From positions 8,184,001 to 8,248,000 of the forward strand of contig CM102286.1 in the NCBI GenBank assembly GCA_046563655.1: DNA of 64,000 nucleotides, given 5' to 3'. The position numbers and the translations under genes were made by a program. The notes below the pieces were generated by a model that worked only from the letters and a program-made list of their open reading frames with translations, did no database searches and was not told the DNA's origin. This document shows positions 1 to 64,000 of this stretch, piece after piece; position 1 is the first letter of the stretch; each line of letters starts with the position of its first letter. This DNA comes from Yuukianura sp. NJ FZ-2021. Lineage: Eukaryota.

Positions 1-3000
1 CGTCAAGCGTTGCTTACGGTGAAGTTACAGTATCGTCAATGCCTAGCTAAGCAATGTGGATTTGCATATTAAGGTTAGGGCCAAGTTACAGTGATAAATA
101 CATTGATATCAAACAAATATTACACCGGTACAAAATTTAAATTTTGCAGCCTTCCCATGAGCTTCCACAGATGTTTAATGAAATGAAATTTTTTGGCTGA
201 AAATTTTAACCGAAACCGTGACCACTTACATGTCAAGCGTTGCGTACAGTCAAGTTACAGTAGCGTCAATGCCTTGCTAAGCAATGTGGATTTGCATATT
301 AAGGTTAGTGCCAAGTTACAGTGATAAATACATTGATATCAAACAAATATTACACCGCTACAAAGTATAAACTTTTCAGCCTTCCCATGAGCTTCCACAG
401 ATATTTAATGAAATGAAATTTTTTAGCTGAAAGTTTTAACCGACAACGTAACCACTTACACGTCAAGCGTTGCTTACGGTGAAGTTACAGTATCGTCAAT
501 GCCTAGCTAAGCAATGTGGATTTGCATATTAAGGTTAGGGCCAAGTTACAGTGATAAATACATTGATATCAAACAAATATTACACCGCTACAAAGCGAAA
601 ACTTTTCAGCCTTCCCATGAGCTTCCACAGTTGTTTAATGAAATGAAATTTTTTAGCTGAAAGTTTTAACCGACAACGTAACCACTTACACGTCAAGCGT
701 TGCGTACAGTGAAGTTACAGTATCGTCAATGCCTAGCTGGGCAATGTGGATTTGCATATTAAGGTTAGAGCCAAGTTACAATGATAAATACATTGATACC
801 AAACAAATATTACACCGGTACAAAATTTAAATTTTGCAGCCTTCCCATGAGCTTCCACAGATGTTTAATGAAATGAAATTTTTTGGCTGAAAATTTTAAC
901 CGAAACCGTGACCACTTACATGTCAAGCGTTGCGTACAGTCAAGTTACAGTAGCGTCAATGCCTTGCTAAGCAATGTGGATTTGCATATTAAGGTTAGTG
1001 CCAAGTTACAGTGATAAATACATTGATATCAAACAAATATTACACCGCTACAAAGTATAAACTTTTCAGCCTTCCCATGAGCTTCCACAGATATTTAATG
1101 AAATGAAATTTTTAGCTGAAAGTTTTAACCGACAACGTAACCACTTACACGTCAAGCGTTGCTTACGGTGAAGTTACAGTATCGTCAATGCCTAGCTAAG
1201 CAATGTGGATTTGCATATTAAGGTTAGGGCCAAGTTACAGTGATAAATACATTGATATCAAACAAATATTACACCGCTACAAAGTATAAACTTTTCAGCC
1301 TTCCCATGAGCTTCCACAGATATTTAATGAAATGAAATTTTTTAGCTGAAAGTTTTAACCGACAACGTAACCACTTACACGTCAAGCGTTGCTTACGGTG
1401 AAGTTACAGTATCGTCAATGCCTAGCTAAGCAATGTGGATTTGCATATTAAGGTTAGGGCCAAGTTACAGTGATAAATACATTGATATCAAACAAATATT
1501 ACACCGCTACAAAGCGAAAACTTTTCAGCCTTCCCATGAGCTTCCACAGATGTTTAATGAAATCAAATTTTTTGGCTGAAAGTTTTAACCGAAACCGTGA
1601 CCACTTACATGTCAAGCGTTGCGTACAGTCAAGTTACAATATCGTCAATGCCTAGCTAAGCAATGTGGATTTGCATATTAAGGTTAGGGCCAAGTTACAA
1701 TGATAAATACATTGATACCAAACAAATCTTACACCGGTACAAAATATAAATTTTTCAGCCTTCCCATGAGCTTCCACAGTTGTTTAATGAAATGAAATTT
1801 TTTAGCTGAAAGTTTTAACCGACACCGTGACCACTTACACGTCAAGCGTTGCGTACAGTGAAGTTACAGTATCGTCAATGCCTAGCTGGGCAATGTGGAT
1901 TTGCATATTAAGGTTAGAGCCAAGTTACAATGATAAATATTACACCGGTACAAAATTTAAATTTTGCAGCCTTCCCATGAGCTTCCACAGATGTTTAATG
2001 AAATGAAATTTTTTGGCTGAAAATTTTAACCGAAACCGTGACCACTTACATGTCAAGCGTTGCGTACAGTCAAGTTACAGTATCGTCAATGCCTAGCTAA
2101 GCAATGTGGATTTGCATATTAAGGTTAGGGCCAAGTTACAGTGATAAATACATTGATATCAAACAAATATTACACCGCTACAAAGCGAAAACTTTTCAGC
2201 CTTCCCATGAGCTTCCACAGATGTTTAATGAAATCAAATTTTTTGGCTGAAAGTTTTAACCGAAACCGTGACCACTTACATGTCAAGCGTTGCGTACAGT
2301 CAAGTTACAATATCGTCAATGCCTAGCTAAGCAATGTGGATTTGCATATTAAGGTTAGGGCCAAGTTACTATGATAAATACATTGATACCAAACAAATCT
2401 TACACCGGTACAAAATATAAATTTTTCAGCCTTCCCATGAGCTTCCACAGTTGTTTAATGAAATGAAATTTTTTAGCTGAAAGTTTTAACCGACACCGTG
2501 ACCACTTACACGTCAAGCGTTGCGTACAGTGAAGTTACAGTATCGTCAATGCCTAGCTGGGCAATGTGGATGTGCATATTAAGGTTAGAGCCAAGTTACA
2601 ATGATAAATATTACACCGGTACAAAATTTAAATTTTGCAGCCTTCCCATGAGCTTCCACAGATGTTTAATGAAATGAAATTTTTTGGCTGAAAATTTTAA
2701 CCGAAACCGTGACCACTTACATGTCAAGCGTTGCGTACAGTCAAGTTACAGTAGCGTCAATGCCTTGCTAAGCAATGTGGATTTGCATATTAAGGTTAGT
2801 GCCAAGTTACAGTGATAAATACATTGATATCAAACAAATATTACACCGCTACAAAGTATAAACTTTTCAGCCTTCCCATGAGCTTCCACAGATATTTAAT
2901 GAAATGAAATTTTTTAGCTGAAAGTTTTAACCGACAACGTAACCACTTACACGTCAAGCGTTGCTTACTGTGAAGTTACCGTATCGTCAATGCCTAGCAA

Positions 3001-4504
3001 AGCAATGTGGATTTGCATATTAAGGTTAGGGCCAAGTTACAGTGATAAATACATTGATATCAAACAAATATTACACCGCTACAAAGCGAAAACTTTTCAG
3101 CCTTCCCATGAGCTTCCACAGATGTTTAATGAAATCAAATTTTTTGGCTGAAAGTTTTAACCGAAACCGTGACCACTTACATGTCAAGCGTTGCGTACAG
3201 TCAAGTTACAATATCGTCAATGCCTAACCAAGCAATGTGGATTTGCATATTAAGGTTAGGGCCAAGTTACAGTGATAAATACATTGATATCAAACAAATA
3301 TTACACCGCTACAAAGCGTAAACTTTTCAGCCTTCCCATGAGCTTCCACAGATGTTTAATGAAATCAAATTTTTTGGCTGAAAGTTTTAACCGAAACCGT
3401 GACCACTTACATGTCAAGCGTTGCGTACAGTCAAGTTACAATATCGTCAATGCCTAGCTAAGCAATGTGGATTTGCATATTAAGGTTAGGGCCAAGTTAC
3501 AATGATAAATACATTGATACCAAACAAATCTTACACCGGTACAAAATATAAATTTTTCAGCCTTCCCATGAGCTTCCACAGTTGTTTAATGAAATGAAAT
3601 TTTTTAGCTGAAAGTTTTAACCGACAACGTAACCACTTACACGTCAAGCGTTGCGTACAGTGAAGTTACAGTATCGTCAATGCCTAGCTGGGCAATGTGG
3701 ATTTGCATATTAAGGTTAGAGCCAAGTTACAATGATAAATACATTGATACCAAACAAATATTACACCGGTACAAAATTTAAATTTTGCAGCCTTCCCATG
3801 AGCTTCCACAGATGTTTAATGAAATGAAATTTTTTGGCTGAAAATTTTAACCGAAACCGTGACCACTTACATGTCAAGCGTTGCGTACAGTCAAGTTACA
3901 GTAGCGTCAATGCCTTGCTAAGCAATGTGGATTTGCATATTAAGGTTAGTGCCAAGTTACAGTGATAAATACATTGATATCAAACAAATATTACACCGCT
4001 ACAAAGTATAAACTTTTCAGCCTTCCCATGAGCTTCCACAGATATTTAATGAAATGAAATTTTTTAGCTGAAAGTTTTAACCGACAACGTAACCACTTAC
4101 ACGTCAAGCGTTGCTTACGGTGAAGTTACAGTATCGTCAATGCCTAGCTAAGCAATGTGGATTTGCATATTAAGGTTAGGGCCAAGTTACAGTGATAAAT
4201 ACATTGATATCAAACAAATATTACACCGCTACAAAGCGAAAACTTTTCAGCCTTCCCATGAGCTTCCACAGATGTTTAATGAAATCAAATTTTTTGGCTG
4301 AAAGTTTTAACCGAAACCGTGACCACTTACATGTCAATCGTTGCGTACAGTCAAGTTACAATATCGTCAATGCCTAACCAAGCAATGTGGATTTGCATAT
4401 TAAGGTTAGGGCCAAGTTACAGTGATAAATACATTGATATCAAACAAATATTATGCCGGTACAAAGTATAAGTTTTTCAGCCTTCCCATGAGCTTCCACA
4501 GATG
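1..4504. repeat. Satellite A, 230-bp tandem array (~20 monomers, open at window start)
   Basis: The monomer recurs every 230 bp (e.g. ORF-track copies at 3042 and 3272). Two monomers (~1940 and ~2610) have a 19-bp deletion. The array stops abruptly at ...gagcttccacagatg. Confidence 0.98.
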
Positions 4505-4897
4505 AAGTGTCCTTGTGTTCCCCCCCCCCCCCATTTAGGTTAGGGTCATTTGCCTTTGAGGTTAAGGTGTGGCCCTAGATTAGTGCTAGGTTCGTGTAGT
4601 TAGCGTAGTGAGATTTGGTTTAGCGTTTTAGCGCGAGTTTTTGAGAGAGAGACAGAGTCAGGAGAGTATTGGGACTAGTTGTGCTAGTCAGTCGGGTTTT
4701 GGTGTTCGTATCAGCAAGAGCTGATGATCTGTATTTTAGTGTACAAATAAATATCTTTTATATTTCTTTGTCCTCGAGTCTTCGTGTCGGTTTTTGGTGT
4801 CCCTTATGGTCCTCAGTTTCGTTGCATGAGTCCGGCAGTGTTCGGATCATAGTCTGGAGGCCATCTTTGGCAGTTTGTCGTAGCACGAGGTGCTACA
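4503..4897 (+). repeat. Putative 5' LTR (~395 bp)
   Basis: Starts TGAAG at the satellite junction and ends CTACA, an imperfect terminal inverted repeat. AATAAA at ~4746. Followed after 2 nt by TGGCGAGCGTG. No second LTR is present to confirm the ends; an alternative end is 4954. Confidence 0.6.
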
Positions 4898-4899
4898 CA

Positions 4900-4910
4900 T
4901 GGCGAGCGTG
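4900..4910 (+). promoter_or_regulatory. Putative primer binding site TGGCGAGCGTG (resembles tRNA-Arg-type PBSs)
   Basis: TGG lies 2 nt after the LTR-terminal CA. The tRNA assignment is from recalled similarity only. Confidence 0.55.
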
Positions 4911-5192
4911 TTGTGAGTTCAAAGGCTGAGGTCAGAGGTCATGGAGTAACAACATTTGGTGAGCGTTTAAAAACTATTGTTCTGTGTCCACTGGAATCAA
5001 GACATCATGTAATTGTTCGTGTGTGGACTTTACCCTTGTTCAAAAGGGAAGTGGCCATAATTCAGAAGTGGATCATCTGTAAATTTTGTACATAGAAGGA
5101 GGAAGTTGCCGAAACAACTTCCATTGGATCCACTCCATGTCCGACAGAAAACCAGTAAGTAAAGATTAAAAAATCTTGAAATTGATCCTACA

Positions 5193-6996
5193 GTGACATT
5201 CAAGCTACCAGAGCTTAGTCCTACATCAGATTCGGAAGGATCGTTCCACCGAAGTCAAGAAAGTAAGATTCCAACTCCAATTACATCACCTAAAATCATC
5301 GTCACTGCTCCAGGTTCGTCAGTAACCATGGCAACGTACACCAAGGAGGATGTGGACAGATTGCTGGCTGAGGCCGTGGCCCATGCCGTGCGCGGCGTGG
5401 AGCAGAGATTAGTTCAGAGGGTGACCGGTGAAGTCGCTGCGGTGACTTCTGCCCCTGCGGAGGCAGAACCAGTTGGTCAGACCCACGAATTGATAACAGC
5501 ATTGAAAAGCATCAAGTTCACATCTTTATCATCTAAATTGCCTGTGCCGAGTTTTGATCCAAAGAAGATGTCAGCGGCAGGCTACCTTAATGAAGTAGAG
5601 CGTTACTTCACAGCTCAAGGACACGAGCAAAGGCAATTTCTTTATCTTGTAAAGACGGTCTTGCCTGTGGAATCTCATCCATGGCTCGACCACATCTTAG
5701 TGACGGTGACAGACTGGGATTCATTCAAAGAAGCTTTTATCAGCAGATATGATAATTGGACGGATGTTGCAGAGCGGACAAAACTTCTGCACACAAGAAG
5801 GCAACAGTTCCATGAGTCTATTGTATTTTATTTGTATGATGTGGTTCGGTACTCCAGATTAATATATCCACATCAGTCAGTGGCTGATGCAGTGCTACGT
5901 GCTAAATTATGTTTGAATCCGCGGATTCGCACAGCCCTAGGAACTCAACAATTTGACACAGTGGAATCACTTTGATGCATGTAAAATTGCTCATGCTAAT
6001 CTCACCGCAGAAGATAGAATCACAAAAAACAAATTTGGTTTACCTCCAATTGTCAAGGTCGACTCAAAGTCAGAGTCAGTCAATGTTGAAAATACCAAAC
6101 AAGATTAGATTAGACACTTATAATTATGATGCAATTTATGATTCATTGCTTGTTCTAAATCACTAATTAAGATCTAGGACTTTATAACGTAATTAAGAAT
6201 AAGGAACAGGAATTGGTAACCTATAAATAATTAGGTTGTTAGTACAAGGTTATTCTTTGTGTATAATTTGTTAGAACCAGGAACCAGGAAAATAGTTATA
6301 AGGTCAGTTCTGACGTACACTCTAGGAAGAATAACGTTTTAGTTAAGGTCACTAGGAAATGACTAGTGTTGTTTCTAAGTTACTTGGTTAGTATAAATAC
6401 TAGTTACCTAGATTACTAAAAGTAGTAGTGCCTCGTGGAATTTTGATGTAACAACTTTATTTGTTATAAATAAAACTTACAGAAAATCCAAGTTCAGTTG
6501 TGTAGTTTGTGTGGCGTTTATTAAATAATTTCAACAGTCAAGAAAGATGATAATTCCACTAATTCGAATGCTGGAAGTTCTGCTGGAACTTCCAATTGGA
6601 ATAATTGGTTTCGTGGGAAGGAAGCCAAAAATAATGGCTTCCGTGGACACTGGAAAGGCAAGGGAAATGGCTACAAGAATTATTCCAGTGCTCGATCTCC
6701 GACCAATGGAAGTCCGAACGGTGGACATTCCTCATCTCAACCCAATGACCAGTCACAAGGTCAAAGTTCAGAACCAAATTATGACAAAAATTCAGTGCAG
6801 CCTCAAAATGAATCGTCTGCTCGTGGGAAAGGCGGTTATCGTGGTAATCGTGGTTCTTCAAATGACAATGACCGTGGTGGTGGTCTAGGCAGAGGTCAAG
6901 GTCAGACCTGTAGGCAGGATTTAAGTGATGTTCAGTGCTTCAAGTGTAATGGTTATGGGCATCGTAAGGTTCAGTATCCATCAGGTGTTGGTTTGG
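5193..6996 (+). pseudogene. gag: Retrotransposon Gag, disrupted
   Basis: Capsid-like motifs (VPSFD...YLNEVERYF...W...DWDSFKEAFISRY...RRQ...ESI..Y). Frameshift at ~5973. Solo LTR inserted at 6084; removing it restores the frame (SESVKKDDNS). Gly/Arg/Asn-rich region, then degenerate knuckle CFKCNGYGHRKVQY (last Cys replaced by Tyr). Confidence 0.85.
6084..6536 (+). mobile_element. Solo LTR (453 bp) of a second LTR retrotransposon family (Copia- or BEL/Pao-like termini)
   Basis: Termini TGTTGAAA...TTTCAACA form a perfect 8-bp inverted repeat. 5-bp TSD GTCAA at 6079-6083 and 6537-6541. AT-rich interior with TATAAATA and AATAAA on the + strand. Confidence 0.92.
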
Positions 6997-7017
6997 AAAA
7001 GTGCAGATCAATTCAAC

Positions 7018-10000
7018 ATGACATCACCCACTAGACAACAAAACTGCCCCCTCAACAATCCGTTAGAAAGTGTAGTATTTTGGAATTTAGGAGGAATGAA
7101 CAAATTATATGACTTTGACAAATTTGAAAGTGCCAAAATGTCCAACTTCCAAGTGATTTGCCTCACAGAAACCTGGACAACAACGTCCCCACCCTCACTA
7201 CCCCCCTCCCTAAGTGACATGTTCTCAACAGACTCTCCCGCAATTAGGACAGCAGAAGTGGGACGGAGTAGTGGTGGTGTTCTAACTCTCTCCAAAAATC
7301 CACACACAAAACTTATAAAACACCCCAACTGGACATTTACCCGCCACCCCTTCACTCACTCACAATTCATCATCATCGGCAACGTATACATACCCCCATA
7401 CCCAGCCTACGACTATCTACTACAAAATCTGCAGCAAGTCCTTGAGCTTCTAGCAGAAGAATACCCTCAAGACCAATTACTAGTTGGTGGAGATTTTAAT
7501 GCTAGAATCGGAGAATTGAACATTACCCCAACGGACCAGCCATACCCAACCTTCCCAACCCACCGTGCGGCCCTTGACAAAAAAATTACACCAAGAGGGC
7601 GACAACATTTAGACATGATGGCATCGCAAAACCTAACTGTAACAAATGGACGCTTCCCCAGTGACTCACCCGGACATTTCACTTTCATTTCCAGAGCAGG
7701 AAAATCCACCATTGACCTAGTTTTCGGTAGCGAAAGTATCATCTCTAAAATAATTGACATCACAATCCCGGAAAAAGAGCTGACAGGACACTTTCCAGTC
7801 GCAGTTCACTTCTCTCCCCCCTCTCCTCCATCATCACTTCCAATAAACAAACCCCAATGGGTGGAAGAACATCGCTCCACATACCAAACTCTTATCTCAC
7901 AAAAACTGTCAATGCAAGAACCAAACACCATTCATGAATTCATGTCAATGATCAAGTCAGCAGCAAAAGAGTCTGGTATGTGGGCCAACATTTGTTCAAC
8001 TCACACAAGAGACCCACGTTGGTTTGACAAGGAATGTAGAGCAGCATCCAAAGTTATGAAATCATCACTCTCCAAGGCGAAAGCAAAAAATTGGGAACCA
8101 GAACTGCGCAATGACTACATCACAAAGAAAAAATCCCTCAACAACCTCATCAAAAAGAAAAAGAAAATTTATGCAACAAATCTTAAAGCCAGAATATCAG
8201 ATTGCAAGCACCCCACAGAATTTTGGAAATCCATCAACTCGATCCGCCGTAAATCACAATTTCAATGCCCTCTCTCACTGAAGGATTGGGAAGACTTTTA
8301 TGACTCGACGATGACCACACCCTCTTCCACGCCCCCTCCACTCGTCATCCACGATGCCACACACCCCAAACTGGACTTACCCTTCACACGGAAAGAAATT
8401 AAAAATGTACTCAAGTCCCTCAACAGAAACAAAGCCCCCGGACCAGACCAAATCACGAATGAATTCCTTCAAGCCCTGCCACAAGACGCCGTGGACACCC
8501 TCCAAATCCTACTCAACAAAATTCTGGAAAGCGGCATCATCCCAAATGAATTCTGCAGAAGCGAAACAATCCATCTATATAAAAAAGGCAACAAAACAGA
8601 CCCCTTAAACTACAGACCTATCACACTGGCTAACTGCATTGGCAAAATTTTTTCTAGCCTTTTGTACAACCGACTCTCCGAATGGAGTGAAGTTAACCAC
8701 GTGCTACCAGAAACACAAGGAGGATTTAGAAGACACCGCGGCTGCCTGCAACACATCTTCACCCTCAATGCCGCCATCCAACTAGGCACCAGACAAAAGA
8801 GGAGAGTCTTCGCTCTATTCATTGACTTCGCAAGGGCATTCCCTTCAATTCCACACACTCGCCTCTGGACCACCTTACACGAATTAGGAGTGAGCGGTCA
8901 GTTTATTCGTCTTCTCACCTCCCTCTACCAACAAAATCAAACGACCTTTCAAACTTCAGAAGGCCCGACGAAACCATATCACTTCACCAAAGGTGTCATG
9001 CAAGGGGACCCCCTCAGTCCACTTCTCTTCAACCTTTACATCGCAAAAATGAATTTCGCCATTCACCGCCAAGCCACAACCGGAGGAATTATAATCGACC
9101 CAGACACCCGCCTCCACATCCTTCAATACGCTGACGACACCGTAATCCTCGCCTCAAACCGCGTTGACCTTGAACGAAAAATACTTTGGCTGACAGACTA
9201 CTTTGATGACATGGAGCTGACTGTCAACCTCGCCAAGACAAATATCGTCATATTTCAGCGACAAGGCAGAAGGCCCTCCCCGAAATTCTACTTCAAACAT
9301 CAACCGATCCGCATAACAAACAGTTACACATAACCTTGGTGTCCCCTTCTGCTCATCCACACTCTTCGCACAAACTACTCAGACCTTCTGCGCAAAAGCA
9401 AAAGCAGCGACATCAAAAGTTTGGGAAATACTATGTCGTGGAAGAAATGACTCAATCTCCTCGTCACTCAAACTTTTTGACTCCATCATCAGCTCAACCC
9501 TCCTCTATGGCGCAGGCGTCTGGGGCCTACGATACACTGATCAACTTGAAGTAATTCAAACGCAGTTCCTACGACGGCTCCTCTCCCTGGACTACTACAC
9601 ACCCAACTACATGATCAGACTAGAATGTGGACGCCAACATCTACTTTACAAAGTACTTACACTCGCCCTCCGCCTCTGGAAGTCAATCAAAATCATGAAC
9701 ACAAGCCGTTTGGCTAAAAAATGTTACGATGCCCTAGCCGCAGAAGACGTCGCCAACTCGTCGCCAACCCTGATCCAAGGTACAACTGGGTATCTCAACT
9801 GAAACATCTGCTAAACCTAACCGAGACCTACGACATAAATCCAGAAGATGACCCAACAGCCCTAAAAAAGCGTTGGAGTGGACTCATGATCCATCTTGAA
9901 TCGCACTCACGAGCCTCAGACACCATAAGGGCCCAGGACTCAACGAGAAACTCATACTACCAACACATCATACCGCAGAACCCTGCGCCTGCGCAGTATC

Positions 10001-10362
10001 TCCTAACCAACATCAGCCTCCGTGACAAACGCCAAATTGCAGAAATTCGCCTAAATAGCAAATTTTTACGACTGGGCAAAGACTACATCCAATTAGAGCG
10101 CGAAAAAACATGCCCACTATGTAATCTAAATGAAGAAGACTCCATCTTTCATCTGCTCAGCAAATGCCCCCTCACAAGAAACCAGTACTATATGAATCTC
10201 ACAACACAATCCAACGACCCCCAGCTCCACTTCTTCATCTCATTCAAACAACTTAATACTGCTGAAAACTGCAATTCCATTCTACGAATCATCAGGCCAT
10301 CGCTCTCCAGCCGGAAATTCCAACAAGAATTATGTGAGGACGTTGAATGGCTAAATGCTTAA
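7018..10362 (+). pseudogene. LINE ORF2 (APE endonuclease + reverse transcriptase + CCHC finger), ~1110 aa when repaired
   Basis: APE motifs WNLGG, LTETW, NVYIPP, GDFNA, IDLVF. RT motifs KAPGPD, YRPITL, QGGFR, FIDFARAF, QGDPLSPLLF, QYADD, YLG. Two lesions: a +1 A at ~9332 (TAC to TAAC in YTYLGVPF) and an 11-bp tandem duplication at 9748-9769. Confidence 0.95.
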
Positions 10363-10443
10363 AAAATCCCCATCAACAGTCAAAAGCAGTCAGTCTTACA
10401 CACAAGTCACAACTCACAACAGTCCCTCCCAGCACAAATAGCC

Positions 10444-10929
10444 ATGAACCTCCGCCATCTTCTCCTCATTGTTAGTCTCACACAAGCAATTGTCCAGTCC
10501 AATGCCAGAATCGGATGGAAACCACCCGCCACCTCGGACAATCCAACACCTTCCGGTCTGACGACATTTCTTAGCGGCATCAAGTCACTTTTTGGAATGG
10601 GCTCCGACTTCCTCAGGCGCATGGGCTACAGGTACGACGACGTGTACAGTGACCAGCTCATGATGACGTCATTGAACACCTACGAAAACGACCTACAACG
10701 CGCAGAAGAAGTGAAACAGGGAGACATAATGCAACAGGATCTGCAGCTGGACAGCTTTTACCTAACGATGATCTGCTCATTTCTTGGAATCATCACCGCA
10801 ATTCTACTTGCTCTCGCCTGCATCCGAGGCCACGACTCTTACGCTACCTGGAATGAAAGACGCAGACGCAAGACCATCGATGACTTTACCCGCCAAGAGG
10901 AACTGAAGACCATTGCATCCAAACTCTAA
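10444..10929 (+). CDS. LINE-borne extra ORF: 161-aa predicted type I membrane protein of unknown function
   Basis: gccATGa start context. Hydrophobic N-terminus ending S-N-A (aa 1-21), TM segment aa 105-127, RRRRK aa 139-143. Lies 81 nt after the ORF2 stop and ~190 nt before the poly(A) tail. Confidence 0.8.
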   Translation: MNLRHLLLIVSLTQAIVQSNARIGWKPPATSDNPTPSGLTTFLSGIKSLFGMGSDFLRRMGYRYDDVYSDQLMMTSLNTYENDLQRAEEVKQGDIMQQDLQLDSFYLTMICSFLGIITAILLALACIRGHDSYATWNERRRRKTIDDFTRQEELKTIASKL

Positions 10930-11074
10930 ACCCCCCAACATCTTCATAACGTTTCAGACAAAAACTTTTCTGTAACTTTCAATTTCTTCACACTGTCTAC
11001 AAAACCCCCCGCAACCACAAATTAACATTCAAACTGAATTAGAACTTAGTAACACTTTATTAATACTCGAACCC

Positions 11075-11133
11075 CCTTCCCATGGGCTACGAGCCCGAGG
11101 GGGAAGGTAATTAACTAATAAAAAAAAAAAAAA
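11075..11133 (+). other. LINE 3' terminal stem-loop, polyadenylation signal and poly(A) tail
   Basis: CCTTCCC (11075-11081) pairs with GGGAAGG (11101-11107), enclosing GGGCT-ACG-AGCCC. AATAAA at 11117-11122 runs into A14 (11120-11133). Confidence 0.8.
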
Positions 11134-12518
11134 TTTGTTGGCCAATATTTTATACTGTAGAATAAATAACGCAACCACGGACCATTATCTTTCGTAAAAC
11201 ATATCGAGAAATTTTTACCCTGAAAGTTGACAGCGCGATGTTTCTAAAAAATTAAAAATAGATAGGTGATGCTGGCATAACTTACTTTGTCTCGATCGCG
11301 TAGTTCGCTCCGGAAAAGTCCCGTTGTAGTTTGAGGGCCGGGAAGAAGCATTTTTGAGTTTGTGAATTTTATCACACGCACCCTTAAAATTTTGCCAAGC
11401 AGTGAAGAAAAGGTCTTGGTTATTTCCATTGGTATCGAACTAATTATCAGTGCAGAATGCAGCTTGCTACTGCAATTCCCGGTAGTATTTTGGTTCATAT
11501 TTTTCAAGTGTAGCACTAGTAGGGTTTTTGAGCCTACTTCTAGTCGCCTTTCTGTACACTCTAATTTTATAGTCATGCGAACTACGAAGGGAAGCAAAGT
11601 GTGTCGCAGAAGAAGCGGAAATTTGTTGGCCAATATTTTATACTGTAGAATAAATAACGCAACCACGGACAATTATCTGTCGTAAAACATATCGAGAAAT
11701 TTTTACCCTGAATGTTGACAGCGGGATGTTTCTAAAAATTTAAAAATAGATAGGTGATGCTGGCATAACTTACGTTGCCTCGATCGCGTAGTTGGCTCCG
11801 GAAAAGTCCCGTTGTAGTTTGAGGGCCGGGAAGAAGCATTTTTGAATTTGTGAATTTTATCACACGCACTCTTAAAATTTTGCCAAGCAGTGAAGAAAAG
11901 ATCTTGGTTATTTCCATTGGTATCGAACTAATTATCAGTGCAGAATGCAGCTTGCTACTGCAATTCCTGGTAGTGTTTTGGTTCAAATTTTTCAAGTGTA
12001 GCACTAGTAGGTTTTTTGAGCCTAGTTCTAGTCGCCTTTCTGTCCACTCTAATTTTATAGTCATGCGAACTACGAAGGGAAGCAAAGTGTGTCGCAGAAG
12101 AAGCGGAAATTTGTTGGCCAATATTTTATACTGTAGAATAAATAACGCAACCACGGACCATTATCTTTCGTAAAACATATCGAGAAATTTTTACCCTGAA
12201 AGTTGACAGCGGGATGTTTCTAAAAATTTAAAAATAGATAGGTGATGCTGGCATAACTTACGTTGCCTCGATCGCGTAGTTGGCTCCGGAAAAGTCCCGT
12301 TGTAGTTTGAGGGCCGGGAAGAAGCATTTTTGAGTTTGTGAATTTTATCACACGCACCCTTAAAATTTTGCCAAGCAATGAAGAAAAGGTCTTGGTTATT
12401 TCCATTGGTATCGAACTAATTATCAGTGCAGAATGCAGCTTGCTACTGTAAATCTCGGTAGTATTTTGGTTCATATTTTTCAAGTGTAGCACTAGTAGGG
12501 TTTTTGAGCCTACTTCTA

Positions 12519-12646
12519 CCTTGGATATCAAAAGTTTAGGGAAGAGAAACCCGTGTCTCTCGCCTGCCCTAATGTGCTCTTATGGAGAAAAAGTACACAA
12601 GGCCCCATTCCGGGGTTTCTCTTCCCTAAACTTTTGAAATCCAAGG
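12519..12646. mobile_element. 128-bp MITE (Tc1/mariner-type TA target), copy 1
   Basis: ~33-bp TIRs CCTTGGAT[A/T]TCAAAAGTTTAGGGAAGAGAAACCC. TA is duplicated relative to empty monomers (ttcTAgtcgcc). Confidence 0.92.
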
Positions 12647-14599
12647 TAGTCGCCTTTCTGTACACACTAATTTTACAGTCATGCGAATTACGAAGGGAAG
12701 CAAAGTGTGTCGCAGAAGAAGCGGAAATTTGTTGGCCAATATTTTATACTGTAGAATAAATAACGCAACCACGGACAATTATCTTTCGTAAAACATATCG
12801 AGAAATTTTTACCCTGAATGTTGACAGCGGGATGTTTCTAAAAAATTAAAAATAGATAGGTGATGCTGGCATAACTTACTTTGTCTCGAACGCGTAGTTC
12901 GCTCCGGAAAAGTCCCGTTGTAGTTTCAGGGCCGGGAAGAAGCATTTTTGAGTTTGTGAATTTTATCACACGCACCCTTAAAATTTTGCCAAGCAGTAAA
13001 GAAAAGGTCTTGGTTATTTCCATTGGTATCGAACTAATTATCAGTGCAGAATGCAGCTTGCTACTGCAATTCCTGGTAGTGTTTTGGTTCAAATTTTTCA
13101 AGTGTAGCACTAGTAGGTTTTTTGAGCCTAGTTCTAGTCGCCTTTTTGTCTACTCTAATTTTATAGTCATACGAACTACCAAGGGAAGCAAAGTGTGTCG
13201 CAGAGAAAGCCGAAATTTGTTGGCCAATATTTTACGCTGTAGAATAAATAACGCAACCAAGGACCATTATCTTTCGTAAAACATATCGAGAAATTTTTAC
13301 CCTGAAAGTTGACAGCGGGATGTTTCTAAAAATTAAAAATAGATAGGTGAGGCTGGCATAATTTACTTTGTCTGGATCGCGTAGTTCGCTCCGGAAAAGT
13401 CCCGTTGTAGTTTAAGGGCCGGGAAGAAGCATTTTTGAGTTTGTGAATTTTATCACACGCACCCTTAAAATTTTGCCAAGCAGTGAAGAAAAGGTCTTGG
13501 TTATTTCCATTGGTATCGAACTAATTATCAGTGCAGAATGCAGCTTGCTACTGCAATTCCTGGTAGTGTTTTGGTTCAAATTTTTCAAGTGTAGCACTAG
13601 TAGGTTTTTTGAGCCTAGTTCTAGTCGCCTTTCTGTCCACTCTAATTTTATAGTCATGCGAACTACGAAGGGAAGCAAAGTGTGTCGCAGAAGAAGCGGA
13701 AATTTGTTGGCCAATATTTTATACTGTAGAATAAATAACGCAACCACGGACCATTATCTTTCGTAAAACATATCGAGAAATTTTTACCCTGAAAGTTGAC
13801 AGCGGGATGTTTCTAAAAATTTAAAAATAGATAGGTGATGCTGGCATAACTTACGTTGCCTCGATCGCGTAGTTGGCTCCGGAAAAGTCCCGTTGTAGTT
13901 TGAGGGCCGGGAAGAAGCATTTTTGAGTTTGTGAATTTTATCACACGCACCCTTAAAATTTTGCCAAGCAATGAAGAAAAGGTCTTGGTTATTTCCATTG
14001 GTATCGAACTAATTATCAGTGCAGAATGCAGCTTGCTACTGCAATTCCTGGTAGTGTTTTGGTTCAAATTTTTCAAGTGTAGCACTAGTAGGTTTTTTGA
14101 GCCTAGTTCTAGTCGCCTTTCTGTCCACTCTAATTTTATAGTCATGCGAACTACGAAGGGAAGCAAAGTGTGTCGCAGAAGAAGCGGAAATTTGTTGGCC
14201 AATATTTTATACTGTAGAATAAATAACGCAACCACGGACCATTATCTTTCGTAAAACATATCGAGAAATTTTTACCCTGAAAGTTGACAGCGGGATGTTT
14301 CTAAAAATTTAAAAATAGATAGGTGATGCTGGCATAACTTACGTTGCCTCGATCGCGTAGTTGGCTCCGGAAAAGTCCCGTTGTAGTTTGAGGGCCGGGA
14401 AGAAGCATTTTTGAGTTTGTGAATTTTATCACACGCACCCTTAAAATTTTGCCAAGCAATGAAGAAAAGGTCTTGGTTATTTCCATTGGTATCGAACTAA
14501 TTATCAGTGCAGAATGCAGCTTGCTACTGTAAATCTCGGTAGTATTTTGGTTCATATTTTTCAAGTGTAGCACTAGTAGGGTTTTTGAGCCTACTTCTA

Positions 14600-14727
14600 C
14601 CTTGGATATCAAAAGTTTAGGGAAGAGAAACCCGTGTCTCTCGCCTGCCCTAATGTGCTCTTATGGAGAAAAAGTACACAAGGCCCCATTCCGGGGTTTC
14701 TCTTCCCTAAACTTTTGAAATCCAAGG
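14600..14727. mobile_element. 128-bp MITE, copy 2
   Basis: Same sequence and same monomer position as copy 1, 2081 bp downstream. Confidence 0.92.
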
Positions 14728-16681
14728 TAGTCGCCTTTCTGTACACACTAATTTTACAGTCATGCGAATTACGAAGGGAAGCAAAGTGTGTCGCAGAAGA
14801 AGCGGAAATTTGTTGGCCAATATTTTATACTGTAGAATAAATAACGCAACCACGGACAATTATCTTTCGTAAAACATATCGAGAAATTTTTACCCTGAAT
14901 GTTGACAGCGGGATGTTTCTAAAAAATTAAAAATAGATAGGTGATGCTGGCATAACTTACTTTGTCTCGAACGCGTAGTTCGCTCCGGAAAAGTCCCGTT
15001 GTAGTTTCAGGGCCGGGAAGAAGCATTTTTGAGTTTGTGAATTTTATCACACGCACCCTTAAAATTTTGCCAAGCAGTAAAGAAAAGGTCTTGGTTATTT
15101 CCATTGGTATCGAACTAATTATCAGTGCAGAATGCAGCTTGCTACTGCAATTCCTGGTAGTGTTTTGGTTCAAATTTTTCAAGTGTAGCACTAGTAGGTT
15201 TTTTGAGCCTAGTTCTAGTCGCCTTTTTGTCTACTCTAATTTTATAGTCATACGAACTACCAAGGGAAGCAAAGTGTGTCGCAGAGAAAGCCGAAATTTG
15301 TTGGCCAATATTTTACGCTGTAGAATAAATAACGCAACCACGGACAATTATCTGTCGTAAAACATATCGAGAAATTTTTACCCTGAATGTTGACAGCGGG
15401 ATGTTTCTAAAAAATTAAAAATAGATAGGTGAGGCTGGCATAATTTACTTTGTCTGGATCGCGTAGTTCGCTCCGGAAAAGTCCCGTTGTAGTTTAAGGG
15501 CCGGGAAGAAGCATTTTTGAGTTTGTGAATTTTATCACACGCACCCTTAAAATTTTGCCAAGCAGTGAAGAAAAGGTCTTGGTTATTTCCATTGGTATCG
15601 AACTAATTATCAGTGCAGAATGCAGCTTGCTACTGCAATTCCTGGTAGTGTTTTGGTTCAAATTTTTCAAGTGTAGCACTAGTAGGTTTTTTGAGCCTAG
15701 TTCTAGTCGCCTTTCTGTCCACTCTAATTTTATAGTCATGCGAACTACGAAGGGAAGCAAAGTGTGTCGCAGAAGAAGCGGAAATTTGTTGGCCAATATT
15801 TTATACTGTAGAATAAATAACGCAACCACGGACCATTATCTTTCGTAAAACATATCGAGAAATTTTTACCCTGAAAGTTGACAGCGGGATGTTTCTAAAA
15901 ATTTAAAAATAGATAGGTGATGCTGGCATAACTTACGTTGCCTCGATCGCGTAGTTGGCTCCGGAAAAGTCCCGTTGTAGTTTGAGGGCCGGGAAGAAGC
16001 ATTTTTGAGTTTGTGAATTTTATCACACGCACCCTTAAAATTTTGCCAAGCAATGAAGAAAAGGTCTTGGTTATTTCCATTGGTATCGAACTAATTATCA
16101 GTGCAGAATGCAGCTTGCTACTGCAATTCCTGGTAGTGTTTTGGTTCAAATTTTTCAAGTGTAGCACTAGTAGGTTTTTTGAGCCTAGTTCTAGTCGCCT
16201 TTCTGTCCACTCTAATTTTATAGTCATGCGAACTACGAAGGGAAGCAAAGTGTGTCGCAGAAGAAGCGGAAATTTGTTGGCCAATATTTTATACTGTAGA
16301 ATAAATAACGCAACCACGGACCATTATCTTTCGTAAAACATATCGAGAAATTTTTACCCTGAAAGTTGACAGCGGGATGTTTCTAAAAATTTAAAAATAG
16401 ATAGGTGATGCTGGCATAACTTACGTTGCCTCGATCGCGTAGTTGGCTCCGGAAAAGTCCCGTTGTAGTTTGAGGGCCGGGAAGAAGCATTTTTGAGTTT
16501 GTGAATTTTATCACACGCACCCTTAAAATTTTGCCAAGCAATGAAGAAAAGGTCTTGGTTATTTCCATTGGTATCGAACTAATTATCAGTGCAGAATGCA
16601 GCTTGCTACTGTAAATCTCGGTAGTATTTTGGTTCATATTTTTCAAGTGTAGCACTAGTAGGGTTTTTGAGCCTACTTCTA

Positions 16682-16809
16682 CCTTGGATATCAAAAGTTT
16701 AGGGAAGAGAAACCCGTGTCTCTCGCCTGCCCTAATGTGCTCTTATGGAGAAAAAGTACACAAGGCCCCATTCCGGGGTTTCTCTTCCCTAAACTTTTGA
16801 AATCCAAGG
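16682..16809. mobile_element. 128-bp MITE, copy 3
   Basis: Same sequence and position, 2082 bp after copy 2. Confidence 0.92.
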
Positions 16810-19800
16810 TAGTCGCCTTTCTGTACACACTAATTTTACAGTCATGCGAATTACGAAGGGAAGCAAAGTGTGTCGCAGAAGAAGCGGAAATTTGTTGGCC
16901 AATATTTTATACTGTAGAATAAATAACGCAACCACGGACAATTATCTTTCGTAAAACATATCGAGAAATTTTTACCCTGAATGTTGACAGCGGGATGTTT
17001 CTAAAAAATTAAAAATAGATAGGTGATGCTGGCATAACTTACTTTGTCTCGAACGCGTAGTTCGCTCCGGAAAAGTCCCGTTGTAGTTTCAGGGCCGGGA
17101 AGAAGCATTTTTGAGTTTGTGAATTTTATCACACGCACCCTTAAAATTTTGCCAAGCAGTAAAGAAAAGGTCTTGGTTATTTCCATTGGTATCGAACTAA
17201 TTATCAGTGCAGAATGCAGCTTGCTACTGCAATTCCTGGTAGTGTTTTGGTTCAAATTTTTCAAGTGTAGCACTAGTAGGTTTTTTGAGCCTAGTTCTAG
17301 TCGCCTTTTTGTCCACTCTAATTTTATAGTCATACGAACTACCAAGGGAAGCAAAGTGTGCCGCAGAGAAAGCCGAAATTTGTTGGCCAATATTTTACGC
17401 TGTAGAATAAATAACGCAACCAAGGACCATTATCTTTCGTAAAACATATCGAGAAATTTTTACCCTGAAAGTTGACAGCGGGATGTTTCTAAAAATTTAA
17501 AAATAGATAGGTGATGCTGGCATAACTTACGTTGCCTCGATCGCGTAGTTGGCTCCGGAAAAGTCCCGTTGTAGTTTGAGGGCCGGGAAGAAGCATTTTT
17601 GAATTTGTGAATTTTATCACACGCACCCTTAAAATTTTGCCAAGCAGTAAAGAAAAGGTCTTGGTTATTTCCATTGGTATCGAACTAATTATCAGTGCAG
17701 AATGCAGCTTGCTACTGCAATTCCTGGTAGTATTTTGGTTCAAATTTTTCAAGTCTAGCACTAGTAGGTTTTTTGAGCCTAGTTCTAGTCGCCTTTCTGT
17801 CCAGGGAAGCAAAGTGTGTCGCAGAGAAAGCCGAAATTTGTTGGCCAATATTTTATACTGTAGAATAAATAACGCAACCACGGACAATTATCTTTCGTAA
17901 AACATATCGAGAAATTTTTACCCTGAATGTTGACAGCGGGATGTTTCTAAAAAATTAAAAATAGATAGGTGATGCTGGCATAACTTACTTTGTCTCGAAC
18001 GCGTAGTTCGCTCCGGAAAAGTCCCGTTGTAGTTTGAGGGCCGGGAAGAAGCATTTTTGAGTTTGTGAATTTTATCACACGCACCCTTAAAATTTTGCCA
18101 AGCAGTAAAGAAAAGGTCTTGGTTATTTCAATTGGTATCGAACTAATTATCAGTGCAGAATGCAGCTTGCTACTGCAATTCCTGGTAGTATTTTGGTTCA
18201 AATTTTTCAAGTCTAGCACTAGTAGGTTTTTTGAGCCTAGTTCTAGTCGCCTTTCTGTCCAGGGAAGCAAAGTGTGTCGCAGAGAAAGCCGAAATTTGTT
18301 GGCCAATATTTTATACTGTAGAATAAATAACGCAACCACGGACAATTATCTTTCGTAAAACATATCGAGAAATTTTTACCCTGAAAGTTGACAGCGCGAT
18401 GTTTCTAAAAAATTAAAAATAGATAGGTGATGCTGGCATAACATACTTTGTCTCGAACGCGTAGTTCGCTCCGGAAAAGTCCCGTTGTAGTTTGAGAGCC
18501 GGGAAGAAGCATTTTTGAGTTTGTGAATTTTATCACACGCACCCTTAAAATTTTGCCAAGCAGTGAAGAAAAGGTCTTGGTTATTTCCATTGGTATCGAA
18601 CTAATTATCAGTGCAGAATGCAGCTTGCTACTGCAATTCCTGGTAGTATTTTGGTTCAAATTTTTCAAGTCTAGCACTAGTAGGTTTTTTGAGCCTAGTT
18701 CTAGTCGCCTTTCTGTCCAGGGAAGCAAACTGTGTCGCAGAGAAAGCCGAAATTTGTTGGCCAATATTTTATACTGTAGAATAAATAACGCAACCACGGA
18801 CAATTATCTTTCGTAAAACATATCGAGAAATTTTTACCCTGAATGTTGACAGCGGGATGTTTCTAAAAAATTAAAAATAGATAGGTGATGCTGGCATAAC
18901 TTACTTTGTCTCGAACGCGTAGTTCGCTCCGGAAAAGTCCCGTTGTAGTTTCAGGGCCGGGAAGAAGCATTTTTGAGTTTGTAAATTTTATCACACGCAC
19001 CCTTAAAATTTTGCCAAGCAGTAAAGAAAAGGTCTTGGTTATTTCCATTGGTATCGAACTAATTATCAGTTCAGAATGCAGATTGCTACTGCAATTCCTG
19101 GTAGTGTTTTGGTTCAAATTTTTCAAGTGTAGCACTATTAGGTTTTTTGAGCCTAGTTCTAGTCGCCTTTCTGTGCACTCTAATTTTATAGTCATGCGAA
19201 CTACGAAGGGAAGCAAAGTGTGTCGCAGAAGAAGCGGAAATTTGTTGGCCAATATTTTATACTGTAGAATAAATAACGCAACCACGGACAATTATCTTTC
19301 GTAAAACATATCGAGAAATTTTTACCCTGAATGTTGACAGCGCGATGTTTCTAAAAAATTAAAAATAGGTGATGCTGGCATAACTTACTTTGTCTCGATT
19401 GCGTAGTTCGCTCCGGAAAAGTCCCGTTGTAGTTTGAGGGCCGGGAAGAAGCATTTTTGAGTTTGTGAATTTTATCACACGCACTTTTAAAATTTTGCCA
19501 AGCAGTAAAGAAAAGGTCTTGGTTATTTCCATTGGTATCGAACTAATTATCAGTGCAGAATGCAGCTTGCTACTGCAATTCCTGGTAGTATTTTGGTTCA
19601 AATTTTTCAAGTCTAGCACTAGTAGGTTTTTTGAGCCTAGTTCTAGTCGCCTTTTTGTCCACTCTAATTTTATAGTCATACGAACTACCAAGGGAAGCAA
19701 AGTGTGTCGCAGAGAAAGCCGAAATTTGTTGGCCAATATTTTACGCTGTAGAATAAATAACGCAACCAAGGACCATTATCTTTCGTAAAACATATCGAGA

Positions 19801-22800
19801 AATTTTTACCCTGAAAGTTGACAGCGGGATGTTTCTAAAAATTTAAAAATAGATAGGTGATGCTGGCATAACTTACGTTGCCTCGATCGCGTAGTTGGCT
19901 CCGGAAAAGTCCCGTTGTAGTTTGAGGGCCGGGAAGAAGCATTTTTGAATTTGTGAATTTTATCACACGCACCCTTAAAATTTTGCCAAGCAGTGAAGAA
20001 AAGGTCTTGGTTATTTCCATTGGTATCGAACTAATTATCAGTGCAGAATGCAGCTTGCTACTGCAATTCCTGGTAGTATTTTGGTTCAAATTTTTCAAGT
20101 CTAGCACTAGTAGGTTTTTTGAGCCTAGTTCTAGTCGCCTTTCTGTCCAGGGAAGCAAACTGTGTCGCAGAGAAAGCCGAAATTTGTTGGCCAATATTTT
20201 ATACTGTAGAATAAATAACGCAACCACGGACAATTATCTTTCGTAAAACATATCGAGAAATTTTTACCCTGAATGTTGACAGCGGGATGTTTCTAAAAAA
20301 TTAAAAATAGATAGGTGATGCTGGCATAACTTACTTTGTCTCGAACGCGTAGTTCGCTCCGGAAAAGTCCCGTTGTAGTTTCAGGGCCGGGAAGAAGCAT
20401 TTTTGAGTTTGTAAATTTTATCACACGCACCCTTAAAATTTTGCCAAGCAGTAAAGAAAAGGTCTTGGTTATTTCCATTGGTATCGAACTAATTATCAGT
20501 GCAGAATGCAGCTTGCTACTGCAATTCCTGGTAGTGTTTTGGTTCAAATTTTTCAAGTGTAGCACTAGTAGGTTTTTTGAGCCTAGTTCTAGTCGCCTTT
20601 CTGTGCACTCTAATTTTATAGTCATGCGAACTACGAAGGGAAGCAAAGTGTGTCGCAGAAGAAGCGGAAATTTGTTGGCCAATATTTTATACTGTAGAAT
20701 AAATAACGCAACCACGGACAATTATCTTTCGTAAAACATATCGAGAAATTTTTACCCTGAATGTTGACAGCGCGATGTTTCTAAAAAATTAAAAATAGGT
20801 GATGCTGGCATAACTTACTTTGTCTCGATTGCGTAGTTCGCTCCGGAAAAGTCCCGTTGTAGTTTGAGGGCCGGGAAGAAGCATTTTTGAGTTTGTGAAT
20901 TTTATCACACGCACTTTTAAAATTTTGCCAAGCAGTAAAGAAAAGGTCTTGGTTATTTCCATTGGTATCGAACTAATTATCAGTGCAGAATGCAGCTTGC
21001 TACTGCAATTCCTGGTAGTATTTTGGTTCAAATTTTTCAAGTCTAGCACTAGTAGGTTTTTTGAGCCTAGTTCTAGTCGCCTTTTTGTCCACTCTAATTT
21101 TATAGTCATACGAACTACCAAGGGAAGCAAAGTGTGTCGCAGAGAAAGCCGAAATTTGTTGGCCAATATTTTACGCTGTAGAATAAATAACGCAACCAAG
21201 GACCATTATCTTTCGTAAAACATATCGAGAAATTTTTACCCTGAAAGTTGACAGCGGGATGTTTCTAAAAATTTAAAAATAGATAGGTGATGCTGGCATA
21301 ACTTACGTTGCCTCGATCGCGTAGTTGGCTCCGGAAAAGTCCCGTTGTAGTTTGAGGGCCGGGAAGAAGCATTTTTGAATTTGTGAATTTTATCACACGC
21401 ACTCTTAAAATTTTGCCAAGCAGTGAAGAAAAGGTCTTGGTTATTTCAATTGGTATCGAACTAATTATCAGTGCAGAATGCAGCTTGCTACTGCAATTCC
21501 TGGTAGTATTTTGGTTCAAATTTTTCAAGTCTAGCACTAGTAGGTTTTTTGAGCCTAGTTCTAGTCGCCTTTCTGTCCAGGGAAGCAAAGTGTGTCGCAG
21601 AGAAAGCCGAAATTTGTTGGCCAATATTTTATACTGTAGAATAAATAACGCAACCACAGACAATTATCTTTCGTAAAATATCGAGAAATTTTTACCCTGA
21701 ATGTTGACAGCGCGATGTTTCTAAAAAATTAAAAATAGATAGGTGATGCTGGCATAACTTACTTTGTCTCGATCGCGTTGTTCGCTCCGGAAAAGTCCCG
21801 TTGTAGTTTAAGGGTCGGGAAGAAGCATTTTTGAGTTTGAATTTTATCACACGCACCCTTAAAACTTTGCCAAGCAGTGAAGAAAAGGTCTTGGTTATTT
21901 CAATTGGTATCGAACTAATTATCAGTGCAGAATGCAGCTTGCTACTGCAATTCCTGGTAGTATTTTGGTTCAAATTTTTCAAGTCTAGCACTAGTAGGTT
22001 TTTTGAGCCTAGTTCTAGTCGCCTTTCTGTCCAGGGAAGCAAAGTGTGTCGCAGAGAAAGCCGAAATTTGTTGGCCAATATTTTATACTGTAGAATAAAT
22101 AACGCAACCACGGACAATTATCTTTCGTAAAACATATCGAGAAATTTTTACCCTGAAAGTTGACAGCGCGATGTTTCTAAAAATTAAAAATAGATAGGTG
22201 ATGCTGGCATAACATACTTTGTCTCGAACGCGTAGTTCGCTCCGGAAAAGTCCCGTTGTAGTTTGAGAGCCGGGAAGAAGCATTTTTGAGTTTGTGAATT
22301 TTATCACACGCACCCTTAAAATTTTGCCAAGCAGTGAAGAAAAGGTCTTGGTTATTTCCATTGGTATCGAACTAATTATCAGTGCAGAATGCAGCTTGCT
22401 ACTGCAATTCCTGGTAGTATTTTGGTTCAAATTTTTCAAGTCTAGCACTAGTAGGTTTTTTGAGCCTAGTTCTAGTCGCCTTTCTGTTCAGGGAAGCAAA
22501 CTGTGTCGCAGAGAAAGCCGAAATTTGTTGGCCAATATTTTATACTGTAGAATAAATAACGCAACCACGGACAATTATCTTTCGTAAAACATATCGAGAA
22601 ATTTTTACCCTGAATGTTGACAGCGGGATGTTTCTAAAAAATTAAAAATAGATAGGTGATGCTGGCATAACTTACTTTGTCTCGAACGCGTAGTTCGCTC
22701 CGGAAAAGTCCCGTTGTAGTTTCAGGGCCGGGAAGAAGCATTTTTGAGTTTGTAAATTTTATCACACGCACCCTTAAAATTTTGCCAAGCAGTAAAGAAA

Positions 22801-24793
22801 AGGTCTTGGTTATTTCCATTGGTATCGAACTAATTATCAGTGCAGAATGCAGCTTGCTACTGCAATTCCTGGTAGTATTTTGGTTCAAATTTTTCAAGTC
22901 TAGCACTAGTAGGTTTTTTGAGCCTAGTTCTAGTCGCCTTTCTGTCCAGGGAAGCAAAGTGTGTCGCAGAGAAAGCCGAAATTTGTTGGCCAATATTTTA
23001 TACTGTAGAATAAATAACGCAACCACAGACAATTATCTTTCGTAAAACATATCGAGAAATTTTTACCCTGAATGTTGACAGCGCGATGTTTCTAAAAAAT
23101 TAAAAATAGATAGGTGATGCTGGCATAACTTACTTTGTCTCGATCGCGTTGTTCGCTCCGGAAAAGTCCCGTTGTAGTTTAAGGGTCGGGAAGAAGCATT
23201 TTTGAGTTTGTGAATTTTATCACACGCACCCTTAAAATTTTGCCAAGCAGTGAAGAAAAGGTCTTGGTTATTTCCATTGGTATCGAACTAATTATCAGTG
23301 CAGAATGCAGCTTGCTACTGCAATTCCTGGTAGTATTTTGGTTCAAATTTTTCAAGTCTAGCACTAGTAGGTTTTTTGAGCCAAGTTCTAGTCGCCTTTC
23401 TGTCCAGGGAAGCAAAGTGTGTCGCAGAGAAAGCCGAAATTTGTTGGCCAATATTTTATACTGTAGAATAAATAACGCAACCACGGACAATTATCTTTCG
23501 TAAAACATATCGAGAAATTTTTACCCTGAATGTTGACAGCGGGATGTTTCAAAAAATTAAAAATAGATAGGTGATGCTGGCATAACTTACTTTGTCTCGA
23601 ACGCGTAGTTCGCTCCGGAAAAGTCCCGTTCTAGTTTCAGGGCCGGGAAGAAGCATTTTTGAGTTTGTGAATTTTATCACACGCACCCTTAAAATTTTGC
23701 CAAGCAGTAAAGAAAAGGTCTTGGTTATTTCCATTGGTATCGAACTAATTATCAGTGCAGAATGCAGCTTGCTACTGCAATTCCTGGTAGTGTTTGGGTT
23801 CAAATTTTTCAAGTCTAGCACTAGTAGGTTTTTTGAGCCTAGTTCTAGTCGCCTTTCTGTCCAGGGAAGCAAAGTGTGTCGCAGAGAAAGCCGAAATTTG
23901 TTGGCCAATATTTTATACTGTGGAATAAATAACGCAACCACGGACAATTATCTGTCGTAAAACATATCGAGAAATTTTTACCCTGAATGTTGACAGCGGG
24001 ATGTTTCTAAAAATTTAAAAATAGATAGGTGATGCTGGCATAACTTACGTTGCCTCGATCGCGTAGTTGGCTCCGGAAAAGTCCCGTTGTAGTTTGAGGG
24101 CCGGGAAGAAGCATTTTTGAATTTGTGAATTTTATCACACGCACTCTTAAAATTTTGCCAAGCAGTGAAGAAAAGATCTTGGTTATTTCCATTGGTATCG
24201 AACTAATTATCAGTGCAGAATGCAGCTTGCTACTGCAATTCCTGGTAGTGTTTTGGTTCAAATTTTTCAAGTGTAGCACTAGTAGGTTTTTTGAGCCTAG
24301 TTCTAGTCGCCTTTCTGTCCACTCTAATTTTATAGTCATGCGAACTACGAAGGGAAGCAAAGTGTGTCGCAGAAGAAGCGGAAATTTGTTGGCCAATATT
24401 TTATACTGTAGAATAAATAACGCAACCACGGACCATTATCTTTCGTAAAACATATCGAGAAATTTTTACCCTGAAAGTTGACAGCGGGATGTTTCTAAAA
24501 ATTTAAAAATAGATAGGTGATGCTGGCATAACTTACGTTGCCTCGATCGCGTAGTTGGCTCCGGAAAAGTCCCGTTGTAGTTTGAGGGCCGGGAAGAAGC
24601 ATTTTTGAGTTTGTGAATTTTATCACACGCACCCTTAAAATTTTGCCAAGCAATGAAGAAAAGGTCTTGGTTATTTCCATTGGTATCGAACTAATTATCA
24701 GTGCAGAATGCAGCTTGCTACTGTAAATCTCGGTAGTATTTTGGTTCATATTTTTCAAGTGTAGCACTAGTAGGGTTTTTGAGCCTACTTCTA

Positions 24794-24921
24794 CCTTGGA
24801 TATCAAAAGTTTAGGGAAGAGAAACCCGTGTCTCTCGCCTGCCCTAATGTGCTCTTATGGAGAAAAAGTACACAAGGCCCCATTCCGGGGTTTCTCTTCC
24901 CTAAACTTTTGAAATCCAAGG
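24794..24921. mobile_element. 128-bp MITE, copy 4
   Basis: Same sequence and position, 12275 bp after copy 1. Confidence 0.92.
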
Positions 24922-27900
24922 TAGTCGCCTTTCTGTACACACTAATTTTACAGTCATGCGAATTACGAAGGGAAGCAAAGTGTGTCGCAGAAGAAGCGGA
25001 AATTTGTTGGCCAATATTTTATACTGTAGAATAAATAACGCAACCACGGACAATTATCTTTCGTAAAACATATCGAGAAATTTTTACCCTGAATGTTGAC
25101 AGCGGGATGTTTCTAAAAAATTAAAAATAGATAGGTGATGCTGGCATAACTTACTTTGTCTCGAACGCGTAGTTCGCTCCGGAAAAGTCCCGTTGTAGTT
25201 TCAGGGCCGGCAAGAAGCATTTTTGAGTTTGTGAATTTTATCACACGCACCCTTAAAATTTTGCCAAGCAGTAAAGAAAAGGTCTTGGTTATTTCCATTG
25301 GTATCGAACTAATTATCAGTGCAGAATGCAGCTTGCTACTGCAATTCCTGGTAGTGTTTTGGTTCAAATTTTTCAAGTGTAGCACTAGTAGGTTTTTTAA
25401 GCCTAGTTCTAGTCGCCTTTTTGTCCACTCTAATTTTATAGTCATACGAACTACCAAGGGAAGCAAAGTGTGTCGCAGAGAAAGCCGAAATTTGTTGGCC
25501 AATATTTTACGCTGTAGAATAAATAACGCAACCAAGGACCATTATCTTTCGTAAAACATATCGAGAAATTTTTACCCTGAAAGTTGACAGCGGGATGTTT
25601 CTAAAAATTTAAAAATAGATAGGTGATGCTGGCATAACTTACGTTGCCTCGATCGCGTAGTTGGCTCCGGAAAAGTCCCGTTGTAGTTTGAGGGCCGGGA
25701 AGAAGCATTTTTGAATTTGTGAATTTTATCACACGCACTCTTAAAATTTTGCCAAGCAGTGAAGAAAAGGTCTTGGTTATTTCAATTGGTATCGAACTAA
25801 TTATCAGTGCAGAATGCAGCTTGCTACTGCAATTCCTGGTAGTATTTTGGTTCAAATTTTTCAAGTCTAGCACTAGTAGGTTTTTTGAGCCTAGTTCTAG
25901 TCGCCTTTCTGTCCAGGGAAGCAAAGTGTGTCGCAGAGAAAGCCGAAATTTGTTGGCCAATATTTTATACTGTAGAATAAATAACGCAACCACAGACAAT
26001 TATCTTTCGTAAAATATCGAGAAATTTTTACCCTGAATGTTGACAGCGCGATGTTTCTAAAAAATTAAAAATAGATAGGTGATGCTGGCATAACTTACTT
26101 TGTCTCGATCGCGTTGTTCGCTCCGGAAAAGTCCCGTTGTAGTTTAAGGGTCGGGAAGAAGCATTTTTGAGTTTGAATTTTATCACACGCACCCTTAAAA
26201 CTTTGCCAAGCAGTGAAGAAAAGGTCTTGGTTATTTCAATTGGTATCGAACTAATTATCAGTGCAGAATGCAGCTTGCTACTGCAATTCCTGGTAGTATT
26301 TTGGTTCAAATTTTTCAAGTCTAGCACTAGTAGGTTTTTTGAGCCTAGTTCTAGTCGCCTTTCTGTCCAGGGAAGCAAAGTGTGTCGCAGAGAAAGCCGA
26401 AATTTGTTGGCCAATATTTTATACTGTAGAATAAATAACGCAACCACGGACAATTATCTTTCGTAAAACATATCGAGAAATTTTTACCCTGAAAGTTGAC
26501 AGCGCGATGTTTCTAAAAAATTAAAAATAGATAGGTGATGCTGGCATAACATACTTTGTCTCGAACGCGTAGTTCGCTCCGGAAAAGTCCCGTTGTAGTT
26601 TGAGAGCCGGGAAGAAGCATTTTTGAGTTTGTGAATTTTATCACACGCACCCTTAAAATTTTGCCAAGCAGTGAAGAAAAGGTCTTGGTTATTTCCATTG
26701 GTATCGAACTAATTATCAGTGCAGAATGCAGCTTGCTACTGCAATTCCTGGTAGTATTTTGGTTCAAATTTTTCAAGTCTAGCACTAGTAGGTTTTTTGA
26801 GCCTAGTTCTAGTCGCCTTTCTGTCCAGGGAAGCAAACTGTGTCGCAGAGAAAGCCGAAATTTGTTGGCCAATATTTTATACTGTAGAATAAATAACGCA
26901 ACCACGGACAATTATCTTTCGTAAAACATATCGAGAAATTTTTACCCTGAATGTTGACAGCGGGATGTTTCTAAAAAATTAAAAATAGATAGGTGATGCT
27001 GGCATAACTTACTTTGTCTCGAACGCGTAGTTCGCTCCGGAAAAGTCCCGTTGTAGTTTCAGGGCCGGGAAGAAGCATTTTTGAGTTTGTAAATTTTATC
27101 ACACGCACCCTTAAAATTTTGCCAAGCAGTAAAGAAAAGGTCTTGGTTATTTCCATTGGTATCGAACTAATTATCAGTGCAGAATGCAGATTGCTACTGC
27201 AATTCCTGGTAGTGTTTTGGTTCAAATTTTTCAAGTGTAGCACTAGTAGGTTTTTTGAGCCTAGTTCTAGTCGCCTTTCTGTGCACTCTAATTTTATAGT
27301 CATGCGAACTACGAAGGGAAGCAAAGTGTGTCGCAGAAGAAGCGGAAATTTGTTGGCCAATATTTTATACTGTAGAATAAATAACGCAACCACGGACAAT
27401 TATCTTTAGTAAAACATATCGAGAAATTTTTACCCTGAATGTTGACAGCGCGATGTTTCTAAAAAATTAAAAATAGGTGATGCTGGCATAACTTACTTTG
27501 TCTCGATTGCGTAGTTCGCTCCGGAAAAGTCCCGTTGTAGTTTGAGGGCCGGGAAGAAGCATTTTTGAGTTTGTGAATTTTATCACACGCACTTTTAAAA
27601 TTTTGCCAAGCAGTAAAGAAAAGGTCTTGGTTATTTCCATTGGTATCGAACTAATTATCAGTGCAGAATGCAGCTTGCTACTGCAATTCCTGGTAGTATT
27701 TTGGTTCAAATTTTTCAAGTCTAGCACTAGTAGGTTTTTTGAGCCTAGTTCTAGTCGCCTTTCTGTCCAGGGAAGCAAAGTGTGTCGCAGAGAAAGCCGA
27801 AATTTGTTGGCCAATATTTTATACTGTAGAATAAATAACGCAACCACAGACAATTATCTTTCGTAAAACATATCGAGAAATTTTTACCCTGAATGTTGAC

Positions 27901-30900
27901 AGCGCGATGTTTCTAAAAAATTAAAAATAGATAGGTGATGCTGGCATAACTTACTTTGTCTCGAACGCGTAGTTCGCTCCGGAAAAGTCCCGTTGTAGTT
28001 TCAGGGCCGGGAAGAAGCATTTTTGAGTTTGTGAATTTTCTCACACGCACCCTTAAAATTTTGCCAAGCAGTGAAGAAAAGGTCTTGGTTATTTCCATTG
28101 GTATCGAACTAATTATCAGTGCAGAATGCAGCTTGCTACTGCAATTCCTGGTAGTATTTTGGTTCAAATTTTTCAAGTCTAGCACTAGTAGGTTTTTTGA
28201 GCCTAGTTCTAGTCGCCTTTCTGTCCAGGGAAGCAAAGTGTGTCGCAGAGAAAGCCGAAATTTGTTGGCCAATATTTTATACTGTAGAATAAATAACGCA
28301 ACCACGGACAATTATCTTTCGTAAAACATATCGAGAAATTTTTACCCTGAATGTTGACAGCGGGATGTTTCTAAAAAATTAAAAATAGATAGGTGATGCT
28401 GGCATAACTTACTTTGTCTCGAACGCGTAGTTCGCTCCGGAAAAGTCCCGTTGTAGTTTCAGGGCCGGGAAGAAGCATTTTTGAGTTTGTGAATTTTATC
28501 ACACGCACCCTTAAAATTTTGCCAAGCAGTAAAGAAAAGGTCTTGGTTATTTCCATTGGTATCGAACTAATTATCAGTGCAGAATGCAGCTTGCTACTGC
28601 AATTCCTGGTAGTGTTTGGGTTCAAATTTTTCAAGTGTAGCACTAGTAGGTTTTTTGAGCCTAGTTCTAGTCGCCTTTCTGTGCACTCTAATTTTATAGT
28701 CATGCGAACTACGAAGGGAAGCAAAGTGTGTCGCAGAAGAAGCGGAAATTTGTTGGCCAATATTTTATACTGTAGAATAAATAACGCAACCACGGACAAT
28801 TATCTTTCGTAAAACATATCGAGAAATTTTTACCCTGAATGTTGACAGCGCGATGTTTCTAAAAAATTAAAAATAGGTGATGCTGGCATAACTTACTTTG
28901 TCTCGATTGCGTAGTTCGCTCCGGAAAAGTCCCGTTGTAGTTTGAGGGCCGGGAAGAAGCATTTTTGAGTTTGTGAATTTTATCACACGCACTTTTAAAA
29001 TTTTGCCAAGCAGTAAAGAAAAGGTCTTGGTTATTTCCATTGGTATCGAACTAATTATCAGTGCAGAATGCAGCTTGCTACTGCAATTCCTGGTAGTATT
29101 TTGGTTCAAATTTTTCAAGTCTAGCACTAGTAGGTTTTTTGAGCCTAGTACTAGTCGCCTTTCTGTCCAGGGAAGCAAAGTGTGTCGCAGAGAAAGCCGA
29201 AATTTGTTGGCCAATATTTTATACTGTAGAATAAATAACGCAACCACAGACAATTATCTTTCGTAAAACATATCGAGAAATTTTTACCCTGAATGTTGAC
29301 AGCGCGATGTTTCTAAAAAATTAAAAATAGATAGGTGATGCTGGCATAACTTACTTTGTCTCGATCGCGTTGTTCGCTCCGGAAAAGTCCCGTTGTAGTT
29401 TAAGGGTCGGGAAGAAGCATTTTTGAGTTTGAATTTTATCACACGCACCCTTAAAACTTTGCCAAGCAGTGAAGAAAAGGTCTTGGTTATTTCAATTGGT
29501 ATCGAACTAATTATCAGTGCAGAATGCAGCTTGCTACTGCAATTCCTGGTAGTATTTTGGTTCAAATTTTTCAAGTCTAGCGCTAGTAGGTTTTTTGAGC
29601 CTAGTTCTAGTCGCCTTTCTGTCCAGGGAAGCAAAGTGTGTCGCAGAGAAAGCCGAAATTTGTTGGCCAATATTTTATACTGTAGAATAAATAACGCAAC
29701 CACGGACAATTATCTTTTGTAAAACATATCGAGAAATTTTTACCCTGAATGTTGACAGCGGGATGTTTCTAAAAAATTAAAAATAGATAGGTGATGCTGG
29801 CATAACTTACTTTGTCTCGAACGCGTAGTTCGCTCCGGAAAAGTCCCGTTGTAGTTTCAGGGCCGGGAAGAAGCATTTTTGAGTTTGTGAATTTTATCAC
29901 ACGCACCCTTAAAATTTTGCCAAGCAGTAAAGAAAAGGTCTTGGTTATTTCCATTGGTATCGAACTAATTATCAGTGCAGAATGCAGATTGCTACTGCAA
30001 TTCCTGGTAGTGTTTTGGTTCAAATTTTTCAAGTGTAGCACTAGTAGGTTTTTTGAGCCTAGTTCTAGTCGCCTTTCTGTGCACTCTAATTTTATAGTCA
30101 TGCGAACTACGAAGGGAAGCAAAGTGTGTCGCAGAAGAAGCGGAAATTTGTTGGCCAATATTTTATACTGTAGAATAAATAACGCAACCACGGACAATTA
30201 TCTTTCGTAAAACATATCGAGAAATTTTTACCCTGAATGTTGACAGCGCGATGTTTCTAAAAAATTAAAAATAGGTGATGCTGGCATAACTTACTTTGTC
30301 TCGATTGCGTAGTTCGCTCCGGAAAAGTCCCGTTGTAGTTTGAGGGCCGGGAAGAAGCATTTTTGAGTTTGTGAATTTTATCACACGCACTTTTAAAATT
30401 TTGCCAAGCAGTAAAGAAAAGGTCTTGGTTATTTCCATTGGTATCGAACTAATTATCAGTGCAGAATGCAGCTTGCTACTGCAATTCCTGGTAGTATTTT
30501 GGTTCAAATTTTTCAAGTCTAGCACTAGTAGGTTTTTTGAGCCTAGTTCTAGTCGCCTTTCTGTCCAGGGAAGCAAAGTGTGTCGCAGAGAAAGCCGAAA
30601 TTTGTTGGCCAATATTTTATACTGTAGAATAAATAACGCAACCACAGACAATTATCTTTCGTAAAACATATCGAGAAATTTTTACCCTGAATGTTGACAG
30701 CGCGATGTTTCTAAAAAATTAAAAATAGATAGGTGATGCTGGCATAACTTACTTTGTCTCGATCGCGTTGTTCGCTCCGGAAAAGTCCCGTTGTAGTTTA
30801 AGGGTCGGGAAGAAGCATTTTTGAGTTTGAATTTTATCACACGCACCCTTAAAACTTTGCCAAGCAGTGAAGAAAAGGTCTTGGTTATTTCAATTGGTAT

Positions 30901-33900
30901 CGAACTAATTATCAGTGCAGAATGCAGCTTGCTACTGCAATTCCTGGTAGTATTTTGGTTCAAATTTTTCAAGTCTAGCACTAGTAGGTTTTTTGAGCCT
31001 AGTTCTAGTCGCCTTTCTGTGCACTCTAATTTTATAGTCATGCGAACTACGAAGGGAAGCAAAGTGTGTCGCAGAAGAAGCGGAAATTTGTTGGCCAATA
31101 TTTTATACTGTAGAATAAATAACGCAACCACGGACAATTATCTTTCGTAAAACATATCGAGAAATTTTTACCCTGAATGTTGACAGCGCGATGTTTCTAA
31201 AAAATTAAAAATAGGTGATGCTGGCATAACTTACTTTGTCTCGATTGCGTAGTTCGCTCCGGAAAAGTCCCGTTGTAGTTTGAGGGCCGGGAAGAAGCAT
31301 TTTTGAGTTTGTGAATTTTATCACACGCACTTTTAAAATTTTGCCAAGCAGTAAAGAAAAGGTCTTGGTTATTTCCATTGGTATCGAACTAATTATCAGT
31401 GCAGAATGCAGCTTGCTACTGCAATTCCTGGTAGTATTTTGGTTCAAATTTTTCAAGTCTAGCACTAGTAGGTTTTTTGAGCCTAGTTCTAGTCGCCTTT
31501 CTGTCCAGGGAAGCAAAGTGTGTCGCAGAGAAAGCCGAAATTTGTTGGCCAATATTTTATACTGTAGAATAAATAACGCAACCACGGACAATTATCTTTC
31601 GTAAAACATATCGAGAAATTTTTACCCTGAATGTTGACAGCGGGATGTTTCTAAAAAATTAAAAATAGATAGGTGATGCTGGCATAACTTACTTTGTCTC
31701 GAACGCGTAGTTCGCTCCGGAAAAGTCCCGTTGTAGTTTCAGGGCCGGGAAGAAGCATTTTTGAGTTTGTGAATTTTATCACACGCACCCTTAAAATTTT
31801 GCCAAGCAGTAAAGAAAAGGTCTTGGTTATTTCCATTGGTATCGAACTAATTATCAGTGCAGAATGCAGCTTGCTACTGCAATTCCTGGTAGTGTTTGGG
31901 TTCAAATTTTTCAAGTGTAGCACTAGTAGGTTTTTTGAGCCTAGTTCTAGTCGCCTTTCTGTGCACTCTAATTTTATAGTCATGCGAACTACGAAGGGAA
32001 GCAAAGTGTGTCGCAGAAGAAGCGGAAATTTGTTGGCCAATATTTTATACTGTAGAATAAATAACGCAACCACGGACAATTATCTTTCGTAAAACATATC
32101 GAGAAATTTTTACCCTGAATGTTGACAGCGCGATGTTTCTAAAAAATTAAAAATAGGTGATGCTGGCATAACTTACTTTGTCTCGATTGCGTAGTTCGCT
32201 CCGGAAAAGTCCCGTTGTAGTTTGAGGGCCGGGAAGAAGCATTTTTGAGTTTGTGAATTTTATCACACGCACTTTTAAAATTTTGCCAAGCAGTAAAGAA
32301 AAGGTCTTGGTTATTTCCATTGGTATCGAACTAATTATCAGTGCAGAATGCAGCTTGCTACTGCAATTCCTGGTAGTATTTTGGTTCAAATTTTTCAAGT
32401 CTAGCACTAGTAGGTTTTTTGAGCCTAGTACTAGTCGCCTTTCTGTCCAGGGAAGCAAAGTGTGTCGCAGAGAAAGCCGAAATTTGTTGGCCAATATTTT
32501 ATACTGTAGAATAAATAACGCAACCACAGACAATTATCTTTCGTAAAACATATCGAGAAATTTTTACCCTGAATGTTGACAGCGCGATGTTTCTAAAAAA
32601 TTAAAAATAGATAGGTGATGCTGGCATAACTTACTTTGTCTCGATCGCGTTGTTCGCTCCGGAAAAGTCCCGTTGTAGTTTAAGGGTCGGGAAGAAGCAT
32701 TTTTGAGTTTGAATTTTATCACACGCACCCTTAAAACTTTGCCAAGCAGTGAAGAAAAGGTCTTGGTTATTTCAATTGGTATCGAACTAATTATCAGTGC
32801 AGAATGCAGATTGCTACTGCAATTCCTGGTAGTATTTTGGTTCAAATTTTTCAAGTCTAGCACTAGTAGGTTTTTTGAGCCTAGTTCTAGTCGCCTTTCT
32901 GTCCAGGGAAGCAAAGTGTGTCGCAGAGAAAGCCGAAATTTGTTGGCCAATATTTTATACTGTAGAATAAATAACGCAACCACAGACAATTATCTTTCGT
33001 AAAACATATCGAGAAATTTTTACCCTGAATGTTGACAGCGCGATGTTTCTAAAAAATTAAAAATAGATAGGTGATGCTGGCATAACTTACTTTGTCTCGA
33101 TCGCGTTGTTCGCTCCGGAAAAGTCCCGTTGTAGTTTAAGGGTCGGGAAGAAGCATTTTTGAGTTTGAATTTTATCACACGCACCCTTAAAACTTTGCCA
33201 AGCAGTGAAGAAAAGGTCTTGGTTATTTCAATTGGTATCGAACTAATTATCAGTGCAGAATGCAGCTTGCTACTGCAATTCCTGGTAGTATTTTGGTTCA
33301 AATTTTTCAAGTCTAGCACTAGTAGGTTTTTTGAGCCTAGTTCTAGTCGCCTTTCTGTGCACTCTAATTTTATAGTCATGCGAACTACGAAGGGAAGCAA
33401 AGTGTGTCGCAGAAGAAGCGGAAATTTGTTGGCCAATATTTTATACTGTAGAATAAATAACGCAACCACGGACAATTATCTTTCGTAAAACATATCGAGA
33501 AATTTTTACCCTGAATGTTGACAGCGCGATGTTTCTAAAAAATTAAAAATAGGTGATGCTGGCATAACTTACTTTGTCTCGATTGCGTAGTTCGCTCCGG
33601 AAAAGTCCCGTTGTAGTTTGAGGGCCGGGAAGAAGCATTTTTGAGTTTGTGAATTTTATCACACGCACTTTTAAAATTTTGCCAAGCAGTAAAGAAAAGG
33701 TCTTGGTTATTTCCATTGGTATCGAACTAATTATCAGTGCAGAATGCAGCTTGCTACTGCAATTCCTGGTAGTATTTTGGTTCAAATTTTTCAAGTCTAG
33801 CACTAGTAGGTTTTTTGAGCCTAGTTCTAGTCGCCTTTCTGTCCAGGGAAGCAAAGTGTGTCGCAGAGAAAGCCGAAATTTGTTGGCCAATATTTTATAC

Positions 33901-36900
33901 TGTAGAATAAATAACGCAACCACGGACAATTATCTTTCGTAAAACATATCGAGAAATTTTTACCCTGAATGTTGACAGCGGGATGTTTCTAAAAAATTAA
34001 AAATAGATAGGTGATGCTGGCATAACTTACTTTGTCTCGAACGCGTAGTTCGCTCCGGAAAAGTCCCGTTGTAGTTTCAGGGCCGGGAAGAAGCATTTTT
34101 GAGTTTGTGAATTTTATCACACGCACCCTTAAAATTTTGCCAAGCAGTAAAGAAAAGGTCTTGGTTATTTCCATTGGTATCGAACTAATTATCAGTGCAG
34201 AATGCAGATTGCTACTGCAATTCCTGGTAGTGTTTTGGTTCAAATTTTTCAAGTGTAGCACTAGTAGGTTTTTTGAGCCTAGTTCTAGTCGCCTTTCTGT
34301 GCACTCTAATTTTATAGTCATGCGAACTACGAAGGGAAGCAAAGTGTGTCGCAGAAGAAGCGGAAATTTGTTGGCCAATATTTTATACTGTAGAATAAAT
34401 AACGCAACCACGGACAATTATCTTTCGTAAAACATATCGAGAAATTTTTACCCTGAATGTTGACAGCGCGATGTTTCTAAAAAATTAAAAATAGGTGATG
34501 CTGGCATAACTTACTTTGTCTCGATTGCGTAGTTCGCTCCGGAAAAGTCCCGTTGTAGTTTGAGGGCCGGGAAGAAGCATTTTTGAGTTTGTGAATTTTA
34601 TCACACGCACTTTTAAAATTTTGCCAAGCAGTAAAGAAAAGGTCTTGGTTATTTCCATTGGTATCGAACTAATTATCAGTGCAGAATGCAGCTTGCTACT
34701 GCAATTCCTGGTAGTATTTTGGTTCAAATTTTTCAAGTCTAGCACTAGTAGGTTTTTTGAGCCTAGTTCTAGTCGCCTTTCTGTCCAGGGAAGCAAAGTG
34801 TGTCGCAGAGAAAGCCGAAATTTGTTGGCCAATATTTTATACTGTAGAATAAATAACGCAACCACAGACAATTATCTTTCGTAAAACATATCGAGAAATT
34901 TTTACCCTGAATGTTGACAGCGCGATGTTTCTAAAAAATTAAAAATAGATAGGTGATGCTGGCATAACTTACTTTGTCTCGATCGCGTTGTTCGCTCCGG
35001 AAAAGTCCCGTTGTAGTTTAAGGGACGGGAAGAAGCATTTTTGAGTTTGAATTTTATCACACGCACCCTTAAAACTTTGCCAAGCAGTGAAGAAAAGGTC
35101 TTGGTTATTTCAATTGGTATCGAACTAATTATCAGTGCAGAATGCAGCTTGCTACTGCAATTCCTGGTAGTATTTTGGTTCAAATTTTTCAAGTCTAGCA
35201 CTAGTAGGTTTTTTGAGCCTAGTTCTAGTCGCCTTTCTGTCCAGGGAAGCAAAGTGTGTCGCAGAGAAAGCCGAAATTTGTTGGCCAATATTTTATACTG
35301 TAGAATAAATAACGCAACCACGGACAATTATCTTTCGTAAAACATATCGAGAAATTTTTACCCTGAATGTTGACAGCGGGATGTTTCTAAAAAATTAAAA
35401 ATAGATAGGTGATGCTGGCATAACTTACTTTGTCTCGAACGCGTAGTTCGCTCCGGAAAAGTCCCGTTGTAGTTTCAGGGCCGGGAAGAAGCATTTTTGA
35501 GTTTGTGAATTTTATCACACGCACCCTTAAAATTTTGCCAAGCAGTGAAGAAAAGGTCTTGGTTATTTCCATTGGTATCGAACTAATTATCAGTGCAGAA
35601 TGCAGCTTGCTACTGCAATTCCTGGTAGTATTTTGGTTCAAATTTTTCAAGTCTAGCACTAGTAGGTTTTTTGAGCCTAGTTCTAGTCGCCTTTCTGTCC
35701 AGGGAAGCAAAGTGTGTCGCAGAGAAAGCCGAAATTTGTTGGCCAATATTTTATACTGTAGAATAAATAACGCAACCACGGACAATTATCTTTCGTAAAA
35801 CATATCGAGAAATTTTTACCCTGAATGTTGACAGCGGGATGTTTCAAAAAAATTAAAAATAGATAGGTGATGCTGGCATAACTTACTTTGTCTCGAACGC
35901 GTAGTTCGCTCCGGAAAAGTCCCGTTGTAGTTTCAGGGCCGGGAAGAAGCATTTTTGAGTTTGTGAATTTTATCACACGCACCCTTAAAATTTTGCCAAG
36001 CAGTGAAGAAAAGGTCTTGGTTATTTCCATTGGTATCGAACTAATTATCAGTGCAGAATGCAGCTTGCTACTGCAATTCCTGGTAGTATTTTGGTTCAAA
36101 TTTTTCAAGTCTAGCACTAGTAGGTTTTTTGAGCCTAGTTCTAGTCGCCTTTCTGTCCAGGGAAGCAAAGTGTGTCGCAGAGAAAGCCGAAATTTGTTGG
36201 CCAATATTTTATACTGTAGAATAAATAACGCAACCACAGACAATTATCTTTCGTAAAACATATCGAGAAATTTTTACCCTGAATGTTGACAGCGCGATGT
36301 TTCTAAAAAATTAAAAATAGATAGGTGATGCTGGCATAACTTACTTTGTCTCGATCGCGTTGTTCGCTCCGGAAAAGTCCCGTTGTAGTTTAAGGGTCGG
36401 GAAGAAGCATTTTTGAGTTTGAATTTTATCACACGCACCCTTAAAACTTTGCCAAGCAGTGAAGAAAAGGTCTTGGTTATTTCAATTGGTATCGAACTAA
36501 TTATCAGTGCAGAATGCAGCTTGCTACTGCAATTCCTGGTAGTATTTTGGTTCAAATTTTTCAAGTCTAGCACTAGTAGGTTTTTTGAGCCTAGTTCTAG
36601 TCGCCTTTCTGTCCAGGGAAGCAAAGTGTGTCGCAGAGAAAGCCGAAATTTGTTGGCCAATATTTTATACTGTAGAATAAATAACGCAACCACAGACAAT
36701 TATCTTTCGTAAAACATATCGAGAAATTTTTACCCTGAATGTTGACAGCGCGATGTTTCTAAAAAATTAAAAATAGATAGGTGATGCTGGCATAACTTAC
36801 TTTGTCTCGATCGCGTTGTTCGCTCCGGAAAAGTCCCGTTGTAGTTTAAGGGTCGGGAAGAAGCATTTTTGAGTTTGAATTTTATCACACGCACCCTTAA

Positions 36901-39900
36901 AACTTTGCCAAGCAGTGAAGAAAAGGTCTTGGTTATTTCAATTGGTATCGAACTAATTATCAGTGCAGAATGCAGCTTGCTACTGCAATTCCTGGTAGTA
37001 TTTTGGTTCAAATTTTTCAAGTCTAGCACTAGTAGGTTTTTTGAGCCTAGTTCTAGTCGCCTTTCTGTCCAGGGAAGCAAAGTGTGTCGCAGAGAAAGCC
37101 GAAATTTGTTGGCCAATATTTTATACTGTAGAATAAATAACGCAACCACGGACAATTATCTTTCGTAAAACATATCGAGAAATTTTTACCCTGAATGTTG
37201 ACAGCGGGATGTTTCTAAAAAATTAAAAATAGATAGGTGATGCTGGCATAACTTACTTTGTCTCGAACGCGTAGTTCGCTCCGGAAAAGTCCCGTTGTAG
37301 TTTCAGGGCCGGGAAGAAGCATTTTTGAGTTTGTGAATTTTATCACACGCACCCTTAAAATTTTGCCAAGCAGTGAAGAAAAGGTCTTGGTTATTTCCAT
37401 TGGTATCGAACTAATTATCAGTGCAGAATGCAGCTTGCTACTGCAATTCCTGGTAGTATTTTGGTTCAAATTTTTCAAGTCTAGCACTAGTAGGTTTTTT
37501 GAGCCTAGTTCTAGTCGCCTTTCTGTCCAGGGAAGCAAAGTGTGTCGCAGAGAAAGCCGAAATTTGTTGGCCAATATTTTATACTGTAGAATAAATAACG
37601 CAACCACGGACAATTATCTTTCGTAAAACATATCGAGAAATTTTTACCCTGAATGTTGACAGCGGGATGTTTCAAAAAAATTAAAAATAGATAGGTGATG
37701 CTGGCATAACTTACTTTGTCTCGAACGCGTAGTTCGCTCCGGAAAAGTCCCGTTGTAGTTTCAGGGCCGGGAAGAAGCATTTTTGAGTTTGTGAATTTTA
37801 TCACACGCACCCTTAAAATTTTGCCAAGCAGTGAAGAAAAGGTCTTGGTTAGTTCCATTGGTATCGAACTAATTATCAGTGCAGAATGCAGCTTGCTACT
37901 GCAATTCCTGGTAGTATTTTGGTTCAAATTTTTCAAGTCTAGCACTAGTAGGTTTTTTGAGCCTAGTTCTAGTCGCCTTTCTGTCCAGGGAAGCAAAGTG
38001 TGTCGCAGAGAAAGCCGAAATTTGTTGGCCAATATTTTATACTGTAGAATAAATAACGCAACCACAGACAATTATCTTTCGTAAAACATATCGAGAAATT
38101 TTTACCCTGAATGTTGACAGCGCGATGTTTCTAAAAAATTAAAAATAGATAGGTGATGCTGGCATAACTTACTTTGTCTCGATCGCGTTGTTCGCTCCGG
38201 AAAAGTCCCGTTGTAGTTTAAGGGTCGGGAAGAAGCATTTTTGAGTTTGAATTTTATCACACGCACCCTTAAAACTTTGCCAAGCAGTGAAGAAAAGGTC
38301 TTGGTTATTTCAATTGGTATCGAACTAATTATCAGTGCAGAATGCAGCTTGCTACTGCAATTCCTGGTAGTATTTTGGTTCAAATTTTTCAAGTCTAGCA
38401 CTAGTAGGTTTTTTGAGCCTAGTTCTAGTCGCCTTTCTGTCCAGGGAAGCAAAGTGTGTCGCAGAGAAAGCCGAAATTTGTTGGCCAATATTTTATACTG
38501 TAGAATAAATAACGCAACCACAGACAATTATCTTTCGTAAAACATATCGAGAAATTTTTACCCTGAATGTTGACAGCGCGATGTTTCTAAAAAATTAAAA
38601 ATAGATAGGTGATGCTGGCATAACTTACTTTGTCTCGATCGCGTTGTTCGCTCCGGAAAAGTCCCGTTGTAGTTTAAGGGTCGGGAAGAAGCATTTTTGA
38701 GTTTGGAATTTTATCACACGCACCCTTAAAACTTTGCCAAGCAGTGAAGAAAAGGTCTTGGTTATTTCAATTGGTATCGAACTAATTATCAGTGCAGAAT
38801 GCAGCTTGCTACTGCAATTCCTGGTAGTATTTTGGTTCAAATTTTTCAAGTCTAGCACTAGTAGGTTTTTTGAGCCTAGTTCTAGTCGCCTTTCTGTCCA
38901 GGGAAGCAAAGTGTGTCGCAGAGAAAGCCGAAATTTGTTGGCCAATATTTTATACTGTAGAATAAATAACGCAACCACGGACAATTATCTTTCGTAAAAC
39001 ATATCGAGAAATTTTTACCCTGAATGTTGACAGCGGGATGTTTCTAAAAAATTAAAAATAGATAGGTGATGCTGGCATAACTTACTTTGTCTCGAACGCG
39101 TAGTTCGCTCCGGAAAAGTCCCGTTGTAGTTTCAGGGCCGGGAAGAAGCATTTTTGAGTTTGTGAATTTTATCACACGCACCCTTAAAATTTTGCCAAGC
39201 AGTGAAGAAAAGGTCTTGGTTATTTCCATTGGTATCGAACTAATTATCAGTGCAGAATGCAGCTTGCTACTGCAATTCCTGGTAGTATTTTGGTTCAAAT
39301 TTTTCAAGTCTAGCACTAGTAGGTTTTTTGAGCCTAGTTCTAGTCGCCTTTCTGTCCAGGGAAGCAAAGTGTGTCGCAGAGAAAGCCGAAATTTGTTGGC
39401 CAATATTTTATACTGTAGAATAAATAACGCAACCACAGACAATTATCTTTCGTAAAACATATCGAGAAATTTTTACCCTGAATGTTGACAGCGCGATGTT
39501 TCTAAAAAATTAAAAATAGATAGGTGATGCTGGCATAACTTACTTTGTCTCGATCGCGTTGTTCGCTCCGGAAAAGTCCCGTTGTAGTTTAAGGGTCGGG
39601 AAGAAGCATTTTTGAATTTGTGAATTTTATCACACGCACCCTTAAAACTTTGCCAAGCAGTGAAGAAAAGGTCTTGGCTATTTCAATTGGTATCGAACTA
39701 ATTATCAGTGCAGAATGCAGCTTGCTACTGCAATTCCTGGTAGTATTTTGGTTCAAATTTTTCAAGTCTAGCACTAGTAGGTTTTTTGAGCCTAGTTCTA
39801 GTCGCCTTTCTGTCCAGGGAAGCAAAGTGTGTCGCAGAGAAAGCCGAAATTTGTTGGCCAATATTTTATACTGTAGAATAAATAACGCAACCACAGACAA

Positions 39901-42900
39901 TTATCTTTCGTAAAACATATCGAGAAATTTTTACCCTGAATGTTGACAGCGCGATGTTTCTAAAAAATTAAAAATAGATAGGTGATGCTGGCATAACTTA
40001 CTTTGTCTCGATCGCGTTGTTCGCTCCGGAAAAGTCCCGTTGTAGTTTAAGGGTCGGGAAGAAGCATTTTTGAGTTTGAATTTTATCACACGCACCCTTA
40101 AAACTTTGCCAAGCAGTGAAGAAAAGGTCTTGGTTATTTCAATTGGTATCGAACTAATTATCAGTGCAGAATGCAGCTTGCTACTGCAATTCCTGGTAGT
40201 ATTTTGGTTCAAATTTTTCAAGTCTAGCACTAGTAGGTTTTTTGAGCCTAGTTCTAGTCGCCTTTCTGTCCAGGGAAGCAAAGTGTGTCGCAGAGAAAGC
40301 CGAAATTTGTTGGCCAATATTTTATACTGTAGAATAAATAACGCAACCACGGACAATTATCTTTCGTAAAACATATCGAGAAATTTTTACCCTGAATGTT
40401 GACAGCGCGATGTTTCTAAAAAATTAAAAATAGATAGGTGATGCTGGCATAACTTACTTTGTCTCGATTGCGTAGTTCGCTCCGGAAAAGTCCCGTTGTA
40501 GTTTGAGGGCCGGGAAGAAGCATTTTTGAGTTTGTGAATTTTATCACACGCACTTTTAAAATTTTGCCAAGCAGTAAAGAAAAGGTCTTGGTTATTTCCA
40601 TTGGTATCGAACTAATTATCAGTGCAGAATGCAGCTTGCTACTGCAATTCCTGGTAGTATTTTGGTTCAAATTTTTCAAGTCTAGCACTAGTAGGTTTTT
40701 TGAGCCTAGTTCTAGTCGCCTTTCTGTCCAGGGAAGCAAAGTGTGTCGCAGAGAAAGCCGAAATTTGTTGGCCAATATTTTATACTGTAGAATAAATAAC
40801 GCAACCACGGACAATTATCTTTCGTAAAACATATCGAGAAATTTTTACCCTGAATGTTGACAGCGGGATGTTTCTAAAAAATTAAAAATAGATAGGTGAT
40901 GCTGGCATAACTTACTTTGTCTCGAACGCGTAGTTCGCTCCGGAAAAGTCCCGTTGTAGTTTCAGGGCCGGGAAGAAGCATTTTTGAGTTTGTGAATTTT
41001 ATCACACGCACCCTTAAAATTTTGCCAAGCAGTGAAGAAAAGGTCTTGGTTATTTCCATTGGTATCGAACTAATTATCAGTGCAGAATGCAGCTTGCTAC
41101 TGCAATTCCTGGTAGTATTTTGGTTCAAATTTTTCAAGTCTAGCACTAGTAGGTTTTTTGAGCCTAGTTCTAGTCGCCTTTCTGTCCAGGGAAGCAAAGT
41201 GTGTCGCAGAGAAAGCCGAAATTTGTTGGCCAATATTTTATACTGTAGAATAAATAACGCAACCACGGACAATTATCTTTCGTAAAACATATCGAGAAAT
41301 TTTTACCCTGAATGTTGACAGCGGGATGTTTCAAAAAAATTAAAAATAGATAGGTGATGCTGGCATAACTTACTTTGTCTCGAACGCGTAGTTCGCTCCG
41401 GAAAAGTCCCGTTGTAGTTTCAGGGCCGGGAAGAAGCATTTTTGAGTTTGTGAATTTTATCACACGCACCCTTAAAATTTTGCCAAGCAGTGAAGAAAAG
41501 GTCTTGGTTATTTCCATTGGTATCGAACTAATTATCAGTGCAGAATGCAGCTTGCTACTGCAATTCCTGGTAGTATTTTGGTTCAAATTTTTCAAGTCTA
41601 GCACTAGTAGGTTTTTTGAGCCTAGTTCTAGTCGCCTTTCTGTCCAGGGAAGCAAAGTGTGTCGCAGAGAAAGCCGAAATTTGTTGGCCAATATTTTATA
41701 CTGTAGAATAAATAACGCAACCACAGACAATTATCTTTCGTAAAACATATCGAGAAATTTTTACCCTGAATGTTGACAGCGCGATGTTTCTAAAAAATTA
41801 AAAATAGATAGGTGATGCTGGCATAACTTACTTTGTCTCGATCGCGTTGTTCGCTCCGGAAAAGTCCCGTTGTAGTTTAAGGGTCGGGAAGAAGCATTTT
41901 TGAGTTTGAATTTTATCACACGCACCCTTAAAACTTTGCCAAGCAGTGAAGAAAAGGTCTTGGTTATTTCAATTGGTATCGAACTAATTATCAGTGCAGA
42001 ATGCAGCTTGCTACTGCAATTCCTGGTAGTATTTTGGTTCAAATTTTTCAAGTCTAGCACTAGTAGGTTTTTTGAGCCTAGTTCTAGTCGCCTTTCTGTC
42101 CAGGGAAGCAAAGTGTGTCGCAGAGAAAGCCGAAATTTGTTGGCCAATATTTTATACTGTAGAATAAATAACGCAACCACAGACAATTATCTTTCGTAAA
42201 ACATATCGAGAAATTTTTACCCTGAATGTTGACAGCGGGATGTTTCTAAAAAATTAAAAATAGATAGGTGATGCTGGCATAACTTACTTTGTCTCGAACG
42301 CGTAGTTCGCTCCGGAAAAGTCCCGTTGTAGTTTCAGGGCCGGGAAGAAGCATTTTTGAGTTTGTGAATTTTATCACACGCACCCTTAAAATTTTGCCAA
42401 GCAGTAAAGAAAAGGTCTTGGTTATTTCCATTGGTATCGAACTAATTATCAGTGCAGAATGCAGCTTGCTACTGCAATTCCTGGTAGTGTTTTGGTTCAA
42501 ATTTTTCAAGTGTAGCACTAGTAGGTTTTTTGAGCCTAGTTCTAGTCGCCTTTTTGTCCACTCTAATTTTATAGTCATACGAACTACCAAGGGAAGCAAA
42601 GTGTGTCGCAGAGAAAGCCGAAATTTGTTGGCCAATATTTTACACTGTAGAATAAATAACGCAACCAATTACCATTATCTTTCGTAAAACATATCGAGAA
42701 ATTTTTACCCTGAAAGTTGACAGCGGGATGTTTCTAAAAATTTAAAAATAGATAGGTGATGCTGGCATAACTTACGTTGCCTCGATCGCGTAGTTGGCTC
42801 CGGAAAAGTCCCGTTGTAGTTTGAGGGCCGGGAAGAAGCATTTTTGAATTTGTGAATTTTATCACACGCACTCTTAAAATTTTGCCAAGCAGTGAAGAAA

Positions 42901-45900
42901 AGGTCTTGGTTATTTCAATTGGTATCGAACTAATTATCAGTGCAGAATGCAGCTTGCTACTGCAATTCCTGGTAGTATTTTGGTTCAAATTTTTCAAGTC
43001 TAGCACTAGTAGGTTTTTTGAGCCTAGTTCTAGTCGCCTTTCTGTCCAGGGAAGCAAAGTGTGTCGCAGAGAAAGCCGAAATTTGTTGGCCAATATTTTA
43101 TACTGTAGAATAAATAACGCAACCACGGACAATTATCTTTCGTAAAACATATCGAGAAATTTTTACCCTGAATGTTGACAGCGGGATGTTTCAAAAAAAT
43201 TAAAAATAGATAGGTGATGCTGGCATAACTTACTTTGTCTCGAACGCGTAGTTCGCTCCGGAAAAGTCCCGTTGTAGTTTCAGGGCCGGGAAGAAGCATT
43301 TTTGAGTTTGTGAATTTTATCACACGCACCCTTAAAATTTTGCCAAGCAGTGAAGAAAAGGTCTTGGTTATTTCCATTGGTATCGAACTAATTATCAGTG
43401 CAGAATGCAGCTTGCTACTGCAATTCCTGGTAGTATTTTGGTTCAAATTTTTCAAGTCTAGCACTAGTAGGTTTTTTGAGCCTAGTTCTAGTCGCCTTTC
43501 TGTCCAGGGAAGCAAAGTGTGTCGCAGAGAAAGCCGAAATTTGTTGGCCAATATTTTATACTGTAGAATAAATAACGCAACCACAGACAATTATCTTTCG
43601 TAAAACATATCGAGAAATTTTTACCCTGAATGTTGACAGCGCGATGTTTCTAAAAAATTAAAAATAGATAGGTGATGCTGGCATAACTTACTTTGTCTCG
43701 ATTGCGTAGTTCGCTCCGGAAAAGTCCCGTTGTAGTTTGAGGGCCGGGAAGAAGCATTTTTGAGTTTGTGAATTTTATCACACGCACTTTTAAAATTTTG
43801 CCAAGCAGTAAAGAAAAGGTCTTGGTTATTTCCATTGGTATCGAACTAATTATCAGTGCAGAATGCAGCTTGCTACTGCAATTCCTGGTAGTATTTTGGT
43901 TCAAATTTTTCAAGTCTAGCACTAGTAGGTTTTTTGAGCCTAGTACTAGTCGCCTTTCTGTCCAGGGAAGCAAAGTGTGTCGCAGAGAAAGCCGAAATTT
44001 GTTGGCCAATATTTTATACTGTAGAATAAATAACGCAACCACAGACAATTATCTTTCGTAAAACATATCGAGAAATTTTTACCCTGAATGTTGACAGCGC
44101 GATGTTTCTAAAAAATTAAAAATAGATAGGTGATGCTGGCATAACTTACTTTGTCTCGATCGCGTTGTTCGCTCCGGAAAAGTCCCGTTGTAGTTTAAGG
44201 GTCGGGAAGAAGCATTTTTGAGTTTGAATTTTATCACACGCACCCTTAAAACTTTGCCAAGCAGTGAAGAAAAGGTCTTGGTTATTTCAATTGGTATCGA
44301 ACTAATTATCAGTGCAGAATGCAGCTTGCTACTGCAATTCCTGGTAGTATTTTGGTTCAAATTTTTCAAGTCTAGCGCTAGTAGGTTTTTTGAGCCTAGT
44401 TCTAGTCGCCTTTCTGTCCAGGGAAGCAAAGTGTGTCGCAGAGAAAGCCGAAATTTGTTGGCCAATATTTTATACTGTAGAATAAATAACGCAACCACGG
44501 ACAATTATCTTTCGTAAAACATATCGAGAAATTTTTACCCTGAATGTTGACAGCGGGATGTTTCTAAAAAATTAAAAATAGATAGGTGATGCTGGCATAA
44601 CTTACTTTGTCTCGAACGCGTAGTTCGCTCCGGAAAAGTCCCGTTGTAGTTTCAGGGCCGGGAAGAAGCATTTTTGAGTTTGTGAATTTTATCACACGCA
44701 CCCTTAAAATTTTGCCAAGCAGTAAAGAAAAGGTCTTGGTTATTTCCATTGGTATCGAACTAATTATCAGTGCAGAATGCAGATTGCTACTGCAATTCCT
44801 GGTAGTGTTTTGGTTCAAATTTTTCAAGTGTAGCACTAGTAGGTTTTTTGAGCCTAGTTCTAGTCGCCTTTCTGTGCACTCTAATTTTATAGTCATGCGA
44901 ACTACGAAGGGAAGCAAAGTGTGTCGCAGAAGAAGCGGAAATTTGTTGGCCAATATTTTATACTGTAGAATAAATAACGCAACCACGGACAATTATCTTT
45001 CGTAAAACATATCGAGAAATTTTTACCCTGAATGTTGACAGCGCGATGTTTCTAAAAAATTAAAAATAGGTGATGCTGGCATAACTTACTTTGTCTCGAT
45101 TGCGTAGTTCGCTCCGGAAAAGTCCCGTTGTAGTTTGAGGGCCGGGAAGAAGCATTTTTGAGTTTGTGAATTTTATCACACGCACTTTTAAAATTTTGCC
45201 AAGCAGTAAAGAAAAGGTCTTGGTTATTTCCATTGGTATCGAACTAATTATCAGTGCAGAATGCAGCTTGCTACTGCAATTCCTGGTAGTATTTTGGTTC
45301 AAATTTTTCAAGTCTAGCACTAGTAGGTTTTTTGAGCCTAGTTCTAGTCGCCTTTCTGTCCAGGGAAGCAAAGTGTGTCGCAGAGAAAGCCGAAATTTGT
45401 TGGCCAATATTTTATACTGTAGAATAAATAACGCAACCACAGACAATTATCTTTCGTAAAACATATCGAGAAATTTTTACCCTGAATGTTGACAGCGCGA
45501 TGTTTCTAAAAAATTAAAAATAGATAGGTGATGCTGGCATAACTTACTTTGTCTCGATCGCGTTGTTCGCTCCGGAAAAGTCCCGTTGTAGTTTAAGGGT
45601 CGGGAAGAAGCATTTTTGAGTTTGAATTTTATCACACGCACCCTTAAAACTTTGCCAAGCAGTGAAGAAAAGGTCTTGGTTATTTCAATTGGTATCGAAC
45701 TAATTATCAGTGCAGAATGCAGCTTGCTACTGCAATTCCTGGTAGTATTTTGGTTCAAATTTTTCAATTCTAGCACTAGTAGGTTTTTTGAGCCTAGTTC
45801 TAGTCGCCTTTCTGTCCAGGGAAGCAAAGTGTGTCGCAGAGAAAGCCGAAATTTGTTGGCCAATATTTTATACTGTAGAATAAATAACGCAACCACGGAC

Positions 45901-48900
45901 AATTATCTTTCGTAAAACATATCGAGAAATTTTTACCCTGAATGTTGACAGTGGGATGTTTCTAAAAAATTAAAAATAGATAGGTGATGCTGGCATAACT
46001 TACTTTGTCTCGAACGCGTAGTTCGCTCCGGAAAAGTCCCGTTGTAGTTTCAGGGCCGGGAAGAAGCATTTTTGAGTTTGTGAATTTTATCACACGCACC
46101 CTTAAAATTTTGCCAAGCAGTAAAGAAAAGGTCTTGGTTATTTCCATTGGTATCGAACTAATTATCAGTGCAGAATGCAGCTTGCTACTGCAATTCCTGG
46201 TAGTGTTTGGGTTCAAATTTTTCAAGTGTAGCACTAGTAGGTTTTTTGAGCCTAGTTCTAGTCGCCTTTCTGTGCACTCTAATTTTATAGTCATGCGAAC
46301 TACGAAGGGAAGCAAAGTGTGTCGCAGAAGAAGCGGAAATTTGTTGGCCAATATTTTATACTGTAGAATAAATAACGCAACCACGGACAATTATCTTTCG
46401 TAAAACATATCGAGAAATTTTTACCCTGAATGTTGACAGCGCGATGTTTCTAAAAAATTAAAAATAGGTGATGCTGGCATAACTTACTTTGTCTCGATTG
46501 CGTAGTTCGCTCCGGAAAAGTCCCGTTGTAGTTTCAGGGCCGGGAAGAAGCATTTTTGAGTTTGTGAATTTTATCACACGCACCCTTAAAATTTTGCCAA
46601 GCAGTAAAGAAAAGGTCTTGGTTATTTCCATTGGTATCGAACTAATTATCAGTGCAGAATGCAGCTTGCTACTGCAATTCCTGGTAGTGTTTGGGTTCAA
46701 ATTTTTCAAGTGTAGCACTAGTAGGTTTTTTGAGCCTAGTTCTAGTCGCCTTTCTGTGCACTCTAATTTTATAGTCATGCGAACTACGAAGGGAAGCAAA
46801 GTGTGTCGCAGGAGAAGCGGAAATTTGTTGGCCAATATTTTATACTGTAGAATAAATAACGCAACCACGGACAATTATCTTTCGTAAAACATATCGAGAA
46901 ATTTTTACCCTGAATGTTGACAGCGCGATGTTTCTAAAAATTAAAAATAGGTGATGCTGGCATAACTTACTTTGTCTCGATTGCGTAGTTCGCTCCGGAA
47001 AAGTCCCGTTGTAGTTTGAGGGCCGGGAAGAAGCATTTTTGAGTTTGTGAATTTTATCACACGCACTTTTAAAATTTTGCCAAGCAGTAAAGAAAAGGTC
47101 TTGGTTATTTCCATTGGTATCGAACTAATTATCAGTGCAGAATGCAGCTTGCTACTGCAATTCCTGGTAGTATTTTGGTTCAAATTTTTCAAGTCTAGCA
47201 CTAGTAGGTTTTTTGAGCCTAGTACTAGTCGCCTTTCTGTCCAGGGAAGCAAAGTGTGTCGCAGAGAAAGCCGAAATTTGTTGGCCAATATTTTATACTG
47301 TAGAATAAATAACGCAACCACAGACAATTATCTTTCGTAAAACATATCGAGAAATTTTTACCCTGAATGTTGACAGCGCGATGTTTCTAAAAAATAAAAA
47401 ATAGATAGGTGATGCTGGCATAACTTACTTTGTCTCGATCGCGTTGTTCGCTCCGGAAAAGTCCCGTTGTAGTTTAAGGGTCGGGAAGAAGCATTTTTGA
47501 GTTTGAATTTTATCACACGCACCCTTAAAACTTTGCCAAGCAGTGAAGAAAAGGTCTTGGTTATTTCAATTGGTATCGAACTAATTATCAGTGCAGAATG
47601 CAGCTTGCTACTGCAATTCCTGGTAGTATTTTGGTTCAAATTTTTCAAGTCTAGCGCTAGTAGGTTTTTTGAGCCTAGTTCTAGTCGCCTTTCTGTCCAG
47701 GGAAGCAAAGTGTGTCGCAGAGAAAGCCGAAATTTGTTGGCCAATATTTTATACTGTAGAATAAATAACGCAACCACGGACAATTATCTTTCGTAAAACA
47801 TATCGAGAAATTTTTACCCTGAATGTTGACAGCGGGATGTTTCTAAAAAATTAAAAATAGATAGGTGATGCTGGCATAACTTACTTTGTCTCGAACGCGT
47901 AGTTCGCTCCGGAAAAGTCCCGTTGTAGTTTCAGGGCCGGGAAGAAGCATTTTTGAGTTTGTGAATTTTATCACACGCACCCTTAAAATTTTGCCAAGCA
48001 GTAAAGAAAAGGTCTTGGTTATTTCCATTGGTATCGAACTAATTATCAGTGCAGAATGCAGCTTGCTACTGCAATTCCTGGTAGTGTTTTGGTTCAAATT
48101 TTTCAAGTGTAGCACTAGTAGGTTTTTTGAGCCTAGTTCTAGTCGCCTTTTTGTCCACTCTAATTTTATAGTCATACGAACTACCAAGGGAAGCAAAGTG
48201 TGTCGCAGAGAAAGCCGAAATTTGTTGGCCAATATTTTACACTGTAGAATAAATAACGCAACCACGGACAATTATCTTTCGTAAAACATATCGAGAAATT
48301 TTTACCCTGAATGTTGACAGCGCGATGTTTCTAAAAAATTAAAAATAGGTGATGCTGGCATAACTTACTTTGTCTCGATTGCGTAGTTCGCTCCGGAAAA
48401 GTCCCGTTGTAGTTTGAGGGCCGGGAAGAAGCATTTTTGAGTTTGTGAATTTTATCACACGCACCCTTAAAATTTTGCCAAGCAGTAAAGAAAAGGTCTT
48501 GGTTATTTCCATTGGTATCGAACTAATTATCAGTGCAGAATGCAGCTTGCTACTGCAATTCCTGGTAGTATTTTGGTTCAAATTTTTCAAGTCTAGCACT
48601 AGTAGGTTTTTTGAGCCTAGTTCTAGTCGCCTTTCTGTCCAGGGAAGCAAAGTGTGTCGCAGAGAAAGCCGAAATTTGTTGGCCAATATTTTACACTGTA
48701 GAATAAATAACGCAACCAAGGACCATTATCTTTCGTAAAACATATCGAGAAATTTTTACCCTGAAAGTTGACAGCGGGATGTTTCTAAAAATTTAAAAAT
48801 AGATAGGTGATGCTGGCATAACTTACGTTGCCTCGATCGCGTAGTTGGCTCCGGAAAAGTCCCGTTGTAGTTTGAGGGCCGGGAAGAAGCATTTTTGAAT

Positions 48901-51900
48901 TTGTGAATTTTATCACACGCACCCTTAAAATTTTGCCAAGCAGTAAAGAAAAGGTCTTGGTTATTTCCATTGGTATCGAACTAATTATCAGTGCAGAATG
49001 CAGCTTGCTACTGCAATTCCTGGTAGTATTTTGGTTCAAATTTTTCAAGTCTAGCACTAGTAGGTTTTTTGAGCCTAGTTCTAGTCGCCTTTCTGTCCAG
49101 GGAAGCAAAGTGTGTCGCAGAGAAAGCCGAAATTTGTTGGCCAATATTTTATACTGTAGAATAAATAACGCAACCACGGACAATTATCTTTCGTAAAACA
49201 TATCGAGAAATTTTTACCCTGAATGTTGACAGCGGGATGTTTCTAAAAAATTAAAAATAGATAGGTGATGCTGGCATAACTTACTTTGTCTCGAACGCGT
49301 AGTTCGCTCCGGAAAAGTCCCGTTGTAGTTTGAGGGCCGGGAAGAAGCATTTTTGAGTTTGTGAATTTTATCACACGCACCCTTAAAATTTTGCCAAGCA
49401 GTAAAGAAAAGGTCTTGGTTATTTCCATTGGTATCGAACTAATTATCAGTGCAGAATGCAGCTTGCTACTGCAATTCCTGGTAGTATTTTGGTTCAAATT
49501 TTTCAAGTCTAGCACTAGTAGGTTTTTTGAGCCTAGTTCTAGTCGCCTTTCTGTCCAGGGAAGCAAAGTGTGTCGCAGAGAAAGCCGAAATTTGTTGGCC
49601 AATATTTTATACTGTAGAATAAATAACGCAACCACGGACAATTATCTTTCGTAAAACATATCGAGAAATTTTTACCCTGAATGTTGACAGCGGGATGTTT
49701 CTAAAAAATTAAAAATAGATAGGTGATGCTGGCATAACTTACTTTGTCTCGAACGCGTAGTTCGCTCCGGAAAAGTCCCGTTGTAGTTTGAGGGCCGGGA
49801 AGAAGCATTTTTGAGTTTGTGAATTTTATCACACGCACCCTTAAAATTTTGCCAAGCAGTAAAGAAAAGGTCTTGGTTATTTCCATTGGTATCGAACTAA
49901 TTATCAGTGCAGAATGCAGCTTGCTACTGCAATTCCTGGTAGTATTTTGGTTCAAATTTTTCAAGTCTAGCACTAGTAGGTTTTTTGAGCCTAGTTCTAG
50001 TCGCCTTTCTGTCCAGGGAAGCAAAGTGTGTCGCAGAGAAAGCCGAAATTTGTTGGCCAATATTTTATACTGTAGAATAAATAACGCAACCACGGACAAT
50101 TATCTTTCGTAAAACATATCGAGAAATTTTTACCCTGAATGTTGACAGCGGGATGTTTCTAAAAAATTAAAAATAGATAGGTGATGCTGGCATAACTTAC
50201 TTTGTCTCGAACGCGTAGTTCGCTCCGGAAAAGTCCCGTTGTAGTTTCAGGGCCGGGAAGAAGCATTTTTGAGTTTGTGAATTTTATCACACGCACCCTT
50301 AAAATTTTGCCAAGCAGTAAAGAAAAGGTCTTGGTTATTTCCATTGGTATCGAACTAATTATCAGTGCAGAATGCAGCTTGCTACTGCAATTCCTGGTAG
50401 TATTTTGGTTCAAATTTTTCAAGTCTAGCACTAGTAGGTTTTTTGAGCCTAGTTCTAGTCGCCTTTCTGTCCAGGGAAGCAAAGTGTGTCGCAGAGAAAG
50501 CCGAAATTTGTTGGCCAATATTTTATACTGTAGAATAAATAACGCAACCACGGACAATTATCTTTCGTAAAACATATCGAGAAATTTTTACCCTGAATGT
50601 TGACAGCGGGATGTTTCTAAAAATTTAAAAATAGATAGGTGATGCTGGCATAACTTACTTTGTCTCGAACGCGTAGTTCGCTCCGGAAAAGTCCCGTTGT
50701 AGTTTGAGGGCCGGGAAGAAGCATTTTTGAGTTTGTGAATTTTATCACACGCACCCTTAAAATTTTGCCAAGCAGTAAAGAAAAGGTCTTGGTTATTTCC
50801 ATTGGTATCGAACTAATTATCAGTGCAGAATGCAGCTTGCTACTGCAATTCCTGGTAGTATTTTGGTTCAAATTTTTCAAGTCTAGCACTAGTAGGTTTT
50901 TTGAGCCTAGTTCTAGTCGCCTTTCTGTCCAGGGAAGCAAAGTGTGTCGCAGAGAAAGCCGAAATTTGTTGGCCAATATTTTATACTGTAGAATAAATAA
51001 CGCAACCACGGACAATTATCTTTCGTAAAACATATCGAGAAATTTTTACCCTGAATGTTGACAGCGGGATGTTTCTAAAAAATTAAAAATAGATAGGTGA
51101 TGCTGGCATAACTTACTTTGTCTCGAACGCGTAGTTCGCTCCGGAAAAGTCCCGTTGTAGTTTGAGGGCCGGGAAGAAGCATTTTTGAGTTTGTGAATTT
51201 TATCACACGCACCCTTAAAATTTTGCCAAGCAGTAAAGAAAAGGTCTTGGTTATTTCCATTGGTATCGAACTAATTATCAGTGCAGAATGCAGCTTGCTA
51301 CTGCAATTCCTGGTAGTATTTTGGTTCAAATTTTTCAAGTCTAGCACTAGTAGGTTTTTTGAGCCTAGTTCTAGTCGCCTTTCTGTCCAGGGAAGCAAAG
51401 TGTGTCGCAGAGAAAGCCGAAATTTGTTGGCCAATATTTTATACTGTAGAATAAATAACGCAACCACGGACAATTATCTTTCGTAAAACATATCGAGAAA
51501 TTTTTACCCTGAATGTTGACAGCGGGATGTTTCTAAAAAATTAAAAATAGATAGGTGATGCTGGCATAACTTACTTTGTCTCGAACGCGTAGTTCGCTCC
51601 GGAAAAGTCCCGTTGTAGTTTGAGGGCCGGGAAGAAGCATTTTTGAGTTTGTGAATTTTATCACACGCACCCTTAAAATTTTGCCAAGCAGTGAAGAAAA
51701 GGTCTTGGTTATTTCCATTGGTATCGAACTAATTATCAGTGCAGAATGCAGCTTGCTACTGCAATTCCTGGTAGTATTTTGGTTCAAATTTTTCAAGTGT
51801 AGCACTAGTAGGTTTTTTGAGCCTAGTTCTAGTCGCCTTTCTGTGCACTCTAATTTTATAGTCATGCGAACTACGAAGGGATGCAAAGTGTGTCGCAGAA

Positions 51901-54129
51901 GAAGCGGAAATTTGTTGGCCAATATTTTATACTGTAGAATAAATAACGCAACCACGGACAATTATCTGTCGTAAAACATATCGAGAAATTTTTACCCTGA
52001 ATGTTGACAGCGGGATGTTTCAAAAAATTAAAAATAGATAGGTGATGCTGGCATAATTTACTTTGTCTCGATCGCGTAGTTCGCTCCGGAAAAGTCCCGT
52101 TGTAGTTTAAGGGTCGGGAAGAAGCATTTTTGAGTTTGTGAATTTTATCACACGCACCCTTAAAACTTTGCCAAGCAGTGAAGAAAAGGTCTTGGTTATT
52201 TCCATTGGTATCGAACTAATTATCAGTGCAGAATGCAGCTTGCTACTGCAATTCCCGGTAGTATTTTGGTTCAAATTTTTCAAGTGTAGCACTAGTAGGT
52301 TTTTTGAGCCTAGTTCTAGTCGCCTTTCTGTGCACTCTAATTTTATAGTCATGCGAACTACGAAGGGAAGCAAAGTGTGTCGCAGAAGAAGCGGAAATTT
52401 GTTGGCCAATATTTTATACTGTAGAATAAATAACGCAACCACGGACAATTATCTTTCGTAAAACATATCGAGAAATTTTTACCCTGAATGTTGACAGCGG
52501 GATGTTTCTAAAAATTTAAAAATAGATAGGTGATGCTGGCATAACTTACTTTGTCTCGAACGCGTAGTTCGCTCCGGAAAAGTCCCGTTGTAGTTTGAGG
52601 GCCGGGAAGAAGCATTTTTGAGTTTGTGAATTTTATCACACGCACCCTTAAAATTTTGCCAAGCAGTAAAGAAAAGGTCTTGGTTATTTCCATTGGTATC
52701 GAACTAATTATCAGTGCAGAATGCAGCTTGCTACTGCAATTCCCGGTAGTATTTTGGTTCAAATTTTTCAAGTGTAGCACTAGTAGGTTTTTTGAGCCTA
52801 GTTCTAGTCGCCTTTCTGTGCACTCTAATTTTATAGTCATGCGAACTACGAAGGGAAGCAAAGTGTGTCGCAGAAGAAGCGGAAATTTGTTGGCCAATAT
52901 TTTATACTGTAGAATAAATAACGCAACCACGGACCATTATCTTTCGTAAAACATATCGAGAAATTTTTACCCTGAAAGTTGACAGCGCGATGTTTCTAAA
53001 AAATTAAAAATAGATAGGTGATGCTGGCATAACATACTTTGTCTCGAACGCGTAGTTCGCTCCGGAAAAGTCCCGTTGTAGTTTGAGGGCCGGGAAGAAG
53101 CATTTTTGAGTTTGTGAATTTTATCACACGCACCCTTAAAATTTTGCCAAGCAGTGAAGAAAAGGTCTTGGTTATTTCCATTGGTATCGAACTAATTATC
53201 AGTGCAGAATGCAGCTTGCTACTGCAATTCCTGGTAGTATTTTGGTTCAAATTTTTCAAGTGTAGCACTAGTAGGTTTTTTGAGCCTAGTTCTAGTCGCC
53301 TTTCTGTGCACTCTAATTTTATAGTCATGCGAACTACGAAGGGATGCAAAGTGTGTCGCAGAAGAAGCGGAAATTTGTTGGCCAATATTTTATACTGTAG
53401 AATAAATAACGCAACCACGGACAATTATCTTTCGTAAAACATATCGAGAAATTTTTACCCTGAATGTTGACAGCGCGATGTTTCTAAAAAATTAAAAATA
53501 GATAGGTGATGCTGGCATAACTTACTTTGTCTCGATCGCGTAGTTCGCTCCGGAAAAGTCCCGTTGTAGTTTAAGGGTCGGGAAGAAGCATTTTTGAGTT
53601 TGTGAATTTTATCACACGCACCCTTAAAACTTTGCCAAGCAGTGAAGAAAAGGTCTTGGTTATTTCCATTGGTATCGAACTAATTATCAGTGCAGAATGC
53701 AGCTTGCTACTGCAATTCCCGGTAGTATTTTGGTTCAAATTTTTCAAGTGTAGCACTAGTAGGTTTTTTGAGCCTAGTTCTAGTCGCCTTTCTGTGCACT
53801 CTAATTTTATAGTCATGCGAACTACGAAGGGAAGCAAAGTGTGTCGCAGAAGAAGCGGAAATTTGTTGGCCAATATTTTATACTCTAGAATAAATGAACC
53901 GTTGTAAACGCCGTACGTAAGTAGCGAAAGGAAACTATAGTGCACTTCCGGTAAAACCGGAGCCGTATTAATCGCCCCCTATGCCAAACTGATTTACGAA
54001 GACAGATTGAAAATCGGTCCAGGGGTTTCGGAGGTATAGTTATAGTGCAGACAGGCAGACGGACAGGCACACAGACTCGGGGAAAAACATAAAGTAGGTC
54101 ATGCTTCCCCGAGAAGGACGAGGGATGCA

Positions 54130-55200
54130 CTTTTGCAACTTTTATCGTCTGTATCTCTGTAACCGTAGATCAAAGGTCAAGGTCACATTTAGAAAAGTTG
54201 TTCAGCCTAATGCGATAAACAACTTTTGTAGAGGTCATTTTCCCCGATTTCCGTCATTAAAGTATTTGACCTTGACATTTGACCTGGACAACCTAAGCTG
54301 GACACTAATTAGACACCCCTGGAACATGTGAAGCGCAAATGTGAAGACAGATTGAAAATCGCTCCAGTGGTTCTGGAGTTATAAACGCGAATATCACGAG
54401 TGACCCTATTATGCAACTTCTAAGGTCTATATCTCCAGAACCCCAGGTCAAAGGTCAAGGTCACCTATACAAAAGTTGTTCGAATGGATGAGATGGATAA
54501 CTTTTGTAAGGGTCATTTTCCCCATTTCCGTCAAAAGTGTATTTGACCTTGACCTTTGACCTGGACCTGGACAACATCTGGTCAAGCTGGACACGGATTA
54601 GACACCCCTGGAACATGTGAAGCGCAAATGTGAAGACAGATTGAAAATCGCTCCAGTGGTTCTGGAGTTATAAACGCGAATATCACGAGTGACCCTATTA
54701 TGCAACTTCTAAGGTCTATATCTCCAGAACCCCAGGTCAAAGGTCAAGGTCATCTATACAAAAGTTGTTCGTATCGATGAGATGGATAACTTTTGTAAGG
54801 GTCATTTTCCCCATTTCCGTCAAAAGTGTATTTGACCTTGACCTTTGACCTGGACCTGGACAACTTCCGGTCAAGCTGGACACTCATTAGACACCCCTGG
54901 AACATGTGAAGCGCAAATGTAAAAACAGATTGAAAATCGCTCCAGTGGTTCTGGAGTTATAAACGCGAATATCACGAGTGACCCCATTATGCAACTTCTA
55001 AGGTCTACATCTCCAGAACCCCAGGCCAAAGGTCAAGGTCACCTATACAAAAGTTGTTCGTCTTGATGAGATGAATAACTTTTGTAAGGGTCATTTTCCC
55101 AAGTTCCGTCAAAAATGTACTTGACCTTGACCTTTGACCCTTAAGGGGTCTACTTCCGGCCAAGTGGGTCACCGATTGTTCACCCCCAGACCATGTCAAG
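54130..55200. repeat. 289-bp central tandem repeats of the DINE-like element (~3.5 copies)
   Basis: AGACACCCCTGGAACATGTG at 54311, 54600 and 54889. Confidence 0.9.
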
Positions 55201-55258
55201 TTCATCTGTAAAGACAGATTGAAAATCGGTCCAGCGGTTCCAGAGCTAGCTTGACCAG

Positions 55259-55327
55259 CAGACGGACAGACAGACGGACAGACAGACGGACAGACAGACG
55301 GACAGACAGACGGACAGACAGACAGAC
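55259..55327. repeat. (GACA/GACG)n microsatellite
   Basis: Read directly; it is (GTCY)n on the minus strand. Confidence 0.95.
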
Positions 55328-55366
55328 TCGGGGAAAAACATAAAGTAGCTCATGCTTTCGCTACTT

Positions 55367-55471
55367 AATAACGCAACCACGGACAATTATCTTTCGTAAA
55401 ACATATCGAGAAATTTTTACCCTGAATGTTGACAGCGCGATGTTTCTAAAAAATTAAAAATAGATAGGTGA
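55367..55471. repeat. Terminal ~105-bp stub of satellite B
   Basis: Resumes in register after the insertion (aataacgcaaccacggac...tagataggtga). Confidence 0.95.
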
Positions 55472-55895
55472 GTAATCCGACGTCATATTGTTTGCGAAGG
55501 TGAGCTCCCGACAAACTCATTTTTTTAGCAGTGAAACAATCGACCTACCTGCAAGTGACATACATCAAAACACTCGGAATTCGCTACTTCATCGACTGGA
55601 ATCAAAGACTCACCGTTTGGAATCGGTTAGCTACACTTAATGGTAAAAACAACTTCCACTATTCTTAATCAGCTGACACTAATCGGATCGACACCCCAGC
55701 TGCTTCAATACCTCTGTATAAGCCGGCGAACAAGTTAAAAGTCACCTAGATCATCCAGTAGTAAGTCCGCTATCCAAATCACTTGTAACTATAACTGACT
55801 TGACCCTGTTAACAGCAAATTAATCGGTTAACACGTCAAATATGACATTTCTGTCGTTTCCGAGGTTTGGTCACTCTCCACCCTCTTCCCTAATT

Positions 55896-56017
55896 TCCCG
55901 ATTCAGGGAACCCTACCTAATCCTCTGACAACCTAAAATCCCGATTCAGGGAACCCTGCCTAATCCTCTGACAACCTAAAATCCCGATTTTGGGAACTCT
56001 ATCTAATCCTCTGACAA
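55896..56017. repeat. 43-bp minisatellite, ~3 copies
   Basis: CCCGATT...TAATCCTCTGACAA at 55897, 55940 and 55983. Confidence 0.9.
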
Positions 56018-56085
56018 GCAGATATCTCATCATCCCAATCCTCGCATCCTGCGCTGAAATCTCCGATTCAGGAGTTATTTGAAAA

Positions 56086-56646
56086 TTTCCAATCAACGAA
56101 TTCTCGCTGCAGAGATTTGTCAAAAACAATTTCGAATTAAGGAATTCTCACTTCAGAGACTCGTCAAAACAATTTCCAATTAAGGAATTCTCACTTCAGA
56201 GATTTGTCAAAACAATTTCCAATTAAGGAATTCTCAATTCAGAGACTTGGCAAAAACAATTTCCAATTGAGGAATTCTCACATCAGAGATTTGTCAATAA
56301 ACAATTTCCAATTAAGGAATTCTCACTTAGAGATTTGGCAAAAACAATTTCCAATTAAGGAATTCTCACTACAGAGATTTGCCAAAACAATTTCCAATTA
56401 AGGAATTCTCACTACAGAGATTTGCCAAAACAATTTCCAATTAAGGAATTCTCGCTTCAGAGATTTGTCAAAACAATTTCCAATTAAGGAATTCTCAATT
56501 CAGAGATTTGTCAAAAACAATTTCGAATTACGGAATTCTCAATTCAGAGATTTGTCTAGAACAATTTCCAATTAAGGAATTCTCAATTCAGAGATCTATC
56601 AAAAACAATTTCCAATTAAGGAATTCTCAATCCAGAGATTTGTCAA
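56086..56646. repeat. 43/44-bp minisatellite, ~13 copies
   Basis: Unit TTTCCAATTAAGGAATTCTCAxTxCAGAGATTTGxCAAAA(A)CAA. Confidence 0.95.
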
Positions 56647-56837
56647 CTTCAACTCTTTGAAAGATTGATTGAACAAAAAATTGATGCCGATCTCACGTTC
56701 CCCCGTATCACAAAACATGTCTCAAATCACTCTTTCGTTCCTCCCACAAAACAAAGGAAGCAAACGACCTGCCGAATCGGATCCTAACAACGGAAGCGAA
56801 CCATGCTCAAAAAGATCAAATGTCTCGAATGAAGATG

Positions 56838-58005
56838 TTTATCAGTAAAACACTCCGAAAATCAGAAATTCGGTACCACATTTACGAAAACGAGTTGTTC
56901 GCGATTATTTGGGCCTACCGGAAGCTCAGAAGTTCACAATTATTACTGACAACAAAGCCTTATCATTCCTCAACAAGATGAAGGAGCGGAAATCAAAATT
57001 GGCTTTGTGGGATACGGAGATCAAGTCATGGGGTGTTGAAGTCAAGCATCTCTCCGGGAAGGATAATCCGGAGGCGGACGCGCTTTCACGTGCTCCAGTT
57101 CCTGTTGATGTAGCGGATCTCGATTTTGAAGATGATTCCCCGGCGTACATGTACTCGCCAACTGCAGTGGCGTTACTGTCGTTTGATACTCCTACAATCC
57201 AGAAGATGAAAGTCGAACAACGAAAAGATGCTGATTTAGTGAACGTGATGAGTGACATTGAAAGTGGTAAAAGTGTTAAAAGTTACGTCCTAAAGAATGG
57301 CGTACTAGGAAGAGAAGTCAAGGGATTTGACTTCTATTCCGATAACGGCTTCTGCGGAAACTTTATCAAGGGGCGATGTGCGGAAACGAGGCCTCAATCT
57401 TATACATCACTCTAGAGGACGTTGACAAAAAAGAGTTCAGCAGTTCCTCAGCTCGTAAAAGTGAGCCCATTCAGGTGCCAGTGGTACCAAGGGTCATGAT
57501 ACCCGAAATAATGAAGTTACTACATGATGTGCCAGAAGCCGCGCATCTTGGCATCAAAACCACAAAAGTGAAAATCTAGAGAAGATTTTTCTGGAAAAAC
57601 ATGAATAAGGACATCAGTGATTATGTGAAATCTTGTCCAGTTTGCCAAGCAGTCAAGTCTTGCAACTACAAGCCCTTTGGATTACTACAAGCAGTGTCGC
57701 CTCCAACTAAAGTGTTTGAGAAAATCTACATTGATTTTCTAGGGCCCCTGCCGAGAAATCAACATGAGTATTTATTCGTCGTGGAGGACGATTTAACCAA
57801 GTGGGTGGAGTTATTCCCGATGCGGAAAGCAAAATCGAAAAAAGTTGTGGAAGTGTTAGTGGATGAAATTTTTTGTCGTTATGATACTCCGAAGACAGTT
57901 GCCTCGGATAATGGAAGCCAATTTCTCTCCAAAGTGATGATTAAGATGGCTAAGGACTGGAAGATCAACCATGTTCCTGTAAGTCCGTACCATGCGCAAG
58001 CTAAC
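56838..58005 (+). pseudogene. pol: Ty3/Gypsy pol remnant: RNase H C-terminal half and integrase (HHCC + partial DDE core)
   Basis: FISKTLRKSEIRYHIYENELFAIIWA (a frame not in the ORF track), then KFTIITDNKAL...GKDNPEADALSR, HDVPEAAHLG...FFWKNM...CPVCQ and IDFLGPLP...SDNGSQF...SPYHAQAN. The RNaseH-then-integrase order fits Gypsy. It has frameshifts, a premature TAG at 57577, and is cut by satellite C before the catalytic Glu. Confidence 0.93.
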
Positions 58006-58007
58006 AC

Positions 58008-61000
58008 CGGGAAATTCCTATAAGCATGTATATGTTCAAAAACAGCATGAAATTGTATTACCTTAATTTGTTGTTCGTATGTGCAACGGCGGAACACTTT
58101 TTGGTTTCAGCGAATGGAGACCCCTCATAGTGTCACTCAAGGTGCACAGGAATAACAATAGGCTATAAAAGCTGAACATAGGTTGCGCACTATTCGGCAA
58201 GATGAACCCAAAGACGAAGGTATGACCACGGGAAATACCTATAACGCATTTATTTGTTCCAAAAACAGCATGAAATTGTATTACTTTAATTTGTTGTTCG
58301 TATGTGCAACGACGGAACACTTTTTGGTTTCAGCGAATGGAGACCCCTCATAGTGTCACTCAAGGTGCACAGGATTAACAATATGCTATAAAAGCTGAAC
58401 CTAGGTTGCACACTATTCGGCAAGATGAAGCCAAAGACGAAGGTATGACCACGGGAAATTCCTATAACGCATTTATTTGTTCCCCCACAGCATGAAATTG
58501 TATTACTTTAATTTGTTATTCGTATGTGCAACGGCGGAACACTTTTTGGTTTCAGCGAATGGAGACCCCTCATAGTGTCACTCAAGGTGCACAGGAATAA
58601 AAATGTGCTATAAAAGCTGTAGATATGTTGAACACTATACGGCAAGATGAACCCAAAGACGAAGTTATGACCACAGGATATCCCTATAACGCATTTATTT
58701 GTTACAAAAACAGCATGAAATTGTATTACTTTAATTTGTTGGTGGTATGTGCAACGGTGGAAAACTTTTTGGTTTCAGCGAATGGAGATCCCTCATAGTG
58801 TCACTGAAGGTGCACAGGAATAAAAATGTGCTATAAAAGCTGAACATAGGTTGCACACTATACGGCAAGATGGACCCAAAGACGAAGTTATGACCACAGG
58901 ACATCCCTATAACGCATTTATTTGTTCCAAAAACAGCATGAAATTGTATTACTTTATTTGGTTGTTCGTATGTGCAACGACGGAACACTTTTTGGTTTCA
59001 GCGAATGGAGACCCCTCATAGTGTCAGTCAAGGTGCACAGGAATAAAAATGTGCTATAAAAGCTGTAGATATGTTGAACACTATACGGCAAGATGAACCC
59101 AAAGACGAAGTTATGACCACAGGATATCCCTATAACGCATGTATTTGTTACAAAAACAGCATGAAATTGTATTACTTTAATTTGTTGGTGGTATGTGCAA
59201 CGGTGGAAAACTTTTTGGTTTCAGCGAATGGAGATCCCTCATAGTGTCACTGAAGGTGCACAGGAATAAAAATGTGCTATAAAAGCTGTAGATATGTTGA
59301 ACACTATACGGCAAGATGAACCCAAAGACGAAGTCATGACCACAGGAAATCCCTATAACGCATTTATTTGTTCCAAAAACAGCATGAAATGGTAATACTT
59401 TAATTTGTTGTTCGTATGTGCAACGGCGGAACACTTTTTGGTTTCAGCGAATAGAAAACCCCCATAGTGTCACTCAAGGTGCACAGGAATAACAATATGC
59501 TAAAAAAGCTGAACATAGGTTGCACACTATACGGCAAGATGAACCCAAAGACGAAGGTATGACCACGGGAAATTCCTATAACGCAATAACGCATTTATTT
59601 GTTCCCCCACAGCATGAAATTGTATTACTTTAATTTGTTATTCGTATGTGCAACGGCGGAACACTTTTTGGTTTCAGCGAATGGAGACCCCTCATAGTGT
59701 CACTCAAGGTGCACAGGAATAAAAATGTGCTATAAAAGCTGTAGATATGTTGAACACTATACGGCAAGATGAACCCAAAGACGAAGTCATGACCACAGGA
59801 AATCCCTATAACGCATTTATTTGTTCCAAAAACAGCATGAAATGGTAATACTTTAATTTGTTGTTCGTATGTGCAACGGCGGAACACTTTTTGGTTTCAG
59901 CGAATAGAAAACCCCCATAGTGTCACTCAAGGTGCACATGAATAACAATGTGCTATAATAGCTGTACATATGTTGCACAATATTCGGCAAGATGAACCCG
60001 AACAAGAAGGTAAGACCACAGGAATTCCCTATAAAGCATTTGTTTATTCCCCCCACAGCATGAAATTGTATTACTTTATTTGGTTGTTCGTATGTGCAAC
60101 GACGGAACACTTTTTGGTTTCAGCGAATGGAGACCCCTCATAGTGTCACTCAAGGTGCACAGGATTAACAATATGCTATAAAAGCTGAACCTAGGTTGCA
60201 CACTATTCGGCAAGATGAAGCCAAAGACGAAGGTATGACCACGGGAAATTCCTATAACGCATTTATTTGTTCCCCCACAGCATGAAATTGTATTACTTTA
60301 ATTTGTTATTCGTATGTGCAACGGCGGAACACTTTTTGGTTTCAGCGAATGGAGACCCCTCATAGTGTCACTCAAGGTGCACAGGAATAAAAATGTGCTA
60401 TAAAAGCTGTAGATATGTTGAACACTATACGGCAAGATGAACCCAAAGACGAAGTTTTGACCACAGGATATCCCTATAACGCATTTATTTGTTCCAAAAA
60501 CAGCATGAAATTGTATTACTTTAATTTGTTGTTGGTATGTGCAACGGTGGAACACTTTTTGGTTTCAGCGAATGGAGATCCCTCATAGTGTCACTGAAGG
60601 TGCACAGGAATAAAAATGTGCTATAAAAGCTGTAGATATGTTGAACACTATACGGCAAGATGAACCGAAAGACGAAGTCATGACCACAGGAAATCCCTAT
60701 GACGCATTTATTTGTTCCAAAAACAGCATGAAATGGTAATACTTTAATTTGTTGTTCGTATGTGCAACGGCGGAACACTTTTTGGTTTCAGCGAATAGAA
60801 AACCCCCATAGTGTCACTCAAGGTGCACATGAATAACAATGTGCTATAATAGCTGTACATATGTTGCACAATATTCGGCAAGATGAACCCGAACAAGAAG
60901 GTAAGACCACAGGAATTCCCTATAACGCATTTGTTTATTCCACCACAGCATGAAATTGTATTACTTTATTTGGTTGTTCGTATGTGCAACGACAGAACAC

Positions 61001-64000
61001 TTTTTGGTTTCAGCGAATGGAGACCCTCATAGTGTCACTCAAGGTGCACAGGAATAACAATATGCTATAAAAGCTGAACATAGGTTGCACACTATACGGC
61101 AAGATGAACCCAAAGACGAAGTTATGACCACAGGACATCCCTATAACGCATTTATTTGTTCCAAAAACAGCATGAAATTGTATTACTTTATTTGGTTGTT
61201 CGTATGTGCAACGACGGAACACTTTTTGGTTTCAGCGAATGGAGACCCCTCATAGTGTCAGTCAAGGTGCACAGGAATAAAAATGTGCTATAAAAGCTGT
61301 AGATATGTTGAACACTATACGGCAAGATGAACCCAAAGACGAAGTTATGACCACAGGATATCCCTATAACGCATTTATTTGTTACAAAAACAGCATGAAA
61401 TTGTATTACTTTAATTTGTTGGTGGTATGTGCAACGGTGGAAAACTTTTTGGTTTCAGCGAATGGAGATCCCTCATAGTGTCACTGAAGGTGCACAGGAA
61501 TAAAAATGTGCTATAAAAGCTGTAGATATGTTGAACACTATACGGCAAGATGAACCCAAAGACGAAGTCATGACCACAGGAAATCCCTATAACGCATTTA
61601 TTTGTTCCAAAAACAGCATGAAATTGTATTACTTTATTTGGTTGTTCGTATGTGCAACGACGGAACACTTTTTGGTTTCAGCGAATGGAGACCCCTCATA
61701 GTGTCAGTCAAGGTGCACAGGAATAAAAATGTGCTATAAAAGCTGTAGATATGTTGAACACTATACGGCAAGATGAACCCAAAGACGAAGTTATGACCAC
61801 AGGACATCCCTATAACGCATTTATTTGTTCCTAAAACAGCATGAAATTGTATTACTTTATTTGGTTGTTCGTATGTGCAACGACGGAACACTTTTTGGTT
61901 TCAGCGAATGGAGACCCCTCATAGTGTCAGTCAAGGTGCACAGGAATAAAAATGTGCTATAAAAGCTGTAGATATGTTGAACACTATACGGCAAGATGAA
62001 CCCAAAGACGAAGTTATGACCACAGGATATCCCTATAACGCATTTATTTGTTACAAAAACAGCATGAAATTGTATTACTTTAATTTGTTGGTGGTATGTG
62101 CAACGGTGGAAAACTTTTTGGTTTCAGCGAATGGAGATCCCTCATAGTGTCACTGAAGGTGCACAGGAATAAAAATGTGCTATAAAAGCTGTAGATATGT
62201 TGAACACTATACGGCAAGATGAACCCAAAGACGAAGTCATGACCACAGGAAATCCCTATAACGCATTTATTTGTTCCAAAAACAGCATGAAATGGTAATA
62301 CTTTAATTTGTTGTTCGTATGTGCAACGGCGGAACACTTTTTGGTTTCAGCGAATAGAAAACCCCCATAGTGTCACTCAAGGTGCACATGAATAACAATG
62401 TGCTATAATAGCTGTACATATGTTGCACAATATTCGGCAAGATGAACCCGAACAAGAAGGTAAGACCACAGGAATTCCCTATAAAGCATTTGTTTATTCC
62501 CCCCACAGCATGAAATTGTATTACTTTATTTGGTTGTTCGTATGTGCAACGACGGAACACTTTTTGGTTTCAGCGAATGGAGACCCCTCATAGTGTCACT
62601 CAAGGTGCACAGGAATAAAAATGTGCTATAAAAGCTGTAGATATGTTGAACACTATACGGCAAGATGAACCCAAAGACGAAGTCATGACCACAGGAAATC
62701 CCTATAACGCATTTATTTGTTCCAAAAACAGCATGAAATGGTAATACTTTAATTTGTTGTTCGTATGTGCAACGGCGGAAAACTTTTTGGTTTCAGCGAA
62801 TAGAAAACCCCCATAGTGTCACTCAAGGTGCACATGAATAACAATGTGCTATAATAGCTGTGCATATGTTGCACAATATTCGGCAAGATGAACCCGAACA
62901 AGAAGGTAAGACCACAGGAATTCCCTATAACGCATTTGTTTATTCCCCCCACAGCATGAAATTGTATTACTTTATTTGGTTGTTCGTATGTGCAACGACG
63001 GAACACTTTTTGGTTTCAGCGAATGGAGACCCCTCATAGTGTCACTCAAGGTGCACAGGAATAACACTATGCTATAAAAGCTGAACACAGGTTGCACACT
63101 ATACGGCAAGATGAACCCAAAGACGAAGTTATTACCACAGGACATCCCTATAACGCATTTATTTGTTCCAAAAACAGCATGAAATTGTATTACTTTATTT
63201 GGTTGTTCGTATGTGCAACGACGGAACACTTTTTGGTTTCAGCGAATGGAGACCCCTCATAGTGTCACTGAAGGTGCACAGGAATAAAAATGTGCTATAA
63301 AAGCTGTAGATATGTTGAACACTATACGGCAAGATGAACCCAAAGACGAAGTCATGACCACAGGAAATCCCTATAACGCATTTACTTGTTCCAAAAACAG
63401 CATGAAATGGTAATACTTTAATTTGTTGTTCGTATGTGCAACGGCGGAACACTTTTTGGTTTCAGCGAATGGAAAACCCCCATACTGTCACTCAAGGTGC
63501 ACAGGAATAAAAATGTGCTATAAAAGCTGTAGATATGTTGAACACTATACGGCAAGATGAACCCAAAGACGAAGTCATGACCACAGGAAATCCCTATAAC
63601 GCATTTATTTGTTCCAAAAACAGCATGAAATGGTAATACTTTAATTTGTTGTTCGTATGTGCAACGGCGGAACACTTTTTGGTTTCAGCGAATAGAAAAC
63701 CCCCATAGTGTCACTCAAGGTGCACATGAATAACAATGTGCTATAATAGCTGTACATATGTTGCACAATATTCGGCAAGATGAACCCGAACAAGAAGGTA
63801 AGACCACAGGAATTCCCTATAACGCATTTGTTTATTCCCCACAGCATGAAATTGTATTACTTTATTTGGTTGTTCGTATGTGCAACGACGGAACACTTTT
63901 TGGTTTCAGCGAATGGAGACCCCTCATAGTGTCACTCAAGGTGCACAGGAATAACAATATGCTATAAAAGCTGAACATAGGTTGCACACTATACGGCAAG
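58008..64000. repeat. Satellite C, 223-bp tandem array (~27 monomers, open at window end)
   Basis: 223-bp period (ORF-track copies at 62749, 62972, 63195, 63418). Several recurring monomer variants; one 7-bp duplication near 59580. Confidence 0.98.

Follow-up and report, generated by a model that had tools for sequence, protein, structure and literature searches.

A single copy of a LINE (a non-LTR retrotransposon) lies on the forward strand of the 64-kb window, that is, the whole 64,000-nucleotide stretch of DNA analyzed here. Between its polymerase gene, ORF2, and its 3′ end, it carries an additional open reading frame, ORF3, which encodes a predicted small membrane protein, ORF3p (Table 1). 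The assignment to the LINEs follows from an APE-type endonuclease that lies N-terminal to the reverse transcriptase (RT) within one ORF, and from an A-rich tail at the 3′ end that is preceded by a covarying stem-loop. No LTRs were seen, the element ends having no second copy elsewhere in the 64-kb window. The same stretch contains no further copy of the LINE, only 70-nt satellite edge repeats, and a tblastn search across it with ORF3 returned the self-match only.

Table 1 Coordinates of the LINE copy and of its parts within the window
Feature	Coordinates	Strand	Basis or remark
LINE (non-LTR retrotransposon) copy	6997..11133	+	APE + RT by Pfam; A-run ends at 11133
ORF2 first part, apurinic-type endonuclease + reverse transcriptase	7018..9333	+	Pfam; premature stop from frame change
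ORF2 middle part, in the next frame only	9317..9799	+	Three-frame translation
ORF2 C-terminal domain, CCHC-type zinc motif + ORF2 stop	9721..10362	+	zf-RVT; likeness to L002
Spacer between ORF2 and ORF3, 81 nt, C/A-rich, G-poor	10363..10443	+	ATG-free, stop-free, in frame with both ORFs
ORF3, putative 161-aa small single-pass membrane protein, ATG start	10444..10929 (stop included)	+	
ORF3 residues 1-21, signal-peptide-like N-terminus	10444..10506	+	Hydropathy, AF2
ORF3 residues 39-104, conserved ectodomain	10558..10755	+	Column conservation, hydrophobic moment, AF2
ORF3 residues 105-127, predicted transmembrane helix	10756..10824	+	Hydropathy; inside AF2 helix 64-160
ORF3 residues 128-161, basic, putatively cytoplasmic tail (RRRRK)	10825..10926	+	Conserved I-x2-[YF]-x-R-x2-E-L motif
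3′ stem-loop: 7-bp outer stem, bulge, 6-bp inner stem, 3-nt loop	11075..11107	+	
A14 tail	11120..11133	+	3′ end of element

Pfam searches with the product of 6928-9333 found RVT_1 (E 1.8e-31, residues 556-775) as well as Exo_endo_phos_2 (E 3.4e-09) and Exo_endo_phos (E 4.9e-07), both within residues 75-274. The C-terminus of ORF2, which ends with a stop codon at 10360-10362, matched zf-RVT at E 0.0015, a score that falls short of the curated cutoff, and the ESM Atlas returned only generic APE and RT clusters for ORF2. The initial annotation had taken ORF2 to be intact, which is not the case. Three-frame translation showed that the frame is lost near 9320-9335 and regained near 9740-9760; the stretch homologous to this middle part is a single frame in an independent metagenome contig, L002, which is described below. 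Because of these two frame changes, the window copy of the LINE is dead.

The start of the element had been placed at 7018, the ATG of ORF2, but the actual 5′ junction is 21 nt earlier, at 6996/6997. A contig from three DNA sequencing runs of one sample, which may be the source of the window, follows the upstream repeat as far as 6996 and is unlike the element beyond that position; a same-sample contig record has 405 different letters 5′ of position 6996. Most LINE clades have an ORF1 (RNA-binding, esterase or other) ahead of ORF2, but no ORF1 was found in the copy (6997..11133). Without an ORF1 and with a leader of only 21 nt, the copy is either 5′-truncated or a member of a family with a very short leader. 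At the other boundary, the end of the A-run coincides with the start of a satellite monomer; this monomer begins with AAATTTGTTGG, and the final 3 A of the A14 tail may belong to the satellite target. We found no target-site duplication beyond about 4 nt, the 5′ flank ending in GTTGGTTTGG and the 3′ flank beginning with TTTGTTGGCC. The repeats on either side differ (gag-like on the left, the satellite on the right), which indicates that the junction was rearranged or that target DNA was deleted at insertion.

ORF3 is present as initially annotated, intact and with an ATG start. Its distance of 81 nt from the ORF2 stop and its position upstream of the hairpin and poly(A) tail were also confirmed, with 145 nt separating its stop from the stem-loop. 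Since ORF3 lies between ORF2 and the terminal stem-loop, it is carried by every full-length RNA and by every 3′-complete new copy. The C/A-rich bias that it was said to share with ORF2 does exist, but it is weaker in ORF3 (A.28, C.29, G.21, T.22) than in ORF2 (A.33, C.30, G.16, T.21).

Layout of ORF3p

ORF3p begins with a signal-like N-terminus, followed by a variable linker of about 20 residues, an amphipathic helix, a polar helix that runs into the transmembrane (TM) segment, and a basic tail. With its length of about 160 aa, it is a small protein, and hydropathy and the positive-inside rule suggest that it is a membrane protein of type I. In the window protein, an N-terminal hydrophobic 9-mer (residues 5-13) has a mean KD of 2.13 and a 19-residue hydrophobic segment (109-127) has one of 2.68, and 5 K/R occur among the 15 residues after the TM segment. 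Each of the 25 N-complete members of the family has the hydrophobic N-terminal segment, and in 25/26 sequences the TM segment is followed within 15 residues by at least 3 K/R. The architecture first proposed, a signal peptide, a TM helix and a basic tail, is therefore consistent with hydropathy, and the layout with its TM segment is kept in 26 of the 29 sequences examined. The AF2 model has a mean pLDDT of 78 (above 90 over roughly residues 70-150) and places a helix at 3-17, then a low-confidence linker at 19-35. The predicted TM segment falls inside a modelled helix of residues 64-160, at pLDDT >90.

By column conservation, the ectodomain, about 83 residues long in the window protein, is the best-conserved region of ORF3p. 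Its amphipathic helix (39-56) contains the invariant residues F42 and G51 as well as F56, conserved at 92%, and its amphipathicity exceeds that of shuffles in 22/25 members. A Y64/V67/Y68/L72 block comes next, and the polar helix then displays a conserved i+7 stripe (Q71-N78-Q85-Q92-D99). Across the family alignment, the invariant ectodomain residues are F42, G51, Y68, L72, N78, and Q92. We considered a coiled-coil stalk and rejected it, since helix 64-99 lacks a hydrophobic moment even though the i+7 polar stripe is genuine. By the same measure, helix 64-104 is not amphipathic, which leaves a classical coiled coil unsupported.

Homologues, gene order, and selection on ORF3

An exhaustive phmmer scan of ORF3p against 1.84 billion representative proteins (E<=1e-3) gave 19 matches, 17 of which are true relatives of 78-180 aa. 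The best of these are P0002 (E 2.4e-37, 49% identity) and P0003 (E 4.6e-30, 41%). P0001, the top match (E 1.9e-50 over 35 short stretches), was discarded as a false positive: it is a V/A/K-rich repeat protein of 4564 aa in which the ORF3p family profile finds no domain. P0017 (98 aa) aligns to residues 37-90 only and has the appearance of a broken copy. A profile search gave 11 matches, 8 of them new. As conserved homologues exist elsewhere, ORF3 is far beyond what chance would produce. All of the homologues come from unannotated ENA, JGI or Logan contigs (metagenome or assembly), and none is named beyond 'hypothetical protein'. The contigs recorded for P0003 (5804 nt), P0004 (5548 nt), P0010 (4481 nt), P0011 (5116 nt), P0022 (4742 nt), P0027 (20157 nt), and P0030 (6863 nt) span a range of 4481-20157 nt. 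A word-indexed protein search with the single ORF3 sequence had no match at E<=0.01. No longer or fused forms of ORF3p appeared in the profile search, which is weak evidence.

A 6-sequence ORF3 alignment searched against metagenome contigs detected two loci, L001 and L002, and no locus in either viral contigs or prokaryote genome contigs. L002 contains an ORF2 C-terminus (2-703), a 201-nt spacer, ORF3 (905-1408), and then 200 nt, a stem-loop (1609-1643), and A9. Its ORF2 C-terminus is 35% identical to window positions 9721-10359 (E 6e-33) and matches zf-RVT at E 0.016, while its ORF3 is 42% identical to that of the window. The repetition of the order ORF2, spacer, ORF3, stem-loop and A-run at this locus supports the original suggestion that ORF3 is a dedicated gene of a LINE lineage and not a one-off 3′ transduction. 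In L001, ORF3 (290-760) is followed by 203 nt and then by a stem-loop (964-996); the 289 nt upstream of it contain no recognizable RT-like sequence. The linkage of ORF3 to ORF2 was seen directly at two loci, the window and L002, the other homologues (~23) being without context.

The stem-loop of the window has an MFE of -20.9 kcal/mol (z -2.44). Across the window, L002 and L001, 38/38 cells are paired, 7/13 pairs are compensatory, and 0/500 shuffles were as good. No Rfam family was found for the 3′ end of the window, L001, or L002.

Identity between the ORF3 genes at codon positions 1/2/3 was.51/.68/.31 for the window and L002,.48/.54/.31 for the window and L001, and.52/.62/.36 for L002 and L001; the corresponding values for the ORF2 C-terminus were.46/.56/.31. 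The order 2>1>3 shows purifying selection, which by this pattern is at least as strong on ORF3 as on the ORF2 C-terminus. Selection has kept ORF3 in place while the adjoining C-terminus of ORF2 has fallen to about 35% identity. It should be noted that, since the window copy has a defective ORF2, the intactness of ORF3 in this copy may simply reflect the youth of the copy. The same-sample contigs over ORF3 are identical ones only, and a missing diverged contig is not evidence of absence. A related same-sample contig of 863 nt differs from the window by 34 letters and 7 gaps over 9335-9588 and then joins 9588 to 11037, so the ORF2 C-terminus and ORF3 are lacking or replaced there; at most about 570 letters of this contig lie beyond its first piece.

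The sequence around the ORF3 start was also compared among the three loci. No ATG occurs in the 81-nt spacer of the window, in the 201-nt spacer of L002, or in the 289 nt of L001, and the nearest ATG upstream of the window ORF3 start is 89 nt away. All three loci have a purine at -3 of the ORF3 ATG, and in all three a YTAG precedes this ATG by 2-5 nt. A splice acceptor ahead of ORF3 is a possible, weak lead; a stricter polypyrimidine test for it was passed by L001 only. Read-through of the ORF2 stop into ORF3 would be possible in the window, given the shared frame and the stop-free spacer. It was rejected as a general mode, because in L002 an additional in-frame stop stands immediately ahead of ORF3.

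Possible roles of ORF3p

LINEs are generally presented as elements strictly confined to the cell, for which ORF2p suffices, usually together with ORF1p, an RNA chaperone. A membrane-protein gene in a LINE is unexpected, since LINEs are thought to use one or two intracellular proteins only; membranes have so far entered LINE biology through indirect hints, namely the lipid-binding esterase ORF1p and the ESCRT dependence of L1. We are confident that ORF3 is a conserved membrane-protein gene borne by the element. We also lean, with much less assurance, toward the whole account in which it is the third gene of an APE-RT LINE lineage whose life cycle includes a membrane step. Ribosomes would get to the ORF3 AUG via the G-poor spacer, which contains no AUG, whether by re-initiating after ORF2 or on a shorter RNA. 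The signal sequence would then bring the nascent ORF3p, and the LINE RNA along with it, to the ER, whose membrane continues into the nuclear envelope. ORF3p would then serve the element at a membrane by anchoring or trafficking its RNP, much as has been suggested for ORF1p, the lipid-binding esterase of CR1/L2-type LINEs. The anchoring role itself is put forward tentatively.

A selection-maintained integral membrane-protein gene would allow direct genetic study of whether LINE RNPs make use of membranes, and where, and ORF3p adds an orphan protein family. Its homologues, all from unannotated contigs, also illustrate that repeat-masking gene annotation can hide element-borne protein families.

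The initial annotation had raised an envelope- or fusogen-like function as a candidate. On such a reading, ORF3p would be a minimal fusogen or envelope substitute that, displayed on the surface of the cell or of vesicles, merges membranes and lets the LINE RNP pass between cells (e.g., from soma to germline) or between organisms, in the manner of env in errantiviruses or of FAST proteins in the non-enveloped reoviruses. We consider this improbable. ORF3 does lie 3′ of the polymerase gene, like the env or ORF3 of LTR elements (PMC5718144, in the available excerpt). Its best-conserved part is the ectodomain with the amphipathic helix (22/25), and a single TM segment is followed by a polybasic stretch that would lie just inside the membrane (25/26). 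However, Foldseek with the ORF3p model found no viral match in BFVD at E<1 (best E 1.3) and no PDB match at E<=0.001; these fold searches have little power because a single long helix makes up most of the AF2 model. Pfam had no family for the window protein, only scattered, TM-driven matches in at most 3 of 28 members. The family alignment contains no conserved cysteine, in the ectodomain of about 83 residues or elsewhere, and by-eye inspection of the window protein saw neither a furin-type RxxR site nor a proline-free N-x-S/T sequon. Moreover, the tail segment (144-161) is amphipathic above shuffles in 0/17 members, unlike the FAST endodomain, and the N-terminus is signal-like and offers no Gly2 for myristoylation (the window protein has N at residue 2, and the family shows no conservation of Gly2). 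LINEs are also capsid-less, and a transferred RNP would still have to reach the nucleus. On this evidence, the envelope/fusogen proposal is unsupported.

The related idea of a LINE lineage with its own long-kept fusion or budding protein, FAST-like in layout and env-like in position, by which the capsid-less RNP crosses membranes between cells, from soma to germline, or between hosts, is similarly improbable. If it were true, this LINE would be the first to carry an accessory gene of infectious type. Cell-to-cell transfer of the LINE via ORF3p is speculation, and ORF3 raises as a testable possibility that some LINEs are able to leave the cell.

It also seems rather unlikely that ORF3p is a host-directed accessory factor, one that blunts a defence or stress pathway or alters secretion without touching the RNP. 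The invariant residues F42, G51, Y68, L72, N78, and Q92, predicted to be luminal or extracellular, suggest a specific partner and not mere anchoring. The small single-pass look-alikes of ORF3p in the ESM Atlas, TMEM154, TMIE, and glycophorin (scores 0.81-0.83), are regulatory or accessory membrane proteins, and KCNE2, an accessory subunit of ion channels, is the sole PDB sequence-profile match (E 0.014, spanning the TM region). The look-alike scores are leads only, being below the evidence level of the tool, the KCNE2 match is driven by the TM helix, and no partner is known, all of which argues against such a factor. The ESM Atlas also placed ORF3p near unnamed arthropod clusters (0.88-0.90).

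We regard it as very unlikely that ORF3 is a passenger, that is, a host gene or a piece of one captured once by an ancestral element and of no service to it. LINEs are able to transduce flanking sequence, and the 863-nt same-sample contig skips the ORF3 region. Against this, ORF3 lies upstream of the conserved, covarying stem-loop in 3/3 loci, it has been retained at a divergence where the ORF2 C-terminus is 35% identical, and its coding substitution pattern is as strong as that of ORF2. In addition, 0 of the roughly 25 homologues come from an annotated source or have a gene name. Only the small size of ORF3 would fit an open frame that arose by chance within a long 3′ UTR. This has a negligible probability and is refuted by homologues with E-values down to 2.4e-37, the conserved layout, and the coding codon-position pattern.

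Comparison with known systems

A full-text literature search, with most subscription journals and Repbase Reports outside its coverage, turned up no LINE whose ORF3 encodes a membrane protein. An additional ORF is a feature of the mosquito 'Loner' clade. LTR elements have gag and form particles.

ORF3p resembles the env proteins of errantiviruses and retroviruses in its 3′ position, signal peptide, C-terminal TM anchor, and short tail (excerpts of PMC5718144 and PMC13524379); the signal peptide and the C-terminal anchor of ORF3p are predicted from hydropathy only. Env proteins are about 400-600 aa long (excerpt of PMC7998251). They are disulfide-bonded, usually furin-cleaved glycoproteins captured from viruses, whereas ORF3p has an ectodomain of ~83 residues with no conserved Cys. 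A large disulfide-bonded ectodomain, an RxxR site and two heptad repeats are not seen in ORF3p, and neither homology to viral glycoproteins nor their fold was detected (BFVD best E 1.3).

The Vesta4-clade LTR retrotransposons of the bdelloid rotifer Adineta vaga have small TM-bearing ORF3s for which a fusogen-like role has been suggested and is unproven (PMC5408684, in part). Like ORF3 of the LINE, the Vesta4 ORF3 is a short extra ORF past the polymerase gene, with TM segments and a helical region and without homology to known env genes. By description only, the Vesta4 proteins have 220-230 aa, two hydrophobic regions, cysteines, and RXXR (same excerpt). Unlike them, ORF3p belongs to a LINE and combines a signal-like segment with a single TM, without any conserved cysteine.

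In the FAST proteins of reoviruses and rotaviruses, a short N-terminal ectodomain that contains a hydrophobic helix precedes a TMD and then a polybasic motif (excerpt of PMC7830690). ORF3p is similar in layout only: it is a very small, predicted single-pass protein of a non-enveloped element, with an ectodomain helix, a TMD, and a membrane-proximal polybasic motif. In the same excerpt, FAST proteins are described as having an amphipathic helix in the endodomain, with p14 and p15 N-terminally myristoylated. ORF3p differs in its signal-like N-terminus, in the lack of Gly2, in its non-amphipathic tail (0/17), and in a longer ectodomain with a polar helix, and no sequence or fold similarity was found. 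To our knowledge, FAST proteins have no cleaved signal peptide.

Among LINEs, the closest comparison is with the CR1/L2/RTEX-type elements, whose ORF1p contains an SGNH esterase (PMC3905857 and PMC5408684, in part). The esterase ORF1p of ZfL2-1 from zebrafish binds phospholipids and liposomes (excerpt of PMC3905857), and the authors of the two papers speculate, in the passages available, on membrane targeting of the RNP and on membrane-dependent transport (PMC3905857, PMC5408684). ESCRT is needed for retrotransposition of L1 and Zorro3 (excerpt of PMC5478143). In ORF3p, Pfam matched no SGNH/GDSL hydrolase domain, nor any other domain. As in the esterase LINEs, the element described here appears to encode, besides APE-RT, a protein thought to link it to lipids or membranes. 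The esterase is a soluble lipid-binding enzyme in the ORF1 position, whereas ORF3p is a predicted integral, single-pass protein encoded downstream of ORF2.

Position of ORF3 within the LINE

The 161-aa frame ORF3, the candidate membrane-protein gene, is present in the window exactly as the initial annotation described it, starting 81 nt past the ORF2 stop and lying 5' of the hairpin and A-run. By Pfam, ORF2 combines a reverse transcriptase (RVT_1, E 1.8e-31) with an endonuclease of the apurinic type (Exo_endo_phos_2, E 3.4e-09). Two points of that annotation were revised. ORF2 is broken in the window copy, its frame being lost near 9320-9335 and regained near 9740-9760, and the start of the LINE was corrected to the junction in the table below, since a same-sample contig tracks the upstream repeat to 6996 and diverges after it. 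This copy has 21 nt ahead of the ORF2 ATG and no ORF1. ORF3 is followed by 145 nt, the stem-loop, 12 nt and an A14 run, where a satellite array with 458/488-bp monomers starts (11133).

Coordinates of the features in the window and on the metagenome contigs L002 and L001
Locus	Feature	Position	Strand	Remarks
Window	Gag-like repeat, directly 5' of the LINE	5163-7031		No Pfam match at E ≤ 0.01
Window	Open stretch of gag-like repeat	5163-5972		270 codons
Window	Open stretch of gag-like repeat	6525-7031		169 codons; CCHC zinc knuckle (C-F-K-C-N-G-Y-G-H) at ~6930-6960
Window	LINE 5' junction	6996/6997
Window	ORF2 ATG	7018
Window	ORF2 C-terminal piece	9721-10362	+	Weak zf-RVT match, E 0.0015, under Pfam cutoff
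Window; L002; L001	TAG ahead of ORF3 ATG	10439-10441; 900-902; 282-284		2 or 5 nt before ATG
Window	ORF3	10444-10929	+	ATG start, 161 codons, TAA stop
Window	Stem-loop	11075-11107
Window	Satellite array	11131-53895		~42.8 kb tandem
Window	Insert in last satellite monomer	53896-55366		~1.47 kb
Window	LTR-retrotransposon pol fragments	56849-58020		RT_RNaseH E 0.0026 (under cutoff); integrase zinc-binding E 2.3e-09; rve core E 5e-14
L002	Open frame (ORF2 C-terminus)	Contig edge to stop 701-703		Homologous to window ORF2 C-terminus
L002	Spacer			201 nt, between ORF2 stop and ORF3
L002	ORF3 homologue	905-1408		Identical to P0003; 42% identity with window protein
L002	Stem-loop	1609-1643		200 nt past ORF3; followed by A9 run
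L001	ORF3	290-760		Followed by 203 nt
L001	Stem-loop	964-996		Followed by contig end

The initial annotation suggested a possible LINE family with a dedicated membrane gene, to be checked by a search for homologues downstream of RTE-X-like reverse transcriptases. Such an arrangement was found on L002 (1747 nt), which, like L001 (1000 nt), is a short contig from one metagenome scan: its ORF3 follows a homologous ORF2 C-terminus. The L002 edge frame shares 35% identity with the window ORF2 C-terminus over 196 residues (E 6e-33), with a C-x2-C...H-x4-C motif within the aligned part, and matches zf-RVT at E 0.016; the stretch homologous to the frame-changed part of ORF2 is a single reading frame. 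Nothing recognisable was found in the 289 nt 5' of ORF3 in L001. The stem-loops of the three loci have one common shape, with 38/38 cells of the alignment paired and 7 of the 13 pairs changed on both sides. This pairing was matched by none of 500 shuffles and collapses when partner columns are slid, and compensatory changes are plain despite the small sample of three sequences (inner stem GGG/CCC vs GAA/UUC). As ORF3 precedes the stem-loop in the window and in both contigs, it is inside the transcribed and reverse-transcribed unit of the element, even in elements whose ORF2 C-termini agree at just one residue in three. This internal place in diverged elements rules out a one-off 3' transduction.

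The window was also compared with contigs of a single sample, possibly its source (run X1), whose depths are not readable as copy numbers. One 3268-nt contig carries the identical LINE sequence (7842-11109, 0 differences), and a diverged ORF2 relative has 79 differing letters over 7165-7871. An 863-nt contig departs from the window over 9335-9588 by 34 letters and 7 gaps, then jumps from 9588 to 11037, just 5' of the stem-loop, with the ORF2 C-terminus and ORF3 missing or replaced. It may be a non-autonomous derivative with an internal deletion and a retained 3' end. A 554-nt contig (record 3; window 6996-7144) has no difference to the LINE from 6996 on, and its 405 letters 5' of that point are unlike the flank in the window. 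The contig comes from a longer copy, perhaps a full-length one, or from another insertion site.

The ORF3 protein family and its predicted topology

A word-indexed protein search with the single ORF3 sequence gave no match. An exhaustive phmmer search of 1.84 billion cluster representatives returned 19 proteins at E ≤ 1e-3, of which 10 reach ≤ 1e-10 and 2 reach ≤ 1e-30. The top match, P0001 (4564 aa), was rejected as a repeat protein whose score stems from 35 short stretches and in which the family profile matches nothing. P0017, a 98-aa broken form, was set apart. The remaining 17 (78-180 aa) can be aligned over their full length to the window protein, with identities of 22-50%. Of 11 matches from a profile search, 8 were new, and they form another branch at a greater distance. 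A tree was built from the 24 rows that reach 130 aa, the other 4 of the 28 being too short; it has two clades of 17 and 7 members, each with 100/99 support, and the window protein is sister to P0002. Median pairwise identity in the family is 26%. All members come from ENA, JGI or Logan contigs, in clusters of 1-3, with no name beyond "hypothetical protein", as expected of a repeat-borne gene masked ahead of annotation.

Codon-position identities (positions 1/2/3) for ORF3 are.51/.68/.31 between the window and L002,.48/.54/.31 between the window and L001, and.52/.62/.36 between L002 and L001; the ORF2 C-terminus gives.46/.56/.31 between the window and L002. Because second positions are kept and third positions are near saturation (synonymous sites are saturated among these loci), the pattern is the signature of purifying selection on the protein, no weaker than on the adjoining ORF2 domain.

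The signal-like N-terminus, TM segment and basic stretch initially described recur in the family by hydropathy. An N-terminal hydrophobic stretch is found in all 25 N-complete sequences (best 9-residue window mean KD at least 1.9), and a single strong hydrophobic segment near residues 100-130 in 26/29; the three exceptions are P0030 and P0031, broken past the ectodomain, and one 70-aa fragment. At least three K/R lie within 15 residues past the TM segment in 25 of 26 sequences, which under the positive-inside rule predicts a cytoplasmic C-terminus and a luminal or extracellular position of the conserved middle part.

An AF2 model built on the 28-sequence alignment (mean pLDDT 78) starts with a helix (3-17) and a linker of low confidence (19-35), continues with two helices (36-50 and 53-59) and ends in an unbroken helix at 64-160 (pLDDT >90 at ~residues 70-150). 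Conservation peaks in the ectodomain, where F42, G51, Y68, L72, N78 and Q92 are invariant and F56, G61, Y64 and V67 are conserved at ≥84%. Residues 39-56 form an amphipathic helix (consensus F-x3-[VI]-[KR]-S-L-F-G-x-G-x2-F) with a mean hydrophobic moment of 0.44, above shuffles in 22/25 members. Along residues 64-104, conserved polar residues form a stripe with strict i+7 spacing (Y64, Q71, N78, Q85, Q92, D99, Y106); a coiled coil was rejected, as the segment lacks a hydrophobic moment despite the stripe. The larger clade keeps a tail motif, I-x2-[YF]-x-R-x2-E-L.

Pfam gave no match for the window protein and, over 28 members, only scattered TM-driven matches in at most 3. The sole match of the PDB sequence profile was KCNE2 (E 0.014), across the TM segment. 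The viral likeness initially suggested found no counterpart with Foldseek, where the best BFVD match had an E of 1.3 and none in PDB reached E ≤ 0.001, a mostly-one-helix model having little search power. In the ESM Atlas, generic single-pass proteins were found, as were unnamed clusters at 0.88-0.90, of which two are arthropod (leads only).

Expression and genomic surroundings

The 81-nt spacer of the window and the L002 spacer are ATG-free, the nearest ATG lying 89 nt upstream, within ORF2, and 221 nt upstream, respectively; L001 has no ATG anywhere in the 289 nt 5' of ORF3. Judged roughly by base composition, the chance of all three leaders being ATG-free is ~1 in 1000. The spacers contain little G (0.10-0.11), and a purine stands at -3 in 3/3 start codons. 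These features fit ribosomes reaching ORF3 by re-initiation or scanning past ORF2, or via a shorter RNA with the spacer as leader, and we infer that translation may proceed by one of these routes. ORF2 and ORF3 of the window share a frame that contains no stop within the spacer; read-through as a general mode was rejected because of a further in-frame stop in L002. A YTAG precedes the ORF3 ATG by 2-5 nt in all three loci, its TAG lying each time in the +1 frame of ORF3, with pyrimidine-rich runs and YTNAY-like motifs 25-30 nt upstream. It is a possible acceptor for the splicing of a subgenomic ORF3 mRNA; in a stricter polypyrimidine test, L001 passes and the window and L002 fail.

Summed same-sample contig depth is ~700-990 for the gag-like repeat vs ~115 for the LINE, depth not being equal to copy number. 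Given this difference and one contig that differs past 6996, the LINE interrupts, or is joined to, a higher-copy gag-like element. In the window, no satellite sequence was found left of the LINE. On the other side, the A-tail meets a satellite monomer exactly at the monomer's AAATTTGTTGG. The array comprises, by TRF, 78 copies at period 458, plus 488 blocks, with 88-98% matches. Its monomers contain stop-free stretches of 106-142 codons on both strands (179 in all), and a 110-aa example had no Pfam match. The insert splits the first 70 nt of the last monomer into halves (53859-53895 and 55367-55402); within it lie 3.9 copies of a 289-bp tandem repeat (54134-55240) and a minus-strand CPSV-repeat open stretch. 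The neighbourhood around the pol fragments is repeat-rich and probably heterochromatic.

Possible roles of the ORF3 protein

ORF3 is very probably a gene that belongs to the element, is conserved under selection and encodes a small type I membrane protein. As to its role, we tentatively prefer membrane anchoring or trafficking of the element's RNA or RNP at the ER and nuclear envelope, because this needs only features that were seen: a signal sequence encoded on the element's own RNA, a TM helix, an ectodomain helix that would seek the bilayer, and a conserved tail.

The envelope- or fusogen-like role initially proposed is unlikely. The layout and 3' position fit, and a hallmark layout is described for FAST proteins in the consulted part of PMC7830690; however, a FAST- or env-like role fails on homology, cysteines, cleavage site and endodomain helix. 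The family alignment has no conserved cysteines, the tail is amphipathic in 0/17 members tested, and neither an RxxR nor a usable N-glycosylation sequon was seen by eye in the window protein. A host-directed accessory role ranks next and is improbable; that ORF3 is a functionless passenger is highly improbable, and a chance ORF is excluded.

The full-text literature searched, which covers few subscription journals and not Repbase Reports, yielded no LINE whose ORF2 is followed by a membrane-protein ORF, so a prior description is possible. Among LTR retrotransposons, those of bdelloids carry small TM-bearing ORF3s and other captured ORF3s, and the same literature cautions against equating every downstream ORF3 with env (passages of PMC5408684 and PMC5718144). 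For non-LTR elements, ESCRT is required by L1 and Zorro3, according to the portion consulted of PMC5478143, and the ORF1p of ZfL2-1 is a lipid-binding esterase for which membrane targeting is suggested by the authors (PMC3905857, in excerpt). By analogy, this esterase ORF1p would be the functional precedent for a membrane role of ORF3p.

Follow-up and report, generated by a model that had tools for sequence, protein, structure and literature searches.

Two genes, ORF1 and ORF2, are on the prevailing view all that a LINE requires, and its movement is confined to the cell; membrane proteins of the env type typify LTR elements and retroviruses. The env-like ORF3s of LTR elements (errantiviruses/gypsy, and the small transmembrane-bearing ORF3s of the rotifer Vesta) are extra reading frames past the reverse transcriptase gene, whose products combine a fusion-peptide-like hydrophobic segment, a coiled-coil-like helix and a C-terminal transmembrane anchor. 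Two kinds of viral protein offer further points of comparison. FAST proteins are small (~100-200 aa), single-pass, N-out/C-in proteins with a membrane-active motif in the ectodomain and a membrane-proximal polybasic cluster on the cytoplasmic side; they carry an N-myristate or a juxtamembrane palmitoyl-cysteine and have no cleavable signal peptide, their transmembrane segment being a reverse signal-anchor. Class I fusion proteins possess two heptad-repeat regions, which come together in a trimeric six-helix bundle.

For LINEs themselves, the sole accessory function described earlier with a membrane or lipid link is the esterase (SGNH) ORF1 of CR1, L2 and RTEX, for which a membrane or lipid role in transposition has been proposed (PMC5408684, citing Schneider 2013). 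In searches of the open full-text literature, no account of a transmembrane ORF3 in a non-LTR element came to light: the env-like and other ORF3s found there belong to LTR and Penelope-like elements only, and the LINE case is the ORF1 esterase.

Here we describe a LINE copy that carries a third reading frame, ORF3, downstream of ORF2. An earlier, sequence-only reading of this locus had likened the product of an extra reading frame, by analogy alone, to small viral fusogens. Our main result goes beyond that reading: ORF3 belongs to the conserved make-up of a LINE lineage. Its product is very probably a conserved, LINE-encoded membrane protein. Like the LTR env-like frames, it lies past the reverse transcriptase gene and shows the same three kinds of segment, but its carrier is a LINE without a capsid-forming gag, protease or integrase, and with ~140 mature residues it has no viral glycoprotein homology, furin site or Cys pattern. 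From the SGNH ORF1, a soluble enzyme domain encoded upstream of pol, it differs as a non-enzymatic, predicted integral membrane protein encoded downstream.

A LINE copy with a third reading frame

The window (the whole 64,000-nucleotide stretch of DNA that was analysed) holds a LINE sandwiched by two satellites, one of 230 bp (2-4504) and one of 488/458 bp (11131-53895). The window is repeat-rich eukaryotic DNA, with more repeats beyond 53895. The parts of the element are as follows:

4654..11133, + strand: non-LTR (LINE) retrotransposon copy, identified by the Pfam APE and RT domains in ORF2 and by the poly(A) tail
somewhere in 4505-4654, + strand: 5' boundary of the LINE
5163..7034, + strand: ORF1 region, gag-like by translation; a degenerate CCHC knuckle lies close to the end of the region
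6925..10362, + strand: ORF2, with APE endonuclease and reverse transcriptase domains (Pfam), then a Cys/His domain at the C-terminus
10444..10929, + strand: ORF3 (161 codons and a stop), predicted to encode a type I single-pass membrane protein (translation, homology, hydropathy)
11075..11107, + strand: conserved two-tier 3' hairpin, just ahead of the tail (shared motif, folding)
11120..11133, + strand: poly(A) tail of 14 A, visible in the sequence, which marks the 3' end of the LINE

The element is a LINE by its contents: ORF2 encodes an APE-type endonuclease and a reverse transcriptase (RVT_1 1.8e-31, Exo_endo_phos_2 3.4e-9, Exo_endo_phos 4.9e-7 in Pfam), there are no LTRs, and an A tail closes the 3' end. 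The closest database ORF2s are just 33-34% identical and have no RNase H, which appears in remoter ones. In ORF1, the zf-CCHC match (E=0.063) stayed below the Pfam cut-off. Contigs from the same sample diverge from the window upstream of 4654, and within the ORF1 region they skip 6077-6534. No second copy of any part of the LINE was found elsewhere in the window, and Rfam returned nothing for 4500-11300 but one sub-threshold miRNA match.

This copy is probably dead, since its ORF1 is broken by stops between 5976 and 6524 and its ORF2, which ends in a TAA at 10360-10362, is spread over three frames (6925-9333, 9317-9802 and 9718-10362) by two frameshifts; a homologue on one metagenome contig (L001, below) covers the same ORF2 segments in a single unbroken frame. 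ORF3 starts 81 nt past the ORF2 stop and ends 145 nt ahead of the 3' hairpin, and is followed by a 3' UTR of 190 nt. Its 161-aa translation contains every motif listed in the sequence-only reading, and the interval on which that reading had focused, 10555-10872, corresponds exactly to ORF3 residues G38 to K143.

Linkage to LINEs and selection on ORF3

A phmmer search against 1.84 billion representative proteins gave 19 matches at E<=1e-3, 10 of them at E<=1e-10. Eighteen are true relatives of ORF3, 78-180 aa long and aligned over the same domains, with an architecture common to the 14 full-length ones. The top match, P0034 (4564 aa), sums 35 weak stretches without sharing this architecture, and was left out of the family count because it is a repeat-summed artefact. 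Word-indexed searches found 0 matches among 71 candidates with the single ORF3 protein, and 2 with the ORF3 profile, both of them known members already.

Scanning metagenomes with a six-member ORF3 alignment, we recovered nine loci that encode ORF3 relatives (L001-L009), drawn from two metagenome data sets only, seven of them from one, and equal in several cases to the representative proteins above. The single match in a scan of viral contigs (L010) was dismissed as chance, being a 36-residue similarity within a phage structural gene beside the portal gene. With pieces of the window ORF2 as tblastn queries, an ORF2 homologue was detected directly upstream of ORF3 and on the same strand in L001, L003, L004, L005 and L007. 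These make up 5 of the 7 loci that extend 600 nt or more upstream of ORF3; Pfam placed RVT_1 (9.3e-22) in the upstream ORF of L001 and an endonuclease domain in that of L003. In the remaining two, L006 and L008, ORF3 and the hairpin are present but no ORF2 precedes them, as would be the case in 5'-truncated LINE copies. L002 has ~300 nt of upstream sequence only, and L009 starts within ORF3.

On the other side of ORF3, 120-280 nt past its stop, the window and 8 of the 9 loci share the motif CCAUGGGC...GCCCGA(A/G)GGG; the contig of the ninth, L003, stops too early for it. The window hairpin folds at -20.9 kcal/mol (z -2.8), and when sequences were folded singly the same two-tier hairpin formed in 6/7 (z -2.0 to -3.1), L001 being weaker. 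The outer stem varies in sequence between elements and keeps its pairing, and RNAalifold on a MAFFT alignment of the 3' ends returned a weak consensus (-0.46 kcal/mol) because of indels. Behind the hairpin, A-rich tails follow in L001, L004, L007, L008 and L009. With ORF2 upstream, and the hairpin and A tail downstream, across loci, ORF3 is therefore internal to the LINE, between ORF2 and a 3' recognition-type hairpin.

In the window, ORF3 is in frame with ORF2 behind a single TAA, an arrangement that would allow a read-through fusion of the two; we rejected this reading, as the loci differ in frame and each ORF3 has its own Met and signal. Both the frame of ORF3 relative to ORF2 and the length of the spacer (~22 to 370 nt) differ among loci, and each copy has its own Met and hydrophobic N-terminus, so that ORF3 is a separate cistron.

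The ORF3 sequences bear the marks of purifying selection. Internal stops occur in none of the ten DNA copies (the window and nine loci), and by the Nei-Gojobori method the 14 closest pairs gave pN of 0.21-0.45 against pS of 0.71-0.92, with synonymous sites saturated in 13 of these 14 pairs. Over the same 10 element pairs, mean identity was 0.33 for ORF3 vs 0.28 for the C-terminal domain of ORF2, which is 23-37% identical across elements; by this measure the conservation of ORF3 equals that of the ORF2 domain. The pairwise identities of the two genes were uncorrelated (Spearman -0.09, 10 pairs) and thus give no sign of co-divergence. In contigs of one sample (3 DNA runs), no divergent copies over ORF3 were seen. 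ORF3 is a genuine, selectively maintained third gene of a LINE lineage.

These data bear on two explanations that would deny ORF3 a role. According to one, it is a passenger, a host gene or fragment captured once by the LINE and idle in its life cycle; in its favour are ESM Atlas look-alikes of ORF3, which include arthropod 'hypothetical protein' clusters of similar size (0.88-0.90, leads only). A useless gene would be expected to decay in a LINE lineage, yet ORF3 is intact in 10/10 copies with pN far below pS, in elements whose ORF2 C-termini are only 23-37% identical, and we consider a passenger very improbable. According to the other, ORF3 is a chance reading frame in a T-poor 3' UTR and no protein is made from it, as one might suspect from the A/C-rich + strand, the off-frame ORFs of ~100 codons elsewhere in the element and the otherwise degenerate copy. 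However, when the 771 nt at 10363-11133 were shuffled 5000 times by mononucleotides, an ATG-to-stop ORF of at least 161 codons arose only 4 times, and the 18 homologues, the linkage to ORF2 and the nine loci intact under purifying selection effectively refute a chance frame, whose probability we regard as negligible.

Predicted architecture of the ORF3 protein and its conservation

The protein divides into five segments beside a linker:

10444..10506, + strand: residues 1-21, signal-peptide-like hydrophobic segment (hydropathy; helix 3-17 in the model)
10555..10626, + strand: residues 38-61, Gly-rich amphipathic helix-turn-helix, helices 36-50 and 53-59 (moment, model, conservation)
10627..10755, + strand: residues 62-104, stalk helix with a heptad-periodic conserved stripe, itself largely polar (alignment, model)
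10756..10827, + strand: residues 105-128, transmembrane helix (Kyte-Doolittle)
10828..10926, + strand: residues 129-161, cytoplasmic tail with the basic cluster RRRRK at 139-143 (alignment, charge)

We predicted the topology from hydropathy, the positive-inside rule and an AlphaFold2 model. The Kyte-Doolittle profile has a hydrophobic N-terminus and one transmembrane segment at ~105-128, where the 19-residue mean rises to 2.68. The AlphaFold2 model, based on a 21-row alignment (mean pLDDT 81), consists of a signal helix at 3-17, disorder at 20-34, two further helices (36-50 and 53-59), and then an unbroken helix spanning 64-160, in which pLDDT exceeds 90 from ~70 onward. Together with the charge distribution, these features suggest a type I single-pass membrane protein with, in predicted order, a cleavable signal peptide, a variable linker, a membrane-distal helix-turn-helix, a stalk running into the transmembrane helix, and a basic tail. 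The mature ectodomain would measure ~84 aa, and the 38-61 segment would start ~17 residues past the predicted signal cleavage site.

To describe conservation we used 21 aligned members, 17 of them full-length and 4 N-terminally incomplete. Mean pairwise column identity was 0.40 in the amphipathic segment and 0.42 in the stalk, against 0.23 in the transmembrane helix, 0.24 in the tail, 0.20 in the signal and 0.14 in the linker, making the ectodomain (0.40-0.42) about twice as conserved as the transmembrane helix and tail. A signal-like N-terminus is present in all 17 full-length members (9-residue Kyte-Doolittle maximum 2.0-3.7).

The amphipathic Gly-rich helix proposed in the sequence-only reading was borne out. 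Residues 38-61 (GLTTFLSGIKSLFGMGSDFLRRMG) include the highest Eisenberg moment of ORF3 (18-residue window, 100 degrees), 0.59 at residues 42-59, a value matched by 8 of 2000 shuffles of that segment. The equivalent segment is significantly amphipathic in 17/17 members (moment 0.36-0.59, attained in 3-69 of 2000 shuffles), and its key residues are strongly kept (F42 and G51 in 17/17, F56 in 15/17).

The helical polar stalk likewise held up, as a conserved part of the long model helix. Conservation along residues 62-110 is periodic: its moment at the coiled-coil angle of 102.9 degrees was reached by 0 of 5000 shuffles and that at 100 degrees by 20 of 5000, with no signal at 80, 90, 110 or 120 degrees. 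The resulting stripe comprises Y64, Y68, Q71/L72, N78, N82, Q85, E89, Q92, D99 and D103, many of which are nearly or fully invariant (Y64 in 17/18, Y68 and L72 in 18/18, N78 in 20/20, N82 in 19/20, Q85 and Q92 in 20/21, D99 in 18/21).

The transmembrane helix is kept in 21/21 members (Kyte-Doolittle maxima 2.14-3.47), as the earlier reading would have it. The polybasic RRRRK on which it had also remarked is conserved in character and not in sequence: the ~22 residues after the membrane are net positive in 17/17 members, at +1 to +9 with 4-10 K/R, and the basic cluster starts ~10 residues beyond the transmembrane helix. Farther along the tail, a motif of the form I-x-(D/E)-(Y/F)-x-R-x-x-E-L-K is kept loosely in the family (L154 in 14/17).

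Other proposals of that reading did not survive the comparison with homologues. Cys111 is found in just 10/21 members and sits in the outer half of the transmembrane helix, Cys126 is found in just 2/21, and the C-terminal -ASKL is unique to the window ORF3, with one relative ending in -ASKV; the ideas of palmitoylation and of a PTS1-like end therefore fall. A peroxisomal-type reading of -SKL was rejected also for a protein with a signal peptide and a transmembrane helix. C-termini are V, L or I in 9/21 members and have the form X-S/T-X-hydrophobic, which is that of PDZ ligands, in 5/21. Altogether, helix, stalk, transmembrane segment and basic charge recur among the homologues, and with them a fusion-machinery-like architecture is conserved through the family.

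Candidate roles of the ORF3 protein

Homology to FAST proteins, or to any other fusogen or env, was detected neither by sequence nor by fold (Pfam, PDB, Foldseek), in agreement with the sequence-only reading, which had seen none. In Pfam, neither the window protein nor any of the 21 members scored above a family cut-off; the best viral-model match in Foldseek had E=1.7 and was no FAST protein, and Foldseek found nothing in PDB; PHROGs returned only 2 weak single-member matches; and the ORF3 ectodomain alone, compared with named ESM Atlas clusters, yielded nothing usable.

The analogy to FAST proteins drawn in that reading holds in part. ORF3 is small, single-pass and predicted to be N-out/C-in, with a hydrophobic or amphipathic ectodomain motif and a cytoplasmic basic cluster. 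However, a signal-like N-terminus, absent from FAST proteins, is present in 17/17 ORF3 members; the ectodomain is ~84 aa long vs ~20-40 aa; the basic cluster stands ~10 residues from the membrane; and there is no conserved acylation site (Cys126 in 2/21, no N-terminal Gly on the mature chain). ORF3 falls outside the FAST proteins on three points, namely its predicted signal peptide, acylation and homology.

The likeness to class I fusion proteins such as influenza HA2 lies in the succession of a Gly-rich amphipathic helix-turn-helix, a heptad helix with a polar core, a transmembrane segment and a short tail, and a Gly/Phe-rich hydrophobic segment near the mature N-terminus is a putative fusion peptide. 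In contrast to class I proteins, the ORF3 model has a single long helix (64-160) with no second heptad region, and there is no receptor-binding subunit or priming cleavage site; the absence of the second heptad region places ORF3 outside the class. A homotrimer prediction for residues 36-161, run with neither alignment nor controls, scored 0.01, a value that speaks neither for nor against a trimer.

The one-sided, heptad-periodic stripe resembles a helix-helix interface, and could, with the transmembrane helix, bind a host membrane protein (a channel, a receptor or a secretory-pathway factor) to the advantage of the element, in the manner of KCNE proteins or small viral proteins. The best and only PDB match of the ORF3 profile was indeed KCNE2 (2m0q), a single-pass K+ channel subunit and itself a small type I protein, at borderline strength (E=0.0029, 20 bits), aligning profile positions 76-148 with chain residues 21-95 (juxtamembrane helix, transmembrane segment and start of the tail), and the V/L/I C-termini and PDZ-ligand forms noted above would suit such a modulator. 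Yet the match does not include the invariant N78, N82 and Q85 and reflects mostly transmembrane and juxtamembrane composition, the full tables of 7 members show no match to the KCNE (ISK_Channel) Pfam family, and KCNE proteins are products of host genes, not of retroelements. As the C-terminal motif is not universal either, and the membrane-distal amphipathic helix would be left unexplained, we rate host-factor modulation as distinctly unlikely. A viroporin-like channel, in which copies would assemble through stalk and transmembrane helix to form a pore and so change the ionic balance of a compartment, would account for the small size, the single pass, the long continuous helix and a stripe of N, Q, D and E that could line a vestibule. 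Within the membrane, however, the same face is hydrophobic, poorly conserved (0.23) and devoid of polar pore-lining residues, and such a channel is very unlikely.

The distribution of conservation bears most directly on where ORF3 acts. If the protein did not leave the ER or the nuclear envelope and its tail held the ribonucleoprotein (ORF1p, ORF2p and RNA), it could serve assembly or nuclear entry with no fusion or cell-to-cell transfer. The basic cluster, positive in 17/17 members, and the loose tail motif could bind RNA or ORF1p, and a membrane or lipid role has been proposed for the esterase ORF1 of CR1, L2 and RTEX (PMC5408684). A purely cytosolic tether predicts that the tail be the most conserved part, but the ectodomain outconserves both tail and transmembrane helix, and tethering would leave both the amphipathic helix and the invariant residues of the luminal part without a role; we therefore hold tethering to be unlikely, though worth keeping in view.

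Since conservation in the ectodomain is about double that in the transmembrane helix and tail, the luminal or extracellular part is the one through which ORF3 most probably acts on a membrane. An env-like role is favoured because this most constrained domain contains two modules of the kind found in fusion machinery. Against it stand the single long ectodomain helix, which lacks the second heptad region needed for a class I hairpin, and the dissimilarity in sequence and fold to any known fusogen or env; moreover, LINEs are not known to form enveloped particles. That ORF3 is specifically membrane-fusing or env-like is doubtful taken by itself. The whole reading that we put forward, a selected LINE ORF3 encoding a type I membrane protein that serves as an env-like or fusogen-like accessory, is tentative, its chances falling somewhat short of even.

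In the mechanism proposed under this env-like reading, the Gly/aromatic helix-turn-helix would enter or disturb a lipid bilayer, the heptad stripe would serve to oligomerise the protein or to switch its conformation, and the cytoplasmic tail would contact the LINE ribonucleoprotein. ORF3 would then be an env-like or fusogen-like accessory with which the ribonucleoprotein may pass through or exit from a membrane, carried in vesicles or from cell to cell. Stated in its strongest form, ORF3 would be the first env-like gene of a non-LTR element, a type I fusogen of ~140 residues that moves LINE ribonucleoproteins through vesicles or fused cells, which we think improbable as it stands.

A secretory-pathway membrane protein kept under purifying selection implies that some step in the life cycle of these LINEs is membrane-dependent. 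The compact invariant set (F42, G51, Y68, L72 and N78, with N82, Q85 and Q92 nearly so) makes ORF3 directly testable by mutagenesis. Should that step be fusion or vesicle transfer, LINEs would have a means of spreading from soma to germline and horizontally, between individuals and species, without a capsid, and a very small fusogen of novel sequence would join the kinds already known; should it be tethering or host modulation, ORF3 would still represent a new class of LINE accessory protein.

Sequences surrounding the LINE

The non-LTR retrotransposon copy (LINE) lies between two different satellites, with the 230-bp array on its 5' side and the 488-bp array on its 3' side, where the array begins at the poly(A) of the element. 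These arrays, together with the other repeats of the window and a retrotransposon remnant, are as follows (window coordinates):

2-4504, 230-bp satellite, tandem array
11131-53895, 488-bp satellite array with a 458-bp variant, about 43 kb
54134-55240, 289-bp repeat, tandem array
56084-56646, 43-bp minisatellite, tandem array
56685-58023, + strand, fragment of an LTR-retrotransposon pol gene, identified by Pfam domains
58010-64000, 223-bp satellite, tandem array

ORFs of 107-140 codons recur in the 488-bp monomers on both strands, and are probably meaningless. The pol fragment matches RT_RNaseH (1e-7), Integrase_H2C2 (2.3e-9) and rve (5e-14), with its reading split across several frames.

Depth and rearranged copies in the same sample

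Comparing the window with contigs from DNA sequencing runs of one sample, we found that the 5' UTR/ORF1 part of the LINE was approximately ten-fold deeper than the ORF2/ORF3 part, with k-mer depths of ~750-2250 (4560-6980) and ~115 (6980-11150), respectively. The 5' part was covered by numerous short divergent contigs, and may be common to a far more abundant, possibly non-autonomous, repeat. Rearranged copies were also present among these contigs: some carried a 6076->6535 junction, lacking 458 nt of the interrupted ORF1 (6077-6534), and one divergent contig joined 9588 to 11037, such that 9589-11036 was missing, and with it the whole of ORF3 and the last part of ORF2.

ORF3 and its relatives

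Class I PDZ ligands follow the C-terminal rule X-S/T-X-hydrophobic. Across the 21 aligned members of the ORF3 family, the final residue was V, L or I in nine, and five C-termini (-SKL, -SKV, -SEV, -TEV and -SYV) matched the class I form. Among the metagenome loci encoding ORF3 relatives, L003 (1038-3165) holds a LINE relative with an internal deletion, in which the endonuclease domain of ORF2 almost directly abuts the post-RT segment; ORF3 is intact despite the missing RT core. At a further locus, L009, a caspase-domain ORF was detected ~1.6 kb downstream of a LINE 3' end:

L009:1934-2434, - strand, caspase-domain ORF (Peptidase_C14, 2e-12)

This suggests that the metagenome contig derives from a eukaryotic, probably animal, genome.

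The two-tier 3' hairpin

A two-tier 3' hairpin is kept in the window (11075-11107) and at eight of the metagenome loci, with an outer-stem sequence that varies from element to element. An Rfam search of window positions 4500-11300 returned no match to this hairpin, which probably serves as the RT recognition element of this ORF3-bearing LINE lineage.
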